Shown here one piece after another: positions 1 through 64,000 of a stretch of DNA of 64,000 nt. The DNA lies in assembly GCA_963664405.1 (NCBI GenBank), contig OY761158.1, positions 5,248,001-5,312,000 on the forward strand. Reading direction: 5' to 3'. This DNA is from Thermoanaerobaculia bacterium. GTDB lineage: Bacteria > Acidobacteriota > Thermoanaerobaculia > Multivoradales > Multivoraceae. The position numbers and the translations under genes were made by a program. The stretch's first letter is position 1; each line of letters starts with the position of its first letter. The notes beneath the pieces are model-generated. The model saw only the letters and a list, made by a program, of their open reading frames with translations, searched no databases and was not told the DNA's origin.

Positions 1-320
1 AGCGTAGCCGGATCTGGCTGATCACGAGCACTGCATTGATGGCGGGTGTGGTGACGGCTTTCTGTGGTCCGATCGGTTTTCTCGGTATCGCCGTGCCGCA
101 CCTCGGACGTGGCCTTCTACAGACCTCCGACCATCGGGTTCTGCTGCCTGGTATTGCACTCCTCGGGGCGAGTCTCGCCTTGATCGCGGACCTCCTGTCG
201 CGACTTCCGGGGAGCTCCCTGGTCTTGCCTCTCAACGCGATCACGGCGCTTCTCGGGGCGCCGGTGGTGATCTGGGTCATCGTGCGCCGGCGCGGCCTGC
301 GCGACTCCTTCACCGGATGA
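1..320 (+). CDS. FecCD/BtuC-family iron-siderophore/cobalamin ABC permease, 5'-truncated by the window edge
   Basis: GPIGFLGIAVPH and LPLNAITALLGAP motifs of the FecCD C-terminus; stop overlaps the next ATG (ATGA). Confidence 0.9.
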   Translation, partial: RSRIWLITSTALMAGVVTAFCGPIGFLGIAVPHLGRGLLQTSDHRVLLPGIALLGASLALIADLLSRLPGSSLVLPLNAITALLGAPVVIWVIVRRRGLRDSFTG

Positions 321-1342
321 GCTCTGTACTCGAGTGTCAGAACCTCTGCGTCGGCTATCAGCTCGGCAAGCGGGGAGATCGCCGTCTGCTCGAAGATCTG
401 AGCTTGACTCTCGAGCCCGGAGAGCTCGTTTGCGTGCTCGGCGCCAACGGAGCGGGGAAGAGCACGCTTCTGCGGACCCTGGTGGGGATGCAGTCGCCGT
501 TGGCAGGAAAGGTCCTCCTCGAAGGCGAAGAGCTTCGGAGGCTCCCAGCGGCGTCGATCGCGCGGCGGGTGAGTGTGGTCCTTACCGAGCCTGTGGAGGC
601 GGGCGCCTTGATTGCCCGCGACCTGGTTGCCCTCGGGCGCTATCCCTACACCGACTGGCTCGGGCGGCTCACCCAAGAGGATCACGCTCGGGTGGACTGG
701 GCGCTCGAGTCGGTGGGGGCTGGAGCACTAGCCCAGCGTCGTGTCGCCAACCTCAGTGACGGCGAGCGTCAGCGTGTGCTGATCGCGAGAGCGCTTGCTC
801 AGGAGCCATTGCTGATGGTTCTCGACGAGCCGACAGCCTTCTTGGATCTGCCTAGCCGCATCGAGACCCTTGGGCTCCTCTGGGAGCTGGCGCGTGGCTC
901 TGGTGTCGCGGTGCTTCTCGCCACTCATCATCTCGATCTCGCTCTGGACCATGCCGATCGGGTCTGGCTGCTGTCGCGTGGCGGGGGAGTTGTGTCCGCG
1001 GCTCCCGAGGACGCGGTTTTGTGCGGCGATTTGGAGAGAACCTTCGGAGCTGCGGGCCTGCGTTTCGATCAGGAGGAAGGCAGCTTCCGGCTCGAGGAGC
1101 GTGCGGAAGTGGGTCCGCGAGTGGGCGTTGAGGGCAACGGAGTAGCGCGGATCTGGACCGAGCGCGCTCTTGCGCGGGAGCGACTTTCGGTGGGCCCGCC
1201 CGCCGACGGTGACTTCGCGCGGCTGCGCATTGTCAGTGCCGGTGGGCAGAGGACCTGGGAGCTGGAAACGGAAAGCGAGAGGGTGACCTGCGGCTCGATA
1301 TACGAGGTCCTTGAACGACTTCGAGTCGGCCTCGGGAAGTGA
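317..1342 (+). CDS. ABC ATP-binding protein (FepC/BtuD-like) with C-terminal extension
   Basis: Walker A GANGAGKS, signature LSDGERQ, Walker B MVLDEP; follows the FecCD permease. Confidence 0.92.
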   Translation: MSSVLECQNLCVGYQLGKRGDRRLLEDLSLTLEPGELVCVLGANGAGKSTLLRTLVGMQSPLAGKVLLEGEELRRLPAASIARRVSVVLTEPVEAGALIARDLVALGRYPYTDWLGRLTQEDHARVDWALESVGAGALAQRRVANLSDGERQRVLIARALAQEPLLMVLDEPTAFLDLPSRIETLGLLWELARGSGVAVLLATHHLDLALDHADRVWLLSRGGGVVSAAPEDAVLCGDLERTFGAAGLRFDQEEGSFRLEERAEVGPRVGVEGNGVARIWTERALARERLSVGPPADGDFARLRIVSAGGQRTWELETESERVTCGSIYEVLERLRVGLGK

Positions 1343-1361
1343 TCGCGATGATTCTCCGAGG

Positions 1362-1883
1362 CTACTCTCTGAGTTTGGCGTAAAGGAGCTCATCCATGAG
1401 CTCACCGTTCTTGAGAACGCCGCCTCGCTTTGTGCCTTCGTAGTGAAAGCCCGCCTTCTCGAGGACGCGGGCGGAGCCGACGTTCGGGGAGAAAACGCCG
1501 GCATGAACCCGAATGAGGTCGAGGTCTCTGAATGCGTACTCACACATTCGTGAGACGGCGGCCGTAGCGACGCCGAGGCCCCAATACTCCTTTCCCAGCC
1601 AGTAGCCGAGCTCAGCCGAGTGTCGGTAGACATCTTTTTCGGCCTCCAAGCCAATGCCGCCGATAGCGTCGTCGCCGTAGGCGATGGCGAAATTTCGGCG
1701 TGGCTTCTCGGCCAGGCTGCGGCGGATCCACAGCGTGGCGTCGTCTCCTGTGTAGGGGCTCGGAAAGCGCTCTCTGAGCCAGCGCGCGACGCTAGGGTCG
1801 TTGGCGTGACGCACCAGCGAGAGGCGATCGCCGATGCGAAAGTCGCGCAGGCGGTAGCCTTCGGCGACAAGAGGTAGGTCCAT
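1362..1883 (-). CDS. GNAT N-acetyltransferase, RimJ/RimL type
   Basis: AELGYWLGKEYWGLGVAT and NVGSARVLEKAGF motifs. Confidence 0.9.
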   Translation of the reverse strand: MDLPLVAEGYRLRDFRIGDRLSLVRHANDPSVARWLRERFPSPYTGDDATLWIRRSLAEKPRRNFAIAYGDDAIGGIGLEAEKDVYRHSAELGYWLGKEYWGLGVATAAVSRMCEYAFRDLDLIRVHAGVFSPNVGSARVLEKAGFHYEGTKRGGVLKNGELMDELLYAKLRE

Positions 1884-1922
1884 GGGCGTTCGGCTTCGAG
1901 CCCCGAGTCCCTTAGGCGAGAC

Positions 1923-2630
1923 TCAGCTCAGCAACCAGCCGCCATCGACATCGATGGTGGTGCCGGTGACGAAGTCGTTCTTGATCAAGAAGAGAATGCC
2001 CGCCGCGACCTCCTCGGGCAGACCCGGTCGCGGTATGAGGTGTTTGCTGGTAGCCCCGCCAAGCATGGTCGCTCGACGCTCGCGATCGGGCCCGAACATC
2101 GGCGTATTGATGACGCCCGGCGAGACCACATTCAGCCGCCGCGGCCCTATCTCGGGAGCAACCGCCCTGACAAATTGCTCGACCGCGCCACCCACCGAAG
2201 CAATGGCCGACTGGCCGGGCTTTGCACGGCGGGCGGGCGCTCCGCTGACAAGCACGATGGTTCCGTCTTCCGCCATATGGTGTGTGCCGAGGCGGACCGT
2301 GTTGGTGTAGCCCCAGAGCTTGTCGAAGGCGCCTTGATAGCCGTCCAGATCCATCTCGAGGAAGGGGCCGCTTGGCCGCTTGCCGCCGGTCGCCGCGTTG
2401 ACCAGAATGTCGAAGGGGGCGTGCTCGGCGAAGAGGCTCTCCAGCGCATCGCGATCACGGACGTCGCAAGCCGCGAGACTGATGCCGCCGCCGGCGGCCT
2501 CGCTGGCCCGATCCGGGTCGCGACTGATCGCCACGATCGTCGCCCCTTCGGCCACCAGGGCTTGGGCCGTTGCCAGCCCGATGCCGGAGGTGCCGCCAAA
2601 AACAAGTGCCTTCTTTCCTGCGATGTCCAT
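1923..2630 (-). CDS. SDR family oxidoreductase
   Basis: GGTSGIG nucleotide-binding motif, NVVSPG, C-terminal VTGTTIDVDGG. Confidence 0.9.
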   Translation of the reverse strand: MDIAGKKALVFGGTSGIGLATAQALVAEGATIVAISRDPDRASEAAGGGISLAACDVRDRDALESLFAEHAPFDILVNAATGGKRPSGPFLEMDLDGYQGAFDKLWGYTNTVRLGTHHMAEDGTIVLVSGAPARRAKPGQSAIASVGGAVEQFVRAVAPEIGPRRLNVVSPGVINTPMFGPDRERRATMLGGATSKHLIPRPGLPEEVAAGILFLIKNDFVTGTTIDVDGGWLLS

Positions 2631-2648
2631 TGAGATTACCCTTACTTT

Positions 2649-3278
2649 CTAGTGGTTGTCTGAGAGCGGTTTTGGCGAAGGTTGGCGCATCGGTAGGTGG
2701 CCGGGTAGGGCCGAGATCCTCTCGATCCAGGCGCGGATCGCCGGAAAACCTTCGAGCTCGAAGTCTCCTTCCGGCGCGACGTGAGTGTACGCGAAGAGAG
2801 CGATGTCGGCGATGGTGAATCGGTCGGCGACGAGGAATGGGTGGTTTTCGAGCGTTTGTTCCATCACCCTCAAAGCACGATAGCCCGGCTCTCGACGCTC
2901 GGCGAGCTTTTCGGCGTACTCGTCTCTGGCGTCGAGGTAGTGGATCCAGAAGCGCGAGGTGGCGATGAAAGGCTCGTGGCTGTACTGCTCGAAGAACAGC
3001 CATTGGAGCGCGCGCGCCCGATTCAAGGGCTGCTCCGGCAAGTAGGCTGTTCCTTCGCTGAGGTAGTAGAGGATGGCGTTGGACTCAGCGAGGTGGGAGC
3101 CGTCATCGAGCTCGAGAACAGGGATTTTGCCGTTGGGGTTCTTGGCGAGGAAGTCCTCGCTTCTCGATTCACCGGCAAGGATGTCGATATCGACCCACTG
3201 GTAAGGGCGGCCGAGGTGGGCGAGAAGAAGCTTGATCTTGTAGCAGTTGCCGGACTCGCTGTCACCGTAGAGCTTCAC
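2649..3278 (-). CDS. Glutathione S-transferase family protein
   Basis: SGNCYKI, NPNGKIPVL, ESNAI, TIADIAL motifs; GTG start. Confidence 0.92.
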   Translation of the reverse strand: MKLYGDSESGNCYKIKLLLAHLGRPYQWVDIDILAGESRSEDFLAKNPNGKIPVLELDDGSHLAESNAILYYLSEGTAYLPEQPLNRARALQWLFFEQYSHEPFIATSRFWIHYLDARDEYAEKLAERREPGYRALRVMEQTLENHPFLVADRFTIADIALFAYTHVAPEGDFELEGFPAIRAWIERISALPGHLPMRQPSPKPLSDNH

Positions 3279-3418
3279 GGATCCGAGTTTAGAGGATCGA
3301 GGAGAGAAGTTCCGCGGATCGGTGGACCCGTTATCCGGGGCTCATGGGGTAGCCTAGGAACGCGAGTGGGAGCGACTCGGACTCGAGAGATGAACCCTCT
3401 TAGGATCGGCCAGCGGCG

Positions 3419-4561
3419 ATGAAGCTTGCGACACTCTTCGTGCTGGCGCTGGTTCTGTCCGCGGTGGCACTGGATCGGTATCCGCATCCGTGGGCCTGGA
3501 TCCTGCCGACATTCTCCGTGGTGCTTGCGCTGTCGGCGTGGCAGAGCCGCGGAAGGGTGCGCTTTGTGTTTCTCAATCTGGCTGCCGTTGTTGCTACTTT
3601 GGCAGCGGTCGAGCTTGCGTGGCAGCTCCCTTCACTCGGTGGCCAGAGCCCGGGGCGCGCCGGTAGCACACGGTCCGGCCCCTATTATCGGACTCTGCCC
3701 GTGTTGGGTTACGCCGGCGCCAAAGGAGCCTCTGTGTCGGAGACCGCGACTTTCGAAGAGGAGAAGATTTACGACGTCGTTTACACGACCGATGAGAACG
3801 GGTTGCGCATCTCAGCGCCGAGGAGCGGTCGTGAGGAGGCTTCGGTCCTCTTTTTCGGGTGCTCGTTCACTTTCGGCTGGGGGGTCCAGGACCAGGAGAC
3901 GCTGCCCTATCGGACGGGGGTCCTGAGCGCTGGGCGTTACGCGGTGAGCAATTTCGGGGTCATCGGCTACGGCCCTCATCACGCGCTGGCGACGATCGAG
4001 CAGGGCCTGGTGGAGGCTGCTGTCGAGGTGCGTCCTCGCTACGCTGTCTACTCCCTGATCGGTGACCACATATTGCGTGTCATGGGATGGGGACCTTGGA
4101 ACAATGTCAGCCCTCGCTACGCATTGAGTGACGCGGGAGGAGTCGTCTATCAGGGCCCCTTCGAAAGCACTCCGCCACCGGCCCCGAGAAACTTCGTCGA
4201 GGGTGTTACGAGACAGTTGGCGAGGTCAGCGGTGGTGAGCCGTGTTGCGCCGACTCTTGGCCAGCAACTGGAGATCGACCTGCTCGTCGAGATTCTCGCC
4301 CAGGCGGGTAGGCGCCTGGAAGAGCTTTACCCCGGTCTCGAGTTTCACGTGCTGGTTTGGGACCCTAACGATCGTCGAATCAATAGGGCCTCTCGCGCAC
4401 TCCGAGCTCGCGGTCTTCGGGTCCACCTGGTTTCGGAGGCGCTTCCAGGCTACGCCAAGGATGCCGACCGGTTCCACATTCCTCACGATGGCCACCCGAC
4501 AGCCCGCGCCTATGACGGCTTGGCGCGTTACCTGACGGCCGAGGTTCTGACCGATCGCTAG
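3419..4561 (+). CDS. Membrane-anchored SGNH/GDSL hydrolase-like protein
   Basis: N-terminal hydrophobic helices; FFGCSFTFG block I, NFGVIGYG block II, DGHP catalytic motif. Confidence 0.8.
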   Translation: MKLATLFVLALVLSAVALDRYPHPWAWILPTFSVVLALSAWQSRGRVRFVFLNLAAVVATLAAVELAWQLPSLGGQSPGRAGSTRSGPYYRTLPVLGYAGAKGASVSETATFEEEKIYDVVYTTDENGLRISAPRSGREEASVLFFGCSFTFGWGVQDQETLPYRTGVLSAGRYAVSNFGVIGYGPHHALATIEQGLVEAAVEVRPRYAVYSLIGDHILRVMGWGPWNNVSPRYALSDAGGVVYQGPFESTPPPAPRNFVEGVTRQLARSAVVSRVAPTLGQQLEIDLLVEILAQAGRRLEELYPGLEFHVLVWDPNDRRINRASRALRARGLRVHLVSEALPGYAKDADRFHIPHDGHPTARAYDGLARYLTAEVLTDR

Positions 4562-4657
4562 GTGGCTGCCGGCCGCCGTCCGATGGTAGAAAGGGGACAA
4601 CAGAGCGTCGATCCTACAAATTCGTGTCATCGCAACGAGGGAAGAAGGGAGCGAAGG

Positions 4658-6310
4658 ATGAGCGTAGAGAGAGCGCGCCGCAAATATTGGGGATGGGGTT
4701 TTGTCGGTCAAGGCCTCACCGAGCCGGAGTGCGAGGCGCTGCGTCGGCGAGTCGCGCAACAGTACGCCGTTGACGAGCTGACGGGGCCCTCGGTACCGAA
4801 GGTCGAGGAGATCGAGCTTGCAGCGCCTCGCCTGCAGGCGCCAGGCAGCTTGGGAGAGATCTGTACTACCGATCCTTGGGAGCGTCTCGTGCACAGCTAC
4901 GGTCGCTCGTTTCCTGACTCTGTGCGAGTGTTTCGGCGCTCGTTTCCGAATCCTCCAGATGTGGTGGCCTTTCCGGAGACCGAGGAAGAAGTTGTCGATG
5001 TCTTGGACTGGGCCGACGGTGCGGGCGCGGCGGCGATTCCCTTTGGCGCCGGTTCCAGTGTTGTCGGGGGGGTAGAGCCGGCGGTCGGGTCGAGTTACAG
5101 CGGGGCCATCTCGATCGATCTCAGCCGTCTCAACAAGATCCTCGAGGTCGACAAGATTAGCCGTGCGGCGAGGATCCAGGCGGGAGCGCGGGGGCCCGAG
5201 CTCGAGGCGCAGCTCAAACCGCACGGCTATACCCTGCGCCACTTCCCGCAGAGCTTCGAGCATTCGACGCTGGGTGGCTGGATCGCAACTCGATCGGGAG
5301 GACACTTTGCAACTCTCTACACTCACATCGACGACTTCGTCGAGTCCACTCGCACGGTCACTCCACGGGGCATTCTAGAGTCCCGTCGGCTCCCCGGCTC
5401 GGGGGCCGGCCCCAGCCCCGATCGCATGATTCTCGGCTCTGAAGGCATCCTCGGCATCATCACCGAGGCCTGGATGCGAGTCCAGGACCGGCCGTCACAC
5501 CGAGAGTCCCGAGCTGTCCTCTTTCCTACGATGGCGGCTGGTGCGGAGGCGGTCCGAGCTCTGTCGCAGGCCGGTCTCTATCCTTCCAATTGCCGACTCA
5601 TCGATGCGCAGGAGACGGCCAGCGCCGGGGCGGGGGAGGGCGAACAGGCGTTGCTTGTATTGGGCTTCGAATCCGCGGACCACCCGGTGGGTACCTGGAT
5701 GGCGCGGACGCTGGAGTTAGCGGGCGATCACGGCGGCAATTGGGAGGAGCCGGGAGACGCAGTGGCTTCTCATCGTAGTGGTGCGGTCGGGGCCTGGCGG
5801 GAGGCCTTCATTCGCGCACCTTTTTCTCGCGAAGTGACAGTGCCGTGGGGGGTGATTGGCGAGACTTTCGAGACAGCGATCACCTGGGACCGTTTCGAGA
5901 GCTTCCACGACACCTTGAAGGAGCGCGTAGCGGGTGTGATTGAGGAGGTCACCGGGCGCCCAGGTCGTGTTACCTGCCGCTTTACCCATGCCTACCCCGA
6001 CGGTCCGGCGCCGTACTTCAGTTACCAGGGGCTCGGGACCTTCGACGGTGCGCTGGAGCAATGGCGTGAGATCAAGGCTGCCGCAAACGAGGTCGTCGTG
6101 CAGGAGGGAGGAACGATTACTCACCATCACGCGGTAGGTCGCGACCACCGGCCGGCGGGCTACGATCGACAGTCCCCGGCCCTCTTTCGGGAGGCGTTGA
6201 GGGCGGCGAAAAAGGCGCTTGACCCCAATGGGATCCTGAACCCGGGGGTGTTGATCGATCCGGATGGGCGAGAAGTCGGCGTAACCGGGGCGATGGACGA
6301 GCGTGAGTAG
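4658..6310 (+). CDS. FAD-binding oxidoreductase, alkyl-DHAP synthase-like (VAO/PCMH family)
   Basis: PFGAGSSVVGG, HFPQSFEHSTLGGWIATRSGG, GSEGILGII, THHHAVG, LNPG; ATG at 4658 after a purine-rich RBS. Confidence 0.88.
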   Translation: MSVERARRKYWGWGFVGQGLTEPECEALRRRVAQQYAVDELTGPSVPKVEEIELAAPRLQAPGSLGEICTTDPWERLVHSYGRSFPDSVRVFRRSFPNPPDVVAFPETEEEVVDVLDWADGAGAAAIPFGAGSSVVGGVEPAVGSSYSGAISIDLSRLNKILEVDKISRAARIQAGARGPELEAQLKPHGYTLRHFPQSFEHSTLGGWIATRSGGHFATLYTHIDDFVESTRTVTPRGILESRRLPGSGAGPSPDRMILGSEGILGIITEAWMRVQDRPSHRESRAVLFPTMAAGAEAVRALSQAGLYPSNCRLIDAQETASAGAGEGEQALLVLGFESADHPVGTWMARTLELAGDHGGNWEEPGDAVASHRSGAVGAWREAFIRAPFSREVTVPWGVIGETFETAITWDRFESFHDTLKERVAGVIEEVTGRPGRVTCRFTHAYPDGPAPYFSYQGLGTFDGALEQWREIKAAANEVVVQEGGTITHHHAVGRDHRPAGYDRQSPALFREALRAAKKALDPNGILNPGVLIDPDGREVGVTGAMDERE

Positions 6311-7679
6311 AGTCTTGGCCAGGCGGGCGGTCGTGGTTGGAACGATTGCGCTGGCTGTGACGGTTCCGTCTCTCGGGGCGGAGAGTCTGCGCGGCTATCT
6401 AGTGGTGCAGGGGGACCGAGTCCTCGCAGCCGAGAATCCAGACCTTCTCTTTACACCGGCATCGGTGTTGAAGCTGGTGGTGGCATCTGCGGCGTTGCAT
6501 CACTTGGGAGCGGACTACTCGGTGAGGACCGAGGTGCGGGTGCAAGCGCCGATTGTCGATGGTGTGCTTCGAGGCGACCTCGTCTTGCTGGCGGCAGGAG
6601 ACCCGAGTTGGAGCGAGGAGTTCTTCGAAGAGGGTGCCGAGACCCCGATCTCGAGATTGGCCGAACAGGTCGCGGGCGAGGTCGAAGTCATCGAGGGTGA
6701 CCTGGTCGTGGATCTGCACCGGTTTCCGGGGAGGCGCCATGCGCCGAGCAGACCTCAGATTGAGTTGGGTGTGGGCTTTGCGGCCCCGACCGCGGGGCTG
6801 GCGCTCGAGGCCAATGCTTTTGAGGTGCGTATCGCCCCCGGTTCCAGGGTCGGAGCGCCGGGAGTGGTGTCTACCGGCGCGGCGGTGGAGTTGGTCAACG
6901 AGATTTTGACCGTTGGCTCGTCTCGCGACGGCAAGGGGAACGTGGACTTCCTTCCGGAGTGGGGATCGCCGAGGGTGCGCGTCAAGGGCGAGTATCCGAT
7001 CAGCGAGGGGAGCTATCGAGTGGTCACGAGCCACCCGGCGCCGGAGCTCCATGTCGGCGAGCGCCTTCGCCATCATCTCGTGGAGGCCGGTGTCGAAGTG
7101 CGCGGAGTGGTTCGCGTTAGCTCGGAAGCGCAGGCGGGGCGGCGTGTACTGGCGCACTTCAATTCACCTTCTCTAGCCAAGATACTCGTGCCGGTTCTCG
7201 AAGACAGTGCCAACTGGGTCGCGGAGATGGTGCTGCAGGTGTTGGCGCTGGAGGTTCTGGGTGAGGGGAGGCTAGACGACGGAGTCGAGTTGCTCGAGAG
7301 CTTCTTGTTGGAGGAGGTTGTACTCCCCGTGGGAAGCTTCGCGCTCGAAGATGCGTCGGGTCTTTCTCCCTACAATCTGATCGCGCCGCGGGCGGTGGTC
7401 GGTCTTCTTCGTTTCGCCTCGAGGCAGACGTGGCGGGGCGCTCTTTTCGATTCGCTTCCGTCATCGGGAGAGGGGACCTTGTCGATGTGGCCTCGGCTCG
7501 CTGTCCGGCAGGCGAAGACAGGCACGATCACTCATACCCTGGCACTGGCGGGAGTCTTAGGAGACGGCGACGAGGAGCCGGCCTTCTTCGCGGTCTTTCT
7601 CAACCACGACCTTCGAGAGCGACCGGAGCAGCGGGCTGAGATCGCGAAATTGTTGAGTGAGTGGAAGTTAGAGATGTAG
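6303..7679 (+). CDS. dacB: D-alanyl-D-alanine carboxypeptidase/endopeptidase (PBP4, peptidase S13)
   Basis: Signal peptide; SxxK (ASVLK), SxN (SAN), DASGLS, KTG motifs. Confidence 0.88.
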   Translation: MSRVLARRAVVVGTIALAVTVPSLGAESLRGYLVVQGDRVLAAENPDLLFTPASVLKLVVASAALHHLGADYSVRTEVRVQAPIVDGVLRGDLVLLAAGDPSWSEEFFEEGAETPISRLAEQVAGEVEVIEGDLVVDLHRFPGRRHAPSRPQIELGVGFAAPTAGLALEANAFEVRIAPGSRVGAPGVVSTGAAVELVNEILTVGSSRDGKGNVDFLPEWGSPRVRVKGEYPISEGSYRVVTSHPAPELHVGERLRHHLVEAGVEVRGVVRVSSEAQAGRRVLAHFNSPSLAKILVPVLEDSANWVAEMVLQVLALEVLGEGRLDDGVELLESFLLEEVVLPVGSFALEDASGLSPYNLIAPRAVVGLLRFASRQTWRGALFDSLPSSGEGTLSMWPRLAVRQAKTGTITHTLALAGVLGDGDEEPAFFAVFLNHDLRERPEQRAEIAKLLSEWKLEM

Positions 7680-7688
7680 GGTGTCTCG

Positions 7689-8408
7689 ATGGCGATGGAG
7701 ATAGCGAGAGCTTCTACACCGCTGGTAGCTCGCAATTTGGGAGAGTTGATGGCTCAGGGCTTCACGATCTCACCTCCGTTGCTGTTCGAGACCGAGCTTT
7801 CCCCTCTCCGAGAGGTCGTAGATGGGATGCAGTTGAACAGTAAGACGCGCGGCGGCGTACGGAATCTCCTGCGGAGTAGTCGGGTGCTGGCTCGAGCGGT
7901 CGAGGAGGGGCCGATAGCAAAATTTGCCCGCTCACTGGCGGGCGCCGGAGCTCGTGCTACCAAGCTCACTCTGTTCAACAAGTCACGGCAGGCGAACTGG
8001 ACAATCCGATGGCATCAGGATGCCATGATCGCCGTAGCGTAGCGGCGGGAGGCGCGGGGTTTTCGTGGTTGGTCGGAGAAAGAAGGCGTCGTGCACGTTC
8101 GACCGCCAGCGCATGTTCTCGAGTCCATTGTCGCGCTCAGGGTTCACCTAGACGATACCCCAGCGTTGAATGGTCCCCTTCGGGTGCTGCCGGGCACGCA
8201 TGTTATGGGGTTGCTCGACCGCGAGCAGATCGAGAGCTGTCGGAGGGAGCATAGGGAGGTCGTGTGCGAAGTGGCGGCGGGCGGTGTAATGGCGATGAAG
8301 CCTCTGCTGCTGCACGCCTCGTCGAAAGCCGCAGTCGCGGCGAGCCGTCGCGTGCTCCATGTCGAGTACAGTGCCACTGATCTTCCGAATGGTCTGAAGT
8401 GGGCGTAG
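7689..8408 (+). pseudogene. Phytanoyl-CoA dioxygenase (PhyH) family gene interrupted by an in-frame TAG at 8040-8042
   Basis: ORFs 7689-8042 and 8091-8408 are in the same frame; read-through gives WHQDAMIAVA*RREARGFRGWSEKEGVVHVRPP...RVHLDD...NGPLRVLPGTH...LLLHAS...RRVLH (HxD...H facial triad). Confidence 0.8.
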
Positions 8409-8444
8409 ACGGCACGACGTTCGGGGTGCGCGCTGCCATACCCG

Positions 8445-8468
8445 GTTGTTGTTGTTGTTGTTGTTGTT
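8445..8468. repeat. (GTT)8 microsatellite
   Basis: Eight perfect GTT units directly abutting the left inverted repeat of the HUH element. Confidence 0.97.
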
Positions 8469-8570
8469 AGGTGCCACCCACTTAGTTGTTGGAGGCCTCC
8501 GACCCCTGTGCGCGGCGTTGGAATCGGCCTCTTGCAAGGCTCCCAGCGAAGACTACGTCCTCTAAGGCTA

Positions 8571-8854
8571 GGAGGAATTTTCACAAGGTGCGTAAACGAA
8601 GAGGACTCGTAGCAAACCGGCTGGTCGAGGTCACGACCAGGACGACACAGGGGCGCTTTCTGCTCCGCCCTTCGAGAGAAGCGAATCGGATCATCCTGGG
8701 CGTTATCGGTCGGGAGGAATTTTCACAAGGTGCGTAAACGAAGAGGACTCGTAGCAAACCGGCTGGTCGAGGTCACGACCAGGACGACACAGGGGCGCTT
8801 TCTGCTCCGCCCTTCGAGAGAAGCGAATCGGATCATCCTGGGCGTTATCGGTCG
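8571..8854 (+). repeat. Exact 142-bp tandem duplication (8571-8712 / 8713-8854) of the transposase leader and 5' end
   Basis: Both copies start GGAGGAATTTTCACAAGGTGCG and end GGCGTTATCGGTCG. Confidence 0.97.
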
Positions 8855-9665
8855 CGCTCAACGGCGCACCGGAATGAAGATATGCGGGCTCGCTGTTCTC
8901 TCGAATCACTACCACATGCTGGTCGTCCCCGAGAGTACGGAGCAGCTGAGCGACTTCATGGAGTATGTGAATGGCAACATCGCTCGCAAGTTGGGCATCC
9001 TCCACGACTGGCCTGGAAAGTTCTGGGCTCGGCGCTACAGCCACATCATCGTCTCGGATGAAGAGGAAGCTCAGATCGGGCGCCTGAAGTACCTTCTCTC
9101 TCAAGGGGGGAAAGAAGGCTTGGTCCGTCATCCAGGGGACTGGCCCGGAGTACATTGTGTGGGTCAGTTGCTTCGTGGATATCCGTACGTGTTGGGAGGA
9201 CGGTGGCAGGATCAGAGCGGGGAGTACAACGCGTGTCGGGCATCTAAGACTCTGAATTCAGAGGAGTTCCTGTTCGATGAGACAGTGCTGTTGTCGCCCC
9301 TACCTCGCCTCGAGGATTGGGGGCATAGAGACAGGGTCGAGTTGGTTCAAGTGCTATTGCGAGAGATAAACGTGGTTGTGCAGCAGCGTATTCAGGACAC
9401 AGGGAAGCTTCCGCTGGGACCGAAACGGATCCTTCGCGAGTCGCCCCACTTCCGGCCGGGGGAGTTGCGCAAGTCGCCTGCGCCGGCGTTCCACGCCGTG
9501 GCGAGGGAACACCACGAGAAGCTCCGCGAAATGTATCGGGAGTTTGTCAACGCCTACCGAGAGGCCGCGGAGCAGCTCAAACGCGGAGTGTTGGATGCGG
9601 AATTCCCGCCCGGTTGCTTCCCCCCTGGATTACCCTACCTGCCCGAGGCTCGAGCCGGACCGTAG
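8730..9665 (+). CDS. REP-associated tyrosine transposase-like (RAYT / IS200-like Y1 HUH) protein
   Basis: VEVTTRT N-terminal strand, LSNHYHMLV HUH motif, FWARRYS, candidate catalytic Tyr in RLKYLL, GLVRHPGDWP, C-terminal FPPGCF. Confidence 0.85.
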   Translation: MRKRRGLVANRLVEVTTRTTQGRFLLRPSREANRIILGVIGRAQRRTGMKICGLAVLSNHYHMLVVPESTEQLSDFMEYVNGNIARKLGILHDWPGKFWARRYSHIIVSDEEEAQIGRLKYLLSQGGKEGLVRHPGDWPGVHCVGQLLRGYPYVLGGRWQDQSGEYNACRASKTLNSEEFLFDETVLLSPLPRLEDWGHRDRVELVQVLLREINVVVQQRIQDTGKLPLGPKRILRESPHFRPGELRKSPAPAFHAVAREHHEKLREMYREFVNAYREAAEQLKRGVLDAEFPPGCFPPGLPYLPEARAGP

Positions 9666-10008
9666 TCGGGCTGGTCTGACTGCGGGACGATACAAAAAGC
9701 GATCACCGACTCGAGGTGGGGGACTACCGCCAGGGAGGGGTGCGTCGGGTGATGACGAGCTGTGGAGGAGCCGCGCGTTATCTTGTTTGTAGCAGGGGAT
9801 GAGATTTGTCGAAACTGGCGCTGAACGTACTTTCTCTTGGCGTCATGGCGGGATTTTAGGACTATTTGAGGGCGCTGCGGCTCATTTGGGCGCCCCTCTT
9901 TCGATGGGTCTCTGGTCTCTAAGTGGGTGGTACTTATGGAAGGGAGATGGGTTGCTACTATGTCGTCTCTTGGCCATGATCCATGGTTCTTGTAGTCAGG
10001 GGAGATGA

Positions 10009-10368
10009 ATGGGCGATAACGAGTTCGGCGATCGACTTCGGCTCGGGACGTATAAGGAAGATCCCGAGGTGCACTTTGGGCTTGCTGAGAAGCGAGAGAA
10101 TGCGGCGGATTGGACCGGCGTTCCAGAGCGACTGGTCAATCGACTCACGTCTCTTGGCGAGGCGTATGAGCTTCACTACCTTCCTAGGATCGATATCTAC
10201 GGCGACACGGTGTTCAAGAATGAACAGTGTAAGGCTCTCGACGCGGAATTACAGTTCGTCCGTGGGATCGTCAAGGATCCAGCGCTGGCGAAGACGGTGG
10301 ATAGGATCTCCGACCTGGTGAAGACGGCGCTTGCCCGCTCTCAGCGCTTGGTGGTCAGCGGCAATTGA
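10009..10368 (+). CDS. Hypothetical protein (119 aa)
   Basis: GGGGAG RBS upstream, protein-like composition, no motif recognised. Confidence 0.6.
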   Translation: MGDNEFGDRLRLGTYKEDPEVHFGLAEKRENAADWTGVPERLVNRLTSLGEAYELHYLPRIDIYGDTVFKNEQCKALDAELQFVRGIVKDPALAKTVDRISDLVKTALARSQRLVVSGN

Positions 10369-10428
10369 GCGCCGGCTGACTCGAGAGAGTTTCGCTGGGC
10401 GCTTCGCTGCAAGACGCGAAGTCTGAAC

Positions 10429-11304
10429 CTACTCCCGCTCGGGCGCCTGCAAACCCCAACCCTCGATCTCGGCAATGAGGTCCAGAGCCGGCGTGCTCAA
10501 GCTCAGCGGCGTGACGATGATCTCGCCACGCTGATACCAATCGAGGTCGGTCTCTCGCTCGGGTCGTCGAACTTTGTTGAACTGGACCCGCCAGAGCTGG
10601 CGCGGGTCGTCTCTTTCAACTTTGTGAAAGCCCCCGACGACTAGCTCAGGCTCGCCGAGACGCGCTACGACCAGACCCCGAGGCTTGTCGGTCGCGGATG
10701 CGGGTACGTTGATCGAGATCACGGTTCCTGCGGGCAGGCCCTTGTCGAGCCAGCCGTCCAGGACGGCAACGGTGACCTCGGCGGCGACATCGACCCGGTG
10801 AGCGCTCTTGTCTTGAGATACGGCGATGGCGGGCAGACCCAACGCCGCTGCCTCCATCGCCGCCCCTACGATGCCGATGCTGGGAGCCTCGTACCCCAAG
10901 GCAGGGCCCCGATTGATGCCCGCGATGACGGCGTCGAAAGGAGCATCCGCGCCTAGCGCCAAGATGCCGAACTGGACTGCGTCGACCGGCGTACCTTCGA
11001 CGGCATAGGCAGCTGCCGCCCCGTCGAGCTTGACTTCGCGCAGACGCAGCATGCCGGAGGGCGTGCTCTTGGATTGCCCCCCATACGAGTGCTCCTTGGC
11101 CGGGGCCACCACTACGACTTCGGCGGATTGGGACAAGTACTCGACCAGGCCGGCGAGTGCGGTCGCTTCGATCCCGTCGTCGTTGGTTACCAGGATCCGC
11201 CTCTTCTGTTGGGCGGAGAGCGCCCCCCCCCCCAAGAGACTCAGGACCAGGAAAGCCACAATGCCAACGGTCAGACTTGCCTGAGCTCTTCGTATTCGCA
11301 TCAC
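10429..11304 (-). CDS. surE: 5'/3'-nucleotidase SurE family protein with signal peptide
   Basis: ILVTNDDGI, VVAP, GTPVDAV, GINRG motifs; N-terminal hydrophobic leader ending ALSA. Confidence 0.85.
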   Translation of the reverse strand: MMRIRRAQASLTVGIVAFLVLSLLGGGALSAQQKRRILVTNDDGIEATALAGLVEYLSQSAEVVVVAPAKEHSYGGQSKSTPSGMLRLREVKLDGAAAAYAVEGTPVDAVQFGILALGADAPFDAVIAGINRGPALGYEAPSIGIVGAAMEAAALGLPAIAVSQDKSAHRVDVAAEVTVAVLDGWLDKGLPAGTVISINVPASATDKPRGLVVARLGEPELVVGGFHKVERDDPRQLWRVQFNKVRRPERETDLDWYQRGEIIVTPLSLSTPALDLIAEIEGWGLQAPERE

Positions 11305-11390
11305 TCCTCCCCCTCTGGGTCTAGTCTAGCGCGTTGCAAGCAGCGGAGTACCGGTTAGGGGTGGGCTCGGGTCTCGTACAATGCTGCGAC

Positions 11391-12089
11391 ATGATCGATC
11401 TGTATTTCTGGCCCACTCCCAACGGTTTCAAAATCACAATCTTCTGTGAGGAGGCCGGGGTCCCCTATAACCTCGTTCCGGTCGACATCGGTGCCGGCGA
11501 TCAGTTCGCGCCCGAATTTCTCGCCATCAGCCCCAACAACCGCATGCCTGCGATCGTCGACCCGGACGGGCCCGGCGGGGAGCCTTTGGCGCTTTTCGAG
11601 TCCGGCGCGATCCTGCTCTATCTGGCAGAAAAGCACGGCAGGTTTCTTCCGGTCGACGAGCGCCGCCGCCTGGATGTATTGCAATGGCTGATGTGGCAGA
11701 TGGGAGGCATCGGACCGATGCTTGGCCAGAACCATCACTTTCGCATCTACGCGCCGGAGCAGCTTCCCTACGCGGTAGAGCGCTATACCAGTGAAGCTCG
11801 CCGCCTCTACCGTGTCCTCGACAAGCGCCTAGAAGGGCGGGACTTCATCTGCCAGGAGTATTCGATCGCGGATATGGCCGTCTTTCCCTGGATCATGCCC
11901 TACAAACGTCAGGGCATCGTGCTCGAGGAGTACCCGAACATAAGGCGCTGGTTCGATGCCCTCAAGGTGAGACCGGCGGTGCACAAGGCGATCGAGGCAG
12001 GTCGAGAGCTACGCCGCGAGATTGCCGACGGGATGAGCGAGGAGACACGCTCCATCCTCTTCGGTCAGAAGCAATTCGAGAAGCGCTAA
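11391..12089 (+). CDS. GST family disulfide-bond oxidoreductase (YfcG/YghU-like)
   Basis: MIDLYFWPTPNGFK, ISPNNRMPAI, FESGAIL, QWLMWQMGGIGPMLGQ. Confidence 0.92.
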   Translation: MIDLYFWPTPNGFKITIFCEEAGVPYNLVPVDIGAGDQFAPEFLAISPNNRMPAIVDPDGPGGEPLALFESGAILLYLAEKHGRFLPVDERRRLDVLQWLMWQMGGIGPMLGQNHHFRIYAPEQLPYAVERYTSEARRLYRVLDKRLEGRDFICQEYSIADMAVFPWIMPYKRQGIVLEEYPNIRRWFDALKVRPAVHKAIEAGRELRREIADGMSEETRSILFGQKQFEKR

Positions 12090-13912
12090 TGAGGGCCTGG
12101 GCGGGCGAATCGGAAGGGAAGGGCTCTGCACCCCACCGGTTGAGAGCGCCGATCGCGTTCTCTCTCCTATTTGTCGGCTGCGCCGTCGGCGAAGGCGCAC
12201 CACCCCCTACGGGTATCCCTTTCATCCAGGGCAGAGCGCATCGGTCCCCTTGGGAGGGCGAGAGCGTGGGGTCGCTTCGAGGGATCGTCATCGCCGTCGA
12301 TGCGCGGCGGAGGAGCCCCGGTTTCTGGATCCAGAGTGCCACCGACGATGGTGATTCGGCGACCGCCCAGGGCCTTCGCGTGAACACCGCACAGCCTACC
12401 GATCTCGTGCTCGGAGACGAGGTCGAAGTGAGAGGCCGCATCGAAGAGATCGGGAGTCGCGGCGAGCTGTCTACAACCGCTCTCGTAGCCGCCTCGTGGT
12501 CCCGGCTCACAAGCGGGCGGCCCCTCCCTGCGCCGGTGATTCTCGGCGAGACCGGCCGTCGGATCCCGCAAGGCCACATCGACGATGACGGTCTTCGGGC
12601 CTTCGAGCCAGACGACGACGCGGCCGACTTCTTCGAGAGTCTGGAAGGAATGAGAGTCGAGATCCACGATGCTCTGGTGGTTGGAGCGACTTCGCCCTTC
12701 GGTGAGGTGGTCGTGGTTGCGGATCGAGGCGCCGAGACCGCGCCTCGGAGTTGGCGAGGCGGCGTCCTAGCTGCAAGTGGGGACACAAATCCCGAAAGAA
12801 TCGTTCTCGACTTCTCGCTCCTGCGGCAGCGTTCACAGGCCAAGGTCGGTGACGTCTATGCGGGCGCGGTCGTAGGAGTCCTCGACTATGACTTTGGGCT
12901 CTACCGCGTTCTGCTGACCTCCGATCCGCCGGAGCCACAGAAGAGTCGCGTGCGTCGAGACCGTTCCTCTCTCCGCGGTGACGCTCGTCATCTGAGCATC
13001 GCCTCCTACAACGTTCTCAACCTCGGCGCTGACGATGAGGAGCGTGTATTCCGCGGCTTGGCGCGAAGCCTCGTCGAGGATCTGGGCACTCCCGATGTCG
13101 TTGCCTTGCAGGAGATCCAGGACGCGAGCGGCGAGCGTGACGACGGCGTCGTTGCCGGCGCACCCACCTTGGCGAAGTTGACAGCAGCCATCCAGCGACT
13201 CGGAGGTCCGGCCTACGAGTACCTGCAGATTGATCCAGGCGACAAGCAAGACGGAGGCGCTCCCGGCGGCAATATCCGAGTGGCGCTACTGGTCGACCCG
13301 ACTCGCGTCGAGGTGATCAGACGGGGCCGGCCGGGTGACGAGGTCGATGTCTTGGGCGCCGCAGAACCGCGCCTCAGTGCAAGCCCCGGAAGGATCGGCC
13401 CGTCAGACCCCGCTTTCAGGCACAGTCGTAAGCCCCTCGCCGTGGAGCTACGGTTCAATGGCAGCACGCTCTTCGTCGCGAACTGCCATCTGGAGTCCAA
13501 GAGAGGCGACGACCCTCTCTTCGGCTCGGTGCAGCCTCCGGAGCGCCGCAGCGAGGCGAGGCGAAGGCTGCAGGCCGAGAGCGTCGCCAGGACGGTTCGC
13601 GAAATCCTCAGGGTCGACCCGAATGCTCGAGTCATCGTCTTGGGAGACCTGAACGAGCACGAATTCCGATCTCCTCTACTACCCTTGACCGAGGCCGGCC
13701 TCGAGAACCTGGTGCTTCGAGTGCCCTTGCCGGAGCGCTACACCTACAATTTTCGGGGGAGTTCTCAGGTGCTCGACCACATCTGGGTCAGCCCTGCTCT
13801 GGTGGCCGACGCCGAAGTCGACATCGTCCACGTCAATGCCGACTTTCCCTCCCGCGGCCGCCTCAGCGACCACGACCCGATCCTGGCGCGACTGTCGATG
13901 CCGCCGCCGTAG
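12089..13912 (+). CDS. Extracellular endonuclease/exonuclease/phosphatase family nuclease with N-terminal OB fold; probable lipoprotein
   Basis: LLFVGC lipobox-like site, GFWIQ, FFESLEGMRV, ASYNVLN, ALQEI, GDLN, LDHI, SDHDP. Confidence 0.88.
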   Translation: MRAWAGESEGKGSAPHRLRAPIAFSLLFVGCAVGEGAPPPTGIPFIQGRAHRSPWEGESVGSLRGIVIAVDARRRSPGFWIQSATDDGDSATAQGLRVNTAQPTDLVLGDEVEVRGRIEEIGSRGELSTTALVAASWSRLTSGRPLPAPVILGETGRRIPQGHIDDDGLRAFEPDDDAADFFESLEGMRVEIHDALVVGATSPFGEVVVVADRGAETAPRSWRGGVLAASGDTNPERIVLDFSLLRQRSQAKVGDVYAGAVVGVLDYDFGLYRVLLTSDPPEPQKSRVRRDRSSLRGDARHLSIASYNVLNLGADDEERVFRGLARSLVEDLGTPDVVALQEIQDASGERDDGVVAGAPTLAKLTAAIQRLGGPAYEYLQIDPGDKQDGGAPGGNIRVALLVDPTRVEVIRRGRPGDEVDVLGAAEPRLSASPGRIGPSDPAFRHSRKPLAVELRFNGSTLFVANCHLESKRGDDPLFGSVQPPERRSEARRRLQAESVARTVREILRVDPNARVIVLGDLNEHEFRSPLLPLTEAGLENLVLRVPLPERYTYNFRGSSQVLDHIWVSPALVADAEVDIVHVNADFPSRGRLSDHDPILARLSMPPP

Positions 13913-13935
13913 CCCCGATAGGCCGCTCGCTCGGG

Positions 13936-14841
13936 TTATCGGAAGGTTCGCGAGGTAGCCGGAATGAAGCTACCTGGCTGGCGCTTGACCAGAGTGTCGA
14001 TCGTGGTCGTGCCGTTGACGGACCCGGGACCGCTGAAGAAGGCTCCCGACAGCGAAGTGGCGACCGGCGAAGAGATCTCGACCGGCTGAACTCCAGAGGT
14101 GCCTCCGAGCACGAAACCAGGGAAGAATCCTAGCGTCGAGCCGAGTGCTTGCGGGTATCGTGCGAGCCGCCCACGCCTCCGCGGCCTCTCCTTCTTGGTC
14201 TGATCGTGGATGATCTCCAGTGCCTTGTCGATCTGGGAGTCTCGCCTCGCAAGCGCGTCGTCGGATTGACTAGCCATGGCGGTTTGGGCACGGGTACGAG
14301 CTCGCTCTTGCATTTCTTCAGAGCTGATCCACTCTCCCTGGTCTTCGACCAGTCCACGCCGCCGCATGGCTTCATCATAGGGAAGCCAACCTTCGACCCC
14401 GAGCTCGGTGTCGTAGATATAACCGAGACCCCGCATCAGCGGTGCTAGGCCTTCGGCTTCAGGGTCGAGAGTCGCGGCTGCGAGCGCCGCGCGACGCATA
14501 CCTCGTTGAAAGCCTTGGTTGGTCGCCCAGCGCGCCAGTTCGAGCCATGCCTCTACTCCCGTTGTAGGATCACTCTCGAGCTCGGCGAGACGCTCTTGAT
14601 ACTGACCCAGAACCGATTCCCCCTCGTCGATTCGCTCGACTTGGTCAAGAGAGAGGCTCATGCTGCCGATCGGCAGGTCGATGCGGAGCTGCGAGCCCTC
14701 CAGCCGAGTTTCTACCTCCTCGAAGATCTGGCCGTTGGTCAGATAGACGACATCCGCCTGAGCCGGAGCGATGGCCAGGAGGCCAAGGACGAGCCACAGT
14801 GAGACGTATGAAGGGCCGCTTCTCATAGTTCCTGGGTACAT
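13936..14841 (-). CDS. Hypothetical secreted protein
   Basis: Signal peptide ending AQA, then DVVYLTNG beta-rich domain, helical region and low-complexity tail. Confidence 0.7.
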   Translation of the reverse strand: MYPGTMRSGPSYVSLWLVLGLLAIAPAQADVVYLTNGQIFEEVETRLEGSQLRIDLPIGSMSLSLDQVERIDEGESVLGQYQERLAELESDPTTGVEAWLELARWATNQGFQRGMRRAALAAATLDPEAEGLAPLMRGLGYIYDTELGVEGWLPYDEAMRRRGLVEDQGEWISSEEMQERARTRAQTAMASQSDDALARRDSQIDKALEIIHDQTKKERPRRRGRLARYPQALGSTLGFFPGFVLGGTSGVQPVEISSPVATSLSGAFFSGPGSVNGTTTIDTLVKRQPGSFIPATSRTFR

Positions 14842-14921
14842 ATCCTATAACGAGATGCGGAAGTGGTGCATTCCGGAACCGAGAAAGAGGTCCGCCGCGC
14901 CCGTCGAGCACTCCTCTCGAT

Positions 14922-14978
14922 CTATTTGTGAGTTAGATGATAATTGTGATTGACTTAGTCACAAATAGGTTCTAGGAT
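14922..14978 (+). promoter_or_regulatory. Sigma70-like promoter for cysH overlapped by an inverted-repeat operator
   Basis: TTGACT (14950-14955), 17 bp, TAGGAT (14973-14978); CTATTTGTGA (14922-14931) / TCACAAATAG (14959-14968) perfect inverted repeat in an AT-rich island. Confidence 0.65.
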
Positions 14979-15004
14979 TCTTGTTCTGAGAGGTCGAGGG
15001 CACG

Positions 15005-15763
15005 ATGAGCCAAGTCGAGAATCTGAGTCTTGCTGCCGAATGTGACAAAGCCTTCTACGGGGGCAGGGGCTTCAGCGACGACTTCCGTTTTGGGCCCGAT
15101 ATGTCCACCGATGATTTCATCAGTTGGTCGTTAGATCGCTTCCAGGGCTGGAGGAAGGTTTTTGCCACTTCTTTCGGTATGGAGGGCTGCGCCCTGATCG
15201 ATATGTACGCCCGCAGTGGTGTACCGATGGAGATCGTCTACCTCGATACGATGTTCTTCTTTCCAGAGACTTATGAGCTTATTGAGCGGATGAGAGAGCG
15301 CTATCCGCACTTCAGCTTCGTCAACAAGGGTACCTCTTTGAGGGTAGCGGAGCAGGCTGAGATCCACGGCCCCGAGTTGTGGAAGACGAACCCTGACCTC
15401 TGCTGCAAGCTTCGCAAGGTCGATCCTCTAGGCGAGGTGATGAAGCGCGCTGATGTGTGGATCTCGGCCCTTCGACGTTCCCAGTCTGTTACCCGTGAGA
15501 GGCTGGAGATGGTCGAGTGGGACCCGCGCTTCGAGGTGCTCAAGTTAAATCCTCTATCATTCTGGGAGCGCGACGAGGTCTACAGTTACATCAAAGAGCG
15601 CGATGTGCCCTATAACGATCTCCACGAGCGTGGCTATCCCTCGATTGGCTGCACCCACTGCACTCGTCCTGTCGCGAACCTCGCGCCGAGTGAGTACACG
15701 CGCCTCGGCCGGTGGAGCGGTTCCGAGAAGACCGAGTGTGGTCTTCACATCGTCAGCGCCTGA
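15005..15763 (+). CDS. cysH: APS/PAPS reductase (Fe-S type: CC and CxxC present)
   Basis: LDTMFFFPETY, CCKLRKV, RRSQS, YPSIGCTHCT, GRW, KTECGLH. Confidence 0.93.
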   Translation: MSQVENLSLAAECDKAFYGGRGFSDDFRFGPDMSTDDFISWSLDRFQGWRKVFATSFGMEGCALIDMYARSGVPMEIVYLDTMFFFPETYELIERMRERYPHFSFVNKGTSLRVAEQAEIHGPELWKTNPDLCCKLRKVDPLGEVMKRADVWISALRRSQSVTRERLEMVEWDPRFEVLKLNPLSFWERDEVYSYIKERDVPYNDLHERGYPSIGCTHCTRPVANLAPSEYTRLGRWSGSEKTECGLHIVSA

Positions 15764-15802
15764 GAACGCTACCGCGAACCCCTTCTCGGTGAGCGCTTCG
15801 GA

Positions 15803-16543
15803 GTGAGCGCCGCCGCCCTGGTGCTCGCCGCCCACGGATCTGCTCTCGACCTCGCGGCCAACACGCGAGTGGCGGACCTGGCTCGGCGGGTGGCTGGGCG
15901 ACTTGGCCTCGAAGAGTCGAGCGCCGCTTTTCACTGCGGCGAGCCCCGATTCGACGAGGTTCTGGATTGCCTCGCCGCCGACGAAGTCGTCGTCATCCCC
16001 TTCTTCACCAGCGAGGGACATTACAGCGACAAGGTGCTACCCGAGCAGCTGGCGAAGAACCATCGATATCCGGAGGTTGCCCTGAGAACGACCGTCCCGG
16101 TGGGTCTGCACCCCGAAATTGGTGTTCTCGTTTCCCACCGCTTGACGCTCCTCCGACGACGTTTCTCGCTAGGGAGCGCGAGAGTAGCGATTCTCGCTCA
16201 CGGAACGCGACGCCATTCCGGCAGCCGGCGCTCGGCAGAAGCTTTGAGTGAGCGTCTGGCCGAGAGCGAGCACGTGCCGGCGAAGGCCTTTTTCTTTGAC
16301 GAAGACCCCCTCCTCGAGGAGATCGAGGAATTCTGCCGAGGTTTCAGCGTACTGGCCGTCCCTTTCTTGATCGGCGGCGGGCGGCATACGCGAGTCGACC
16401 TCGCTCGTCGGCTCGGTTTCCCTGGCGAGGTCGGTGAAGAGCCGGTTGCGGCCGAGCGCCCCGGCGGTAGCCTGGTCCTCGATCGTGCCTTGGGCCTCGA
16501 CCCCGGCCTGGAGCGGATCCTGATCGATCTAGCGAGGAGCTGA
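15803..16543 (+). CDS. CbiX/SirB family sirohydrochlorin chelatase
   Basis: Two repeated AHGS/AHGT domains, VIPFF..GHY and VPFLI.GRH; downstream of cysH. Confidence 0.85.
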   Translation: MSAAALVLAAHGSALDLAANTRVADLARRVAGRLGLEESSAAFHCGEPRFDEVLDCLAADEVVVIPFFTSEGHYSDKVLPEQLAKNHRYPEVALRTTVPVGLHPEIGVLVSHRLTLLRRRFSLGSARVAILAHGTRRHSGSRRSAEALSERLAESEHVPAKAFFFDEDPLLEEIEEFCRGFSVLAVPFLIGGGRHTRVDLARRLGFPGEVGEEPVAAERPGGSLVLDRALGLDPGLERILIDLARS

Positions 16544-18391
16544 GCCGCTCCCGAGCGCGACCACTGTGAAGCGGTCATCTCTGGAGCGATAGGCCCATCT
16601 TCGCCGCTCCTGCAGGAGCTCGACGAAGGACTCTGGGAACAGTGGCCCGTGCTCTTGGCTCTCCACCAGGACATGGGTGATGCCCATTCTCTCGAGGCCG
16701 TCGACGAGCTCCCCTTGCGCGTCCATCGAAAACAGCAGTGCCGAGATCTGGGACGCCTCGAAGAAACTGTCGGCAACGAACTCTCGATGGCAGAAGAACC
16801 CTCGGTTGACGTTGACCATGACCAGCTTCGCCTCGCTCGGCAGCTCAGTGTTGATGAAGTCGAAGACCTCGTCGGTGGCGTAGGCGCGAAGCTCATCGCC
16901 CTGGCTCCACAGCAGCGGGAGGAGCCGCGGAATCTGTTCGAGGTAGGCAAAGCTCGCTTGGACGGTCAGGGCTCCGACGAGGAAAGCGACCCCCGCGGTC
17001 GGCAGACCGGGTCTCGATAGCCGACGAATGAGGTCGTGGGCCGAAACGGCAAAGGCGAGGGCAAGCAGTGGAAGGATCGGGATGAGAAACCTCATCTGCT
17101 GGGAGCTCAGACTCCAGAGCACGAACCAAAGACCTGCTGTCGCCAGCGCTCGGCGGACGATGGCATGGCGACGGGCTCCGACGAGAGCGATGGGGATCAG
17201 AATCACCCACAAGGGATGGAGCCGTCCGTCAAAATGCTCATAGCCTTGCCCACCCTGGAGCATCACCCGGATCGGCAGTAGCAAGTAATCGAGCAGGCTG
17301 CGACCCATCCCTATCGCCTGCTGCCACGCGGCGTGTTGCCGACCCAGCTCAGCGCTCCACTCAGACCCTCCGAAGGTGGAGTAGAGAAGCGGGTAGACCG
17401 GGTTGCCGGTGAACCACCAGGCCTTGATCAGCCAGGGAAGGGAAAAAGCTAAGACTGGAAAGACGAAGAAGGCGGTCGGTCGTAAGAGTGTGGTCGGCCG
17501 GCGACCGCCGAGGAGGCGCGAGACCAGAAAGACGGCCGCGAGGCACGCGCCGCCGAAGAAGCCGCTGATCTTGGTGACCGCGAGGACGCCTGCCGCGACG
17601 CCGGCGGCAAGGAGCCAGGATGTCTCACGCTCGCTGTCATCGAGGGCCCGATGGACGAAGAGAAAACCGGCAAGAAGGAAGACGGCGACGGCGATGTCGA
17701 CATAGGCGAGCCGCATCTCGAACAAGAACACCGGGTTGAGGAAGAGCAGAGCGGATGCGATGACTCCCCATGGAGGTGTGGTGGCGCGGGCGGTGATCAT
17801 GCCAAGCAGGATTGCCAGCAGCGCACCAAAGCCAAAGTGGAGAGCCTTCGCCAGGATGTAGTCCTTGACGGTCATGGCCAGGGCGAAGAGCAGCTCGATG
17901 CCTAGGGGCCAGTTCGAATAGGCGTTGTAGGGAATGTGCCGGAAGCCGCCGTGCTCGAGGTACAAGCGAGGGACAGTCAGGTGGTAAACGTCGGCGTCCC
18001 AGGCAACGATGGGGCGAAGCACCTGCAGGTAGAGTGCACCCATAACGACGACGAGAGTTGTTGTGAGTGCGACGAATAAGAGCTCTGGGCGCGGTTTCTG
18101 AGCAAGAGCGCGCAGGGTCCACTTCTTGTTCTTGCCGGCGATCGTGATGGCTCCGGCAAGGCTGACGACCGCGACCGCTGCAAGCACCGGGGCGGGACGC
18201 AGCAGTTGCACAGATGCCAGCGCGAAAAGGATCGTGATCCAGGCCCCGCTTCCGAGGACAACACGGAGAGCCAAGGTCTCCGCGGCGTTCGCGTCGATTC
18301 TTCGGAAGATACGCTCGAAGGCCGCGCCTGAAGCGAGAAGGAGGGCGATCAGTGTGGCCAGTAGGAGGAGGTAGGACCCCAGGTAGGCCAT
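16529..18391 (-). CDS. GT-C/ArnT-like polytopic membrane glycosyltransferase
   Basis: Many TM helices; WDADVYHL, AYVD, TGNPVYP, QMRFLIP motifs; ATG at 18391. Confidence 0.8.
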   Translation of the reverse strand: MAYLGSYLLLLATLIALLLASGAAFERIFRRIDANAAETLALRVVLGSGAWITILFALASVQLLRPAPVLAAVAVVSLAGAITIAGKNKKWTLRALAQKPRPELLFVALTTTLVVVMGALYLQVLRPIVAWDADVYHLTVPRLYLEHGGFRHIPYNAYSNWPLGIELLFALAMTVKDYILAKALHFGFGALLAILLGMITARATTPPWGVIASALLFLNPVFLFEMRLAYVDIAVAVFLLAGFLFVHRALDDSERETSWLLAAGVAAGVLAVTKISGFFGGACLAAVFLVSRLLGGRRPTTLLRPTAFFVFPVLAFSLPWLIKAWWFTGNPVYPLLYSTFGGSEWSAELGRQHAAWQQAIGMGRSLLDYLLLPIRVMLQGGQGYEHFDGRLHPLWVILIPIALVGARRHAIVRRALATAGLWFVLWSLSSQQMRFLIPILPLLALAFAVSAHDLIRRLSRPGLPTAGVAFLVGALTVQASFAYLEQIPRLLPLLWSQGDELRAYATDEVFDFINTELPSEAKLVMVNVNRGFFCHREFVADSFFEASQISALLFSMDAQGELVDGLERMGITHVLVESQEHGPLFPESFVELLQERRRWAYRSRDDRFTVVALGSGSAPR

Positions 18392-18420
18392 GTTGGCGGC
18401 CGCTAGCGAGCCCTCGCCCG

Positions 18421-19818
18421 CTACCCCTTGTCGACGGCGGAGATCATGTCGTCTACGTTGTAGAACTTCTGGCGGATCTTCTCGTCGCTCTGGCCCCGCG
18501 CGATCTCGATCTCGTTGAGGCGCCGCCAGTCGTCGAAGCTGAACCAGCAAACGCTCTTGGCGTCCAGCTCCTCTCGCACGTCGCTCTCCGCCCGCGCTCC
18601 GGTCTCCGTCGAGGCCAAGCTGGGGATGTCTTCGAGCATATGGGCGACCGTCTCGTTCGAGTCTGCCACATTGGAGCCGATGAGGCCGGTGGGTCCTCTC
18701 TTGGCCCAGCCGACCGCGTATAGGCCCGGCAGGTGTGCGCCGTCTTCGCCGACCAATCGTCCTTCGACATTGGGTAGGGTTCCGCTGCGCTCATCGAAGG
18801 GAAGTCCGGGAACCGGCAGCCCGCGGTAGCCCACCGCGGTGAAGGCCAGGTCTACTTCTTCCACCCACTGCTCGCCTGTACCGCGTGGTCGCGGAGTACC
18901 ATGCTCGTCTTCGAAGAGCTCGTTCTTCTCGAGCCTCACTCGGCCCAGGATGCCCTCATCGGCGAGAAACTCGACCGGTGAGACCAGAAAACGGAAAAGG
19001 AGTCGCCGCTCGCAATCTCTGGGAGTCGCGGCGCTACGCTCTCGAACGTAGTCGACGTTCTTGTGTGCTCCGGCGCTTCCCTCTTCGTCGAGCCAGCTGC
19101 TGCTCAGAGGGTCGAGCGCCGCCTCCTCCGGAGAGATCACCAGCTCCGCCTCCTCCAACTGTCCGATCTCTTTGATCTCCTTGGTGGTGAAAGCGGCCTG
19201 TGCCGGGCCGCGTCGCCCAAGCACGAGAATCTCTTTCACGGTACTGGAGCGGAGAGTCGCGAGCGCGTAATCCGCGATATCCGAGCTCGCGAGGCTGTCC
19301 GCCTTTTTGGCGAGCACGCGAGCAACATCCATCGCTACATTGCCGTTGCCGACTACTGCGACCCGGCGGGTCCTGGCGAGTGGAAACTCGAGCTCGGAGA
19401 AGTCCGGATGACCGTTGTACCAGCCGACAAACTCGGTGGCGGAGTGCACTCCAGGGAGATCCTCTCCGGGGATTCCCATGGTGCGGTGGCTCTCGTTGCC
19501 GATGGCGAGGACCAGCTGGTCGTAGAGGCGGCGTAGGTCATCGATCGAAAGGTCGCGCCCGACCTTGACGTTGCCGAAGAAACGGAAGCTGTCGTGGGAT
19601 GCGACTTTCTCGTATACACGGATGACGTTCTTGATGTTCTGGTGATCCGGAGCGACTCCCCCTCGTACCAGTCCATAGGGTGTCGGCAGGCGGTCGAAGA
19701 GGTCCACCTTTACCGCGTGGTCTTGCTGCTTGAGCAACGCGGCCACCGCATAGAAGCCCGACGGGCCGGAGCCGACAACGGCGATGCGAGTCGTCTTGTG
19801 GTCCTGGAGTGAGCTCAT
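18421..19818 (-). CDS. Ferredoxin--NADP+ reductase, FprA/adrenodoxin-reductase type
   Basis: GSGPSG, PYGLVRGGVAPDH, FVGWYNGHP, GNGNVAMD, GRRGP, GWAKRGPTGLIG. Confidence 0.92.
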   Translation of the reverse strand: MSSLQDHKTTRIAVVGSGPSGFYAVAALLKQQDHAVKVDLFDRLPTPYGLVRGGVAPDHQNIKNVIRVYEKVASHDSFRFFGNVKVGRDLSIDDLRRLYDQLVLAIGNESHRTMGIPGEDLPGVHSATEFVGWYNGHPDFSELEFPLARTRRVAVVGNGNVAMDVARVLAKKADSLASSDIADYALATLRSSTVKEILVLGRRGPAQAAFTTKEIKEIGQLEEAELVISPEEAALDPLSSSWLDEEGSAGAHKNVDYVRERSAATPRDCERRLLFRFLVSPVEFLADEGILGRVRLEKNELFEDEHGTPRPRGTGEQWVEEVDLAFTAVGYRGLPVPGLPFDERSGTLPNVEGRLVGEDGAHLPGLYAVGWAKRGPTGLIGSNVADSNETVAHMLEDIPSLASTETGARAESDVREELDAKSVCWFSFDDWRRLNEIEIARGQSDEKIRQKFYNVDDMISAVDKG

Positions 19819-19918
19819 TTTGACAGGGTCTCAGCTAGGACGGGAGCCCCGAGAGGCCGCCATAATATCGGTCGCTCGGAGATGTTCCAAAAACCGGACG
19901 AGATTGTCGCGTTTGTCT

Positions 19919-20977
19919 TCAAGGTGGGTCGCCAATTCCGACCCTCATGCCCATGCTCACCCTCTCTTCGACGACGAACCCCATCTCTTGGTAGAAAGCC
20001 ACGACGGCTTGGTTGTTGGCCCTCACCTGCAAGCCGACCTTGGGGCAACCGCGCTCCTCGAGTGCCTCGACAGCTCGGCTGAGGAGCCTGCGCGCGATGC
20101 CTTGGCGTTGTCGCCGGGGCTCGACCGCTAGGGAGTAGATCCAGCCGCGATGACCGTCCCAACCGGCGAGTACCGTGCCGACGACACCTTCTCCAGCGTC
20201 GGCTACGAAGAAGAGATCGGGAGAGTCGGCAATCTTCAATCGCACGCTCTGCTCGGGTTGGTGGTACGGAGTCGAGCTGGGAAACATCTCCTGCCAGAGG
20301 TGTTCGACGGCTCGAAAGTCGGTGCTCCTGTAGAGGCGGATCTCGATCTTGTCCTTTCCCGATCTTGCCGAGGCGCTATCGGGGCGAAGCCTCAGGGTGA
20401 GTTTCTCGTAGCCCTCTCGGGTGAGCGCGTAGAAGCGAGTCGCCCTGCTTTCGGCAGGTCGTTCCTCTACGCGGTCCATGCCGAGGCGGTCGAGTAGTCG
20501 TTGTGAGGCTAGGTTGGGCTCATCGGTACCGGCGAGGAGCCTGGTGAAGCCCAGGTGCTGGAAGGCCAGATGTGTAACTGCCTCCACCGCCTCGGTGGCA
20601 AATCCCTCACCCCAGCACTGCGGGTCGAGGCCGTAGTAGATCTGCGGCTCGTCGGCGCCGCGAAAGCAGCGCAGCCCGACGAAGCCGACGATTCTGCTCT
20701 CGCCGCGGCGGCGAACGCACCACGAGCCGTAGCCTGAGGTCGCGAAGCTCTCTTGGCTCCGCTCAACCTCTTCCCCCAACCATGTTTGGGTCACCACCTC
20801 GTCATCGAAGAGGTGACGACGCACCTGCGGGTCGATCCAGATGTCGTGAAGGCGCTCTATGTCGGCGACTGCGAGGGGGTCGAGTCGGAGTCGTCGGCTG
20901 AGGAGTACCCCACCGCAGAGACCGCCGCTGAACGGCAGCCGCGAGGATGCCTGGCCTTCATCCGACCGTGCTGTCAT
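19919..20977 (-). CDS. Tandem GNAT fusion (RimJ-like domain plus YpeA-like acetyltransferase domain)
   Basis: First domain WGEGFATEA/NLASQRLL; second domain VGTVLAGWDGHRGWIYSLAV...RQRQGIA...GCPKVGLQV; start uncertain. Confidence 0.82.
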   Translation of the reverse strand: MTARSDEGQASSRLPFSGGLCGGVLLSRRLRLDPLAVADIERLHDIWIDPQVRRHLFDDEVVTQTWLGEEVERSQESFATSGYGSWCVRRRGESRIVGFVGLRCFRGADEPQIYYGLDPQCWGEGFATEAVEAVTHLAFQHLGFTRLLAGTDEPNLASQRLLDRLGMDRVEERPAESRATRFYALTREGYEKLTLRLRPDSASARSGKDKIEIRLYRSTDFRAVEHLWQEMFPSSTPYHQPEQSVRLKIADSPDLFFVADAGEGVVGTVLAGWDGHRGWIYSLAVEPRRQRQGIARRLLSRAVEALEERGCPKVGLQVRANNQAVVAFYQEMGFVVEERVSMGMRVGIGDPP

Positions 20978-21212
20978 CCAGCCAGGGAGCTCCAATCGTG
21001 CGCACGGCTTCGAGCACCTCCGCGGGCTCGGCATGACGCCCTGTCTTGTGCTTCGAGTAGACCAGCTGACCGTCTGCCACCACTTCGAAGGCGCCGCTAC
21101 CTCCTTGGATGAGCTCGGTTTCGATGCCGAATTCCTTGTCGAGCGCGGCCGCCAAACTGGTGGCCTGGGGAAGGTAGTTTCAACGGACGCAGTATTCGAT
21201 CGAGATATGCAT
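20958..21212 (-). CDS. Rdx/SelT/SelW/SelH family selenoprotein (CxxU), 84 aa; UGA at 21180-21182 read as Sec
   Basis: AAGGAG RBS; MHISIEYCVR-U-NYLPQATSLAA...GSGAFEV..DGQLVYSK; SECIS-like hairpin at 21147-21165. Confidence 0.9.
21147..21165 (-). promoter_or_regulatory. Putative bacterial SECIS element of the Rdx gene
   Basis: GGCCACCA-GUU-UGGCGGCC stem-loop; loop begins after 22 nt downstream of UGA and starts with G. Confidence 0.65.
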
Positions 21213-21282
21213 GCGACAGCTCCTTTGGTCAGTTTCTAGGCCATTATAGGCGGGCTCCACTCGAGCGGGCGCCAGGTCAGGT

Positions 21283-22104
21283 TCAGGACACCAGCCAGTC
21301 TCCGGGGTGCTCCTTGCCTTCATAGAGCTTTCCTTGAAAGCGTCGCATGCCACTGAGCCAGCGGTCGATGTCGGTTCCTTTGCGTTGCACGTACTCGGCG
21401 ACCTCCGGGTGGGGGAGAACCCAGAAGCGCTCTTCTTCGATGGTGTCCATCACACAGTCGGCGACATGCGACGTAGACAACACCCCATCACCGCTTGCGA
21501 CCCCGGGTCTTGCGCCCATACGTTCTCGGCTCGGACTGTTCTTGCCGATATTGGTCGAGACGGCCTGGGGGCAGAGCACAGATACCCGGATCCCCTGATC
21601 ACCGTGGGTGATGGCGATCCATTCGGCAAGCGCGACTGCCGCATGCTTGGTCAGGGAGTATGCGAGAGAGCCCAGCTGGGTCAGCAGCCCTGCGGCCGAG
21701 GCGGTGCTCATGATGTAGCCCTCGCCGCGCTCGATCATCGAAGGCAGTACCGCGCGCGCGGCGTAGACATGGGCCATGACATGAACCTCCCACATCTGCT
21801 GGATCTCCTCGTTGGGCACTTCGAGGCCTCCGAAAGTGGCATAGCCGGCATTGGACATGAAGAGGTCGATCGGCCCGTGCTTACTCTCGGTCTCGGCAAC
21901 GAGATCGCGAATGGCAGCCTCGTCGGAGACGTCCAGGCCGACTCCTGTACCCCCGATTGCGGCGGCCACCTCTTGCGCTCCGGCTTCGTCGCGGTCGACA
22001 ACGACGACGTGGCTCGCGCCCTCCTGGTGAAAGCGTTCTGCGATCCCCTTGCCGATGCCGCTGGCGCCTCCGGTGACGACGGTGACTTTGTTGCTCAAGT
22101 TCAT
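21283..22104 (-). CDS. SDR family oxidoreductase
   Basis: TGGASGIG, NAG, YxxxK (YSLTK), LCPQAV. Confidence 0.92.
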   Translation of the reverse strand: MNLSNKVTVVTGGASGIGKGIAERFHQEGASHVVVVDRDEAGAQEVAAAIGGTGVGLDVSDEAAIRDLVAETESKHGPIDLFMSNAGYATFGGLEVPNEEIQQMWEVHVMAHVYAARAVLPSMIERGEGYIMSTASAAGLLTQLGSLAYSLTKHAAVALAEWIAITHGDQGIRVSVLCPQAVSTNIGKNSPSRERMGARPGVASGDGVLSTSHVADCVMDTIEEERFWVLPHPEVAEYVQRKGTDIDRWLSGMRRFQGKLYEGKEHPGDWLVS

Positions 22105-22115
22105 GGTCGGGGAGT

Positions 22116-22553
22116 CTAACTCGGCTGTGTATCGAGTTGACGGATACGTCGGGCGTGACGTCCGCCATCGAAGGGCGTTTCCAGCCACACCCGCACGATC
22201 TCTTTCGCCTCGTCCTCGTCGATGAGCCGTTCGCCCAGCGAGAGCACATTGGCGTCGTTGTGGGCTCTCGCAAGCTGAGCGGTTTCAACGCTCCAGCACA
22301 AGCTACAGCGCGCCCCGCGGATGCGGTTTGCCGCCATCGCTTCGCCGTTCCCCGAGCCGCCGAGAACGATGCCGCGCTCGAAGTCACCGTTGGCGACCGC
22401 CTTGGCGACCGGCATGATGAAGATGGGGTAGTCGGCCGCCTCGGTCGAGAAGGTGCCGAAGTCTTTGACCTCGTGACCCTCCTGGGCGAGGAGCTCTCGC
22501 AGCATTTCCTTGTACTGGAAACCGGCGTGGTCGGAGCCGATGGCTATGCGCAT
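22116..22553 (-). CDS. rpiB: Ribose-5-phosphate isomerase B
   Basis: IGSDHAG, DYP, GGSGNGE, ARAHNDAN, FDGGRHARR. Confidence 0.95.
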   Translation of the reverse strand: MRIAIGSDHAGFQYKEMLRELLAQEGHEVKDFGTFSTEAADYPIFIMPVAKAVANGDFERGIVLGGSGNGEAMAANRIRGARCSLCWSVETAQLARAHNDANVLSLGERLIDEDEAKEIVRVWLETPFDGGRHARRIRQLDTQPS

Positions 22554-22570
22554 CCTGGTGTCAGGGCTGA

Positions 22571-23446
22571 CTAGTAGACGACCGTATCGGCGGGCTCGGA
22601 GATGATCCGACTCTCGAGCTCTCCCAGCTTGTCGATGGCGATCTTGACGTGGTCTCCATCAACGAGCCAGGCAGGCGGAGTCATCGCCGCAGCGACTCCG
22701 CTCGGTGTGCCGGTTGAAATTACATCACCGGGCTCGAGGGTGAAGGCGGTCGAAAGATGCTCGATGAGGGTGTAGCTGTCGAAGATGAGCTCGCGCGTAT
22801 TGGAGCTCTGACGCAGCTCGCCGTTGACCCAGGTCTTGAGGTCGAGGTCGTGGGGGTCGCCGACTTCGTCTCCGGTGACGATGTACGGGCCCAGGGGGCA
22901 GTGTGTATCCCAGGATTTGCCCATGGTGAAGGTGGGGACCCTCCGCTGCCAGTCGCGCACGCTTACATCGTTGACGATCGTGAAGCCGGCGATCACGCCG
23001 CCGGCCTGCTCTCGCGGCACGTGGCGGCAGCGTTTGCCGATGACGATTCCGAGCTCGCCCTCGTAGTCGAGCTGGTCAGAGGCACGGGGTAGGTGGACTT
23101 CGCCGCCGGGGTCGCTCACCGAAGTCGACTGCTTGTTGAAGATCATCGGCAGGGCCGGCTTGTCTCTCCCTGTTTCGGCAATGTGGTCGGCGTAGTTGAG
23201 GCCGACGGCAAGGATCTTCGGTGGCCGGAGGATCGGCGCTTTGATCTGGGCCTCGCTCACGGCGATTCGGCCCTGCCCTGAGTCCGCGGCTGTTCGAGCC
23301 GCGTTAAGAGCGTCGGCGCCCAGCTCGAGAAAGGCGCACATCTCGTGAGGCAGCGACGGCGCCGCGGCCCCGAGGTCGACGACTTCGTCTCCATCGACGA
23401 TGCCGATGCGGGTTGATCCCTGGTGGCTGAAAGTCGCCAGCTTCAT
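22571..23446 (-). CDS. Fumarylacetoacetate hydrolase family protein
   Basis: GLNYADH, LDYEGEL, NDVSVRD, GKSWD, GDVISTGTP. Confidence 0.93.
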   Translation of the reverse strand: MKLATFSHQGSTRIGIVDGDEVVDLGAAAPSLPHEMCAFLELGADALNAARTAADSGQGRIAVSEAQIKAPILRPPKILAVGLNYADHIAETGRDKPALPMIFNKQSTSVSDPGGEVHLPRASDQLDYEGELGIVIGKRCRHVPREQAGGVIAGFTIVNDVSVRDWQRRVPTFTMGKSWDTHCPLGPYIVTGDEVGDPHDLDLKTWVNGELRQSSNTRELIFDSYTLIEHLSTAFTLEPGDVISTGTPSGVAAAMTPPAWLVDGDHVKIAIDKLGELESRIISEPADTVVY

Positions 23447-23467
23447 TGCGTCCTCCCGGTCGGTCCT

Positions 23468-24358
23468 TTAGTAGAGATCGAAGAGAGAGCCGAGTACGTC
23501 GCCGAGAGTGAAGAGACTCCCACTGCCGCGCCGCGCGCCCAGAAGGTCGGGCTCGAAAGGCTCGAAGTCTCGCTGCAGGCGTTGCTGTCGTTCGCGGTCT
23601 CTCTCTTCTTCACGGTCGAATTTTCGAGCCTGTACCGCGCCGCCCGCTCGGATCCAGTGCAAGATTCTGCCGAGCTCGTGTGCGTCGAACCACAGACCGT
23701 GTTGGCGGCACGAGTCGATGATGACGCCACTCTTTCGGCCGTAGTTTGCACGGTTCATCAAAGTACCGCATTCCGGGCACTTGCGATAGACCGCTGAACC
23801 CTGGCTCGGAGCCGAAGATCCTGCTGGCCGCGGCCTGCCGGCCTCAGTCGGCCCTGCGCCGTCCTCCGGTGCCGCGACCTGAGCTCGCCGACGCAGTGCC
23901 TCGAAGCTCTCCCGGCCGAGCCAGAGCCCCGCGCAATGGGAGCACTCGAGCACGGAGATCGCCGGCTCGCCCAAGCTCCGCGAGTGCAGAACGTGCTCTT
24001 CTTGACAGGTTGGACAGGGGACTTCGCTGGCATCCCCCGCACTCCCGGCGGGCAGGATCGAGACCCCGCAATGGTGGCAGTGGCGCGCGCGATCGCTGAT
24101 TCGCGTCATGCACTTCGGGCAGATGGTGTGAAGATCCTGCTCGTGCAAGGTGAAGTCCGCCTTGCAGAATTGGCAGGCCTGGCTGCCGCCCTGTCTCGCC
24201 GCGCCGCAAGAGGAACAACGTACTACCGCAGCCTCGTGGGGGACGACCGCGGGAGTCTCGAGTACACGGCCACAGGCGCAGCGGAAGAGGTCGCCCGCCC
24301 GCAGGGGTCCGGCATCGAATTGCCTTTGGCAGTCGGGGCAGGAAACCAGAAGGTGCAT
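23468..24358 (-). CDS. Multi-zinc-ribbon protein (zf-TFIIB-like domains)
   Basis: Eight CxxC pairs plus CAC and CxxH; two C..C/H.GLW(L/F) ribbons. Confidence 0.8.
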   Translation of the reverse strand: MHLLVSCPDCQRQFDAGPLRAGDLFRCACGRVLETPAVVPHEAAVVRCSSCGAARQGGSQACQFCKADFTLHEQDLHTICPKCMTRISDRARHCHHCGVSILPAGSAGDASEVPCPTCQEEHVLHSRSLGEPAISVLECSHCAGLWLGRESFEALRRRAQVAAPEDGAGPTEAGRPRPAGSSAPSQGSAVYRKCPECGTLMNRANYGRKSGVIIDSCRQHGLWFDAHELGRILHWIRAGGAVQARKFDREEERDRERQQRLQRDFEPFEPDLLGARRGSGSLFTLGDVLGSLFDLY

Positions 24359-24388
24359 GAGGTGAGGATGGCTAATTCCGCGGCGGCG

Positions 24389-24976
24389 TCAACGGGTCGA
24401 CCCGAGCTCGTCCAGGGTGAGTTTGAAGCTGGGAACGAAAGTCTCCAGGAAGTAGCCGACCTCGGGCAATGCGACCGCTTCTACTGTGCGGCGTAGTGTC
24501 TTCTCAGCCTCGGAGAATTCGCGATTGCCTGCGGTGCTCTCTTCGAGACACTTCATGTAGGCGCACAGTTTGTCGGCGGCCTTCACGATATCGAGGCTGT
24601 CTCGATCGTCTGCGGTGGCGAGGAGGATGTCGCGATAGTCCTCGACCAGTGCTTCAGGCACCATGTCGAGCAGAGTCGCGGCGGCTCGTGCCTCGATTTC
24701 TTTGTAGGCGTCTTTGATCTCCGGGTTGAAGTATTTGATCGGTGACGGCAGGTCTCCAGTCAAGACTTCGCTGGCATCGTGATAGAGCGCGAGCACCGCG
24801 ACTCGGTGAGCGTCGACGCTGCCATCAAAGAGGCGATTTCGGATCAGAGCCAGGGCATGTGCGACCTGAGCGACACGTAGGCTGTGCTCTTGTACGTTCT
24901 CGGGATAGGTGTTGCGCATCAACCCCCAGCGGCGGATGAACTTCATGCGTGAGAAGTAAGCGAAGAGGTGACTCAT
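24389..24976 (-). CDS. yfbR: 5'-deoxynucleotidase, HD domain
   Basis: MSHLFAYFSRMKFIRRWGLMRN..ENVQEHS, YHDASE.LTGDLP.PIKY, KAADKLCAY. Confidence 0.93.
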   Translation of the reverse strand: MSHLFAYFSRMKFIRRWGLMRNTYPENVQEHSLRVAQVAHALALIRNRLFDGSVDAHRVAVLALYHDASEVLTGDLPSPIKYFNPEIKDAYKEIEARAAATLLDMVPEALVEDYRDILLATADDRDSLDIVKAADKLCAYMKCLEESTAGNREFSEAEKTLRRTVEAVALPEVGYFLETFVPSFKLTLDELGSTR

Positions 24977-25515
24977 TGCGATGCTCCGAGACTGGGTCTT
25001 CTGAGCTCGAAGACGTCGCGTGCGTCCGCTGGCTCGTTGCGCCGCACGAAGCCGCACTCTTCGAGGACGCGGAGCTCGAGCCCGGATTGAGGGGGCGAGT
25101 AGGCGAGCACGGTGCCAACGCGCTCCTGCATGAAAGCCCAGCTCAGCAGACCTCGCACCGCATCTCGGGCATAGTCCTCGCGCTCGTAGCTTGGCATCAG
25201 GCTGTAGGTCAGCTCGACGCCTCCGTGCTCGGTGGGCTTGCCCTTGAATCCACCTCTGCCGATAGCGATCCGTCCACTCGCCAGCGGGAGGAGGAAGTAC
25301 CAAGTGGTCCATCCGGTCGTGGAAGGGTCCTCCTCCAACAGCTGGAGCTGCGCACGCTGCTCGCCTTCTTCGAAGGGGCGCGGCGGCCAGAAGGGCAATC
25401 GGGCTCCAAGAAGCTCAGCTAGCCGGTCGAGGTCTTCTATCTCGGCGCGCGCCATCTCTGCCGTCGCTGCCACGAGCCCCAGACGCGGGGTTTCGAGACG
25501 TAGGGCGTTGGTCAA
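24973..25515 (-). CDS. GNAT N-acetyltransferase, RimJ-like
   Basis: LETPRL start, IGRGGFKGKP...VELTY, RVLEECGF. Confidence 0.8.
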   Translation of the reverse strand: MTNALRLETPRLGLVAATAEMARAEIEDLDRLAELLGARLPFWPPRPFEEGEQRAQLQLLEEDPSTTGWTTWYFLLPLASGRIAIGRGGFKGKPTEHGGVELTYSLMPSYEREDYARDAVRGLLSWAFMQERVGTVLAYSPPQSGLELRVLEECGFVRRNEPADARDVFELRRPSLGASQ

Positions 25516-25595
25516 AGAGAGATTCCTCGAGACTAGATGGCGGTGCAGCAGTCTATCTTCCCACGGTCAACTAGAATGGGCTCGGAGGTCGATGA

Positions 25596-26393
25596 ATGTT
25601 GCGTTTCCGAGCCCTTTTCTACAGCCCTCTGGCCCTCCTCGTGGCCGCCGCGACTCTCGCCCAGAGTCCCGGCGCCGTGTTCACGCCGATGGGTGATTTC
25701 GAGGTGATCGTCGCCGGTAGGCTCGATTCGGAGGCGATGGTCTATGAGTCGCGGCAGATGGCGGCCGTGTTGGTCGTCTCCGATGCGCTTCCCTCTCCTA
25801 TCGTTCTTCACGCCAAGAGCATGAGACTGCAGGCGGTGCCGAGGGATCGGCTGAGCAGCGGGCCGGCAGGGCTGGAGATTGTGCGTGGCGAAGCGCTGGC
25901 AGATCTCGAGGACTTCCAGGTCGAAGGCACCGATGTCGTCTTCAAGCACGGCACGGTGGTTGGAAAACTGCGCCCCAGAGCTCCCTTGGTCGGCGACCAT
26001 CCGCTCGAAGACCTTCTGGAGCACAGCCCGCAATACCGCGTGACGGCGGCTGCCTACAAGCCCGACCCTGTCATTCTCGCCAAGCTTCGCGAGATCGAGG
26101 GGGAGTATCGTGTCCGGGTGGTCTTCGGGTCCTGGTGCTCGGTGTGTAAGATCTATCTACCGCGGGGGATCCGAGTAGAAGAAGAGCTGGGCTCCGATTC
26201 GATTCGTTTCGAGTACTTCGGGCTTCCGCTGGAAGAGCCCTGGGAACATGCCGAGGTCAAGCGCATCGGGGTGAAGTCGCTTCCCACCGCGGTGGTTTAT
26301 CGAGGCGATCGTGAGGTGGGTCGCTACGAAGGGGCCGAGGGCTGGCAGCGACCCGAGGCTCGGCTTCTTCAGGCAATCAACGCCAGCCAGTAG
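25596..26393 (+). CDS. Secreted thioredoxin-fold protein
   Basis: Signal peptide; FGSWCSVC CxxC and SLPT cis-Pro loop. Confidence 0.85.
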   Translation: MLRFRALFYSPLALLVAAATLAQSPGAVFTPMGDFEVIVAGRLDSEAMVYESRQMAAVLVVSDALPSPIVLHAKSMRLQAVPRDRLSSGPAGLEIVRGEALADLEDFQVEGTDVVFKHGTVVGKLRPRAPLVGDHPLEDLLEHSPQYRVTAAAYKPDPVILAKLREIEGEYRVRVVFGSWCSVCKIYLPRGIRVEEELGSDSIRFEYFGLPLEEPWEHAEVKRIGVKSLPTAVVYRGDREVGRYEGAEGWQRPEARLLQAINASQ

Positions 26394-26411
26394 GGGCGGC
26401 GCTCCGCTGCC

Positions 26412-26714
26412 TTATAGGACGACTTCGAAACCTTCGAACTGAGGGTGCCCCAAGTAGGTCCCCTCAGGGGCACGAGCTTGAGCATGCGCCTTGTGAAAGC
26501 TCTCTGACTCGGTCCAGGCGACGAAGGTCTCTCGGGAGGCCCAGACGGTGTGCGAGGTGTAGAGGGTTGCCTCTTCGTCGCTGGGCCCTCGCAACAGATG
26601 AAACTCCTTGAAGCCTGGTACTTCGTCGAGGTAGGAGTCGCGGCTTCGCCAGATCTCTTCGAAACCCTCTTCTTTTCCGAGGGCGATCCTAAAACGGTTC
26701 ATCGCGATGTACAT
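26412..26714 (-). CDS. Antibiotic biosynthesis monooxygenase (IsdG/HmoA-like heme-degrading type)
   Basis: MYIAMNRF, VPGF, SHTVW, WTESESFHKAH, GHPQFEGF. Confidence 0.88.
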   Translation of the reverse strand: MYIAMNRFRIALGKEEGFEEIWRSRDSYLDEVPGFKEFHLLRGPSDEEATLYTSHTVWASRETFVAWTESESFHKAHAQARAPEGTYLGHPQFEGFEVVL

Positions 26715-26764
26715 GGGGCTCCTTTGTTCTCTCAAATGGGGGACGATTCTTGGTGTTGTTCCCC

Positions 26765-27043
26765 TTAGGCTTCACCCAGGGAGTGGCTTTCGGTGTCGGT
26801 CTCGATGCGGGTCCGCGACGGCACGCCATGCTCTTGCAAGATCCGTCGTAGCAGCGGCAGGGCAGCTACCTCGTCGCTGACTTCGGCGACAAGGAAGAAG
26901 TGACCCGGCGCCGCGCCGCCGCGAGTGATCTCTCCCAGACCCGCCTCGCTCAGTGCCTCTTCGAGCGGATCCTGCAGATCCATCGGACTTCCTCGGCGCC
27001 AGTCGCCACTGGGGATGATGATCTTGATCTCGGTGATAGGCAT
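26765..27043 (-). CDS. Hypothetical protein (92 aa)
   Basis: C-terminal part of the long shadow ORF, starting MPITEIKIII; reads as a small alpha/beta protein (DPLEEALSEAGLGEITRGG). Confidence 0.6.
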   Translation of the reverse strand: MPITEIKIIIPSGDWRRGSPMDLQDPLEEALSEAGLGEITRGGAAPGHFFLVAEVSDEVAALPLLRRILQEHGVPSRTRIETDTESHSLGEA

Positions 27044-27160
27044 CCGGTATGCGGTCCTTCGGGGTCCGAATGGTATAACTTCCCCGCATTGATCCCGACC
27101 CACGAAGATAGCGTGACCGCGAGTGACTCCCGGGCTCAGACGACTCCTCGGCGAGGCGAG

Positions 27161-27997
27161 GTGCCTTGTCGGCTCGAAGTGAGCAATCTGGGACTTTCCT
27201 TTGGCGGTGTCGTCGCCCTCCGTGATGTCAGTCTGGACGTTCGCCAGGGCGAGATCGTAGCGATCATTGGCCCGAACGGCGCCGGCAAGACCAGTCTCCT
27301 CAATTGCATCAGTGGTCTTTACCGGCCGCAGGTGGGGAAGATCGTTCTTTACGACCGGGAGGGCGAGCAAGAGGAACTGACTCGCCGGCCTCCCCATCGG
27401 ATCGCGGCCCTCGGCGTAGCTCGATCGTTTCAGAACATCGAGCTCTTCAGGCAGATGAGCGTGCTCGACAATCTGATGCTCGGCCGCCATGTGCGCATGA
27501 AGGGCGGCATTCTCGACGCCGCGCTCTACTGGTGGCGGCAGCTGCCCGAAGAGATCACGGCAAGACGACGGGTGGAGGAGATCATCGACTTCCTCGAGAT
27601 CCAGAGCATCCGTCACCAGCTTGTCGGCACCCTCGCCTACGGGCTGCAGAAGAGAGTCGAGCTGGGGAGGGCCCTGGCGGTGGAGCCCGAAGTGCTGCTT
27701 CTCGACGAGCCGATGGCCGGTATGAATTCGGAGGAAAAGGAGGACATGGCGCGCTTCGTCCTCGACATCAACGAAGAGTGGGGAGTGACCACGGCACTGA
27801 TCGAGCACGACATGGGGGTGGTGATGGACCTCTCCGATTGGGTCGTCGTGTTGGACTTTGGCGAAGTCATCGCCGCCGGCACTCCTGATCAGGTACGTGC
27901 CGACGAGAAGGTGATCAAGGCGTACCTGGGAGAGGAGATGCCGGTCGCTCCGGGCGGGCCGTCGGCTGCTCCAGGGGCGCAATCGGCCGCACCATGA
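27161..27997 (+). CDS. Liv-type ABC ATP-binding protein (LivG-like)
   Basis: GPNGAGKT, ARSFQNIELF, LAYGLQKRVE, LLLDEP, EHDM; start uncertain (GTG 27113 or 27161). Confidence 0.9.
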   Translation: MPCRLEVSNLGLSFGGVVALRDVSLDVRQGEIVAIIGPNGAGKTSLLNCISGLYRPQVGKIVLYDREGEQEELTRRPPHRIAALGVARSFQNIELFRQMSVLDNLMLGRHVRMKGGILDAALYWWRQLPEEITARRRVEEIIDFLEIQSIRHQLVGTLAYGLQKRVELGRALAVEPEVLLLDEPMAGMNSEEKEDMARFVLDINEEWGVTTALIEHDMGVVMDLSDWVVVLDFGEVIAAGTPDQVRADEKVIKAYLGEEMPVAPGGPSAAPGAQSAAP

Positions 27998-29895
27998 GCG
28001 CCGACACCCTTCCCCGGCTTCTCGTAGAGCAGGCACAGGAGCGTCGTACCCAGGTGGCGCTGCGCGAAAAGGAGTACGGCATCTGGGAGACCTTCACCTG
28101 GGAGCAGTACCTGGAGCGGGTGCAGAATTTCAGTCTCGGGATGCTCTCTCTGGGGCTGGTGGCGGGGGACAAGGTGGCGATCGTCGGCGACAATCGCCCC
28201 GAGTGGGTGATTGCCGAGCTCGCCGCCCAATCAGTGGGCGGAGTGTCGATGGGTGTCTATCAAGACTGCGTGGCCAGCGAGGTGGAGTACCTGGTTCACT
28301 TTGCCGATGCCGTATTCGTGGTGGCGGAGGATCAAGAGCAGGTCGACAAGATTCTCGAGGTGCGCGAGGGCCTGCCGCGGGTGCGTAAGGTCATCTACTA
28401 CGATCCGCGAGGGCTGCGTGGCTACGATCCGGATCTGCTCCTTGCCTTCGAGGAGGTCGAAGAGCTTGGTCGGAAGCGTGCCAGGGAGAAGCCCGGCGAG
28501 TTTAAGGAGTGCGTCGAGAGGACTCGCTCCCAGGACGTTGCGATCCTGGCCTCTACGTCCGGCACCACCGGCACTCCCAAGCTTGCCATGCTCACCCACG
28601 CCAATCTGATCACCATGGCGGAGAAGATCCAGAGTGTCGACCCTGCCGAGCCGGGCGACGACTTTCTGTCCTTTCTGCCGCTGCCGTGGATCGGTGAGCA
28701 GATGATCTCAGTGGCCTTTTCTCTCCTCGTCGGGTTCCCGGTCGATTTTCCTGAAGAGCCCGAAACCGTACAAGAGAATCTGCGCGAGATCGGGCCGCGC
28801 ATGCTGTTCGCACCCCCTCGGATCTGGGAGAACATGCTCTCCGACGTCCAAGTCAAAGTCGAAGATAGCTCGCGTTTGAAACGAGGGGTTTACGACTGGG
28901 CGATTGGGGTGGGCTACCGCAGCGCCGATCTACGCTTGCGCAGCGAGGCGGTGCCGACGATGCTCAGGCTGCGTCGCCGAGTGGCGGAGCTGGTTTGTTT
29001 TCTGTGGATCAAGGACAAGCTCGGCCTGCGACGCCTCAAGCATGCCTATACCGGCGGCGCTGCGCTGGGGCCTGACATCATCCGTTTCTTTCATGCCCTG
29101 GGCGTGAACTTGAAACAGATTTATGGGCAGACCGAAGTGTCAGGGATCTCGGTCATTCACCGCGACGGTGATATCAAGTTTCAGACGGTGGGCCTTCCGG
29201 TACCGGACACTGAGGTCCGGGTCGACGACAGTGGCGAGATTCTGACTCGGAGCTCCGCGGTCTTCGTCGGCTACTACAAGAACTCCGAGGCGACCGAAGA
29301 GACCCTCGTCGACGGCTGGCTGCATACCGGCGACGCCGGCTACCTGGATGAGGACGGCCATCTCATTGTCATCGATCGGGCCAAGGATGTGATGACGTTG
29401 GCCGACGGCACCAGGTTCTCGCCTCAGTTCATCGAGAACAAGCTCAAGTTCAGCCCCTATATCCGAGAGGCAGTGGTCTTCGGAGGCGATGGGCCTTACG
29501 TGACGTCGATGATCACGATCGACTACGCCAATACCGGGAAGTGGGCCGAGAAGGGGCAGATTCCGTACACCACCTTCACCGATCTGGCCCAGAAGGACGA
29601 AGTCTACGAGCTCGTCGGAGAGCATCTCTCGAGGATGAACGAGGATCTGCCGGAGGCGGCGAGGATTCAGCGTTTCGTTCTCCTCCACAAAGAGCTCGAT
29701 GCCGACGATGCCGAGCTCACCCGCACTCGCAAGGTCCGGCGCCGTTTCGTCGCCGAGCGCTATGAGGAGATCATCAAGGCTCTCTACGGGAGTGAGTCAG
29801 CGGTCGCGGTGGAAACGGTGATCTCCTACCAGGACGGGCGCACGGCCACCACCCGTACCGAGCTTCGTATCGAGGGGACGGGAGCCCCCTCTTAG
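27994..29895 (+). CDS. Long-chain acyl-CoA synthetase (AMP-binding)
   Basis: TSGTTGTPK, YGQTE, WLHTGDAG, IDRAKD, ELTRTRKVRR. Confidence 0.92.
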   Translation: MSADTLPRLLVEQAQERRTQVALREKEYGIWETFTWEQYLERVQNFSLGMLSLGLVAGDKVAIVGDNRPEWVIAELAAQSVGGVSMGVYQDCVASEVEYLVHFADAVFVVAEDQEQVDKILEVREGLPRVRKVIYYDPRGLRGYDPDLLLAFEEVEELGRKRAREKPGEFKECVERTRSQDVAILASTSGTTGTPKLAMLTHANLITMAEKIQSVDPAEPGDDFLSFLPLPWIGEQMISVAFSLLVGFPVDFPEEPETVQENLREIGPRMLFAPPRIWENMLSDVQVKVEDSSRLKRGVYDWAIGVGYRSADLRLRSEAVPTMLRLRRRVAELVCFLWIKDKLGLRRLKHAYTGGAALGPDIIRFFHALGVNLKQIYGQTEVSGISVIHRDGDIKFQTVGLPVPDTEVRVDDSGEILTRSSAVFVGYYKNSEATEETLVDGWLHTGDAGYLDEDGHLIVIDRAKDVMTLADGTRFSPQFIENKLKFSPYIREAVVFGGDGPYVTSMITIDYANTGKWAEKGQIPYTTFTDLAQKDEVYELVGEHLSRMNEDLPEAARIQRFVLLHKELDADDAELTRTRKVRRRFVAERYEEIIKALYGSESAVAVETVISYQDGRTATTRTELRIEGTGAPS

Positions 29896-29897
29896 AT

Positions 29898-30770
29898 ATG
29901 GAAGTTTTCCTCCAGTTGACGTTCACCGGCATCTCGAACGGCATGGTCTACGCGTTGGTGGCGGTCGGTTTCGTCATCATCTATAAAGCCTCCGACGTCA
30001 TCAACTTCGCGCAGGCGGAGTTTCTTCTCTTCGGCGCCTACCTCGCATTCGCTCTCATCGGCCAGCTCGGCCTTCCGTGGAGTGTGGGTGTTGCGGTGAC
30101 TCTGCTGGTGGCGGTGGCCCTCGGCCTGCTGGTCGAGCGTCTCGTGCTCCGCCCTCTCATCGGTGAGCCCATCATCTCGATGATCATGGTCACTATAGGC
30201 TTATCGAGTGTGCTCAAGGCGGTGGTCCATGGGGTCTGGGGAGCCCGGCCGCGCGCGTTTCCGTCTTTCATCCCTACGACTCGGATCGAGGTAGCCGGGG
30301 TGAGTGTCGGAGCCGATCGGTTGATCACGATCGGCCTTGCCGCGCTTCTTCTTCTGCTGCTTACTCTCTTCTTTCGCTATACCCGCGACGGCATTGCGAT
30401 GCGCGCGATCGCCGACGACCAGCAAGCGGCGCTGTCGATGGGAATCAGCATCAAGAGAGTTCTGGCGGTCGCCTGGGCGATGGCAGCGATGTCGGCGGCG
30501 GTGGCCGGCATCATCCTGGCCAATCTGGTCGGGGTCAGTCACGACATCAGCTCGGTGGGCCTGCGGGTCTTCCCAGTGGTTATTCTCGGCGGTCTCGACT
30601 CGGTGTCCGGAGCGATTGTCGGCGGCGCCATCATTGGGCTCCTGGAGTCCTACACCGGTGGTTACGTCGGCCACGGGCTCAACCTCATCGTCCCCTTTCT
30701 GGTTCTCATCCTGGTGCTGATGGTGCGTCCTTACGGACTCTTCGGCAAAGAGATCATCGAAAGAGTGTGA
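29898..30770 (+). CDS. Liv-type ABC permease (LivH-like)
   Basis: YALVAVG...VINFAQ, GIAMRA, VVILGGLDS, RPYGLFG. Confidence 0.92.
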   Translation: MEVFLQLTFTGISNGMVYALVAVGFVIIYKASDVINFAQAEFLLFGAYLAFALIGQLGLPWSVGVAVTLLVAVALGLLVERLVLRPLIGEPIISMIMVTIGLSSVLKAVVHGVWGARPRAFPSFIPTTRIEVAGVSVGADRLITIGLAALLLLLLTLFFRYTRDGIAMRAIADDQQAALSMGISIKRVLAVAWAMAAMSAAVAGIILANLVGVSHDISSVGLRVFPVVILGGLDSVSGAIVGGAIIGLLESYTGGYVGHGLNLIVPFLVLILVLMVRPYGLFGKEIIERV

Positions 30771-30776
30771 TCGCGG

Positions 30777-31820
30777 ATGGAATCAGGCACTTTCTTCAGC
30801 GACTATCGCTCGGATATGGCGCTACGGCGTATGCCTCTGGAGAAGCTAAGGCTCTTGCTCTTCGCCATCGCTCTGGTGATCTTCCCCTTTCTCGCCAACT
30901 CTTACTGGCTCAACCTCGCCAATCAGATCGCGATCTTCACCATCGGAGCTCTCGGCCTCAACATTCTGGTCGGCTACACCGGCCAGATCTCGTTAGGACA
31001 GGGAGCCTTCATGGCGGTTGGCGCCTATTCCAGCGGGATCCTCACCGTTCGCCTCGGTGTTCCCTTCTGGGCGAGCATCGTCATCGCCAGTTTCCTCACC
31101 GCCGCCGTCGGCTTGCTTTTTGGCCTGCCTTCACTGCGGCTCAAAGGCCTCTATCTGGCGATCGCGACTCTCGCCGCCCAACAGATCGTCGAGTGGGTGG
31201 TCACCCACTGGACCGCGCTGACAGGGGGTACCGAGGCCCTGGTCTTGCCGGCCCCAACACTCTTCGGCGAGCGTCTGAACACCGACTTCCGCTTCTACTG
31301 GATCGGCGTCTTGATCGCCTCTGGGAGCGCCCTGTTCGTGGCCAATCTCTTTCGCTCACGGGTGGGCCGGGCCTTCGTCGCCATCCGCGACCAGGACATT
31401 GCCGCCAGCGCCCTCGGCGTCAACGTCTTTCGCTACAAGCTGCTCAGCTTCGCGACTTCGTCGTTCTTTGTCGGCCTTGCTGGAGCGCTGGTCGCCCACT
31501 ACCGGACCATCGTCACCTGGGAGCGCTTTACTATCGAGACCTCGATTCTCTACCTGGCGATGATCATCATCGGCGGCCTGGGGACGATCAGCGGGTGCTT
31601 TTTCGGGGCCGCGTTCATGGTCCTGCTGCCGGCGACGATCAACACGGTCGGTAGGAGCCTGCAGTCGTCGGCGCCAGCGGTGGCGGCTATTCTGCCTTCA
31701 GTGCAGCTAGGCGTTTTCGGGCTGGTAATCATCCTCTTTCTGGTTCTCGAGCCCGAGGGCCTGGCCAAGCTCTGGCGCAACGTCAAGGACTACTTCCGGG
31801 TCTGGCCTTTTTCTTACTGA
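30777..31820 (+). CDS. Liv-type ABC permease (LivM-like)
   Basis: GYTGQISLG, RLKGLYLAIATL, GRAFVAIRD, IIGGLG, EPEGL. Confidence 0.92.
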   Translation: MESGTFFSDYRSDMALRRMPLEKLRLLLFAIALVIFPFLANSYWLNLANQIAIFTIGALGLNILVGYTGQISLGQGAFMAVGAYSSGILTVRLGVPFWASIVIASFLTAAVGLLFGLPSLRLKGLYLAIATLAAQQIVEWVVTHWTALTGGTEALVLPAPTLFGERLNTDFRFYWIGVLIASGSALFVANLFRSRVGRAFVAIRDQDIAASALGVNVFRYKLLSFATSSFFVGLAGALVAHYRTIVTWERFTIETSILYLAMIIIGGLGTISGCFFGAAFMVLLPATINTVGRSLQSSAPAVAAILPSVQLGVFGLVIILFLVLEPEGLAKLWRNVKDYFRVWPFSY

Positions 31821-31854
31821 ATTCTGGGGTGGGGGTACCACCCCAGAATTCAGT
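31816..31854. repeat. Perfect 17-bp inverted repeat overlapping the livM-like stop; start of the repeat array that the IS split
   Basis: ACTGAATTCTGGGGTGG-GGGTA-CCACCCCAGAATTCAGT. Confidence 0.9.
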
Positions 31855-31872
31855 CGCACATGGTGTTACCGG

Positions 31873-32229
31873 CTACGAGAAAGCGCACTTAGTTGGCTGC
31901 GAGTCGGTTTTTTGTCCCCGCGAGGCGTGACTCAGGGTGTGGCGCAGATAGTCGAGGTACCCCTCGGGGGGTGGCGTCGTGGGGAGTTCTCGGAGGATGG
32001 GGAGAAAGTAGGCGAGGGATCGGATGGGCTGGAGCTTTGGTAGGCGCGGATCTCGGCATGCGCGTCGGGCGGAGCCGAGGAGGAGGGCGGCCTGGAGGAC
32101 GGTGAGAGGCAGGTCTTGGTCGAAGAGCTGGTCGACGATGACGCGGTCGCCGTGGTGGAAGCGGTGCGGGGTGTCGGGAAGGAGTCGATAGAGGCGGAGG
32201 AGCTGGCGCCGATAGTGGCTTCGGGTCAT
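31873..32229 (-). CDS. IS-encoded hypothetical protein downstream of istB
   Basis: ATG overlaps the istB stop (ATGA); helical protein with IRSLAYFLP motif; ends inside the terminal IR. Confidence 0.7.
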   Translation of the reverse strand: MTRSHYRRQLLRLYRLLPDTPHRFHHGDRVIVDQLFDQDLPLTVLQAALLLGSARRACRDPRLPKLQPIRSLAYFLPILRELPTTPPPEGYLDYLRHTLSHASRGQKTDSQPTKCAFS

Positions 32230-33020
32230 GAGCGTCGTCGTGCTGCGCTCCGCCTTTTGGCGCGGTCCTTGGCCTTTTTTTCAGCAGCCTCCTTGGCCTC
32301 CTTGCGGCGATAGGAGTTAGCCTCGATCTTGACGATCTCGGCGTGGTGGGTGAGTCGATCGACGAGAGTGACGACGCAGGAGGCGTTGGGAAAGACCTCG
32401 GCCCATTCGGCGAAGGGCTTGTTGGTGGTGAGAAGAATGGGCTTGTTGCCGTATCTCCTGGAGACGACCTCGAAGAGGAGATCCGCGTGGCGGTGGTCGT
32501 AGGAGAGATAGCCGAGCTCATCGATTGCCAAAAGCGAGGGTCGGGTGTATTTGGAGAGCCTTCTCTGGAGCGCCGAGGGGGTTTCCTGGACGGCGAGATC
32601 GTTGAGCATGTCGGAGGCGGTGACGAAGCTGGCGGTGGCCCCTCGTTGCAGCGCCTGGTAGAGGAGGTTCTTGGCAATCATGGTCTTGCCGACACCGTTG
32701 GGTCCGAGGAGGATGACGTTGGTGATGTCGTCGAGGAATTGGAGGGTGAGCAGATCCTGGATCTGCTCGCGGTCGATGCGCTGGGGCCAGGAGAAGTCGA
32801 AGTCGGCGATGCTCTTGAAGAGCCCGACGCGGCTGGTGCGGATGCGCCGTTCGAGGCTGCGCCGTTTGCGCTCGGCCTCTTCTTTGCGCAGCAGCTGTTC
32901 GAGCCAGGGCTGTTCTCGGTAGGTGCCCCAGTCGTCGACGAGGGCGTAGAAGCCGAGGGATCGGGCGAGCTCTCGTAGTGGTTCGTCAGGGATCGTTGGA
33001 CTCTTCCTGGGTCGGGCCAT
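32226..33020 (-). CDS. istB: IS21 helper ATPase IstB
   Basis: DFDFSW, GPNGVGKT Walker A, LLAIDELGY Walker B, TTNKPF.EW, DRLTHH. Confidence 0.95.
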   Translation of the reverse strand: MARPRKSPTIPDEPLRELARSLGFYALVDDWGTYREQPWLEQLLRKEEAERKRRSLERRIRTSRVGLFKSIADFDFSWPQRIDREQIQDLLTLQFLDDITNVILLGPNGVGKTMIAKNLLYQALQRGATASFVTASDMLNDLAVQETPSALQRRLSKYTRPSLLAIDELGYLSYDHRHADLLFEVVSRRYGNKPILLTTNKPFAEWAEVFPNASCVVTLVDRLTHHAEIVKIEANSYRRKEAKEAAEKKAKDRAKRRSAARRRS

Positions 33021-34494
33021 CGTCGTTGCCTCCAAGTTGGTCGTAGTCCTCGAGGTTGTGCGGTCTCACGGAGAGATCTCGCTGTTGGAGCTCCTGGCTG
33101 AGCGGCACCGGTAAAGCCGGGGGCTGACCGAGGCCGCGCTGGTGCCGTTCGAGTAGGAGCCGGACGGACTGGAATCGCGGTGCGTGGTTCAGGAGCGCTT
33201 CGCGCACGGCTTTGTCGAGTCGCTGGGGGCCGTACTGGCGCAGGAGTCGGAGCAGGCCGGCGGTCTGCGTTCCGAGGTTCTCGCCTCGCTCGGCGAGCTG
33301 CTGCATCAGCTCTTCGCATCGAGGCACAGCGGAAAACAGCCGATGGAAGCCCCGGTGTCGTCGGGCCCTGCGTTTGTGAGCGAGGAGCTCCTCGAGGTGT
33401 TGAGGATCGAGGATCTGCTCGCCCCGGGAGTACGAGCGAGGGTGCTCGGCGAGGAGCTCCTGGCCATCGAGGATCCGCACCCGATGCTCGCTGGCGAGGA
33501 GCGTGACGGTCCTCTGCACATGACTGTGCGGCACCGAGTAGTCGTTGAGGTCGAAGCGCACGATCGGCGTCTTTCTGACCTTGATCTCCAGTCGCAGGTC
33601 GGTTTCGAAGTCGTCTCCGGGAAGCTCAAGCAGTCGAGGTCGTTCCTGGGCCAGGGCGCTTTTCACGGTTCGCTGTCGGTCCTGCGGCCAGGGTCTGCGC
33701 TGCGACCTCTGGCACCATTCCAGGACCTGCCGATTCAGACGATCCAAATCGCTCACCGTTCGGGCGCCGAAGAACGAGCTTCGCAGGAAGCGGATTGCGC
33801 GCTCGACGCGGCCTTTCTCATTTCCCCGAGCCACCGCGGCGACGGTGGGAAGGAAGCCGTAGTGGCTGGCGAAATCGAGCAGCACGGGATGGAAGCGCAC
33901 CGCGGTTCCCTGCCGCTCGATCACCGCGGTTCGCAGGTTGTCGTACAGAACGGTCCTGACGACGCCGTCGACGTAGTGGAAGGCCAGCTGGTGAGCGTGC
34001 AAGAAGGTTTCGAGACGAGTGTCGAGGGTGAAGTGCACGAAGACCGTGCGCGAGAACGACAGCACGAAGACGAAGGCATAGAGCCGACGATGTGCCCGGC
34101 CGACGCGGAGCCGACCGAAGTGGCCCCAGTCGACCTGCGCCTGCTCTCCTGGCAGCATGCGCAGCGAGAGAAACGCCTCGCGCTGGGGCTTCGGTCGCAT
34201 CGAGGCCACCAGGTGGCGAAACTGATCCGGGCCTCCTGGATAGCCGCGCTCCACCACCATGGTGTAGAGACGGCTCGCCGGCAGTCGTGGGTAGGTCCCG
34301 AGCACCTGCTCGATGAACGGCAGGTAAGGATCGATCATCCTCCCTCGTCGCTGCTGGGGTAGCACGCCGGACTTCTCCAGCGCCCGGCGCACGGTTGAGG
34401 GGTGCAGCTGTAGCTGTCGAGCGATCGTGCCGACTTTCCACTTCTCGACCAGGAACAGACGACGGATCTCCCCGCGCAGCTGTGCGTCGATCAC
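32986..34494 (-). CDS. istA: IS21 DDE transposase IstA
   Basis: N-terminal HTH, PGEQAQVDWG, LSFSR, YDN, EKGRVER, FDLNDYSVP; GTG start at 34494. Confidence 0.95.
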   Translation of the reverse strand: MIDAQLRGEIRRLFLVEKWKVGTIARQLQLHPSTVRRALEKSGVLPQQRRGRMIDPYLPFIEQVLGTYPRLPASRLYTMVVERGYPGGPDQFRHLVASMRPKPQREAFLSLRMLPGEQAQVDWGHFGRLRVGRAHRRLYAFVFVLSFSRTVFVHFTLDTRLETFLHAHQLAFHYVDGVVRTVLYDNLRTAVIERQGTAVRFHPVLLDFASHYGFLPTVAAVARGNEKGRVERAIRFLRSSFFGARTVSDLDRLNRQVLEWCQRSQRRPWPQDRQRTVKSALAQERPRLLELPGDDFETDLRLEIKVRKTPIVRFDLNDYSVPHSHVQRTVTLLASEHRVRILDGQELLAEHPRSYSRGEQILDPQHLEELLAHKRRARRHRGFHRLFSAVPRCEELMQQLAERGENLGTQTAGLLRLLRQYGPQRLDKAVREALLNHAPRFQSVRLLLERHQRGLGQPPALPVPLSQELQQRDLSVRPHNLEDYDQLGGNDDGPTQEESNDP

Positions 34495-34498
34495 GCCC

Positions 34499-34894
34499 CT
34501 ATCTCCGTCGGCAACGACGAAAGCTCGTTCGCACAAACTCTCGGCAGGCCTCTCCACACTGCATGCATCGCGGATTCCTCGGGTCGTAGCGCACTTCGCG
34601 CCTCGGAGTCTCGATCCGACACAGTGTCCTCCCCGAAGTACCGCCTGGGGTACCCTGATGCGTCACTTTCTCTGCCCGCTCGCGCTGGCGCCGACGGTAG
34701 CGGGCCTGACGGGCGGCATGACAATGCCGACCTCGGAGGCTTCGCTGGTACCGATGGCCGGCCGCCCGAGTCGATTCCCGACGAGCCACCAGAGCACAAG
34801 CCCGGCAGTAACGCTGGCCACGGTCACAGTGCGAGCACAGCGAGATACGCCGACGGCATCGAGCACAGTCGAAGAGTCGGTAGTCCGGTCGCAT
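34499..34894 (-). CDS. IS-encoded Cys/Arg-rich putative Zn-binding protein upstream of istA
   Basis: GGGAGG RBS; CARC..CSHCDRGQRYCRAC, AARQARYRRR, C-terminal CMQCG; stop 4 nt before the istA start. Confidence 0.75.
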   Translation of the reverse strand: MRPDYRLFDCARCRRRISLCSHCDRGQRYCRACALVARRESTRAAGHRYQRSLRGRHCHAARQARYRRRQRERAEKVTHQGTPGGTSGRTLCRIETPRREVRYDPRNPRCMQCGEACREFVRTSFRRCRRR

Positions 34895-35253
34895 CGTCGC
34901 CTCCCATTCGACGACGACCCCGACTCTCTGCCATACTGCAAGCGCAGCTAATGCTGCGGTTTGGGGCAGAGCCCGGGGCGTTTTCTACTTCGCTTTCCCG
35001 GGCTCTCGCCGTCTCTGGTCGGCCTGCTCTATCAGAGCAGAGCCCGCACTGCAAAGCCCTACACCGACTCACGCATCTCTTCCGACCGCAAACACGCCGC
35101 CGGGACCACGCACCCGGACCGCCGTTCCGGCGGGATGATGTCGCCCTTCCTGAAGAAGGCCTAGCTTTCCCGCGGTCGCGAAGCCCTCAGCTCACTCCAT
35201 CCCGGAAACTGCGCTCGCAGCCAACGGGATGCGCTTTCTCGCAGCCATCAACA

Positions 35254-35702
35254 CATGGCGCCGCGGACGGCGCTGCCGTCCTGCCGGACGGCTCTCAGGC
35301 GTTGTCGGGCGTGCCCCCACCCCCGGATTCAGTAGCACATGGCGCCGCGGACGGCGCTGCCGTCCTGCCGGACGGCTCTCAGGCGTGGGCGGGCGTGCCC
35401 CCACCCCCGGATTCAGTAGCACATGGCGCCGCGGACGGCGCTGCCGTCCTGCCGGACGGCTCTCAGGCGTGGGCGGGCGTGCCCCCACCCCCGGATTCAG
35501 TAGCACATGGCGCCGCGGACAGCGCTGCCGTCCTGCCGGAGGGCTCTCAGGATTGGGCTGGCGTGCCCCCACCCCAGGATTCAGTCGCACATGGCGCCGC
35601 GGACAGCGCTGCCGTCCTGCGGGACGGCTCTCAGGATTGGGCGGGGGGGGGTTGTTCCCCACCCCAGGATGCAGGCCCGCATGGCGCCGCGGACGGCGCT
35701 GC
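35254..35702. repeat. 84-bp palindromic tandem repeat array (REP/BIME-like), about 5.3 units
   Basis: Units start CATGGCGCCGCGG at 35254, 35338, 35422, 35506, 35590 and 35680 (partial); internal hairpins GCGCCG-CGGA-CGGCGC and GCCGTCC-TGCC-GGACGGC. Confidence 0.95.
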
Positions 35703-35755
35703 TGGGTATACTCTGGCGCTTGCTACTGATCGCTCGACCCGAGGAGGATGAGCCC

Positions 35756-36937
35756 ATGCGTGGGACTTTCGTGAGTATTCTCGTTGTCTGCACTTTGGCG
35801 TTGACTCTCGGCTGCGGAGGCGGGGCTACCGAGAACGAAAACACCATCAAGATCGGCGCCATCTTCGATCTGACCGGGCCGACCTCCGACGTTGGCACTA
35901 CGTTCTCCGAGGGGATTCGCGACTTCTTCGAGTGGACCAACGCCCAGGGCGGGATCGAGGGGCGTCCCGTCGAGCTCGTGTTTCAGGACTATGGCTACAA
36001 GGTCGACGTCGCTGAGCAGCTGTACTCCCAGTTCGTGCAGGAGGGAGTGGTGGCCTTCATGGGCTGGGGGACCGGCGACACCGAGGCGCTCCGCGGGCGT
36101 ATTGGCGATGACCAGATGCCCTTCACCTCGGCGTCCTTCTCCCACGTTCTGGGCGATCCGCAGCAGGCTCCCTACAACTTCCTCTTGGGAACCAGTTACA
36201 GCGACCAGTTCGTCATCATTCTCGACTGGATCTTGGAAAATCATCCGGGCCCAGAGGCGCCATCGGTGGCTCTTATGCACGCACCGAATCCTTTCGGACT
36301 TTCACCCTATGAAACGGGGGGAAGAGACTACGCGGCCCGGAAGGGAATCGCGCTCGAGGCTCATGAGATGCCGCGTGGAAGCATGGACTACACCGCCGAG
36401 CTCACCAGGATCCGCCAATCGGGCGCGAACCATGTCGTTTTCCAGAACACCTCCGGTCCGGCCGCTGTCGCGATTCGCAATGCCAGGGACCTGGGCTTCG
36501 AACCGAGTTTTTTCTGCCTCAATTGGTGTACGAATGAAGTGCTTACCGAGTTGGCTGGAGATGCAGCTGAAGGAGTCATGGGCTCAGTCTCGTACTCTCT
36601 GCCGGGTGAGGGCATCGACGGCCTCGACGCCGCGGTGGCTTTCCTCGAGGCGAAGGGCAGCTCGATCGAGGAGAAAGGCCTTCTCTACGGCCAGGGCTGG
36701 ACAATGATGTCGGTCATGTTCGAAGGTATTCGACGTACGGTGGCCGCTGGGCAAGAGCTCAGCGGAGCGAACATCAAAGCGGCCTACGAGTCGATGCGCG
36801 ACTTCGAGACCGGAGGCGTGACCGAGCCGATCACCTTTTCCGCGGAAGAGCACTACAGCATGCGCAGTATGCGCATCTACAAAGTTGAGAGCGGAAAGTG
36901 GCAGCAGATGACGGATCTTCGATCCACCGATTGGTAG
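35756..36937 (+). CDS. Liv-type ABC substrate-binding lipoprotein
   Basis: GAGGAG RBS, LTLGC lipobox, IKIGAIFDLTGPT, GGIEGRPVEL, DYGYK. Confidence 0.9.
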   Translation: MRGTFVSILVVCTLALTLGCGGGATENENTIKIGAIFDLTGPTSDVGTTFSEGIRDFFEWTNAQGGIEGRPVELVFQDYGYKVDVAEQLYSQFVQEGVVAFMGWGTGDTEALRGRIGDDQMPFTSASFSHVLGDPQQAPYNFLLGTSYSDQFVIILDWILENHPGPEAPSVALMHAPNPFGLSPYETGGRDYAARKGIALEAHEMPRGSMDYTAELTRIRQSGANHVVFQNTSGPAAVAIRNARDLGFEPSFFCLNWCTNEVLTELAGDAAEGVMGSVSYSLPGEGIDGLDAAVAFLEAKGSSIEEKGLLYGQGWTMMSVMFEGIRRTVAAGQELSGANIKAAYESMRDFETGGVTEPITFSAEEHYSMRSMRIYKVESGKWQQMTDLRSTDW

Positions 36938-36984
36938 CCGAGAGTCAAGGCTTCCGATCGCTCGTCCGCCCCGCACTTGCTCCG

Positions 36985-37779
36985 ATGCTCAAGCTCAACA
37001 ACGTCGAGGTCATCTACAATGACGTCATCCTCGTCTTGAAGGGGCTCTCGCTCGAAGTCGAAGAGGGCAAGATCGCGGCGTTGCTCGGCACCAACGGCGC
37101 GGGAAAGTCGACGACCCTCAAGGCGATCTCGGGTCTTCTCAAGCCCGAAGACGGCGAGGTCACCGATGGCTCGATCGAGCTCGACGGCGAGCCGATCAAC
37201 GGTCTCGATGCCGAGGACATCGTGCGCCGCGGCATCTTCCAGGTGATGGAGGGGCGGCGGGTCTTCGAGCATCTCAGCGCCGAAGAGAACCTCATCGCCG
37301 GCGCCTATACACGCCGCGACAGGGGCAAGATCAAAGAGAGTCTCGGCCGCGTCTACCACTTCTTTCCACGTCTCGAAGAGCGCTCCGGGCTGCAGGCCGG
37401 CTATCTTTCAGGTGGCGAGCAACAGATGCTTGCGATCGGCCGGGCCCTGATGGCGAAGCCGCGCCTGATGCTTCTCGATGAGCCATCTCTAGGCCTAGCT
37501 CCGCTGCTGGTTCACGAGATCTTCGAGATCATCAAGCGAATCAACGAGGAAGAAGGGACGACGATTCTTCTCGTCGAGCAGAATGCCAAGCTTGCACTTG
37601 GCATCGCCGACATCGGCTACATCATGGAGGGCGGTCGGGTGGTCTTCGACGGCAAGCCTGAGGTTCTCGAGGCCAACGAGGACGTCAAAGAGTTTTACCT
37701 GGGACTCACCGAGGTCGGCCAGCGTAAGTCGTATCGAGACGTCAAGCACTACAAGCGACGCAAGAGGTGGCTGAGCTAG
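36985..37779 (+). CDS. Liv-type ABC ATP-binding protein (LivF-like)
   Basis: GTNGAGKS, EGRRVF, LSGGEQQM, DEPSLGLAP, VEQN, C-terminal YKRRKRWLS. Confidence 0.93.
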   Translation: MLKLNNVEVIYNDVILVLKGLSLEVEEGKIAALLGTNGAGKSTTLKAISGLLKPEDGEVTDGSIELDGEPINGLDAEDIVRRGIFQVMEGRRVFEHLSAEENLIAGAYTRRDRGKIKESLGRVYHFFPRLEERSGLQAGYLSGGEQQMLAIGRALMAKPRLMLLDEPSLGLAPLLVHEIFEIIKRINEEEGTTILLVEQNAKLALGIADIGYIMEGGRVVFDGKPEVLEANEDVKEFYLGLTEVGQRKSYRDVKHYKRRKRWLS

Positions 37780-37815
37780 CAGAGGAAAATGATGACTATC
37801 ATTTCCCTCTGCTAG
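37776..37815 (+). terminator. Long stem-loop at the end of the ABC operon, between convergent livF-like and tRNA genes
   Basis: CTAGCAGAGGAAAATGAT-GACT-ATCATTTCCCTCTGCTAG (18 bp, 1 mismatch) followed by TTGCCTTTT. Confidence 0.55.
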
Positions 37816-38175
37816 TTGCCTTTTCGCGCCGAGGACGGCGCACTTCGAGCCTGCTTCCTATTCGCTCCGGGAAACGGCTCAGACAGATTCTGCAAAGTCA
37901 CGGGGCCGGTTGTCGCGGAGAGCTACTCGCCTGTCCGATTACTGGGACACCCTCCTAGGCCTATCTATAGTCTAGAGGCGCGGCTCCCGACGAGCCCCTA
38001 CTGGCTCCAGACCGATCGTCACCGGCTCTGCCTCCAGACCGTAGCCCGGCGGCGTGACCACCGTTGTATAGCGGATCGAAGTCTCGCCGCCCTCTGAGTC
38101 CGAGGCCGGTCACGTTCCTCTGGGTGACCCGGCCGTGGCCGCAATCTCGGCCGCTGCTGATTGTCGGGTGGGAAA

Positions 38176-38252
<77 letters not shown>

Positions 38253-38413
38253 AAGAAGCAATCGCGAGCCCAGGGCCCGCGAGGCACCGAAGAATACCTG
38301 CGGTCCCGGTAGCGGTCAACCTCGAGAAGTGATCGCTGTCATTTGCCAGGTCAACAGCAGGACGCCGCGGACGGCGAATTCGGAGATCGCTGTGCTAGCG
38401 TGCAGCCCCGCCC

Positions 38414-40860
38414 ATGCCCGACCGGCGCTCACCACGATTCTGGCTGGCTCTGCTCGTCGCCGCTTTCGGTGCCGTACAGGTCTTCCTCGCTTATCGCGAC
38501 TACGTGTTCGAGGATGCTTACGTTACCTATCGCTATGCCCAGAATTTGGTTGAGGGCCATGGCTTCGTCTTCAACCACGGAGATCGAGTACTCGGTACCT
38601 CCACGCCGCTCTACACGCTGATCCTTGCCCTGGCAGGCCTCCTCGGAGCGGATATTCCTCTTGCTTCTGCCGTCATCGCTGCTCTTTCACAGGCCGGCGT
38701 GTCGCTCGCATCCGGATGGCTGCTGCGACGGCTCGGCTACCCAAATCTCGCTCTATTCCTCGTCGTCCTGGTGATGTGGGGGCCTGCGGATCTGCACTGG
38801 GTCTTCGGCATGGAGACAGCTTTCTATCTCTTCCTTCTCTTTCTCGCCTTCTGCTGTGCTTTTCGGCGCCGCGCCGGCTCTACCGGTGTCCTCCTGGGCC
38901 TGGCCTTTCTTACCCGTTACGATGCGGTTGTATTCGCGGCATGCTTGCTCTCTCTGCTGTGGCTCAAGGAGCGCAGAGTGCCTTGGCGGGCTGGGATTGC
39001 GGCTGCCGCCGTCGTCCTGCCGTGGTTGGTCTTCGCCTGGAGCTACTTCGGTTCGCCGTTTCCCAACACGCTCTCCGCCAAGGCGCACGACGTCGAGGTC
39101 GCAACGTACTTTCAAGAGTCGATGGCCGTGCAGATCCACAACCTCTATACGCCGCTTTTTCGCAATATTCACCAGAGCCTGGTGCCACCGATCGTCGTCA
39201 GCCTCTTGACCCTGGCACTCATCGCCCCGGTATTCGCGGCTTGACGCAGGCTGTTCCGGCGTGAGCTGCTCCTGGTCCAGACCCTGATATTTCCGGTATT
39301 GCTTTGGATCGGGTATTCACTCATCGCCCCACCCATCGGCCATTCCTGGTATCTGATCCCTGGAACGTACTTCCTTCTTCTGCTGTGTCTCGCGAGCTGG
39401 GGCCTGGTGCTCGAGGAGCGTCGACTCGGGCCGCTGCCGGCGGTGGCCGTTGCGTTGTCTTTGGCTACGATGTTCCTGCTACCGTCTCGACTCCGCGAGC
39501 ATTCCGATCGCTGGCAGGGTAGCAATTTCACGCGCGGAAGGACGGGTGTTTATCGCACTCTGGGTCGCTGGATAGGCGACAAGGGCCTGGGTGACGCCAC
39601 GGTACTGATGCGCGAACCGGGCTATTTTGCGTACTTTGCCGACAATCCGATGGTGGATGGAGCCGGCTTAGTGACCAAGGGCATCTACTTTCACGGGCCT
39701 GTGGAGCGTCAAACGGCTCCCGAAGAGATCGTCGAGCGTCACCGGCCCGGCTTGATCGTGTCTCCGCCTCGTTACTGGCCCGGCCTGCCTCTCGACAGTT
39801 ATGTTCCTCTTTACCATCCGGTCCCCATTCGCACTCTCTATGTCCGCAAGTCTCTGTTCGCCGATCGCTTCGCTCAGCTCGTGGCTGATTGGCTCTCCCA
39901 GGACGCCCTTACTGGCCGGAGCCGGTAGAGCTTTCCGGCCACCCGCTCTACTACGACTTTCAGCGCGGTCAGGGGGCGGGCTGGGTGACGGGAGGGCGGA
40001 TCTTTGGTCACGTCGGGCACCCCCAGGCCGTCAGATACAGAAGGTCCCTCCTCGTCGAGGATTATCTGCACACTTATGGAGACAGAGAGACCTGGGGCAC
40101 GATCAACAGCCCGCCTTTCTTGATCGACTTCGACGAGCTCACCTTCCGCTTTTCCGGCACCAACCGCAACTACACCTTGGCACGCCTCCTAGTCGACGGC
40201 CAGGCGGTCCTTGTGGAGAAAGGCCACGGCGGAGAACTCCAATTCGAGAACGTCAACTGGCCGGTGTGGACCTGGCGCGGCAAGGTCGCTGTTCTGCAGT
40301 TCAGAGATGATGATTTGGAGGGCGGCTTCCTCGCCGCCGACCATGTGCGCTCGCTTCGCTACGAAGGGCGCGAGGTTCTCGACGACTTCGAGTCGGGTGA
40401 GTACGGCGAACTTTGGGAAGAGACCTTTGGCGACCGGCCGGCTCCGCTCGCGCCGCTTGCTCGAGAGCGTGGGCTCGCCTTTCTAGTTGGGCGGCGTGCG
40501 GCCACGAGTCAGAGCAGGGCTGGCGCCCAGGAGCTCCGCAGCCGCCCCTTCCGCATCGAGCGGGACCATATGTCCTTCCTGGCATTCGACTTCGGCGGCA
40601 CTGCCACGAGAGTCGAGCTGCGTGTCGACGGCAAGGTAATGCGGGAGTTCAAGGGCGGTCGGTCGCGGCGATTGCAGGGAGTGGTGTGGGGGGTTGGTGG
40701 TCTCCGTGGTCGAGAGGCGGTGCTGGCCGTGATCGATAACGCGAAACCGGCCGACGCGTGGATCGGAATCGACGACATCGCCGTTTTTGATCGGCCTTCG
40801 GTACCCCAGCCGGAGTCGATCACCCTAGAACAGAGTGTAAATAAAGGGGGCGGCGGTTGA
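38414..40860 (+). pseudogene. GT-C-type membrane glycosyltransferase with C-terminal beta-sandwich repeats, split by an in-frame TGA (39242-39244) and a frameshift near 39905
   Basis: EDAYVTYRYAQNLVEGHGFVFN, GMET, LTRYD, PNT motifs; ORFs 38414-39244 and 39299-39928 are in frame; the third piece (39889-40860) has two NSPPF/RSRPF...IDD-type repeats. Confidence 0.7.
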
Positions 40861-41013
40861 GCCTCCGAGCAGGACCAGGGCGCCCAAAAGCAGCAGCATG
40901 AGCACGATGGGGGTGAGCCACCACTTCTTGTTCTCTCTCATGAAGTCCCAGAGCTCTCGGAGAAAGCCCGGAGAGTCGCCCTCGGCGCTGCGCTCGAATT
41001 CGTTCTTCGACAT
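40825..41013 (-). CDS. DUF5989 family small membrane protein (SxtK-like)
   Basis: ELWDFMRENKKWWLTPI...AAPFIYTLF. Confidence 0.88.
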   Translation of the reverse strand: MSKNEFERSAEGDSPGFLRELWDFMRENKKWWLTPIVLMLLLLGALVLLGGSTAAPFIYTLF

Positions 41014-41024
41014 GTTGTCGTGTC

Positions 41025-41435
41025 CTAATACTGTCGGAAGTAACGTTCGACGTCGGGTCTAGCCCTGCGGTCGATCCAGTAGGTAGGCTCTTCCCTCTCC
41101 AGCGACCGGTTCATCGCGTCTCTACCGGCGATCCTCAGGGCGAGGCCGATCGGCACCACAGCCAGATAGTAAACGACTCCGAGCAGGAGATGTGACATCA
41201 CCCATCCGATGGGGAAGACGGCGTACATGATGCCTAGCCACACCCAGCGCATGAAAGGTGGCGAAATGAGGCCGATGGCCGACAGGATCAACGCTGCGAC
41301 CACGACGACTGCCCCCACCCGTTCGAGGCCGGCAGCGTGAAGCAGCCAGGCGATCCACAGCGCGAAGGCCGGGAAGACGAGAGCGGCAAACCAGCGCAGC
41401 TGGCGGGTGGTGGGGTCACGGTTGATCTGAATCAT
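41025..41435 (-). CDS. SxtJ family membrane protein
   Basis: QLRWF, PIGWVMS..LLG..YY...PIG, TYW, C-terminal YFRQY. Confidence 0.85.
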   Translation of the reverse strand: MIQINRDPTTRQLRWFAALVFPAFALWIAWLLHAAGLERVGAVVVVAALILSAIGLISPPFMRWVWLGIMYAVFPIGWVMSHLLLGVVYYLAVVPIGLALRIAGRDAMNRSLEREEPTYWIDRRARPDVERYFRQY

Positions 41436-41445
41436 TGCGCTTGCC

Positions 41446-43281
41446 TCAGTCGAGGTCGAAGCCGCTCTCGTAGCCGGCTGCCGCTTGCCGTTCGCGAGTC
41501 GGCTGCTCTTCTTTGAGAAGCAGGTAGTCCTCGAGCACGAGAGCGTCCATCTCGGTTGCCATGAAGCAGCGATAGGCGTCCTCCAGAGAGCACACGATCG
41601 GCTCGCCCCGAACGTTGAAGGAGGTGTTGATCACTACCGGGCAGCCGGTCCGCTTCTCGAAGGCGCCAATCAGCTTGGCGTAACGTGGGTGACGATCTTC
41701 GTCCACGGTTTGGAGACGGGCGGAACCGTCGACGTGGGTTACGGCAGGAATCTCTGAACGGGGTAGTTTGAGACGGTCGAGGCCTTCCAGACCGCCGTGG
41801 TCGGTCACTTCGGTGCGCTTGTCGGGATGCACTTGCGCTACCAGAAGCATGTAGGGACTGTCTTCTTGGTCCCGGGTTTCGAAGAAATCGTGCACACGGC
41901 GGCGGAGCACCGAGGGCGCGAACGGCCTAAAAGACTCGCGGTACTTGATCTTCAGGTTCATCACCGTCTGCATCTCGGGCTCGCGGGGATCGCCGATGAT
42001 GCTGCGACTTCCTAGAGCGCGGGGGCCGAACTCCATCGCGCCCTGAAAGAGACCGACAACTTTGTTCTTGCTGAGAAGATCTGCGACCTCGTCGACGAGC
42101 TCGTCCTCTTCGCTGAAACCGCGATTGGGGATCGACCGCTGGTCGAGAAAAGCTCCGATCTGCTCGTTGCTGAAGCGGGGGCCCAAGAGAGAGCCTTTTT
42201 GGCGATCTCGGTCTGTGCCCACACGCGAGTTGCCGAGAAGCTGGTACCAGATGAAGAGGGCGACGCCGAGCGAGCCTCCGGCGTCGCCGGCTGCCGGCTG
42301 CACCCACACCTCGTCGAAGGGGCCCTCACGAAGGAGGCGCCCGTTGGCCACGCAGTTCAGAGCCACGCCTCCTGCCAGGCACAGATTGCGCTGACCTGTG
42401 CGTCTGTGAACGTGATTCGCCATGCGCAGGACGATGTCCTCGGTGACTTTCTGTATTGAAGCCGCCAAGTCCATCTCTCGCTGGGTGATCGGGCTCTCCG
42501 GTGCCCGGGGTGGACCGTCGAAGAGTCGCGCGAAGGCTGGACCGGTCATGGTGAGCCCCTGGCAATAATTGAAGAAGGACATATCCATGCGAAACGATCC
42601 ATCCTCTTTCAAGTCGAGCAGGCGCTCCTTGATGATGTCGGCGTAACGTGGCTCGCCGTAGGGAGCGAGCCCCATCAGTTTGTACTCTCCTGAGTTGACC
42701 TTGAAGCCACAGAAGTAGGTGAAGGCGGAGTAGAGAAGGCCGAGGCTGTGGGGAAAGTGAAGCTCCTGGATCAGCTCGATCTGGTTCCCTCTGCCGGTGC
42801 CGAGGCTCGCGGTCGTCCATTCGCCCACTCCGTCGACGGTGAGAATCGCGGCCTCTTCGAATTGCGAAGGGAAGAAGGCACTGGCGGCGTGGGACTCGTG
42901 GTGCTCGGTGAAGACGAAGCGCTTGTCATAGGCGCCATCGAGGCCGCGCCTCAGTGCTCTGCGTGTGTGCAGCTTCTCGTTGAGCCATACCGTCATGGCC
43001 TTGCGAAACGAGCCGAAGCCACGCGGCGCAAACGCCAGATAGGTCTCCAGGAGGCGCTCGAATTTGAGTAGTGGCTTATCGTAGAAGCCGACATAGTCGA
43101 GGTCGCCTGCTTCCAGGCCGGCAGCGTCGAGGCAGTAGCCGATCGCGTTGACCGGAAAGTCCTGGTCGTGCTTTTTTCGCGTGAAGCGCTCTTCTTGGGC
43201 GGCGGCGACGATCTCGCCGTCGACAACGAGGGCGGCGGCCGAGTCATGGTAGAAGGCGGAAATACCGAGAATGGAAGTCAC
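41446..43281 (-). CDS. O-carbamoyltransferase (NodU/CmcH family)
   Basis: ILGISAFYHDSAA, EERFTRKKH, HHESHAASAF, DGVGE, GEYKLMGL, GGVALNC, EFGPRALG, NTSFNVRGEP; GTG at 43281. Confidence 0.95.
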   Translation of the reverse strand: MTSILGISAFYHDSAAALVVDGEIVAAAQEERFTRKKHDQDFPVNAIGYCLDAAGLEAGDLDYVGFYDKPLLKFERLLETYLAFAPRGFGSFRKAMTVWLNEKLHTRRALRRGLDGAYDKRFVFTEHHESHAASAFFPSQFEEAAILTVDGVGEWTTASLGTGRGNQIELIQELHFPHSLGLLYSAFTYFCGFKVNSGEYKLMGLAPYGEPRYADIIKERLLDLKEDGSFRMDMSFFNYCQGLTMTGPAFARLFDGPPRAPESPITQREMDLAASIQKVTEDIVLRMANHVHRRTGQRNLCLAGGVALNCVANGRLLREGPFDEVWVQPAAGDAGGSLGVALFIWYQLLGNSRVGTDRDRQKGSLLGPRFSNEQIGAFLDQRSIPNRGFSEEDELVDEVADLLSKNKVVGLFQGAMEFGPRALGSRSIIGDPREPEMQTVMNLKIKYRESFRPFAPSVLRRRVHDFFETRDQEDSPYMLLVAQVHPDKRTEVTDHGGLEGLDRLKLPRSEIPAVTHVDGSARLQTVDEDRHPRYAKLIGAFEKRTGCPVVINTSFNVRGEPIVCSLEDAYRCFMATEMDALVLEDYLLLKEEQPTRERQAAAGYESGFDLD

Positions 43282-43393
43282 GATTGTCGTGGGGGGAGCG
43301 GCTGCGAGCTCTGATACGCCGGTAGAATGGGCGAGGTTGGCGATTCTGGAGCAGAGCCGCCCGGTTGCGCGGATACTATAGAGCAAGCACAGT

Positions 43394-45697
43394 TTGATTC
43401 CTCATTGCTGGCGCACACGACTCGCCTTCTCAGTCCTCATGTGCCTTGCACTGGGTTGTCGAGGTGAGAAGGTACCTGTCGGTGCCGGAGACCCGCCGTT
43501 CATGGTGGAGCTTGTTCGCGCCGGCTCGTTCTCGGTCGGCGGGTCTGGGCTCTCCGCCGAGGCGCCCCTGAGCTTCGAGAGCACGCCGCGGATCGCAAGG
43601 GTCGGGAGCGGCTCTCATTGGCGCACCGCCGTGCTAACAGAGCCCGGCACCTGGTCCTGGAAGCTGACGGTGCCGTCAGGTGGCTCGCTTCATCTCGGGG
43701 TCGAGGTGTTCGGGCCGGATGGGGCCACGCCTCCGACCATGGAGGCGGTCGTGGCAGTGGTCTCACCCGAGCGCCGCAAGGTCGTTCGCGTCGTCTCCCC
43801 TCAGGAGCTCGACTCTCCAGGCTGGTTGGACCTGACTCTCGACCTGGCCCGCTGGTCGGGTGACGAAGTCATATGCGAGGTCTCGACCCGAGTTCTGGAC
43901 GTGGAGGCCCGCCCGATGCCGGGAGTCGAGCTCGCATGGTCACCAACCCGAGTGGTTTCGTCAGATGCTCGCAGAGCGGGGAAGGCGCCCAATATCGTGC
44001 TTGTCGTCATCGACACTCTTCGCTACGACTTCTTGTCGGCTTACGGTGCAGGCCGCTGGGCGAGCCCGCGTATGGCTTCGACTCTCGAGCGCCGGGGTGC
44101 GGTCTTCGAGCAAGCTTATGCTCAGGCCCCCTGGACTCTTCCGTCGATGATCTCCCTGATGACAGGAACGCACCCCGCGGAGATCCTCGGCCGTGATCCC
44201 GCCGCGTATGCGGTTCCAACGGATCTCGTGACCTTGCCGGAGCGTCTTCAGCATGCGGGCTACGAGACCGCAGCCTTCATCGGCAACCCTACCCTCCACC
44301 ACGGCAACGGTTTCGCGAGAGGACTGGACGAGCTGTATATCTCTCCGGCGGAGAATGCCTTCGTCTCCTCCATTGAGGACGAGGTCATTACTGTCAAGGC
44401 TTCGAGTTGGCTGGGCAGTCGTGGCTCCGCGGCCTTCTTCCTCTACGTCCACTATCTGGCCCCCCATGACCCCTATTCGAACTCGGTGCAGTTCCTCGGT
44501 CGTTCTCTACGTCGCCCCTTCTACTTCGGTCGTATTACCGGCCTCGACGTCCATGACCTCTTTCTCGGTACCAAGACACTCGACGATCCGTCCGCCGATC
44601 TTCGCCATCTTCGCGCTCTCTACGCCACCGAGGTTCGATACGTGGATCGCTGGCTGGGTCGTCTCTTCGCGGCGGTTCCGGAGAGACTCCTCGAAGACAC
44701 GCTTTTTGTTGTCACTGCCGACCATGGCGAAGAGTTGCTCGACCACGGCGGCTGGAAGCACGGCCGCACGCTTTACGAAGAACAGCTGCGAGTGCCGTTA
44801 CTGGTTCGTTGGGACGGGAAGGTCGAGCCTGGAAAGCGCATCTCCTCACCGGCTCGCCTGATGGATATCGCCCCGACCCTGCTTCAGGCGGCAGGCCTCG
44901 AGGCCGATAGCGGCTCGGGTCGCAGCCTGCTGCCTCTTCTGGTGGGCTCCTCTGGGCTCGATGAGGTGGACCTCTACGCTGAGCAGCTCAACTTCGGCCC
45001 GCGCAAGGTCTCCGTCACTTCCGGCGGCGAGAAGCTGATCCTCTTCGACGTGAACGAGCGAACGAAAGTGGAAAGCAAGCTGCAGCAGCGACTGCTCGAG
45101 AGCGAGAGCGAGCGCATTCCACGCGCTGCGGTTTACGATTTGAGATCGGATCCCGGCGAGCAGACGAATCTGATCGAGCAGGCGCCAACCACGGTTCGGC
45201 GCCTGCTGCCGTTACTCCATCGCAGAATGGGGCGCACGACGGCCGGTTTGCGTGTTGTCGCCAGTGCTGTCCCCTCTGGAGGCACACTCGAGGTCAGGCT
45301 TCGCTTCGATGTCGAGCCTGAGGCTCTCTCTTCCTATTTCTTGGCGGCTGACGACCGGGTGGCGCTCGAGGGGCGAGATCTGCAGCTCGAGCTCGGCTCC
45401 GATGTGATCGATAAAGGCGTGCTGGTGAAGGGGGCGTTTCAGAGTGTGGAGCTGGTCGAGGTGCTCCTCGACGGTCGGCCACTCCCTGAGGGCTCTTTCG
45501 TCACTCTTGCGGGCCCGTCGTCGCCTGCAGAAGCGCTCTCTCTTGACCTCCTGCGAGGGCCGGCGCCGCCCTCCTTGGAGTCGAGTGGGGGAGAACCACG
45601 GCTATGGCTCTGGCTGCCGGAGGCGAAGCCGCCGACGCCTCCCGGAGCCATCAACCCCGAGACCCTGCGTCGCCTGCGAGCGCTGGGCTATGCCTGA
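43394..45697 (+). CDS. Sulfatase-like hydrolase/transferase lipoprotein
   Basis: LALGC lipobox; PNIVLVVIDTLR, WTLPSM, PHDPY, ADHGE, WKHG, LRALGY tail. Confidence 0.85.
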   Translation: MIPHCWRTRLAFSVLMCLALGCRGEKVPVGAGDPPFMVELVRAGSFSVGGSGLSAEAPLSFESTPRIARVGSGSHWRTAVLTEPGTWSWKLTVPSGGSLHLGVEVFGPDGATPPTMEAVVAVVSPERRKVVRVVSPQELDSPGWLDLTLDLARWSGDEVICEVSTRVLDVEARPMPGVELAWSPTRVVSSDARRAGKAPNIVLVVIDTLRYDFLSAYGAGRWASPRMASTLERRGAVFEQAYAQAPWTLPSMISLMTGTHPAEILGRDPAAYAVPTDLVTLPERLQHAGYETAAFIGNPTLHHGNGFARGLDELYISPAENAFVSSIEDEVITVKASSWLGSRGSAAFFLYVHYLAPHDPYSNSVQFLGRSLRRPFYFGRITGLDVHDLFLGTKTLDDPSADLRHLRALYATEVRYVDRWLGRLFAAVPERLLEDTLFVVTADHGEELLDHGGWKHGRTLYEEQLRVPLLVRWDGKVEPGKRISSPARLMDIAPTLLQAAGLEADSGSGRSLLPLLVGSSGLDEVDLYAEQLNFGPRKVSVTSGGEKLILFDVNERTKVESKLQQRLLESESERIPRAAVYDLRSDPGEQTNLIEQAPTTVRRLLPLLHRRMGRTTAGLRVVASAVPSGGTLEVRLRFDVEPEALSSYFLAADDRVALEGRDLQLELGSDVIDKGVLVKGAFQSVELVEVLLDGRPLPEGSFVTLAGPSSPAEALSLDLLRGPAPPSLESSGGEPRLWLWLPEAKPPTPPGAINPETLRRLRALGYA

Positions 45698-45732
45698 GCT
45701 CCGGCCTGCTTACCGGTGCAGCCGTCCCTAGA

Positions 45733-45765
45733 CGAAGAAAAGGGCCGGCCTTGCGGCCGACCCTT
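45733..45765 (-). terminator. Rho-independent terminator after the thiolase gene
   Basis: Minus strand GGGTCGGCC-GCAA-GGCCGGCCC followed by TTTTCTTC. Confidence 0.8.
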
Positions 45766-45809
45766 GGATCTTCGATGGCGTACTCTGACGCCGCTGAGCT
45801 CGGCTTGGC

Positions 45810-46991
45810 TTACGCCGGCTGGCCGACCACCGAAACGAAGCTCACACAGCGCCCCGGGGCGCCGCCCAGGTTGTGAGTGAGTCCGAGTTTGGGGTCGTCG
45901 ATCTGTCGCGGACCGGCCTCGCCTCGCAGCTGCAGCCACATTTCGTACATCATCCGTAGCCCGCTGGCTCCGATCGGGTGACCGAAGCTCTTGAGCCCGC
46001 CGTCCGGGTTCACCGGCTGATTGCCGGCAAGCTCGAATCGGCCGTTCAGCACGTCCTGCCAAGCCTCTCCTCTGGCGGAGAAACCGAGGTCTTCCATCAG
46101 CACCAGCTCGGTGGGAGTGAAGCAGTCGTGGACTTCGGCCATGGAAATTTCTTCCCTGGCGTCTGTCACACCGGCCTGCTTGTAGGCATCTTCGGCGCTG
46201 GCGACCACCTCAGGGAAGGTCGTGTAGTCGTAGTCCTGCCGCATCGAGCCCTCGGCGGGACCGGCGACGAAGGAGAGAGCCTTGACGAAGATGGGATTGT
46301 CGCAGTACTTGTGAGCGTCCTCAGACCGGCAGACGATCGCCGCCGCGGCTCCATCACTGACACCGGAGCAGTCGAAGATGCCGAGCATGCCTGCGATCTT
46401 CGGTGAGGCCTTGATCTTCTCGATCGAGACTTCCTTCTTGAACTGAGCCCTCTCGTTCCGGGCTCCGTTGTAGTGGTTCTTCCAGGCGATCTTCGACATG
46501 ACGTCTTTGAGGGTGTCCTCATCGACCCCGTACTTCTTGCAGTAGGCGGGCGCCAGGAGCGAGAAGTTCGCCGGTGCTGTTGTCCCCGACTCGGTTCCGT
46601 CGCTGGGCGGCCCACCGCCGGTGAGACCGGAAAAGCCGGAGTCCTTGAGCTTTTCGACGCCGATGGCGCACACCAGGTCGTAGGCGCCGCTAGCTACGGC
46701 GTAGCAGGCATTGCGAAGGGCCTCGCTGCCGGTGGCACACATATTCTCTATCCGGGTTACCGGCTTGTACTGAATCTTCAGGGGAAGAGAAAGGGTCAGA
46801 CCGGAGACACCACTGCCTGTGGTGCCCAACCAATAGGCGTCTACCTGTTCAGCGTCGACACCAGCCGACGTATAAGCGTCGTTGGCGGCGTCGATAAGAA
46901 GGTCACCTGCGCTCTTGTCCCAGCGCTCGCCAAACTCGGTACAGCCCATACCCACGATGGCTACACGATCACGGATTCCATTACTCGACAT
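45810..46991 (-). CDS. Thiolase, SCP2/archaeal-like type
   Basis: ENMCATGS, SDGAAA, EVHDCF, NPDGGLKSFGHPIGASG, HNLGG. Confidence 0.9.
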   Translation of the reverse strand: MSSNGIRDRVAIVGMGCTEFGERWDKSAGDLLIDAANDAYTSAGVDAEQVDAYWLGTTGSGVSGLTLSLPLKIQYKPVTRIENMCATGSEALRNACYAVASGAYDLVCAIGVEKLKDSGFSGLTGGGPPSDGTESGTTAPANFSLLAPAYCKKYGVDEDTLKDVMSKIAWKNHYNGARNERAQFKKEVSIEKIKASPKIAGMLGIFDCSGVSDGAAAAIVCRSEDAHKYCDNPIFVKALSFVAGPAEGSMRQDYDYTTFPEVVASAEDAYKQAGVTDAREEISMAEVHDCFTPTELVLMEDLGFSARGEAWQDVLNGRFELAGNQPVNPDGGLKSFGHPIGASGLRMMYEMWLQLRGEAGPRQIDDPKLGLTHNLGGAPGRCVSFVSVVGQPA

Positions 46992-47002
46992 GATTTCTCC
47001 TT

Positions 47003-48388
47003 CTACCTCTGTGGGCGCGCCTTCCAAAAATAGTTGTGAACACCTTCGGCCGTATACATCTTGCGAAAGGTCATTTCCAGCTCATCACCGATCGCCACCT
47101 GCTCCGGGTCGACGTCTGTGAGCTGGCAGTTGATCCTTCCCCCTCGCTCAAAGTCTACCACTGCGGCCACGATCGGTGGCTGCAGAGAATAGCCAAGGTG
47201 ATCGAGAGTGTAGGTGGCGATCTTGCATCCGACGTCGGCGTAGGGCTCTTCTTCCATCTGGTCGGTGGCTCCGCACATCACGCAAACGCGCTGGGGAGGA
47301 AGATTGGCCGAACCGCAAGAGGTGCAGCGGGCGCCGACGAAACCGTATTTCCAGTGCTCGCTGCGCTGCATCGGCGGGCCGGCGGGGCGAGCGGGGTCGG
47401 GGCGACGGGGCGGCTCGAAGGGCATCACCCCTCGCCATTTCAGATAGTTGGTGTAGGCAAGATCGTCGCGCTTGGTCGCGAGCCAGCGCTCGACGCTGTG
47501 CTTCGGTCGATTCGACGCGATCCGATCGCTAACCTCGAGCACGATCGCGTCGGCTCCGTCGGCGCCGCATACGGCGGCGATGCGGTCGCCGGGGGAGGCC
47601 TGATCGAGAACGTTGGCCAACATGATGCCCGCGTGGGCAGATCCTGCACGCCCTATCGTTGCTGCAAAGTCGTCGGCGAGCTGTTCAGGGCTGAGCTTGA
47701 AGGCTCCGGCGAGGGTGCGGTTGACGCGCGGGTTGGTGCTGTCGATGACAAGCTTCGAAATCGAGTCCGGTGCGACCCCCGCCTCTTCGAGGGCCCGCTT
47801 CAGCGTGTCGCTGAGAATGGGAACCATGACGTGGGCGCCGAAGCGCTCCTCCCACTGCCGCGGGAACATCATCTCCGGCGTGCGCCAGGTGTCGAGGAGC
47901 TCTTCGGTAGCCGAGGCGCGGCCGATCACGGTGGCGAGTGATTGGTCGTCGGGCCCGAAGATGAAGGCGGCAGCGCCGTCTCCTCCGGCGGACTCTCTGG
48001 GGCCGCCCGGGGCACCCACGGTGACGTCACTGAGACACAGAAGCGGCGAGCGTCCGGCCGCGGCCAGATCGAAGCCGAGTAGCAGCGACGACAGACCGGC
48101 GCGAGTCGAGCCGCCGATATCGATGCCGGTGATCGAGTTTGGCAGGCTCAGGGCCGCCTGCAGAGTGGCCGCATTGAGTTTCTCGGCATAGGGGGCACTG
48201 ATCGACGAGAAAAGCAGCTGATCGACTGCCGGCCCGTCGCGGAGTGCGTCACGAGCGGCTTCGACCGCCATCGAGGCTGCATCTTCGTCGTAACTTGCGA
48301 CGGCGCGCTCGCCCCGCCCGCTACCGATAGCGGCACGGGTCAGGCGGAAGTAGGGGATGTAGGTTCCGTAGCGAACAATTCCGGGCAA
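47003..48388 (-). CDS. HMG-CoA synthase-like domain fused to a DUF35 (Zn-ribbon plus OB fold) domain
   Basis: YGTYIPYFRL, DEDAASMAVEAA, GDGAAA; C-terminal CTSCG..PPQRVCVMC and FRK...NYFWK. Confidence 0.85.
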   Translation of the reverse strand: MPGIVRYGTYIPYFRLTRAAIGSGRGERAVASYDEDAASMAVEAARDALRDGPAVDQLLFSSISAPYAEKLNAATLQAALSLPNSITGIDIGGSTRAGLSSLLLGFDLAAAGRSPLLCLSDVTVGAPGGPRESAGGDGAAAFIFGPDDQSLATVIGRASATEELLDTWRTPEMMFPRQWEERFGAHVMVPILSDTLKRALEEAGVAPDSISKLVIDSTNPRVNRTLAGAFKLSPEQLADDFAATIGRAGSAHAGIMLANVLDQASPGDRIAAVCGADGADAIVLEVSDRIASNRPKHSVERWLATKRDDLAYTNYLKWRGVMPFEPPRRPDPARPAGPPMQRSEHWKYGFVGARCTSCGSANLPPQRVCVMCGATDQMEEEPYADVGCKIATYTLDHLGYSLQPPIVAAVVDFERGGRINCQLTDVDPEQVAIGDELEMTFRKMYTAEGVHNYFWKARPQR

Positions 48389-48474
48389 GGGAAGCCTCCT
48401 CTCAGAATAGGTACGTCAAGAGCGAGCGGGATGGCGAAGTTTACTTCATCTCGAGGGCGATTTCCCCACCTCGG

Positions 48475-49062
48475 CTAGCGGTGCTTGCCTACGCTCCAAC
48501 CTGCGGAGGCAAGCGTGTCTTCGGCGTAGCTCCGCGGGCCGTTTTCCAGGCTGGTCGCCAATGTATCGTTCCACCGGTTGAGGAAGCCGAAAAGCGAGAT
48601 CACGGCAACGATCTCGACGATCTCATCGTCGTCGAAGTACCGGCGTAGCTCCTTGAAGTGTTCCTCTTCCACCTGGTTCGGAGTCACGCCCGCGTCCTTG
48701 GCGAGGCGCAGCGCCGCCTTCTCGCGCGGGGAGAATAGTGGGCTCGGCTCGAACTCCCAAACCGCTTGGATCTTTTCGGCAGCGGAGCCGGCCTGCGCCG
48801 CTGAGTGGGATGTGTGTGCCTGACAGTAGCGACAGCCTGCCGCGGCCGAGCTGACCAGAGCGACCAGCTGCTTGAGCTCTCGCGAGAGGCGTCCGGGCTC
48901 GAGAATCGGTTTGGCCAAGGCAGCGAACCCGCGAACCAGAACCGGCCAGCGGGCCATCGTCAACATGCTGTTCGGTACGAAGCCAACCGAATGCTCTACG
49001 GCATCCAGAAGAGGCTTCAATTCGGATAGGTCCGGTCTCTCTAGGGGCTCGACTCTGGCCAA
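48475..49062 (-). CDS. Carboxymuconolactone decarboxylase/AhpD-like peroxidase family protein
   Basis: GFVPNS, GCRYCQAH, EIVEIV..ISLFGFLNRWN. Confidence 0.88.
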   Translation of the reverse strand: MARVEPLERPDLSELKPLLDAVEHSVGFVPNSMLTMARWPVLVRGFAALAKPILEPGRLSRELKQLVALVSSAAAGCRYCQAHTSHSAAQAGSAAEKIQAVWEFEPSPLFSPREKAALRLAKDAGVTPNQVEEEHFKELRRYFDDDEIVEIVAVISLFGFLNRWNDTLATSLENGPRSYAEDTLASAGWSVGKHR

Positions 49063-49089
49063 TGTTGTCTCCCCTCCGCCTCTTCGTTG

Positions 49090-50328
49090 TCAGCGCAGAC
49101 GGTCCGCTTGCTCTTGCAGTTTGCGGAGCTTCTCCCTGATCTCTCGTTGCTTCTCCAGAAACTCTTCCCGCTTCTTCTGCTGCCATTTCTGGTAGTCGAC
49201 GATCACACCTCCGCGGACGGTGTGGATGCGAGGAAACTTCTGAGCGTCTCCATCTTCGTCAAATTGCAGATTGCCGGTTACTCCTGCGAGAGGCTCCATT
49301 GCACGCATGCCCTTCAGGAAATCACTGGAAAGCGTACTCGCCGAGTACTTCAGGGCTTCGCCCACCACCAGCATGGCGTCATAGCCGTGAGCGGCGAAGA
49401 AGTCGGGGTCGGCACCGTTCGTCTCGCGAAAGCTGCCAACGAACTCCGGCATGCGACCCTCTTCGCTGCCGATGTCGAAAACGGTCATCGTCATGTAAAC
49501 GCCGTCTGCCTTGCTGCCTGCCTGCGCGATGACGGCTGGGTGAGCGAAGGAGGAGGTTGCCATGATGCGCCCGGGGTTGTTCTCTCCGAGCCCGTACCTG
49601 CGATCGCGCAACGCCGCGATCAACGACGCGGTCTGAGGTCCGTTCGCAGCGATATAGATGCCGCTGGGCTTCAGCGCCAGCGCCTGATCCAGGATCTCTC
49701 CCCAGTCCGAGGTTTCGGTGGGGAAGAAGAGAGTCTCTTTGACCTCGCCGTCATACTGACGAAAGGCGTTGGCTATGCCCTCGCCTGTAGCCTCTGCGAA
49801 GGGGCTATCCTCGATCAGAACGACGAGGTCCTGGATCTTCAAGCCCTCACTCGCGAAGTTGGCCATGCCGCTGGCCTCCTTCAGGGTGTTCGGGAAGATG
49901 CGATAGAAGGTTCTGCCTGCCTCGGAGAGCTCATCGCTCGAGGCGGTGGGGGAGAGCAGCACTCTCTGTTGCTGTTTCGAGACCTCGACCATCGCCAGCG
50001 CCTCAGCACTGGTGACTCCGCCGATGATGGCGAGAGCGCCGGCGCCATAGAGGTCGCCGGCAAGACGCGCGGCAGTGTCGGGATCGCCCTTGGAATCGAC
50101 GATCTCGATCTCGACTTCGTAGGGAATGTCCAAATCCTGTTGCACTGTCTCGAAGGCGAGCTCGACTCCAGACTTGATCGACTGTCCGTAGTCGGACATC
50201 GATCCCGTCAGCGGTAGGACGATGCCGAATTTGACCGTTTGGCTGGGTCTACAGCCAAGACCGACGAGGAGGCCCGCCAGCGGAACTACTAGGACGAGGC
50301 GGCGCGCCAGCGTGCCTATGCTTCTCAT
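49090..50328 (-). CDS. Type I periplasmic binding lipoprotein (LivJ-like) with charged C-terminal tail
   Basis: GLGC lipobox, FGIVLPLTG, DSKGDP, GYDA, GVTGNLQFDEDGD. Confidence 0.85.
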   Translation of the reverse strand: MRSIGTLARRLVLVVPLAGLLVGLGCRPSQTVKFGIVLPLTGSMSDYGQSIKSGVELAFETVQQDLDIPYEVEIEIVDSKGDPDTAARLAGDLYGAGALAIIGGVTSAEALAMVEVSKQQQRVLLSPTASSDELSEAGRTFYRIFPNTLKEASGMANFASEGLKIQDLVVLIEDSPFAEATGEGIANAFRQYDGEVKETLFFPTETSDWGEILDQALALKPSGIYIAANGPQTASLIAALRDRRYGLGENNPGRIMATSSFAHPAVIAQAGSKADGVYMTMTVFDIGSEEGRMPEFVGSFRETNGADPDFFAAHGYDAMLVVGEALKYSASTLSSDFLKGMRAMEPLAGVTGNLQFDEDGDAQKFPRIHTVRGGVIVDYQKWQQKKREEFLEKQREIREKLRKLQEQADRLR

Positions 50329-51554
50329 TCACCCGGTTTCTGCTGGGTGCGGAGGTTGACCGTCTCCCGGCGAAGCTTGTCGATCTTGGCGCGGATCTCT
50401 TCTTCGCGATCCTTGCGCCACTGATTGAAGTCGATGAGCTCGCCGCCACGAATCAGGTGAATGCGAGGGAACTTCTGCACGTTCCCGTCCTCGTCGAACT
50501 GGATGTTGCCGGCTACACCTGCCAGTGGCTCGATCGCTCTCATCCCTTTGAGCAGCTCCTGGGGCAGCGTGTTTGCGGCCTTCTTGAGGGCGGCGGCGAA
50601 GGCGAGTATCGAGTCGTAGGCATGTCCCGAGTAAAAGTCAGGGCCGACTCCGTACTTCTCGCGGTAGGCATTGACGAACCCGGCCATCGGCTCTTCTTCA
50701 CTCTTGGTGTCGAAGATCGGGATGGTGAGATATACGCCATCGGCGTTCTGGCCCGCCTCGGCGATCATGACGGGGTGCGAGAACACCGAGGTGGTCATTA
50801 CCCACTCTTGCTTGCCTTCGGTTCGGCCGTAGCCCCGCTTGCGGAGGTGTTCGAGGAGGCCGATTATCTGTTTGCTGTAAGCCGCCAGATAGAGACCCGT
50901 GGGCTCGAGCGCCAGGGCTTGGTCGACGATCTCTGAGAGGTTCGAGCTGTCGGATGAGAAGTAGATGACTTCCTTGACGTTGCCGCCGTACTGGGCGAAG
51001 ACGGCCTTCAGGCCCTCGAGAAGGGAGTCGGTGAAAGCTCGGTCCTCGGCCGCCACGATGACGAGGTCGTTGACATCGAGAGTCTCGGTGGCGAAGTTGG
51101 CCATGGCGCTGGCCTGCTGCATGGCGGTGGGGACAACCCGGAAGAAGGTGCGGGAAATGCCGGAAAGCTCGTCGCTCAGAGCGGCGGGGGTGATGAAGAC
51201 CCTGCCCACCTCATCCGCCACCTTGGCGATGGCGAGAGCGTCCTCGGTAGTGGTGCCGCCAATCACCGCCAAGGCTCCGCTGCGGTAGAGATCGCTGGCG
51301 GCTTGGGCCGCTTCAGGGCCGCCACCGCTCCAGTCGGCGACCTCGAGGTGAACCGTGTAGGCAAGGTCCGGATCGGCTTGAATATGTTCGTAGCCGAGCT
51401 CGATGCCTCGGCGATACGACTCCGCTACCGGTTCGGAGACGATTGTCTCGTTGAGAACGATCCCGAGTGTGACTTCCTTCTTCGGCCCGCATGCGCTGAG
51501 TCCTAGGCCAAGGCTGAGCAGGGCCAGCACCGAATAGTTCGCTCTTCCCAGCAT
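50325..51554 (-). CDS. Type I periplasmic binding lipoprotein, tandem paralog of 49090-50328
   Basis: LSAC lipobox; shares EIVDQALAL.P.G.Y, FSHP, LKGMRA.EPLAGV.GN.QFDEDG..QKFPRIH with its neighbour. Confidence 0.85.
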   Translation of the reverse strand: MLGRANYSVLALLSLGLGLSACGPKKEVTLGIVLNETIVSEPVAESYRRGIELGYEHIQADPDLAYTVHLEVADWSGGGPEAAQAASDLYRSGALAVIGGTTTEDALAIAKVADEVGRVFITPAALSDELSGISRTFFRVVPTAMQQASAMANFATETLDVNDLVIVAAEDRAFTDSLLEGLKAVFAQYGGNVKEVIYFSSDSSNLSEIVDQALALEPTGLYLAAYSKQIIGLLEHLRKRGYGRTEGKQEWVMTTSVFSHPVMIAEAGQNADGVYLTIPIFDTKSEEEPMAGFVNAYREKYGVGPDFYSGHAYDSILAFAAALKKAANTLPQELLKGMRAIEPLAGVAGNIQFDEDGNVQKFPRIHLIRGGELIDFNQWRKDREEEIRAKIDKLRRETVNLRTQQKPGE

Positions 51555-51716
51555 CGTTGAATCAGCCCTTTAGTGCCTTGGCTTCGGCGGCGCCCGCGTT
51601 GGCTCCGCTAACTCGTCAGACGAAACACCTTACCACCCAAAGAGTCGGCTGCGGAAGGAGCTGTGTGGGTGCTATGAGCCGGAGTCGGACATAATGCTGG
51701 CGCTCGACAGTCAAGA

Positions 51717-52946
51717 TTGGAGGTCAATGTGGAAGTACAGTCCTCGAGGTCGAAGATCGGTGAAAGCTCGGGCCCGCTTGCGGGGGTGCGCGTTGTGGAC
51801 TTCTGTAGCTTCATCGCCGGTTCCTTCGGCGCGATGATGCTCGGAGACATGGGGGCGGAGGTCGTCAAGGTCGAGCCCCCAACAGGCGATCCCAGTCGCA
51901 ATTGGGGTCCGTTTATCGACGGCGAGAGTCGTCTCTTTCAGGGCTGGAACCGTAGCAAGAGGAGCGTGGCCTTGAACCTCAAGGACCCGCGCGGGCTGGA
52001 GGTCGCCGACGACCTCGTGCGCGGCGCCGACGTAGTGATGGAGAACTTTCGGCCTGGCGTGTCCGAGCGGCTCGGTATCGGCTACGAGCGGCTCAAAGAA
52101 ATCAACAAGGGAATCGTCTATCTGAGCTCGACCGCGTTCGGCCACACCGGCCCTGACCGGCTGCGACCGGGGTACGACCCGGTTTTGCAGACGATCAGTG
52201 GCGCGGCAAAGATGCACGAGCGCTTTTGCGATCAAGTGCATATTTGCTCCGTCGCGGTGAGCGACTATGGAGCGGCCATGCTCGCGGCCGGGGCAGTCTG
52301 TGCCGCTCTCTTCCATCGCGAGCGAACAGGAGAGGGGCAGAAGCTCGAGACCTCTCTCTTACAGGCGGTGATGACGGTGCAGTCGGCGGCTTTCATCCAG
52401 GCTCTCGAGCACGAGGAAGGCACGGTGGGGGGCATCTACCCGTACCGCAACTTCGAGACCGCGGAGGGCCCTCTGTTCATCGCCGCCGGCACCGACAAGT
52501 TTTGGCGCCTCCTTTGCGACGCGATCGGTCACTCCGATTTGGGGGAGGACCCGCGCTATGACACCAACCCCAAACGAGTCGCGGCGATTCCGGAGCTGGA
52601 GGAGAAGCTGAAGCCGATCTTTCTGCGACGAAGCAGTCGCGATTGGGAGTCGCTGCTGGTGGAGAAGGGAGTTCCGTGCGCGGCCGCCCGGACGGCTCTC
52701 GAGTTCTTTGACGAGCCGCAGGTGGAGGCTCTCGAAATGAACCCGGTGATCCAACACTCGAAGCTGGGACCGCTCCGGGTATCGGGACTTCCGGTCGGCT
52801 TCAGCCAGACTCCCTGCGCGATCCAGAGCGCTGCGCCTCTTCTTGGCGAGCACAGTCGGGAGGTACTCGCTGCGCTCGGTTACGAGGACTCGCGCATTAC
52901 ATCGCTGGTCGAGGCGGGGGTTGTCGTCGAGGCTGGAGGCGGATGA
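51717..52946 (+). CDS. Class III CoA-transferase (CaiB/BaiF)
   Basis: PLAGVRVVD, VVKVEPP.GD, NRSKRS, ENFRPG, PGYD, D in VSDYG, APLLGEHS. Confidence 0.93.
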   Translation: MEVNVEVQSSRSKIGESSGPLAGVRVVDFCSFIAGSFGAMMLGDMGAEVVKVEPPTGDPSRNWGPFIDGESRLFQGWNRSKRSVALNLKDPRGLEVADDLVRGADVVMENFRPGVSERLGIGYERLKEINKGIVYLSSTAFGHTGPDRLRPGYDPVLQTISGAAKMHERFCDQVHICSVAVSDYGAAMLAAGAVCAALFHRERTGEGQKLETSLLQAVMTVQSAAFIQALEHEEGTVGGIYPYRNFETAEGPLFIAAGTDKFWRLLCDAIGHSDLGEDPRYDTNPKRVAAIPELEEKLKPIFLRRSSRDWESLLVEKGVPCAAARTALEFFDEPQVEALEMNPVIQHSKLGPLRVSGLPVGFSQTPCAIQSAAPLLGEHSREVLAALGYEDSRITSLVEAGVVVEAGGG

Positions 52947-53545
52947 GCCGTCTCATCATGATCCGTCATGGTGAGAGCCTTGCCAACTTGGAAGGACGTT
53001 TCACCTGGACTGTCGATGAACCGCTTACCCCGATAGGTGTCGAGCAGGCACGCGCGACCGGCGAACATCTGTCGCTTCACTTCACCCCGAAGGTGCTTTA
53101 TGCGAGCCCATTTCGTCGCGCCTTCGAAACGGCTCGAGAGATCGGCGGGATTTTCGGTCTCGAGCCGCAGGTCGTCGAGGCGTTTCGCGAGCAGGACTTT
53201 GGCGTCTTCAAGGGGCAGCCCTACGCGAACTTCTACGGCAACCACGCCGCAGGCAGTGCGGAGCGTTGGGAGTTGCTTCCTGAAGGAGGAGAGAGGCTGA
53301 GGGAAGTGGCCGAACGGGCGGGGGCGGCTCTCGATCGCATCGCCGAGGAACATGCCGGAGATGAGGTCCTGGTGGTCAGCCATGGTGGCGTCATGTCGGC
53401 ACTACGAGGTTGGGCGCGGGCGGACTACACTCGAGCACCGACACCGACTCGCAACGCATGGGGCTACGTTCTGCAGTGGCGTAGCGGCGATTATCACGGT
53501 CCTATCGAGCTCGATGACTACCCGGGCTCGGAGCCGCGGGAGTAG
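52943..53545 (+). CDS. Histidine phosphatase family protein
   Basis: RHGES, SPFRRA.ETA, EQDFG, VSHGG. Confidence 0.92.
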   Translation: MSRLIMIRHGESLANLEGRFTWTVDEPLTPIGVEQARATGEHLSLHFTPKVLYASPFRRAFETAREIGGIFGLEPQVVEAFREQDFGVFKGQPYANFYGNHAAGSAERWELLPEGGERLREVAERAGAALDRIAEEHAGDEVLVVSHGGVMSALRGWARADYTRAPTPTRNAWGYVLQWRSGDYHGPIELDDYPGSEPRE

Positions 53546-53569
53546 CGCCGGACTCGCTGCGTTCCCGCC

Positions 53570-54745
53570 ATGTTGTCTTCCTTCGTCGTTCTGGTCGGCG
53601 CCGTCCTCGGCGCCGTTGTTTTGGGCTTCTGGCTCCTCCTCCTGACCGACCGCAGTCGGGCCTGGCCTCGTGAGCTCTTCTTACGGCACTCGGGGCCGCC
53701 TCGGTTTGAGTCTTCGGTAGCCGTTCTCGTCCCGGCTCGCGACGAGGCCGCGATGCTGCCGCTGACATTGCCTTCGCTGCTCAATCAAGACTTTGGCCGC
53801 TACGAGGTTGTGGTCGCCGACGACGGCTCGAGTGATGGGACGGCAGAATTGGCGATGGGGCTCGCGGAAGAGACTGCCGGCTCGGTGGCGGTTGTGATCT
53901 GCGCCCCGAAACCCACAGGTTGGGCCGGAAAGGTCCATGCCCAGCAATGCGGTCTGGACGCGATTCTCGGCAGTGGCGCGGTTCCTGAGTGGATGCTCCT
54001 ATCCGATGCCGATATCCGTCATCCTGACGACTCCTTGTCTTCGTTGATCGCCCAGGCGCAGCGCGGCGGCTACGACATGGTCTCGGTGATGGCCCGGCTC
54101 CACGCCGGCAGCTTTTGGGAGCGCCTGCTGATCCCTCCCTTCGTTTTCTTTTTCAACCTTCTCTACCCCTTTCGTAGCGTCCGCCACCGTTCGTCCGAGG
54201 TCGCCGCGGCCGCCGGCGGGTGCGTTCTGGTCCGCACCGCCGCCCTGGTCGAGGCCGGTGGCTTTGCGGCGATTCAGGGGGAGTTGATCGACGACGTCGC
54301 ACTGGCCCGTCTGCTCAAGAGCCACCACCGGCAGCTATGGCTCGGCTTCGATCCTCAGATCGAGTCGGTTCGCCCTTACCGCTCCCTCGCCGAGCTATGG
54401 GACATGGTCGCTCGCAGTGCCTTTGTTCAGCTCGGCTACCGGTACTGGTTGGTGCCCCCGGTCGCTCTCGGGCTGGCGATATTCTTCGTCGGCCCGCCGG
54501 TGTTAGCCCTAGCCGGCTTTGCCGCACACAGTGCGATCATCGTTCTCCTTTCGTTGGCTGCTTGGCTGCTTCAGGCCTTTCATCTTTATCCTTATGGCCG
54601 CCACCATCGGGTCCCTGCCGCCTACAGTTTCCTGCTGCCTCTAGCTTCGGCGTTCTACGCTGCGATGACTGTGAGCTCGGCGTGGCGCCACCTCTTGCGC
54701 CAGGGCTCGCGTTGGAAGGAGCGCGACTACGGGAGCTCAGAATGA
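53570..54745 (+). CDS. hpnB: GT2 glycosyltransferase, hopanoid-associated HpnB-like
   Basis: VPARDEA, DDGSSDGT, GWAGK, DADI, ERLLIPPFVFFF.LLYPF, AAAGGC, IDDVALA, MVARSAF.QL. Confidence 0.8.
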   Translation: MLSSFVVLVGAVLGAVVLGFWLLLLTDRSRAWPRELFLRHSGPPRFESSVAVLVPARDEAAMLPLTLPSLLNQDFGRYEVVVADDGSSDGTAELAMGLAEETAGSVAVVICAPKPTGWAGKVHAQQCGLDAILGSGAVPEWMLLSDADIRHPDDSLSSLIAQAQRGGYDMVSVMARLHAGSFWERLLIPPFVFFFNLLYPFRSVRHRSSEVAAAAGGCVLVRTAALVEAGGFAAIQGELIDDVALARLLKSHHRQLWLGFDPQIESVRPYRSLAELWDMVARSAFVQLGYRYWLVPPVALGLAIFFVGPPVLALAGFAAHSAIIVLLSLAAWLLQAFHLYPYGRHHRVPAAYSFLLPLASAFYAAMTVSSAWRHLLRQGSRWKERDYGSSE

Positions 54746-55197
54746 GCGAGGTCACCGTCAGAAAGATGCGGCCCTCCGAGTTGGACCTGGTGGCCGAGCT
54801 CTGGTGGCACAGTTTCGACGACTCGACCCAGTGGCTCCGCCCCGACCAGAAGCACCCCCTGGCGGAAGCGCTGAGCTTCTTTCGCACCGTTGTAGCGAAG
54901 CGTTGCGAGTTATGGATAGCGATGCGTGAGGAGGCAATTGTCGGCTTACTGGCAATGCACGGAGACGAGGTCGATCGTCTCTACGTTGCCACCGAAGCAC
55001 AGAAGCAGGGCATCGGAGGTACCCTCCTCGATCACGCCAAGGCGTTATCTCCGGACGGCCTCCGTTTGGTCACCCTGCAGCGCAACACGCAGGCACGTCT
55101 CTTCTACGAGCGCCACGGTTTCGCCGCCTTCGACACCGGCTGTAGCGCTCCTCCGGAAAACGAACCGGACATCTGGTATCGCTGGCCCAGCTGGTGA
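54742..55197 (+). CDS. GNAT N-acetyltransferase
   Basis: LYV...QKQGIGGTLL, N..ARLFYERHGF, ENEPD; ATG overlaps the upstream stop. Confidence 0.85.
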   Translation: MSEVTVRKMRPSELDLVAELWWHSFDDSTQWLRPDQKHPLAEALSFFRTVVAKRCELWIAMREEAIVGLLAMHGDEVDRLYVATEAQKQGIGGTLLDHAKALSPDGLRLVTLQRNTQARLFYERHGFAAFDTGCSAPPENEPDIWYRWPSW

Positions 55198-55291
55198 TGG
55201 CTCGAGGGTGCTTGCCGGTCCCTAAGGCCCCGAGTAGCTGGCGCCTCGAGGGAGTCTCTCGTAACGCGTGGTAGATTGTCGGGGCTCCGAG

Positions 55292-56743
55292 ATGATGATG
55301 AGTGCTGCTCTTCAACGCCTTGGCGACGGCTTGGTGGCGGTTGTCAAAGAGGATTGTCCGACCTGCAAATTGGTGACGCCGGTGCTGCAGGAGCTCCGCT
55401 CCTTGGGAGTCGGCGTGCAGGTGGTGACTCAGGACGACCCCGACTTTCCAGAGGGGCTCGAGGCGATCGACGATCGCGATCTCGAGATCTCTTACCGTCT
55501 CGAAGTAGAGGCGGTGCCTACTCTTTTCAAGATCGAGCAGGGCGAAGTCCTTGATCGTCGTGTGGGCTGGAACCGTCAGGAGTGGCGCGATTTCACGGGC
55601 GTCGAAAGCTTGGGTCTCGAGATGCCTGAGTATCGACCGGGGTGTGGGTCTCGAACCACCGAGCCTGGCGCTGCCGAGCGACTCAAGGTGCGTTTTGACG
55701 CTTCCTCGCTCCAATCTCGGCGAGTGGAGATTGGCGGCGAAGAGGATCCGATCGAAGCTTGCTACGCACGAGGTTGGAGCGACGGCCTGCCGGTGGTTCC
55801 GCCGACTCCCGAGCGGGTGGAGCGCATGCTGTCCGGAACCCGTCGCGACCGCGCCGAGCTGGTGGCGGTGGTACCGCCCGATTACGCCGAGTGCACGGTC
55901 GAGAAAGTCGCAATCAGCGCGGTCATGGCCGGCTGCCTGCCCGAGTACCTGCCAGTGGTGATGGCGGCAGTGGAAGCGGTTTGCACCGACGAGTTCAACA
56001 TCCACGGCCTCGCCGCCACCACGATGGCGGTGGGACCGGTGGTGATTGTCAACGGTCCGATCCGACAGCGGATCGGGATGAACTCGGGTATCAACGCGCT
56101 CGGGCAAGGGAATCGTGCCAACGCCACTATCGGTAGAGCGTTGCAACTGGTGGTGCGCAACGTGGGCGGAGCCCGTCCCGGCGGCGTCGACCGCGCCACC
56201 CTGGGCAATCCCGGAAAGTACACGCTCTGTTTTGCCGAGAACGAGGAAGACTCTCCCTGGGATTCTCTGGCGCAGGAGCGCGGAGTCGAGGCTGAGGCCT
56301 CAGCTGTGACCGTCTTCGGCGCCGATGCGCCGCACCTGGTGATAGATCAGCTCTCTCGCACGCCGGAATCGCTTGCCATCTCCCTCGCCGGTACGTTGCG
56401 CGCATTGGCGAACGCCAAGCTCGTCCTCGGTTTCGATGCCTTCATAGTCATCGGCCCCGAGCACGCCAGGGTTTTCTCCGACGGAGGTTGGTCGAAGGCG
56501 CGGTTGCGCCAGGAGCTGCTCGAGATCCTGACCATGCCGGCGGCCGATCTGGTGCGGGGAGCCGGGGGCTGCGCCGAGGGGCTACCGGAGTCTTTCTCTA
56601 GCGAAGAGGTCTGCAAGTTTGGCAACGATGCCCTGTGGTTCGTTCATGCCGGGGGAAGGGCAGGAATGTTCTCGGCGGTGATGGGAGGCTGGGCGCGTGG
56701 CCCGCGAGGGAGCATGCCGGTGACCAGGGAGGTGAAAGAGTGA
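55292..56743 (+). CDS. Thioredoxin-like (CPTC) domain fused to a conserved domain of unknown function; partner of the UGSC selenoprotein
   Basis: KEDCPTC, EAVPT, RPGCGS, GWSDGLPVVPPT, EKVAISAVMAGC, NRANATIGRAL, ENEEDSPW. Confidence 0.85.
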   Translation: MMMSAALQRLGDGLVAVVKEDCPTCKLVTPVLQELRSLGVGVQVVTQDDPDFPEGLEAIDDRDLEISYRLEVEAVPTLFKIEQGEVLDRRVGWNRQEWRDFTGVESLGLEMPEYRPGCGSRTTEPGAAERLKVRFDASSLQSRRVEIGGEEDPIEACYARGWSDGLPVVPPTPERVERMLSGTRRDRAELVAVVPPDYAECTVEKVAISAVMAGCLPEYLPVVMAAVEAVCTDEFNIHGLAATTMAVGPVVIVNGPIRQRIGMNSGINALGQGNRANATIGRALQLVVRNVGGARPGGVDRATLGNPGKYTLCFAENEEDSPWDSLAQERGVEAEASAVTVFGADAPHLVIDQLSRTPESLAISLAGTLRALANAKLVLGFDAFIVIGPEHARVFSDGGWSKARLRQELLEILTMPAADLVRGAGGCAEGLPESFSSEEVCKFGNDALWFVHAGGRAGMFSAVMGGWARGPRGSMPVTREVKE

Positions 56744-57258
56744 GCGAGAGTACGTTGTTGGACCCGACCAGCGAGCGCCAGCCGTCTCGGCGGGCAGCCG
56801 CTCCACGTCTGCCGGCCATCGCCGGCCGAAAAATTGGGCTACTCGATATATCGAAGGCGCGTGGCGATGTCTTCCTCGACCGGGTCGAAGAGAAGCTGAC
56901 CGCCGGCGGCGCGGAGGTGCTGCGTTTCGCCAAGCCGACCTTTACCAAGCCCGCGCCGGTGGACCTGCGCCAAGAGATTGCCCAACGCTGTGACGCGGTC
57001 ATCGAGGCTCTCGCCGATTGAGGGTCCTGCACGTCGTGCAGTGTGCATGACATGACTGATCTCGAGAGCCGCGGTATCCCGACCGTTTTCGTCGCGTCTT
57101 CGGAGTTTGTTGATGCCGCGGTGGCGCAGTCGTCGGCTCTAGGTTCCGACTCGCCGCGAGTCTTCGTTCCTCACCCGATCCAGGATCGCACCGACGAAGA
57201 GATCCTGGCACTGGCCGAGGCGGCATTTGACGAGATTGTAGGTGGATTGCTTCAGTAG
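56740..57258 (+). CDS. UGSC-motif selenoprotein, 172 aa; UGA at 57019-57021 read as Sec94
   Basis: GTG overlaps the upstream stop; ..EALAD-U-GSCTSCSVHD...RGIPTV...VPHP continues in frame to TAG at 57256-57258; SECIS-like hairpin at 57033-57051. Confidence 0.9.
57033..57051 (+). promoter_or_regulatory. Putative bacterial SECIS element of the UGSC gene
   Basis: GUCGUGCA-GUG-UGCAUGAC (8 bp, one G-U); loop begins after 19 nt downstream of UGA and starts with G. Confidence 0.65.
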
Positions 57259-57491
57259 TTGACGGGGTCCGGGCGAAAATTTGGGTGGCTAGTACCCGCG
57301 ATCCCCGCCTGCGATCCTGACGCGGCTTGCCTCCCTTACCCGAGGAGAGATGTAGCCACATCCTCGGCCCACCGCCGCGAGCGTGGCCTACGATCGGGGG
57401 CGATTGGAGGAGCCTTGGGTCACGCTGTCGAGGCGAATGGAGTGATGGATGCGGCGACGCAAGAGGAGTTCGCGCCCTGGCTCGCGGTCTA

Positions 57492-57533
57492 TCGGGGAGT
57501 GGCAGCCAGCGGCCAGAGGCTGCCACTCCCCGA
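57492..57533. repeat. Perfect 16-bp intergenic inverted repeat (REP-like)
   Basis: TCGGGGAGTGGCAGCC-AGCGGCCAGA-GGCTGCCACTCCCCGA; no U-tract. Confidence 0.85.
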
Positions 57534-57571
57534 GTAGAGATTAGGCGTAGAATCGTTTCGGGAGGGACGAG

Positions 57572-58579
57572 GTGAGAGAGGTAGAGAGTTTCGAGACCAG
57601 TGAGGGGCGCCATATCTACGCTTTGCCGATCGAGGCTTTCCCCGACTTCTTTGTCAACATCTATGTGATCAGCGACGGCGAGCGGCGCTTTCTGGTGGAT
57701 TGCGGCTCGCCGATGGAGAAGTCGAATCGCGACCTCGTGGCCGCGCTGGAGACGGCCAGCGAGCGTTTCGGCGAGCCCCTGTCGCTCGCCACGATGGATC
57801 TCATTTTCATCACCCACGGTCACACCGACCACTTTGGTGGCCTCCCCTTCGTGCGTAGGCATACGGACGCCCCGATCGGGGTCCATGTGCTCGATCGCCG
57901 CATCCTTTCGCATCACGAAGAGAGGGTGATCGTCGCTTCCAAGCACCTCCAGGTCTATCTCGCGCGCTCCGGCCTGTCGCAAAACGCGCGACAGGGACTG
58001 ATGCAGATGTATCTCGCGCCGAAGAGCATGTATCGCTCGACCGAGGTCCAATTCGAGCTCGAGGAGGGGCCCCGAGCGGAGGACGGTGTTGAGATCTTTC
58101 ATGTTCCGGGTCATTGCCCGGGCCAGGTTTGCATCCGGGTCGACGACATTCTGCTGGCCGCTGATCATGTACTGTCGCGTATCACTCCGCATCAGTCGCC
58201 TGAGTCGATCACTCTCAATATGGGTCTGGGTCACTATCTCGACTCTTTGACCAAGATTCAGCCCATGGAGGGAATCCGCCTTACGCTCGGGGGGCACGAG
58301 AATCCGATGGAGGATCTCTTTGGCCGTGTGGGCGAGATCAAGGCGTCCCACGACGAGCGCCTCACTAAGGTGCTCGATCTGTGCCGGAGCGAGCCGCAGT
58401 CGATCGCCGCGGTCTCGAAGTCTTTGTTCGGTGACGTCAAGGGCTACACGGTGCTCTTGGCGCTCGAGGAGGCCGGCGCGCACGTCGAATATCTCTACCA
58501 GCGCGGGGAGCTGGTGGCCGGAAATGTCGAGGAGCTGCGCGATCAGGAAGAGCCTGTGATTCAGTACCAGGCGGAGTGA
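57572..58579 (+). CDS. MBL-fold metallo-hydrolase with C-terminal wHTH-like domain
   Basis: LVDCG, THGHTDHFGG, PGHCPG, ADH, GGH. Confidence 0.9.
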   Translation: MREVESFETSEGRHIYALPIEAFPDFFVNIYVISDGERRFLVDCGSPMEKSNRDLVAALETASERFGEPLSLATMDLIFITHGHTDHFGGLPFVRRHTDAPIGVHVLDRRILSHHEERVIVASKHLQVYLARSGLSQNARQGLMQMYLAPKSMYRSTEVQFELEEGPRAEDGVEIFHVPGHCPGQVCIRVDDILLAADHVLSRITPHQSPESITLNMGLGHYLDSLTKIQPMEGIRLTLGGHENPMEDLFGRVGEIKASHDERLTKVLDLCRSEPQSIAAVSKSLFGDVKGYTVLLALEEAGAHVEYLYQRGELVAGNVEELRDQEEPVIQYQAE

Positions 58580-58644
58580 GAGCTGCCCCCTCAGCAGGTC
58601 TCATGTGGTACAAATGACAGCTCAGCTTCTACGAGTCGCGCACT

Positions 58645-59292
58645 TTGAAGATTCAAGGCGAACACTTCTTGGCCGCCCCACAGGACTTGGTCTGGGAGGC
58701 CCTGCTTGACGCGGAAGTACTTTCGGCCACGGTCCCTGGCTCGCAGGGCCTCGAGCAGATTTCCGAGAACGAGTTTGAGGGCAAGCTGAAGATCAAGGTG
58801 GGCCCCGTACAGGGTGTCTTTCAAGGGAAGGTCTCTCTCTCCGATCTCGAGCCCCCGAGCAGTTATCGCATCAAGATCGAGGGCCGCGGACCCGTCGGTT
58901 TCATGAGCGGGGACGGGACCGTCAAGCTCAGCCAGAGCGACGGAGGGACGCTTCTAGGCTACGACGTCACGGCGCAGATCGGAGGCCGCATCGCCGGCGT
59001 GGGTCAGCGCTTGATGGACAGTACTGCCAAGGTGATCACCCGCCAGACCCTGGAAGCTCTGGGAGCCCAGATCGAAGCACGAGCGGCGGACGACGCTGAG
59101 GACGTGGATGAAGAGGGAGCGGTCGAGCCCGCCCCGCCGCCGCGACCGGCGACGGAGTCGGAGTTTGCCGCACAAGTCGCCAAGGGCGTGGTAGCCGAGC
59201 TGGTGCCCGAGCAGTACCGACGTATGGCTGTAATGGCCATCGTGGGCCTGGGGGCCGCCGGCGCCGTTCTAGCGCTTCGGGGGTGCGGCTGA
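58645..59292 (+). CDS. coxG: CoxG/SRPBCC family protein with C-terminal membrane anchor
   Basis: [23 protein letters not shown], terminal TM helix; TTG start. Confidence 0.88.
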
Positions 59293-59422
59293 TGCCGGAA
59301 CGCTCTCGAGAGGCTTGGTATGGTCGAATGAGAACGCCTGGGGTCCCGGGACTCGGAGCAGGGATCGCGTGGACTTGTCGCAGTAGCAGAGAATGGGCGG
59401 TCGGAAAACCTCGGAGGTGTGT

Positions 59423-59893
59423 ATGAAGCACAGAGTTCGAATGGAAGTAAACGGATCAGCGGTCGAGCGTGAGATCGAGCCGCGCACACTTCTTGTCCAT
59501 TTCTTGCGCGAGGATCTGGCGCTGACCGGCACCAACGTCGGCTGTGAGACGAGTCTGTGTGGCGCTTGCACCGTTCTCATCGACGGCCAAGCGGTGAAGT
59601 CGTGTACCCAGCTCGCGCTACAGGCGGAAGGTCGCAGTGTGACGACGATCGAAGGGTTAGCCGAAGACGGCGAGCTTCACCCGCTCCAGCAGGAATTCTG
59701 GGACAACCACGGTCTGCAGTGCGGATATTGCACTCCTGGAATGATTCTGTCCTCGGTCGCGCTGCTGAGCGAGAACCCGAGTCCAACAGAGGAGGAGATC
59801 CGCAATGGTCTCCGAGGCAATCTGTGCCGCTGCACTGGCTACCACAACATCATCAAGGCGGTGAAGGCTGCCGCCGCCGGTCAGGGGACTTGA
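59423..59893 (+). CDS. coxS: (2Fe-2S) small subunit, CoxS/CutS
   Basis: [31 protein letters not shown]. Confidence 0.93.
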
Positions 59894-59894
59894 T

Positions 59895-62264
59895 ATGGGA
59901 GTCCTAGGAACCTCCATCAGACGTCGAGAAGACCCGGCTCTAATTACCGGCCAAGGCAAGTACACCGACGACCTGACCCTGCCGGGCATGCTCCACGCCG
60001 CGATGGTGCGCAGCCCTCATGCACACGCACGGGTGAAGAATGTCGACGCTGCGGCCGCGCTGGCCCTGCCAGGGGTCACGGCGGTTTACACCGCCGCCGA
60101 CGTCGAGGCGAGCGCTCTGCCGGGAGTCCTTCCCGTAGCCTGGCTGCTGCCCGGTCTCAAGACCCCCGCCCATCCGATCCTCGCCGGAGATACGGTGCGC
60201 TATGTTGGCGATGCAGTTGCCGTCGTCGTCGCCGAGGACCGGTATCTGGCCAAGGATGCCGCTGACCTGGTGGAGGTGGAGTACGAGCCTCTGGGCTCGG
60301 TCACAGACCCGGCTCTGGCGGTTCAGGAAGGAGCGGTCCAGATCCATCAGGAGGCGGAGCGGAACATCGCTTTCGACTGGGACATCGGCGATCGCGAGAA
60401 GACCGATGCCGCGTTCGCTGTCGCCGCCAGCACGGCCGAGATCGAGCTGCGTAACAACCGTCTGATCCCTCACGCTATCGAGCCGCGAGCGGCGCTGGCG
60501 GACTTCGACACCATCGCCGGCAAGCTCACTCTGCGACTGACTTCGCAGAATCCACATGTACATCGGCTGCTCATGTTCCTCGCCTCGATTGGGCTGCCGG
60601 AGCACAAGATGAGGATCATCGCCCCGGAAGTGGGGGGCGGCTTCGGCAGCAAGATCGCGCACTATGCCGATGAGGCGATCACCAGTTTCTGCGCCATGCA
60701 GCTGGGGTGCCCGGTGAAATGGACGGCGACACGGAGCGAAACGAATCTCACCGACACTCACGGTCGCGATCACGTTACTCACGCTGCAATCGCGCTTGAC
60801 GAGGATCACAAGATCATTGGTCTCAAGGTGGAGACCCACGCGGCGCTCGGTGCGTATCTGTCGACTTTCGGCCCGGCGGTGCCCACCTATATGTATGCAC
60901 CCCTTCTTTCCGGGGCGTACGACATTCCGGCGATCCACGCCCACGTCCTCGGTTGCTTCACCACTACGACACCGGTCGACGCCTACCGCGGCGCCGGGCG
61001 TCCGGAAGCCACCTTTGTGATCGAGCGCCTCGTCGACCTCGCGGCGCTCGAGGTGGGCGTCGACCCCGCCGAGCTGCGGCGGAAGAACTTCGTGGTGCCG
61101 GAGAAGTTCCCCTACGAGACTCAGGTTGCTCTGACCTACGACAGCGGTAACTACGAGCCGGCCCTCGACCGTGCTCTCGAGATGGTCGGCTATGGCGAGC
61201 TTCGTCGAGAGCAGGCCCGCCGGCGCGAGGAAGGCGGCAATCTTCTTGGTATCGGCTTCTCGACCTACATCGAGGCCTGTGGCCAGGCCCCCTCGAAAGT
61301 AGCCGGCGCACTAGGTGCGCAGGCAGGCCTCTGGGAGAGCGCCGAAGTTCGGGTAAACCCTAGCGCCTCGGTGGTCGTCTTCACCGGCTCTTCGGCGCAC
61401 GGCCAGGGCCACGAGACGACCTTCTCCCAGATCGTGGCCGACCGACTCGGTATCGACATCGACGCGGTCGAGGTGGTCCATGGTGACACCGACCAGGTGC
61501 AGTTCGGCATGGGAACCTACGGAAGTCGTAGCGCTGCGGTCGGCGGAAGCGCCATCGCCAAGAGCGTCGACAAAATCATCGAGAAGGGTCGCAAGATCGC
61601 CGCCCACCTGCTCGAGGCAGCGGTGGAGGACGTCGACTTCGAAGACGGTCGATTCGGCGTAAAGGGAGCGCCGGATCAGAGCCTGGGGTTCGCCGATGTG
61701 GCACTGCAGGCCTACTTGGCCCACAACTATCCCGACGATTTGGAGCCTGGGCTGAGCGCGACTTCTTTCTACGATCCGGTCAACTTCACCTATCCCTTTG
61801 GGGCTCACATTGCGGTGGTCGAGATCGATACCGACACCGGCGCTGTGGGCTTGTTGAGATATGTCGCCGTCGACGATGTCGGCAACGTCATCAACCCGAT
61901 GATCGTCGAGGGCCAGATCCACGGCGGTGTGGCCCAAGGCATTGGACAGGCCCTCTGGGAGGGCGCGGTCTACGACGAGAGCGGCCAGCTGATTACCGGC
62001 ACGCTGATGGACTACGCTCTACCAAAGGCCCATAACCTGGTGTCCTTCGAGCTCGATCGCACCGTGACGCCCTGCCCTCACAACCCGTTGGGTGTGAAGG
62101 GAGTGGGGGAGGCCGGAGCCATTGCCTCTCCCGCCGCAGTGGTCAATAGCGTCGTGGACGCCTTGCAACATCTGGGAATCAAACACCTCGACATGCCCCT
62201 GACACCGGAGAAAGTGTGGCGGGCGATGTCAGACGCCGCGGATGGCGGCAACGGGAGCGACTGA
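59895..62264 (+). CDS. coxL: Molybdopterin-binding large subunit, form II CoxL-like (xanthine dehydrogenase family)
   Basis: GGGFGSK, AYRGAGR active-site motif, GQGHET, GTYGSRS, GQIHGG, KGVGE. Confidence 0.9.
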
Positions 62265-63127
62265 TGTATCCAGCGAAATTCGACTACTACCGCGCTTCGA
62301 GCCTCGAGGAGGCACTCGACCTACTCGAGAAGCATGAAGATGCCAAGCTTCTGGCCGGCGGCCACAGTCTGCTTCCGATGATGAAGTTACGCCTCGCGCA
62401 ACCACCGAGCGTAATCGATATCGGTGGCCTGAGCGATCTCTCAGGGGTGACTCGGGACAACGGCAGCATCAAGGTCGGAGCGCTCACGACCCATGCCGAG
62501 ATCGCTTCCTCGCCGGTTCTGGCCGAGTCCTGCGGCATTCTCGCTGAGGCCGCGGGCGAGATCGGCGACCAGCAGGTGCGCAATCGAGGCACCATCGGCG
62601 GCAATCTGACCCATGCCGATCCCGGTTCGGATCTCCCAGCGGTCATCAGAGTGCTCGACGCCACTCTCCACATGGTGGGGAAGGGCGGCGCACGCTCGGT
62701 ACCGGCGGCCGAGTTTTTCGTTGATCTCCTCACCACTGCGCTGGAGGAAAAAGAGATCTTGACCGCGGTGGAGGTTCCGGCTCTGGGGGCCGGAGCCGGC
62801 GCCAGCTATATGAAGTTCGAGCACCCTGCCTCCGGCTACGCTGTGGTGGGGGCAGCGGCGGTGGTGTCTCTCGCCGGCGATGGTAGTTGTGAGAGCGCCG
62901 CGCTCTACTTCAACGGAGTAACAGCGACACCGCTCGAAGCGGCGGGGATAGGTGCGGCACTGGCCGGGCAGAACCTCAGCGACGCGGTGATCGATGCCGC
63001 CGTCGACGCAAAGGTAACGGCCGAGGATCCCTTGGGCGATGTGTTTGCTTCGGGCAGCTATCGTCTGCATCTCGCCAAGGTCTATGGCAAGCGGGCCCTG
63101 CGTACGGCCCGAGATCGGGCGGCCTGA
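62264..63127 (+). CDS. coxM: FAD-binding medium subunit, CoxM/CutM
   Basis: [38 protein letters not shown]. Confidence 0.92.
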
Positions 63128-63153
63128 GCCAGAAGGTAGATCGGAGCGCTGTT

Positions 63154-64000
63154 TTGACATCGATCGACGAGGTCCGGGCGAGCCTGGCGGAGGCTGGCTA
63201 CGTCGCCGATCGTGGCCTCGCGACGTCGATCTTCCTCGCTCTCCAGCTCGAAAAACCTCTCTTCCTCGAAGGCGAGGCCGGGGTCGGCAAGACCGAGGTC
63301 GCCAAGGTTCTCTCGGCGGTTCTCCAGCGGCCGCTGATCCGACTTCAGTGCTACGAGGGTCTCGACCTTCAGACTGCGGTCTACGAGTGGAACTACACCC
63401 AGCAAATCTTGCAGATCCGAGTGCTCGAGGCTCGGGGAGAAGGTGAATCGGCCGACCTCGCCGGGCTTTTCTCTCGCGACTTTCTCCTCAAGCGACCTCT
63501 GCTCGAGGCTATCGACGTTCCCGAGGGCGCAGTGGCTCCGGTTCTTCTGATCGACGAGCTCGACCGTGCCGATGAGGAATTCGAGGCCTACTTGCTCGAG
63601 CTACTCTCCGATTTTCAGATCTCCATCCCGGAGCTGGGAACCATCCGAGCCGAAGATCCGCCGGTGGTCGTCGTCACCTCGAATCGTACCCGCGAGATCC
63701 ACGATGCTCTGAAGCGTCGCTGCCTTTACCAGTGGATCGACTACCCAGGCTTCGAGAAAGAGATCGAGATCGTCCGTCGCAAAGCGCCTGGCGCGTCAGA
63801 GCAGCTCGCTCGGGAGGTGGTCGCCTTTGTTCAGGAGCTGCGCGGGGAGGAGCTCTTCAAACGGCCCGGGGTGGCAGAGACGCTGGATTGGATCCACGCA
63901 CTGGTGGCGCTCGATCGAGAGACCCTGAGTGACGAGATCGTCGGCGACACCTTGGGAGTGCTGCTCAAGTACCAGGACGACATCGGCTTCGTTCGCGATG
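63154..64000 (+). CDS. coxD: MoxR-family AAA+ ATPase (CoxD-like), 3'-truncated; absent from the ORF track
   Basis: Manual translation from TTG: ..GYVADRGLA..PLFLEGEAGVGKTE..IRLQCYEG..YEWNY..LLIDELDRADEEFE..TSNRTREIHDALKRRC. Confidence 0.9.
   Translation, partial: MTSIDEVRASLAEAGYVADRGLATSIFLALQLEKPLFLEGEAGVGKTEVAKVLSAVLQRPLIRLQCYEGLDLQTAVYEWNYTQQILQIRVLEARGEGESADLAGLFSRDFLLKRPLLEAIDVPEGAVAPVLLIDELDRADEEFEAYLLELLSDFQISIPELGTIRAEDPPVVVVTSNRTREIHDALKRRCLYQWIDYPGFEKEIEIVRRKAPGASEQLAREVVAFVQELRGEELFKRPGVAETLDWIHALVALDRETLSDEIVGDTLGVLLKYQDDIGFVRD

Follow-up and report, generated by a model that had tools for sequence, protein, structure and literature searches.

The window, a stretch of DNA of 64,000 nt, contains a complete, active insertion sequence of the IS21 family with four conserved genes. 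Besides istA and istB, it carries orf1 upstream of istA and orf4 behind istB. Both accessory ORFs are real, conserved genes under purifying selection. Orf1 and Orf4 are probably the halves of a single accessory module, which acts independently of the type of recombinase. The best overall explanation, a deep IS21 branch with four genes that is equipped with a recombinase-independent control or assembly module, is given an even chance of being correct.

A complete IS21-family element with four genes

The element and its parts are located as follows:

31859..31863, no strand: target-site duplication CATGG, copy at the orf4 end, read from the sequence
31864..35253, genes on the minus strand: complete insertion sequence of the IS21 family (3,390 bp); ends set by 22 genomic copies and the inverted repeats
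31864..31903, minus strand: terminal inverted repeat of the right end; contains GGCTRCGAG twice (31871-31879 and 31895-31903); overlaps the 3' end of orf4
31873..32229, minus strand: orf4, 118 aa, protein of five helices; start codon shares ATGA (32226-32229) with the stop codon of istB
32226..33035, minus strand: istB, AAA+ helper ATPase (PF01695, NF038214); likely ATG at 33020; overlaps the end of istA
32986..34494, minus strand: istA, DDE transposase, 502 aa (NF033546, rve, Mu-transpos_C_2); GTG start at 34494
34499..34894, minus strand: orf1, 131 aa, Cys/Arg-rich; zinc-ribbon-like N-terminus, arginine-rich helical hairpin, C-terminal CxxC
34895..35213, minus strand: long non-coding leader from the left inverted repeat to orf1; neither a sigma-70 consensus promoter nor an Rfam family detected
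35214..35253, minus strand: terminal inverted repeat of the left end, in front of orf1; contains two GGCTGCGAG repeats (35238-35246 and 35214-35222)
35254..35258, no strand: target-site duplication CATGG, copy at the orf1 end, read from the sequence

The tips read TGTTACC... at 31864 and ...ATCAACA at 35253. The inverted-repeat arms (31863-31903 and 35214-35254) comprise 41 nt each, are imperfect and 80% complementary. GGCTRCGAG occurs exactly twice per arm, starting at 31871 and 31895 on the plus strand and at 35214 and 35238 on the minus strand. The original prediction of intact inverted repeats, a target-site duplication and four co-oriented genes was borne out: Repeats and duplication are present, the ends lie exactly where it had placed them, and orf1, istA, istB and orf4 are all encoded on the minus strand. 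A BLAST search against the genome yielded 22 near-full-length copies with 99.91-100% identity, one of which lacks the first 24 nt. Among the 21 complete copies, 18 are flanked by a perfect 5-bp duplication and one by a 6-bp duplication, while two have none. Since 22 copies are at least 99.9% identical and target duplications are found, the element is active.

IS21-family elements are bounded by terminal inverted repeats, contain subterminal sites in several copies and generate a short target duplication. Here, an IstA-type DDE transposase (244.8 bits against NF033546, cut-off 160), an IstB encoded directly behind it (210.6 bits against NF038214, cut-off 200; E 1.8e-62 against PF01695), repeated subterminal sites and a 5-bp duplication were found. 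IstB is a relative of DnaC and also matches NF005931 with E 7e-5, which is far under the cut-off of that model. The two-gene organisation with istA and istB only does not apply, as the element has four conserved genes. It thus differs from described IS21 members in how its genes are organised, whereas its core enzymes are those of the family. The longest istA ORF extends from 32986 to 34557, and a start at 34557 would overlap orf1 by 59 nt. The GTG at 34494 is preceded by GGAG 9 nt upstream, and the alignment of most homologues begins there. The previous statement that orf1 ends 4 nt before istA holds for this GTG but not for the longest ORF. The proposed coupling of the 118-aa ORF to istB by ATGA was confirmed at 32226-32229. 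The reading frame of orf4 enters the right inverted repeat with its last ~10 codons and stops only 9 nt away from the tip of the element.

In 15 related loci, the distance between left end and orf1 start is 234-388 nt. An Rfam search and a promoter scan of the element gave no match, and a scan for terminator-like structures found three sites, which is within the range of shuffled sequences (1.8 +/- 1.3). Three metatranscriptome runs, available as contigs only, contained one 247-nt contig without mismatches inside istB (depth 2.8). The remaining pieces on the element are diverged fragments that leave orf1 and orf4 uncovered, and such contigs are mute on expression. Many ~3.4-kb contigs in soil and sediment metagenomes are this element.

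orf1 and orf4 are conserved across phyla

A word-indexed search returned 232 homologues of orf1 and 30 of orf4, and the orf4 profile matched 1,676 cluster representatives at E<=1e-3. Homologues of the accessory ORFs (orf1, orf4) were found at 286 and 467 genomic loci, and their protein-level identity across phyla is 40-55%. Median dN/dS values from 12 disjoint locus pairs are 0.28 for orf1, 0.21 for orf4, 0.14 for istA and 0.10 for istB; they are rough because dS exceeds 1 in most pairs. The values for both accessory ORFs are far under 1, i.e. both are subject to purifying selection.

The gene order is nearly fixed. orf1 is located directly upstream of istA at 72 of 75 assessable IstA-anchored loci and at 56 of 57 orf4-anchored loci. 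istA is the next gene after orf1 at 68 of 70 loci, istB precedes orf4 at 70 of 75, and the istB stop codon and orf4 overlap by ATGA at 47 of 57. The counts of 56 of 57, 68 of 70 and 70 of 75 score L102, L115 and L106 as misses solely through distance thresholds. Three loci (L157, L159 and L168) have no IstA or IstB match; at L159, a lone orf4 lies amid unrelated genes. L062 is split by another transposase-like gene, by eye IS110-like. The 72 of 75 IstA relatives with orf1 are opposed by none of five canonical controls, which corroborates the co-occurrence of orf1 with this IstA clade. It had also been stated that canonical IS21 members have two genes, and indeed none of these five matched the orf1, orf4 or 4b profiles (4b is described below) even at E<=10. 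Fixed synteny at hundreds of loci, translational coupling and the low dN/dS values of 0.28 and 0.21 sustain the earlier view that the extra ORFs are not cargo.

In an IstA tree from which the window's own IstA was left out, a branch of length 1.55 (99% support) lies between the orf1-bearing group and the five canonical members. In a second tree, in which the row of L170, the second element of the genome, was disregarded, the window IstA is placed outside the large Acidobacteriota orf4 clade and outside the clade with 4b or other proteins. The four-gene branch is large and has members in Acidobacteriota, Pseudomonadota, Myxococcota, Planctomycetota and Binatia, among others.

GC-rich DNA can contain chance open frames. 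Long spurious ORFs are numerous on both strands of the region, and in a Paraburkholderia plasmid, PGAP annotates an antisense 'hypothetical protein' across orf1. That orf1 and orf4 are such chance frames is nevertheless practically excluded: Identities of 40-55% between phyla, invariant motifs, low dN/dS values, confident folds and natural fusions speak against it, and the conservation data refute this reading. Automatic annotation can miss both genes or assign them to the wrong strand.

Neither ORF matches a PHROGs or PADLOC family, and sequence and fold searches found no recognisable HTH and no known regulator family. A search of a protein atlas returned nothing but 'hypothetical protein' clusters; the closest entries with a name, NinG (12%) and Cys_rich_VLP (14%), scored below 0.9.

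Properties of Orf1 and Orf4

Orf1 contains 12 Cys and 37 Arg and has a pI of 11.5. An N-terminal CxxC-x6-CxxC-x6-CxxC array is followed by an arginine-rich helical hairpin (residues 31-76) and a CxxC at the C-terminus. Six cysteines (C20, C23, C30, C33, C110 and C113) never vary in 100 sequences, at least 90% of which also conserve C13; C10 is invariant in a set of 24 sequences. The resulting four conserved Cys pairs could hold two metal ions, so that Orf1 is a candidate zinc-binding protein. The model (pLDDT 81) comprises two beta-hairpins and the helical hairpin. Its most conserved surface, formed by RYQ..GR..HA.RQ..YR and KVTHQG, is invariant across phyla. Orf1 has no Pfam match at E<=1 and no NCBIfam family. 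PDB sequence profiles gave nothing usable (top match uS14, E 0.063), the same applies to Foldseek against PDB, and a wide fold comparison had no rows at Z>=5. A search for Orf1-IstA fusions turned up five homologues that are longer than Orf1 (231-274 aa) but no protein of the size of IstA, and no slippery site was found.

Orf4 carries the conserved motifs PIRSLAYF and GYLDYLR and has been modelled with pLDDT 88. It belongs to no Pfam or NCBIfam family, a PDB sequence-profile search had no usable match, and Foldseek against PDB returned nothing at E<=0.001. Residues 1-84 of the model align to the helical C-terminal portions of many AAA+ ATPases, which account for about 40 of the 50 rows listed (titles read by eye). 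The best match, 3thg_A (Z 7.1, rmsd 3.1, 80 residues), falls, like all other rows, below Z 8, the range where helical bundles can match by chance according to the tool's own warning. The same holds for DnaD domains (2i5u with Z 5.6, rmsd 2.5 and 66 residues; 2zc2 with Z 5.1) and for the helicase-loader protein G39P (Z 4.8, under chance-match level). The alignment to a region of Tn7 TnsC (7mbw, Z 5.4, rmsd 4.9) is weak. The C-terminus of Orf4 has no SSB-like tail. A complex prediction with IstB, Orf1 and Orf4 (Orf4 as partner), run without controls, gave scores of 0.28 and 0.18, where the mark is 0.32, and is binding evidence neither way.

Orf1 and Orf4 occur outside IS21

Four natural proteins (P0167, P0180, P0194 and P0219, which are 46-54% identical to P0180) are fusions of Orf1 and Orf4. 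All four match the orf4 profile with 1e-31 to 1e-36, and the only two tried against the orf1 profile by hhalign matched with 99.7% probability and E 3e-25 and 3e-26. The fusions show that Orf1 and Orf4 share a function, but not necessarily that they are in physical contact when encoded separately. Fused or adjacent, Orf1 and Orf4 also neighbour a pair of genes for tyrosine recombinases, with neither IstA nor IstB present. At L254 and L256, the orf1-orf4 pair is followed by two Phage_integrase genes, and there is no IstA or IstB match. Furthermore, an orf4 homologue is the terminal gene of a distinct transposon that encodes an rve transposase and an AAA_22 ATPase; at L169, it follows the AAA_22 gene (hhalign 99.4%, E 1.7e-21). 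Homology between the orf1 profile and the Cys-rich first gene of this third element was not found.

Sister lineages have unrelated proteins in the position behind istB (slot 4), among them 4b (~72 aa), which is absent from the window, and a DUF3991 + Toprim_2 protein. 4b has an acidic run and ends with (L/P/V)PF-COOH; at least 90% of 26 sequences carry P71 and F72. An annotated plasmid SSB ends with ...SDDIPF, a tail of the same kind, and by the sequence criterion of an acidic run with (I/L/P/V)PF at the C-terminus, 4b qualifies as a putative mimic of the SSB C-terminal tail. The orf4 profile has no homology to the 4b family. New are the Orf1-Orf4 fusions, the pairing with tyrosine recombinases, the orf4 homologue in an rve/AAA_22 transposon and the interchangeable slot after istB.

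Elements with three unrelated recombination machineries share the module, as would be expected of portable cargo, and both families are unannotated. Orf1 and Orf4 might thus be selfish passengers or host-directed proteins, e.g. for anti-defence or addiction, without any part in transposition. We consider this rather improbable: Both genes have fixed positions split around istAB and are translationally coupled, orf4 overlaps the inverted repeat in a 3.4 kb IS under strong size constraint, PADLOC and PHROGs gave no match, and near-universal presence in a deep IstA clade is unusual for cargo.

Target selection, control of transposition or a link to replication

TniQ/TnsD resembles the present case in that a small Cys-containing protein is encoded alongside a DDE transposase plus an AAA+ regulator. 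Besides regulation, the original prediction had raised target selection of this kind, in which the extra ORFs would serve IstB as selector or adaptor as TniQ/TnsD serves TnsC. Orf1 is rich in Cys pairs, orf1 and orf4 are tightly coupled to istA and istB, and the weak alignment of Orf4 to TnsC would fit. On the other hand, 18 independent insertion sites have no consensus (maximum 0.62 bit per position), which concerns sequence preference only; Orf1 has no Pfam match and hence none to TniQ; the module is found beside tyrosine recombinases without IstA or IstB; and slot 4 is interchangeable. Target selection of the TniQ/TnsD type is therefore regarded as very improbable. Any accessory role tied to IstB-specific contacts is unlikely because of the tyrosine-recombinase pairing, the AAA_22 partner and the slot-4 swaps. 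Regulation is a candidate role of the accessory ORFs.

For the accessory proteins, we infer the following function, which is put forward tentatively: The Orf1/Orf4 pair might bind the DNA or the transcript of the element, i.e. its ends or its leader, and set the frequency of transposition as a control or assembly factor, not as a target selector. Orf1 with its pI of 11.5 would be the nucleic-acid-binding part and Orf4 its partner. Translational coupling would deliver both along with IstA and IstB, and the pair on the ends or the leader would determine the transposition rate. Speculatively, IstA bound to the right-end repeats, which are crossed by the orf4 frame, could exert feedback on orf4 expression.

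Several observations speak against this mechanism. Neither protein has a recognisable HTH or belongs to a known regulator family. Terminal repeats vary between lineages while the conserved Orf1 surface is invariant across phyla, which a conserved host ligand fits better than element-specific DNA. The slot-4 alternatives look replication-related (SSB-like tail, Toprim), which points away from simple autoregulation. Alternatively, the accessory proteins could tie the transposition intermediate to the replication-restart or gap-repair machinery of the host, with Orf4 and the slot-4 alternatives as host-facing adaptors and Orf1 as the DNA-binding part. The 4b family, the DUF3991 + Toprim_2 protein, the alignment of Orf4 to DnaD domains and G39P, the relationship of IstB to DnaC and the conserved Orf1 surface are in line with such a coupling. 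It is still regarded as unlikely, since every fold score is under the chance level for helical bundles, Orf4 has no SSB-like tail and is not homologous to 4b, and it is not obvious why tyrosine-recombinase elements would require replication restart. Equally unlikely is the broader proposal that Orf1-Orf4 and the slot-4 proteins are a portable host-replisome interface that recruits replication-restart or repair factors to DNA intermediates. If true, this would be a previously unrecognised, recombinase-independent layer of transposition into which unrelated mobile elements plug. Control of transposition by the Orf1/Orf4 pair is the preferred reading.

The significance lies in a deep, cross-phylum IS21 branch with two more conserved proteins outside any annotated family. 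The fusions and the reuse by tyrosine-recombinase and rve/AAA_22 elements offer a testable handle on a common accessory function. Profiles of orf1 and orf4 would help IS annotation in soil and sediment metagenomes.

Comparison with known systems

IS21 is a structural model for the activation of a transposase by an AAA+ helper. Canonical members (IS21, IS100, IS1326, ISBce16 and ISBcen28-like) share with the present element the IstA DDE transposase and, behind and overlapping it, the IstB AAA+ helper. Both also have terminal inverted repeats with TG at the start and several copies of subterminal sites, and both duplicate a short target. IS1 InsA, for which a zinc-finger-type motif is known, and IS3-family OrfA are small upstream IS regulators. 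Like them, Orf1 is small and basic, and its gene lies immediately in front of the transposase gene, to which it is coupled; unlike them, it has no homology to either, neither a slippery site nor a fusion with IstA was found, and it is taken to work with a second protein encoded at the far end of the element. The IS66 family also has conserved small accessory genes whose role is unclear. However, the proteins are unrelated, the transposase family is different, and in the present case the accessory genes flank a two-enzyme core. At one related locus (L172), an annotated IS66 'accessory protein TnpB' adjoins.

The Orf4 model aligns to AAA+ lid and DnaD-type domains at fold level only, in all cases with Z <8, where chance matches occur, and without a sequence match. 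Compared to Tn7-type TniQ/TnsD, Orf1 lacks a Pfam match, the element has no site preference, and the module is also found without an ATPase. Passages of PMC11208146 treat the IS21 system as two proteins, and a full-text literature search that covered passages of this paper and of PMC7371123 found no description of extra IS21 genes; ISfinder may name members of the clade. The five canonical elements examined have two genes, without room or match for orf1, orf4 or 4b. Their IstA proteins are 27-36% identical (over partial length) to that of the present element, compared to 47-56% for orf1-bearing relatives. Beyond canonical IS21, this clade has a gene in front of istA, a coupled gene behind istB and a leader of 234-388 nt.

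Ends, copies and activity of the element

The insertion sequence in the window is active and belongs to a branch of the IS21 family with four genes. Its extent and its two additional genes are as follows:

31864-35253: complete insertion sequence with the ends TGTTACC... and ...ATCAACA
34499-34894, minus strand: orf1, 131 aa, with 12 Cys and 37 Arg, pI 11.5
31873-32229, minus strand: orf4, 118 aa, its ATG located within an ATGA that also contains the istB stop

The arms of the element comprise 41 nt, are 80% complementary and each carry two exact copies of GGCTRCGAG with a spacing of 24 nt. Multiple terminal repeats per end are the typical IS21 layout. The 5-bp duplication CATGG is found on both flanks; together with the arms, it bears out the intact inverted repeats and target duplication of the original prediction. 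IstA scores above the cut-off of NF033546, the IS21 transposase model, and IstB matches NF038214 and PF01695. The single-contig 6.78-Mb genome contains 22 near-full-length copies with 99.91-100% identity. Among the 21 complete ones, 18 display a perfect 5-bp target duplication, one a 6-bp duplication and two none. Given this identity and the frequent duplications, the element has been recently and repeatedly active. Copies with 100% identity occupy the loci L009-L011. The two complete copies without duplication (2/21) are situated at 50517 and 6746429 of the genome contig (G000:C1). At 6746429, the right flank includes the target of the copy at 5444194 in uninterrupted form, pointing to either recombination among the copies or duplication of the region.

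The 18 insertion sites flanked by clean duplications have no sequence in common (at most 0.62 bit per position across 40 positions, n=18), and the GC content around them is 65% compared to 63% in the genome. The sequence around the other copies is unrelated to the window site. The original prediction had considered target selection or regulation, the former by analogy with the Tn7-type selectors TniQ/TnsD; such a TniQ-like role of Orf1 or Orf4 is very unlikely.

The window copy itself interrupts a unit in an array of 84-bp tandem repeats (35254-35671, remnant at 31836-31863) with five copies that match the reference unit at 62-100% identity. The array is bordered by a permease-like ORF (30777-31820) on one side and a periplasmic-binding-protein-like ORF (35507-36937) on the other. 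In the left flank, 31816-31832 and 31838-31854 form a perfect 17-bp hairpin.

orf1 and orf4 are real genes

The orf1 stop is located 4 nt ahead of GTG 34494, which is preceded by GGAG 9 nt upstream and coincides with the alignment start of most IstA relatives; for this start codon, the predicted end of the Cys/Arg-rich ORF 4 nt before istA holds. Likewise, orf4 is joined to istB as anticipated, start and stop overlapping in ATGA. Only 9 nt separate the orf4 stop from the element tip, so that the right inverted repeat supplies the last ~10 codons of the gene. In the Acidobacteriota orf4 clade, the stop is found 2-3 nt from the IS tip at 7 of 15 loci examined, and at 3 more of them the IR alignment starts a few nt inside the element; loci with the stop near the tip include L098, L101, L118, L120, L125 and L160. 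The sequence of the right inverted repeat therefore determines the conserved C-terminal tail ..TFxDDR.

For both proteins, searches of Pfam and NCBIfam (E<=1) and of PHROGs and PADLOC (E<=0.1) gave no match. A word-indexed protein search returned 232 homologues of orf1, every named one a 'hypothetical protein', and 30 of orf4, while the orf4 profile matches 1,676 cluster representatives at E<=1e-3 and 951 at E<=1e-10. Counting one genome per species, relatives are encoded at 286 (orf1) and 467 (orf4) loci. Alignments reveal the invariant Cys pairs C20/C23, C30/C33 and C110/C113 and a conserved basic stretch, RYQ..GR..HA.RQ..YR...KVTHQG, in orf1, and the conserved motifs PIRSLAYFxPV and GYLDYLR in orf4. 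Across 12 disjoint locus pairs, median dN/dS is 0.28 for orf1 (maximum 0.44) and 0.21 for orf4 (9 usable pairs) compared to 0.14 for istA and 0.10 for istB, all values being rough since dS mostly exceeds 1. Both ORFs are thus under purifying selection, as the original prediction entailed.

On a Paraburkholderia sp. PGU19 plasmid (L172), PGAP annotates a 'hypothetical protein' at locus positions 3462-3728 antisense to orf1, and orf1 is left uncalled. This is likely a systematic mis-annotation of the orf1 family in GC-rich genomes.

Predicted structures

The Orf4 model consists of five helices (pLDDT 88, pTM 0.79). In the Orf1 model (pLDDT 81), two beta-hairpins span the first Cys pairs and residues 31-76 form a long helical hairpin, followed by a poorly defined linker and the C-terminal CxxC. 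Foldseek found no match for either model at E<=0.001, and a wide structural scan yielded no row at Z>=5 for Orf1. In the same scan, Orf4 residues 1-84 were placed mostly on C-terminal helical parts of AAA+ ATPases. The best row is 3thg_A (Z 7.1, rmsd 3.1, 80 residues); DnaD domains (2i5u, Z 5.6, rmsd 2.5), a region of TnsC (Z 5.4, rmsd 4.9) and G39P (Z 4.8) were also aligned, all scores lying below the level at which helical bundles match by chance. These predicted fold similarities may serve as leads only.

Association with IstA and IstB

Relatives of the element were collected around IstA, orf1 and orf4; the IstA-anchored set comprises 80 loci from many phyla with 47-56% identity. Where 450 nt or more are available upstream, orf1 directly precedes istA in 72/75 of these loci, and istA directly follows orf1 in 68 of 70 orf1-anchored loci. 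In orf4-anchored loci, istB is found directly before orf4 (70/75) and orf1 is present in 56 of the 57 assessable cases. In 47/57 loci, istB and orf4 overlap by 4 nt. Exceptions in the anchored counts are due to the thresholds applied or concern remnants and interrupted copies. These counts are the co-occurrence check called for by the original prediction. Pure cargo is a slim possibility for both genes and fits poorly with their fixed, coupled and IR-overlapping layout, in line with the earlier preference for subunits over cargo.

By contrast, five canonical IS21-family loci (IS21, an ISBcen28-like element, ISBce16, one from Streptomyces and one from Azospirillum) yield no match to any of the three profiles (orf1, orf4 and 4b) at a cut-off as lax as E<=10; 4b is an alternative gene after istB. 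In the IstA tree, a branch with 99% support sets the orf1-bearing group apart from these five. A second IstA tree, read leaving out the L170 row, places the window IstA in neither the large Acidobacteriota orf4 clade nor the clade with 4b or other genes.

orf1 and orf4 in other mobile elements

The same genome harbours a second IS21-type element in about 8 copies (L170, G000:C1:395500-401500). Its IstA and IstB are 50% and 60% identical to those of the window element, and it likewise contains an orf1, 40% identical, and a homologue of orf4. A third element is of a different composition:

G000:C1:4399426-4403982: third element (L169), 3.56 kb, five copies

The first of its genes codes for a Cys-rich protein containing an HTH_23-like stretch. 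Also encoded are an rve transposase, an AAA_22 ATPase and a homologue of orf4 (hhalign 99.4%, E 1.7e-21), which overlaps the ATPase stop and terminates 34 nt short of the end of the element. The first gene was considered as an orf1 homologue and rejected, as it is not homologous to orf1. At L009/L089, a copy of the window IS is inserted into the transposase gene of an L169-type element.

Four representatives of the orf4 family (246-283 aa) carry the orf4 domain C-terminally. Their N-terminal halves align with each other and contain the conserved orf1 Cys motif CDRGQRYC; for two of these fusion proteins, hhalign against the orf1 profile gave 99.7% probability (E 3e-25 and 3e-26). The fusions do not stem from one assembly error because they are only 46-54% identical to the fusion protein P0180. 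At L254 (275-3329), two Phage_integrase tyrosine recombinase genes lie after a fused orf1-orf4 gene, and at L256 (736-3885) two such genes follow an adjacent, overlapping orf1-like/orf4-like pair. Both loci are contigs of ~4-5 kb and have no IstA or IstB match; here, a mobile element of a different kind employs the accessory module. A third locus, L287, looks degraded. P0293 (878 aa) has two tandem orf4-type domains C-terminally and lacks Pfam matches.

The two conserved accessory genes, which some elements carry as a fusion, also occur in other kinds of mobile elements, and orf1 and orf4 belong together without a need for IstA or IstB. We infer that Orf1 and Orf4 constitute one accessory module whose job is independent of the kind of recombinase. 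This module would bind to the DNA or transcript of the element itself, acting as a control or assembly factor that tunes transposition. We put this role forward tentatively.

The slot after istB

The slot after istB is interchangeable. Among 63 IstA-anchored loci with downstream room, orf4 was found in one, the element itself; 22 loci have 4b and 40 neither gene by profile.

L024:7678-7896 and 25 other loci: 4b (alignment A6)

4b is a family of ~72 aa, ATGA-coupled to istB in Proteobacterial members; on the Paraburkholderia plasmid, PGAP annotates it as 'hypothetical protein'. It was rejected as an orf4 homologue, the orf4 profile showing no homology to the 4b family. The very C-terminus of 4b consists of an acidic run and (L/P/V)PF-COOH and resembles the tail of an annotated plasmid SSB (L249:84-611, ending ...SDDIPF). 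Some of the 40 loci with neither gene have further short ...PF proteins. Also among the 40 are Alphaproteobacterial members with an ORF of 290-306 aa after istB (L176:4788-5684, similar in L188, L205, L233 and L239), of which the one scanned, from L176, matches DUF3991 and Toprim_2, and the Binatia members L184 and L206, in which a protein of 137-153 aa matching HTH_36 weakly occupies the slot.

The nearest rival of a control or assembly factor is that Orf1-Orf4 serves as an interface with the replication or repair of the host; it is suggested by the SSB-like tail and by the Toprim proteins in the slot. The conserved surface of Orf1, invariant while the terminal repeats vary by lineage, argues in the same direction. 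Such an interface is nevertheless rather unlikely, and a factor tuning transposition is the reading that we prefer.

Comparison with known IS21 elements

A full-text literature search, with ISfinder outside its scope, did not find the four-gene IS21 organisation. It likewise yielded no description of the two unannotated families or their natural fusion, and none of their recurrence alongside tyrosine recombinases and in an AAA_22-type transposon. Structural papers on IS21, in the portions of their text available, treat the system as IstA plus IstB. The core of the window element is that of an ordinary IS21-family element. The five canonical loci, however, possess two genes, whereas the window element has four.

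Follow-up and report, generated by a model that had tools for sequence, protein, structure and literature searches.

The question raised by this locus is what a selenoprotein of the UGSC family does, and with what partner. In the available passages of PMC2398784 (Table 2), UGSC is the fifth most frequent selenoprotein family of the GOS survey with 255 sequences, while those of PMC1976440 and PMC13188914 give its function as unknown, the latter being a 2026 review in whose available sections the family is still uncharacterised. The window referred to below is the 64-kb stretch of DNA that was studied, in whose numbering positions are given; L and P designate relative loci and proteins, respectively. 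A first-pass annotation had proposed a coupled gene pair, the first gene carrying CPTC, a PGCGS linker and a large conserved domain, the second a U-G-S-C-T-S-C motif with a SECIS-like hairpin and split between open reading frames, and each of these elements was located as follows:

55292..56743, + strand: gene 1, 483 aa, a thioredoxin domain, a Cys-containing linker and a domain termed Unknown_1 (ORF translation)
55301..55603, + strand: thioredoxin-fold domain, residues 4-104, with CPTC at C22-C25, nt 55355-55366 (VIA-align, conservation)
55637..55651, + strand: PGCGS linker, residues 116-120, with C118 as the putative shuttle cysteine (conservation)
55709..56740, + strand: Unknown_1 domain, residues 140-483, a putative substrate-binding subunit (conservation, structure model)
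56728..56743, + strand: ribosome-binding site preceding gene 2, and the GTGA shared by the start and stop codons, a translational coupling (sequence)
56740..57258, + strand: gene 2, a selenoprotein of the UGSC family with 172 aa (scores over the PF24696 and NF041046 cut-offs)
56761-56769, + strand: N-terminal DPT arm of gene 2, docking on the partner in the model (predicted complex)
57019..57039, + strand: U-G-S-C-T-S-C motif (codon and homologue alignment)
57033..57051, + strand: SECIS-type (bacterial) hairpin with an 8-bp stem and a GTG loop (frozen wobble positions, pairing)

The GTG start of gene 2 (56740) overlaps the stop of gene 1 as GTGA (56740-56743), with GGAGGT positioned 6 nt 5' of that start. 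A species-genome scan yielded 609 confirmed stretches, and because the best 80 of the 609 were taken the genome loci represent close relatives only; within these best 80 of 609, a 4-nt overlap of the two genes was recorded in 44 of the 78 loci with a called start, under a start rule that favoured the nearest start and with L005, which had no called start, omitted.

Under translation table 11 gene 2 is divided into two frames, one ending at 57021 and the other beginning at 57043, the in-frame TGA at 57019-57021 corresponding to U94 and the terminal stop lying at 57258. When read through, the product scored 153 bits against the Pfam family PF24696 over residues 6-170 (cut-off 25) and 159.6 against the NCBIfam model NF041046 (cut-off 125), sequence scores that, with the conservation described below, confirmed gene 2 as a genuine UGSC-family selenoprotein and the read-through as beyond chance. 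The alignment of Sec with Cys in homologues, proposed at first pass as a check, bore this out: Cys occupies the U94 column in full-length homologues and plasmid copies, and the codon at that position was TGA in 77 of the 79 related genes among the best 80 of 609 loci, TGC in one and TAG in one. The hairpin begins 12 nt past the UGA. Its stability was not unusual against dinucleotide shuffles of a 62-nt stretch (z 0.46), but exceeded that of most synonymous recodings, of which only 53 of 2000 folded as stably as the native form; its four core pairs were standard pairs in all 78 TGA copies, the window included, and within it Ser was invariably AGT (66/66) and Val invariably GTG (43/43), flanking codons not being fixed in this way. 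This pattern of conservation indicates that the SECIS hairpin 3' of the UGA is under selection. In L069, the copy with the Cys codon TGC, the hairpin was absent. The copy with TAG at the Sec position (L076:1947-1949, a Geodermatophilus MAG) retains an intact hairpin, in agreement with the use of TAG as a Sec codon in UGSC genes of the Geodermatophilus family as given in passages of PMC5330540.

That the UGA is a true stop, leaving gene 2 split or a pseudogene, would accord with the termination of most database proteins at this Sec codon and with the finding that no tRNA-Sec, selA, selB or selD lies within the 64-kb window. It is contradicted by the conservation of codon and hairpin, by the TAG copy from a family with TAG-encoded Sec, and by tRNA-Sec genes lying inside the locus in 4 of the 11 loci scanned, and is regarded as exceedingly improbable. 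Genes for SelA or SelB adjoin the pair in 8/80 loci (best 80 of 609); in several Acidimicrobiia selA-selB and tRNA-Sec stand directly beside it, with selD also present in L009 and L016 (Sec machinery at L016:3445-7558, L017:4520-7556, L019:12-2793 and L009:9938-14333).

Gene 1 has at least 8000 homologues at E <= 0.001, and its AF2 model (pLDDT 90.2; 97.4 for the Unknown_1 domain) predicts a thioredoxin fold with an N-terminal CxxC. Residues 4-104 of that model superimposed on thioredoxin 6z7o with Z 10.1 and rmsd 2.2 over 92 aligned residues (VIA-align), and fold searches with the whole model returned listings occupied by thioredoxins; by sequence the domain fell below the Pfam and NCBIfam thioredoxin cut-offs. 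C22, C25 and C118 were each present in 119/119 close homologues. The Unknown_1 domain (140-483) matched no Pfam or NCBIfam model, and a search of clusters at 50% identity gave 5678 relatives. Its conserved residues comprise D164, C215, T243-T244, N277, R282, N290, D300, C313, E316 and H391, with N277 and R282 invariant in 108/108 diverse rows, C215 (within MAGC) retained in 134/140 rows and 20/21 plasmid copies, and C313 replaced in 7/21 plasmid copies whose UGSC retains CxxC; the conservation of these polar residues and of C215 suggests that a ligand-binding or catalytic site lies here. The best structural match to the domain reached Z 6.8 over 96 residues, and the domain alone gave no match at Z >= 8 among 48161 chains, nor among 977 chains, which is no proof of a new fold. 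PDB sequence searches returned weak thioredoxin matches for gene 1 and none for UGSC or the Unknown_1 profile, clusters retrieved by Atlas searches were unnamed or labelled 'thioredoxin' apart from one UGSC cluster, with nothing beyond UGSC, and no match was found in GenBank phages. Unknown_1, so widespread yet lacking any Pfam or NCBIfam model or a clearly matching solved fold, is thus a structural target. Tandem two-domain Unknown_1 partners of about 710 aa occur among the representatives.

Available passages of PMC2398784 give the link between UGSC and Unknown_1 as a fusion of unclear function, seen in 2008 (Fig. S1A) and covering the same stretch as the gene 1 domain. The present survey showed that the association extends to separate genes: UGSC lay directly downstream of the partner in 79/80 genome loci (best 80 of 609), the sole locus among these without a UGSC gene in its flank being L075 (L075:9038-9700), and beside or fused to Unknown_1 in 19 of 20 plasmid loci. 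The plasmid counts cover 20 of the 24 plasmid records with an Unknown_1 domain, and these loci are not independent, since they include two from Neorhizobium, two from Paracoccus and eight from haloarchaea. In addition, 23 of the best 150 Unknown_1 representatives carry UGSC sequence, with fusion in both orders; six are full-length N-terminal fusions, 12 begin past the Sec position, four end exactly before it and one is a short piece. Five longer fusions (P0393, P0403, P0409, P0410 and P0413) have the appearance of frameshift artefacts and were not counted. The functional coupling proposed at first pass is thereby upheld, and the pair is near-obligate and most likely makes up one enzyme. Among the haloarchaeal plasmids, L083, L096, L098 and L099 carry partner-UGSC-partner triplets, and L097 a partner without UGSC. 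The fusions at L088:7320-9044 and L090:7224-8909, which lie beside aconitase X and DUF126, have lost the catalytic Cys motif, so that the scaffold can persist without U/CxxC chemistry; they are possibly a non-redox offshoot.

The heterocomplex proposed by the earlier annotation was obtained as a predicted heterodimer from the natural Cys pair of L069. The complex prediction scored 0.84 against 0.00 for the best of three controls, where the mark is reached by 116/157 solved pairs and 2/215 mismatched pairs, a calibration only rough for this score because the homologous L069 pair was folded with custom alignments. Contact agreement between runs was at least 96% and partner pLDDT at least 91. The predicted interface of the L069 UGSC consists of the N-terminal arm (residues 4-14) and the Sec loop (95-104), the latter making contacts through residues 95-97, 99-101 and 104 with a partner surface that includes 231-237 (window 238-244), thereby placing the loop on the conserved Thr-Thr segment. 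No similar complex was found in PDB sequence searches. Of the elements whose possible convergence was raised at first pass (CPTC, the linker CGS and UxxCxxC), the model places the Sec loop at the interface; the thioredoxin domain and C118, like C215 and C313, were not among the confident interface residues.

The distribution of electron-supplying domains proved to be subfamily-dependent. A fused thioredoxin domain was present in 80/80 genome loci (best 80 of 609) versus 0/20 plasmid loci, with CxxC and the linker Cys both retained in 79/80 of the former, the remaining one having a sequence gap, whereas a thioredoxin reductase (TrxR)-like gene lay within 7-8 kb of 10/20 unfused plasmid loci versus 1/80 fused loci among the best 80 of 609. 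In P0412 UGSC is itself fused to thioredoxin reductase, in P0265 the partner domain is fused to the catalytic chain of ferredoxin-thioredoxin reductase, and AhpC/TSA-type domains are fused to the partner in other relatives. The fused fold, the TrxR neighbours and the UGSC-TrxR fusion support a thioredoxin system as the source of electrons, in line with the electron supply first suggested, and the built-in donor domain does exist here, although as a feature of this subfamily. The UxxCxxC motif fared likewise, being present in gene 2 with its third Cys found in 2 of the 17 CxxC-bearing plasmid copies. Because both the fused thioredoxin domain and the third Cys are limited to a subfamily, the core of the family is taken to be U/CxxC. 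A UGSC protein of Arthrobacter bears a C-terminal NifU-like CxxC domain.

The reading on balance favoured, and considered probable, is that the two proteins form a heterodimeric enzyme that, driven by thioredoxin, carries out the two-electron reduction of a small organic molecule. In the predicted complex the N-terminal arm of UGSC would dock on Unknown_1, with Sec94 at the interface beside H238-G239 and T243-T244; the partner would bind and orient the substrate through its conserved Thr, Asn and Arg residues, and the variable position 238 may set specificity. By analogy with U/CxxC chemistry, the selenolate would attack the substrate and Cys97 resolve the resultant adduct, yielding a selenenylsulfide and product. 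NAD(P)H would then reduce the Se-S bond again through thioredoxin reductase, in this subfamily by way of the fused CPTC and probably C118 and C100, and in other subfamilies by way of a dedicated adjacent or fused TrxR, the wiring being drawn from genomic context and the order of steps remaining a proposal. The substrate would most likely be an anionic, heteroatom-bearing small molecule imported for catabolism or detoxification, with an S-O, S-S, N-O or activated C-X bond as the candidate for reduction.

Such a substrate class was suggested by relatives rather than by the window subfamily itself: no conserved third gene accompanies the thioredoxin-fused subfamily in the 80 loci (best 80 of 609), and the catabolic context was therefore drawn from relatives of 30-50% identity. 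The unfused forms adjoin LysR, GntR and IclR regulators together with ABC, TTT, TRAP and MFS transporters, and lie near CoA transferases, lyases, hydrolases, malonyl-CoA synthase and acetate-CoA ligase, which points to small anionic substrates varying by subfamily, as judged from unfused and partly redundant loci. A phosphosulfolactate synthase gene is found near the pair in an actinobacterium (L081:3975-9815) and a haloarchaeon (L094:3847-8848), hinting at the handling of sulfite. DUF6282 recurs near the haloarchaeal partner gene (L082, L083, L094 and L097).

Within this reductase reading, the chemistry might be that of glycine/proline reductase protein B in a pyruvoyl-free form, in which Sec would attack a substituted carboxylate at its alpha-carbon, break a bond from carbon to N, S or halogen, and form a selenoether. 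GrdB-like cleavage is attractive because 55/82 UGSC proteins weakly match, around the Sec, the GrdB model TIGR01917 (E <= 0.1, best 5.1e-6) and 48/82 match GrdF, compared with at most four for each unrelated family; furthermore, neighbouring malonyl-CoA synthase and acetate-CoA ligase would consume the products. Like GrdB/F/H with GrdE and PrdB with PrdA, the present system places Sec in a UxxC(xxC) subunit, has a partner subunit and would depend on re-reduction by a dithiol; passages of PMC13188914 record UxxCxxC in GrdB also, and those of PMC11229817 describe a PrdB that couples Sec to a substrate-binding subunit. However, the likeness to Sec-dependent amino-acid reductases appears to depend on the motif, since upon its removal 0/60 C-terminal halves (the window copy and 59 of the 75 locus halves) matched Grd or Prd models, these being short fragments searched with filters that drop weak matches, and 0/21 divergent UGSC or fusion proteins matched at E <= 0.001. 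For these reasons the system was not filed under GrdB, and the pyruvoyl-free counterpart is rated as rather doubtful. Gene 2 itself fell far below the cut-offs of the GrdB/GrdF/GrdH/PrdB selenoprotein B models (21.4 bits against 602, and 16.2 against 65.45), the 15 Pfam families listed for the 82 members include no GrdB-type family, and the partner matched no GrdE or PrdA model. A scan of nearest neighbours covering 150 of 151 flanking ORFs, the long ones trimmed to 500 aa, detected neither a pyruvoyl-proprotein (GrdE/PrdA) nor GrdA, GrdC/D or PrdC. A GrdB-type protein is moreover about 430 aa in length versus 172 aa for UGSC, and, unlike glycine/proline reductase, UGSC extends beyond the clostridia across many phyla and into haloarchaea.

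Three further explanations relocate or dispense with the proposed reduction by Sec94. Were UGSC an electron carrier only, the catalytic thiol would reside on the large subunit as C215 or C313, for which the retention of C215, the fusion of UGSC to TrxR and the redox role proposed for C215 in passages of PMC2398784 can be cited; neither cysteine is among the residues confidently predicted to touch the Sec loop, C313 is lost in the plasmid copies already mentioned, and the explanation is deemed unlikely. Alternatively, the pair might be a non-redox lyase, isomerase or hydratase in which Sec or Cys acts as a reversible nucleophile that thioredoxin merely keeps reduced. The longest structural match to Unknown_1, which is to the alpha subunit of class I fumarate hydratase (7xky_A, with 184 residues aligned at Z 5.5 and rmsd 5.0, and a Foldseek E of about 1.3e-3), and the proximity of the Cys-less fusions to aconitase X would accord with this, but that weak whole-domain resemblance (Z 5.4-5.5) lies below the range in which the tool's scores are meaningful and is tied with unrelated folds. 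Identity to the class I (Fe-S) enzyme is 13%, there is no profile match (probability 0.1% against one fumarase sequence), and Unknown_1 has just two well-conserved Cys rather than a conserved three-Cys set; dedicated TrxR genes suggest stoichiometric use of electrons, and a non-redox role appears quite improbable. Trx-fused Msr architectures exist, as in PilB/MsrAB, where the thioredoxin domain feeds the catalytic site. A general oxidative-stress or protein-repair reductase acting on peroxide, protein disulfide or sulfoxide would be consistent with the stand-alone thioredoxin-fused subfamily, 51-68% identical across many phyla, with the selA/selB genes beside 8/80 loci (best 80 of 609) and with the AhpC/TSA-type fusions, and the N-terminal domain of PilB, likewise a fused CxxC thioredoxin domain, was among the fold matches of gene 1 (Z 8.0). 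Unlike PilB/MsrAB, however, catalysis here would fall to a separately encoded selenoprotein together with a domain without likeness to Msr, the large domain has no peroxiredoxin or Msr model or fold match, and relatives adjoin substrate transporters and regulators; this role is held to be no less improbable than the non-redox one.

A bolder and distinctly speculative proposal would make UGSC/Unknown_1 a large and so far unrecognised group of selenoenzymes dependent on thioredoxin, in both bacteria and archaea, that reductively cleave carbon-heteroatom bonds of small carboxylates without a pyruvoyl cofactor, whether C-S (sulfonates, thioethers), C-N (amines, betaines) or C-halogen, by means of a substrate-binding subunit of undescribed fold. 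If true, one of the most abundant selenoproteins of aquatic habitats would take part in the turnover of organic sulfur or nitrogen.

In a search of the literature other than subscription journals and preprint supplements, no description of the operon, complex or reaction was found, nor, outside subscription journals, a characterised cluster. The available UGSC/Unknown_1 passages include the claim of a Trx-like fold for the UGSC subunit (PMC2398784), and mention neither that the operon is near-obligate nor the predicted heterodimer, the links to the thioredoxin system or the catabolic neighbours described here; the parts were thus catalogued earlier, and their assembly into a thioredoxin-dependent enzyme seems to be undescribed. 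The partner, the electron supply and the all-Cys versions within transporter and regulator clusters of cultured strains make function directly testable; all-Cys pairs occur, for instance, in Arthrobacter sp. ERGS1:01 (gene order trxB-trxA-partner-UGSC), Roseovarius sp. THAF8 and Variovorax sp. SRS16.

As for the remainder of the window, the pair is flanked upstream (53570-55197) by genes for a GNAT acetyltransferase and for an HpnB glycosyltransferase that scores over its cut-off, and downstream (57572-63127) by those for an MBL hydrolase and CoxG followed by further ORFs, which from their translated motifs we take to be CoxS/L/M-type molybdoenzyme genes. On the opposite strand lie a gene for an AhpD/CMD-type protein with a CRYC motif (48475-49062), matching a YciW-related (seleno)protein model weakly and below cut-off, a tRNA-Pro gene (38176-38252), and two ORFs (32226-34557) that, by translation, presumably represent an IS21-type transposase pair.
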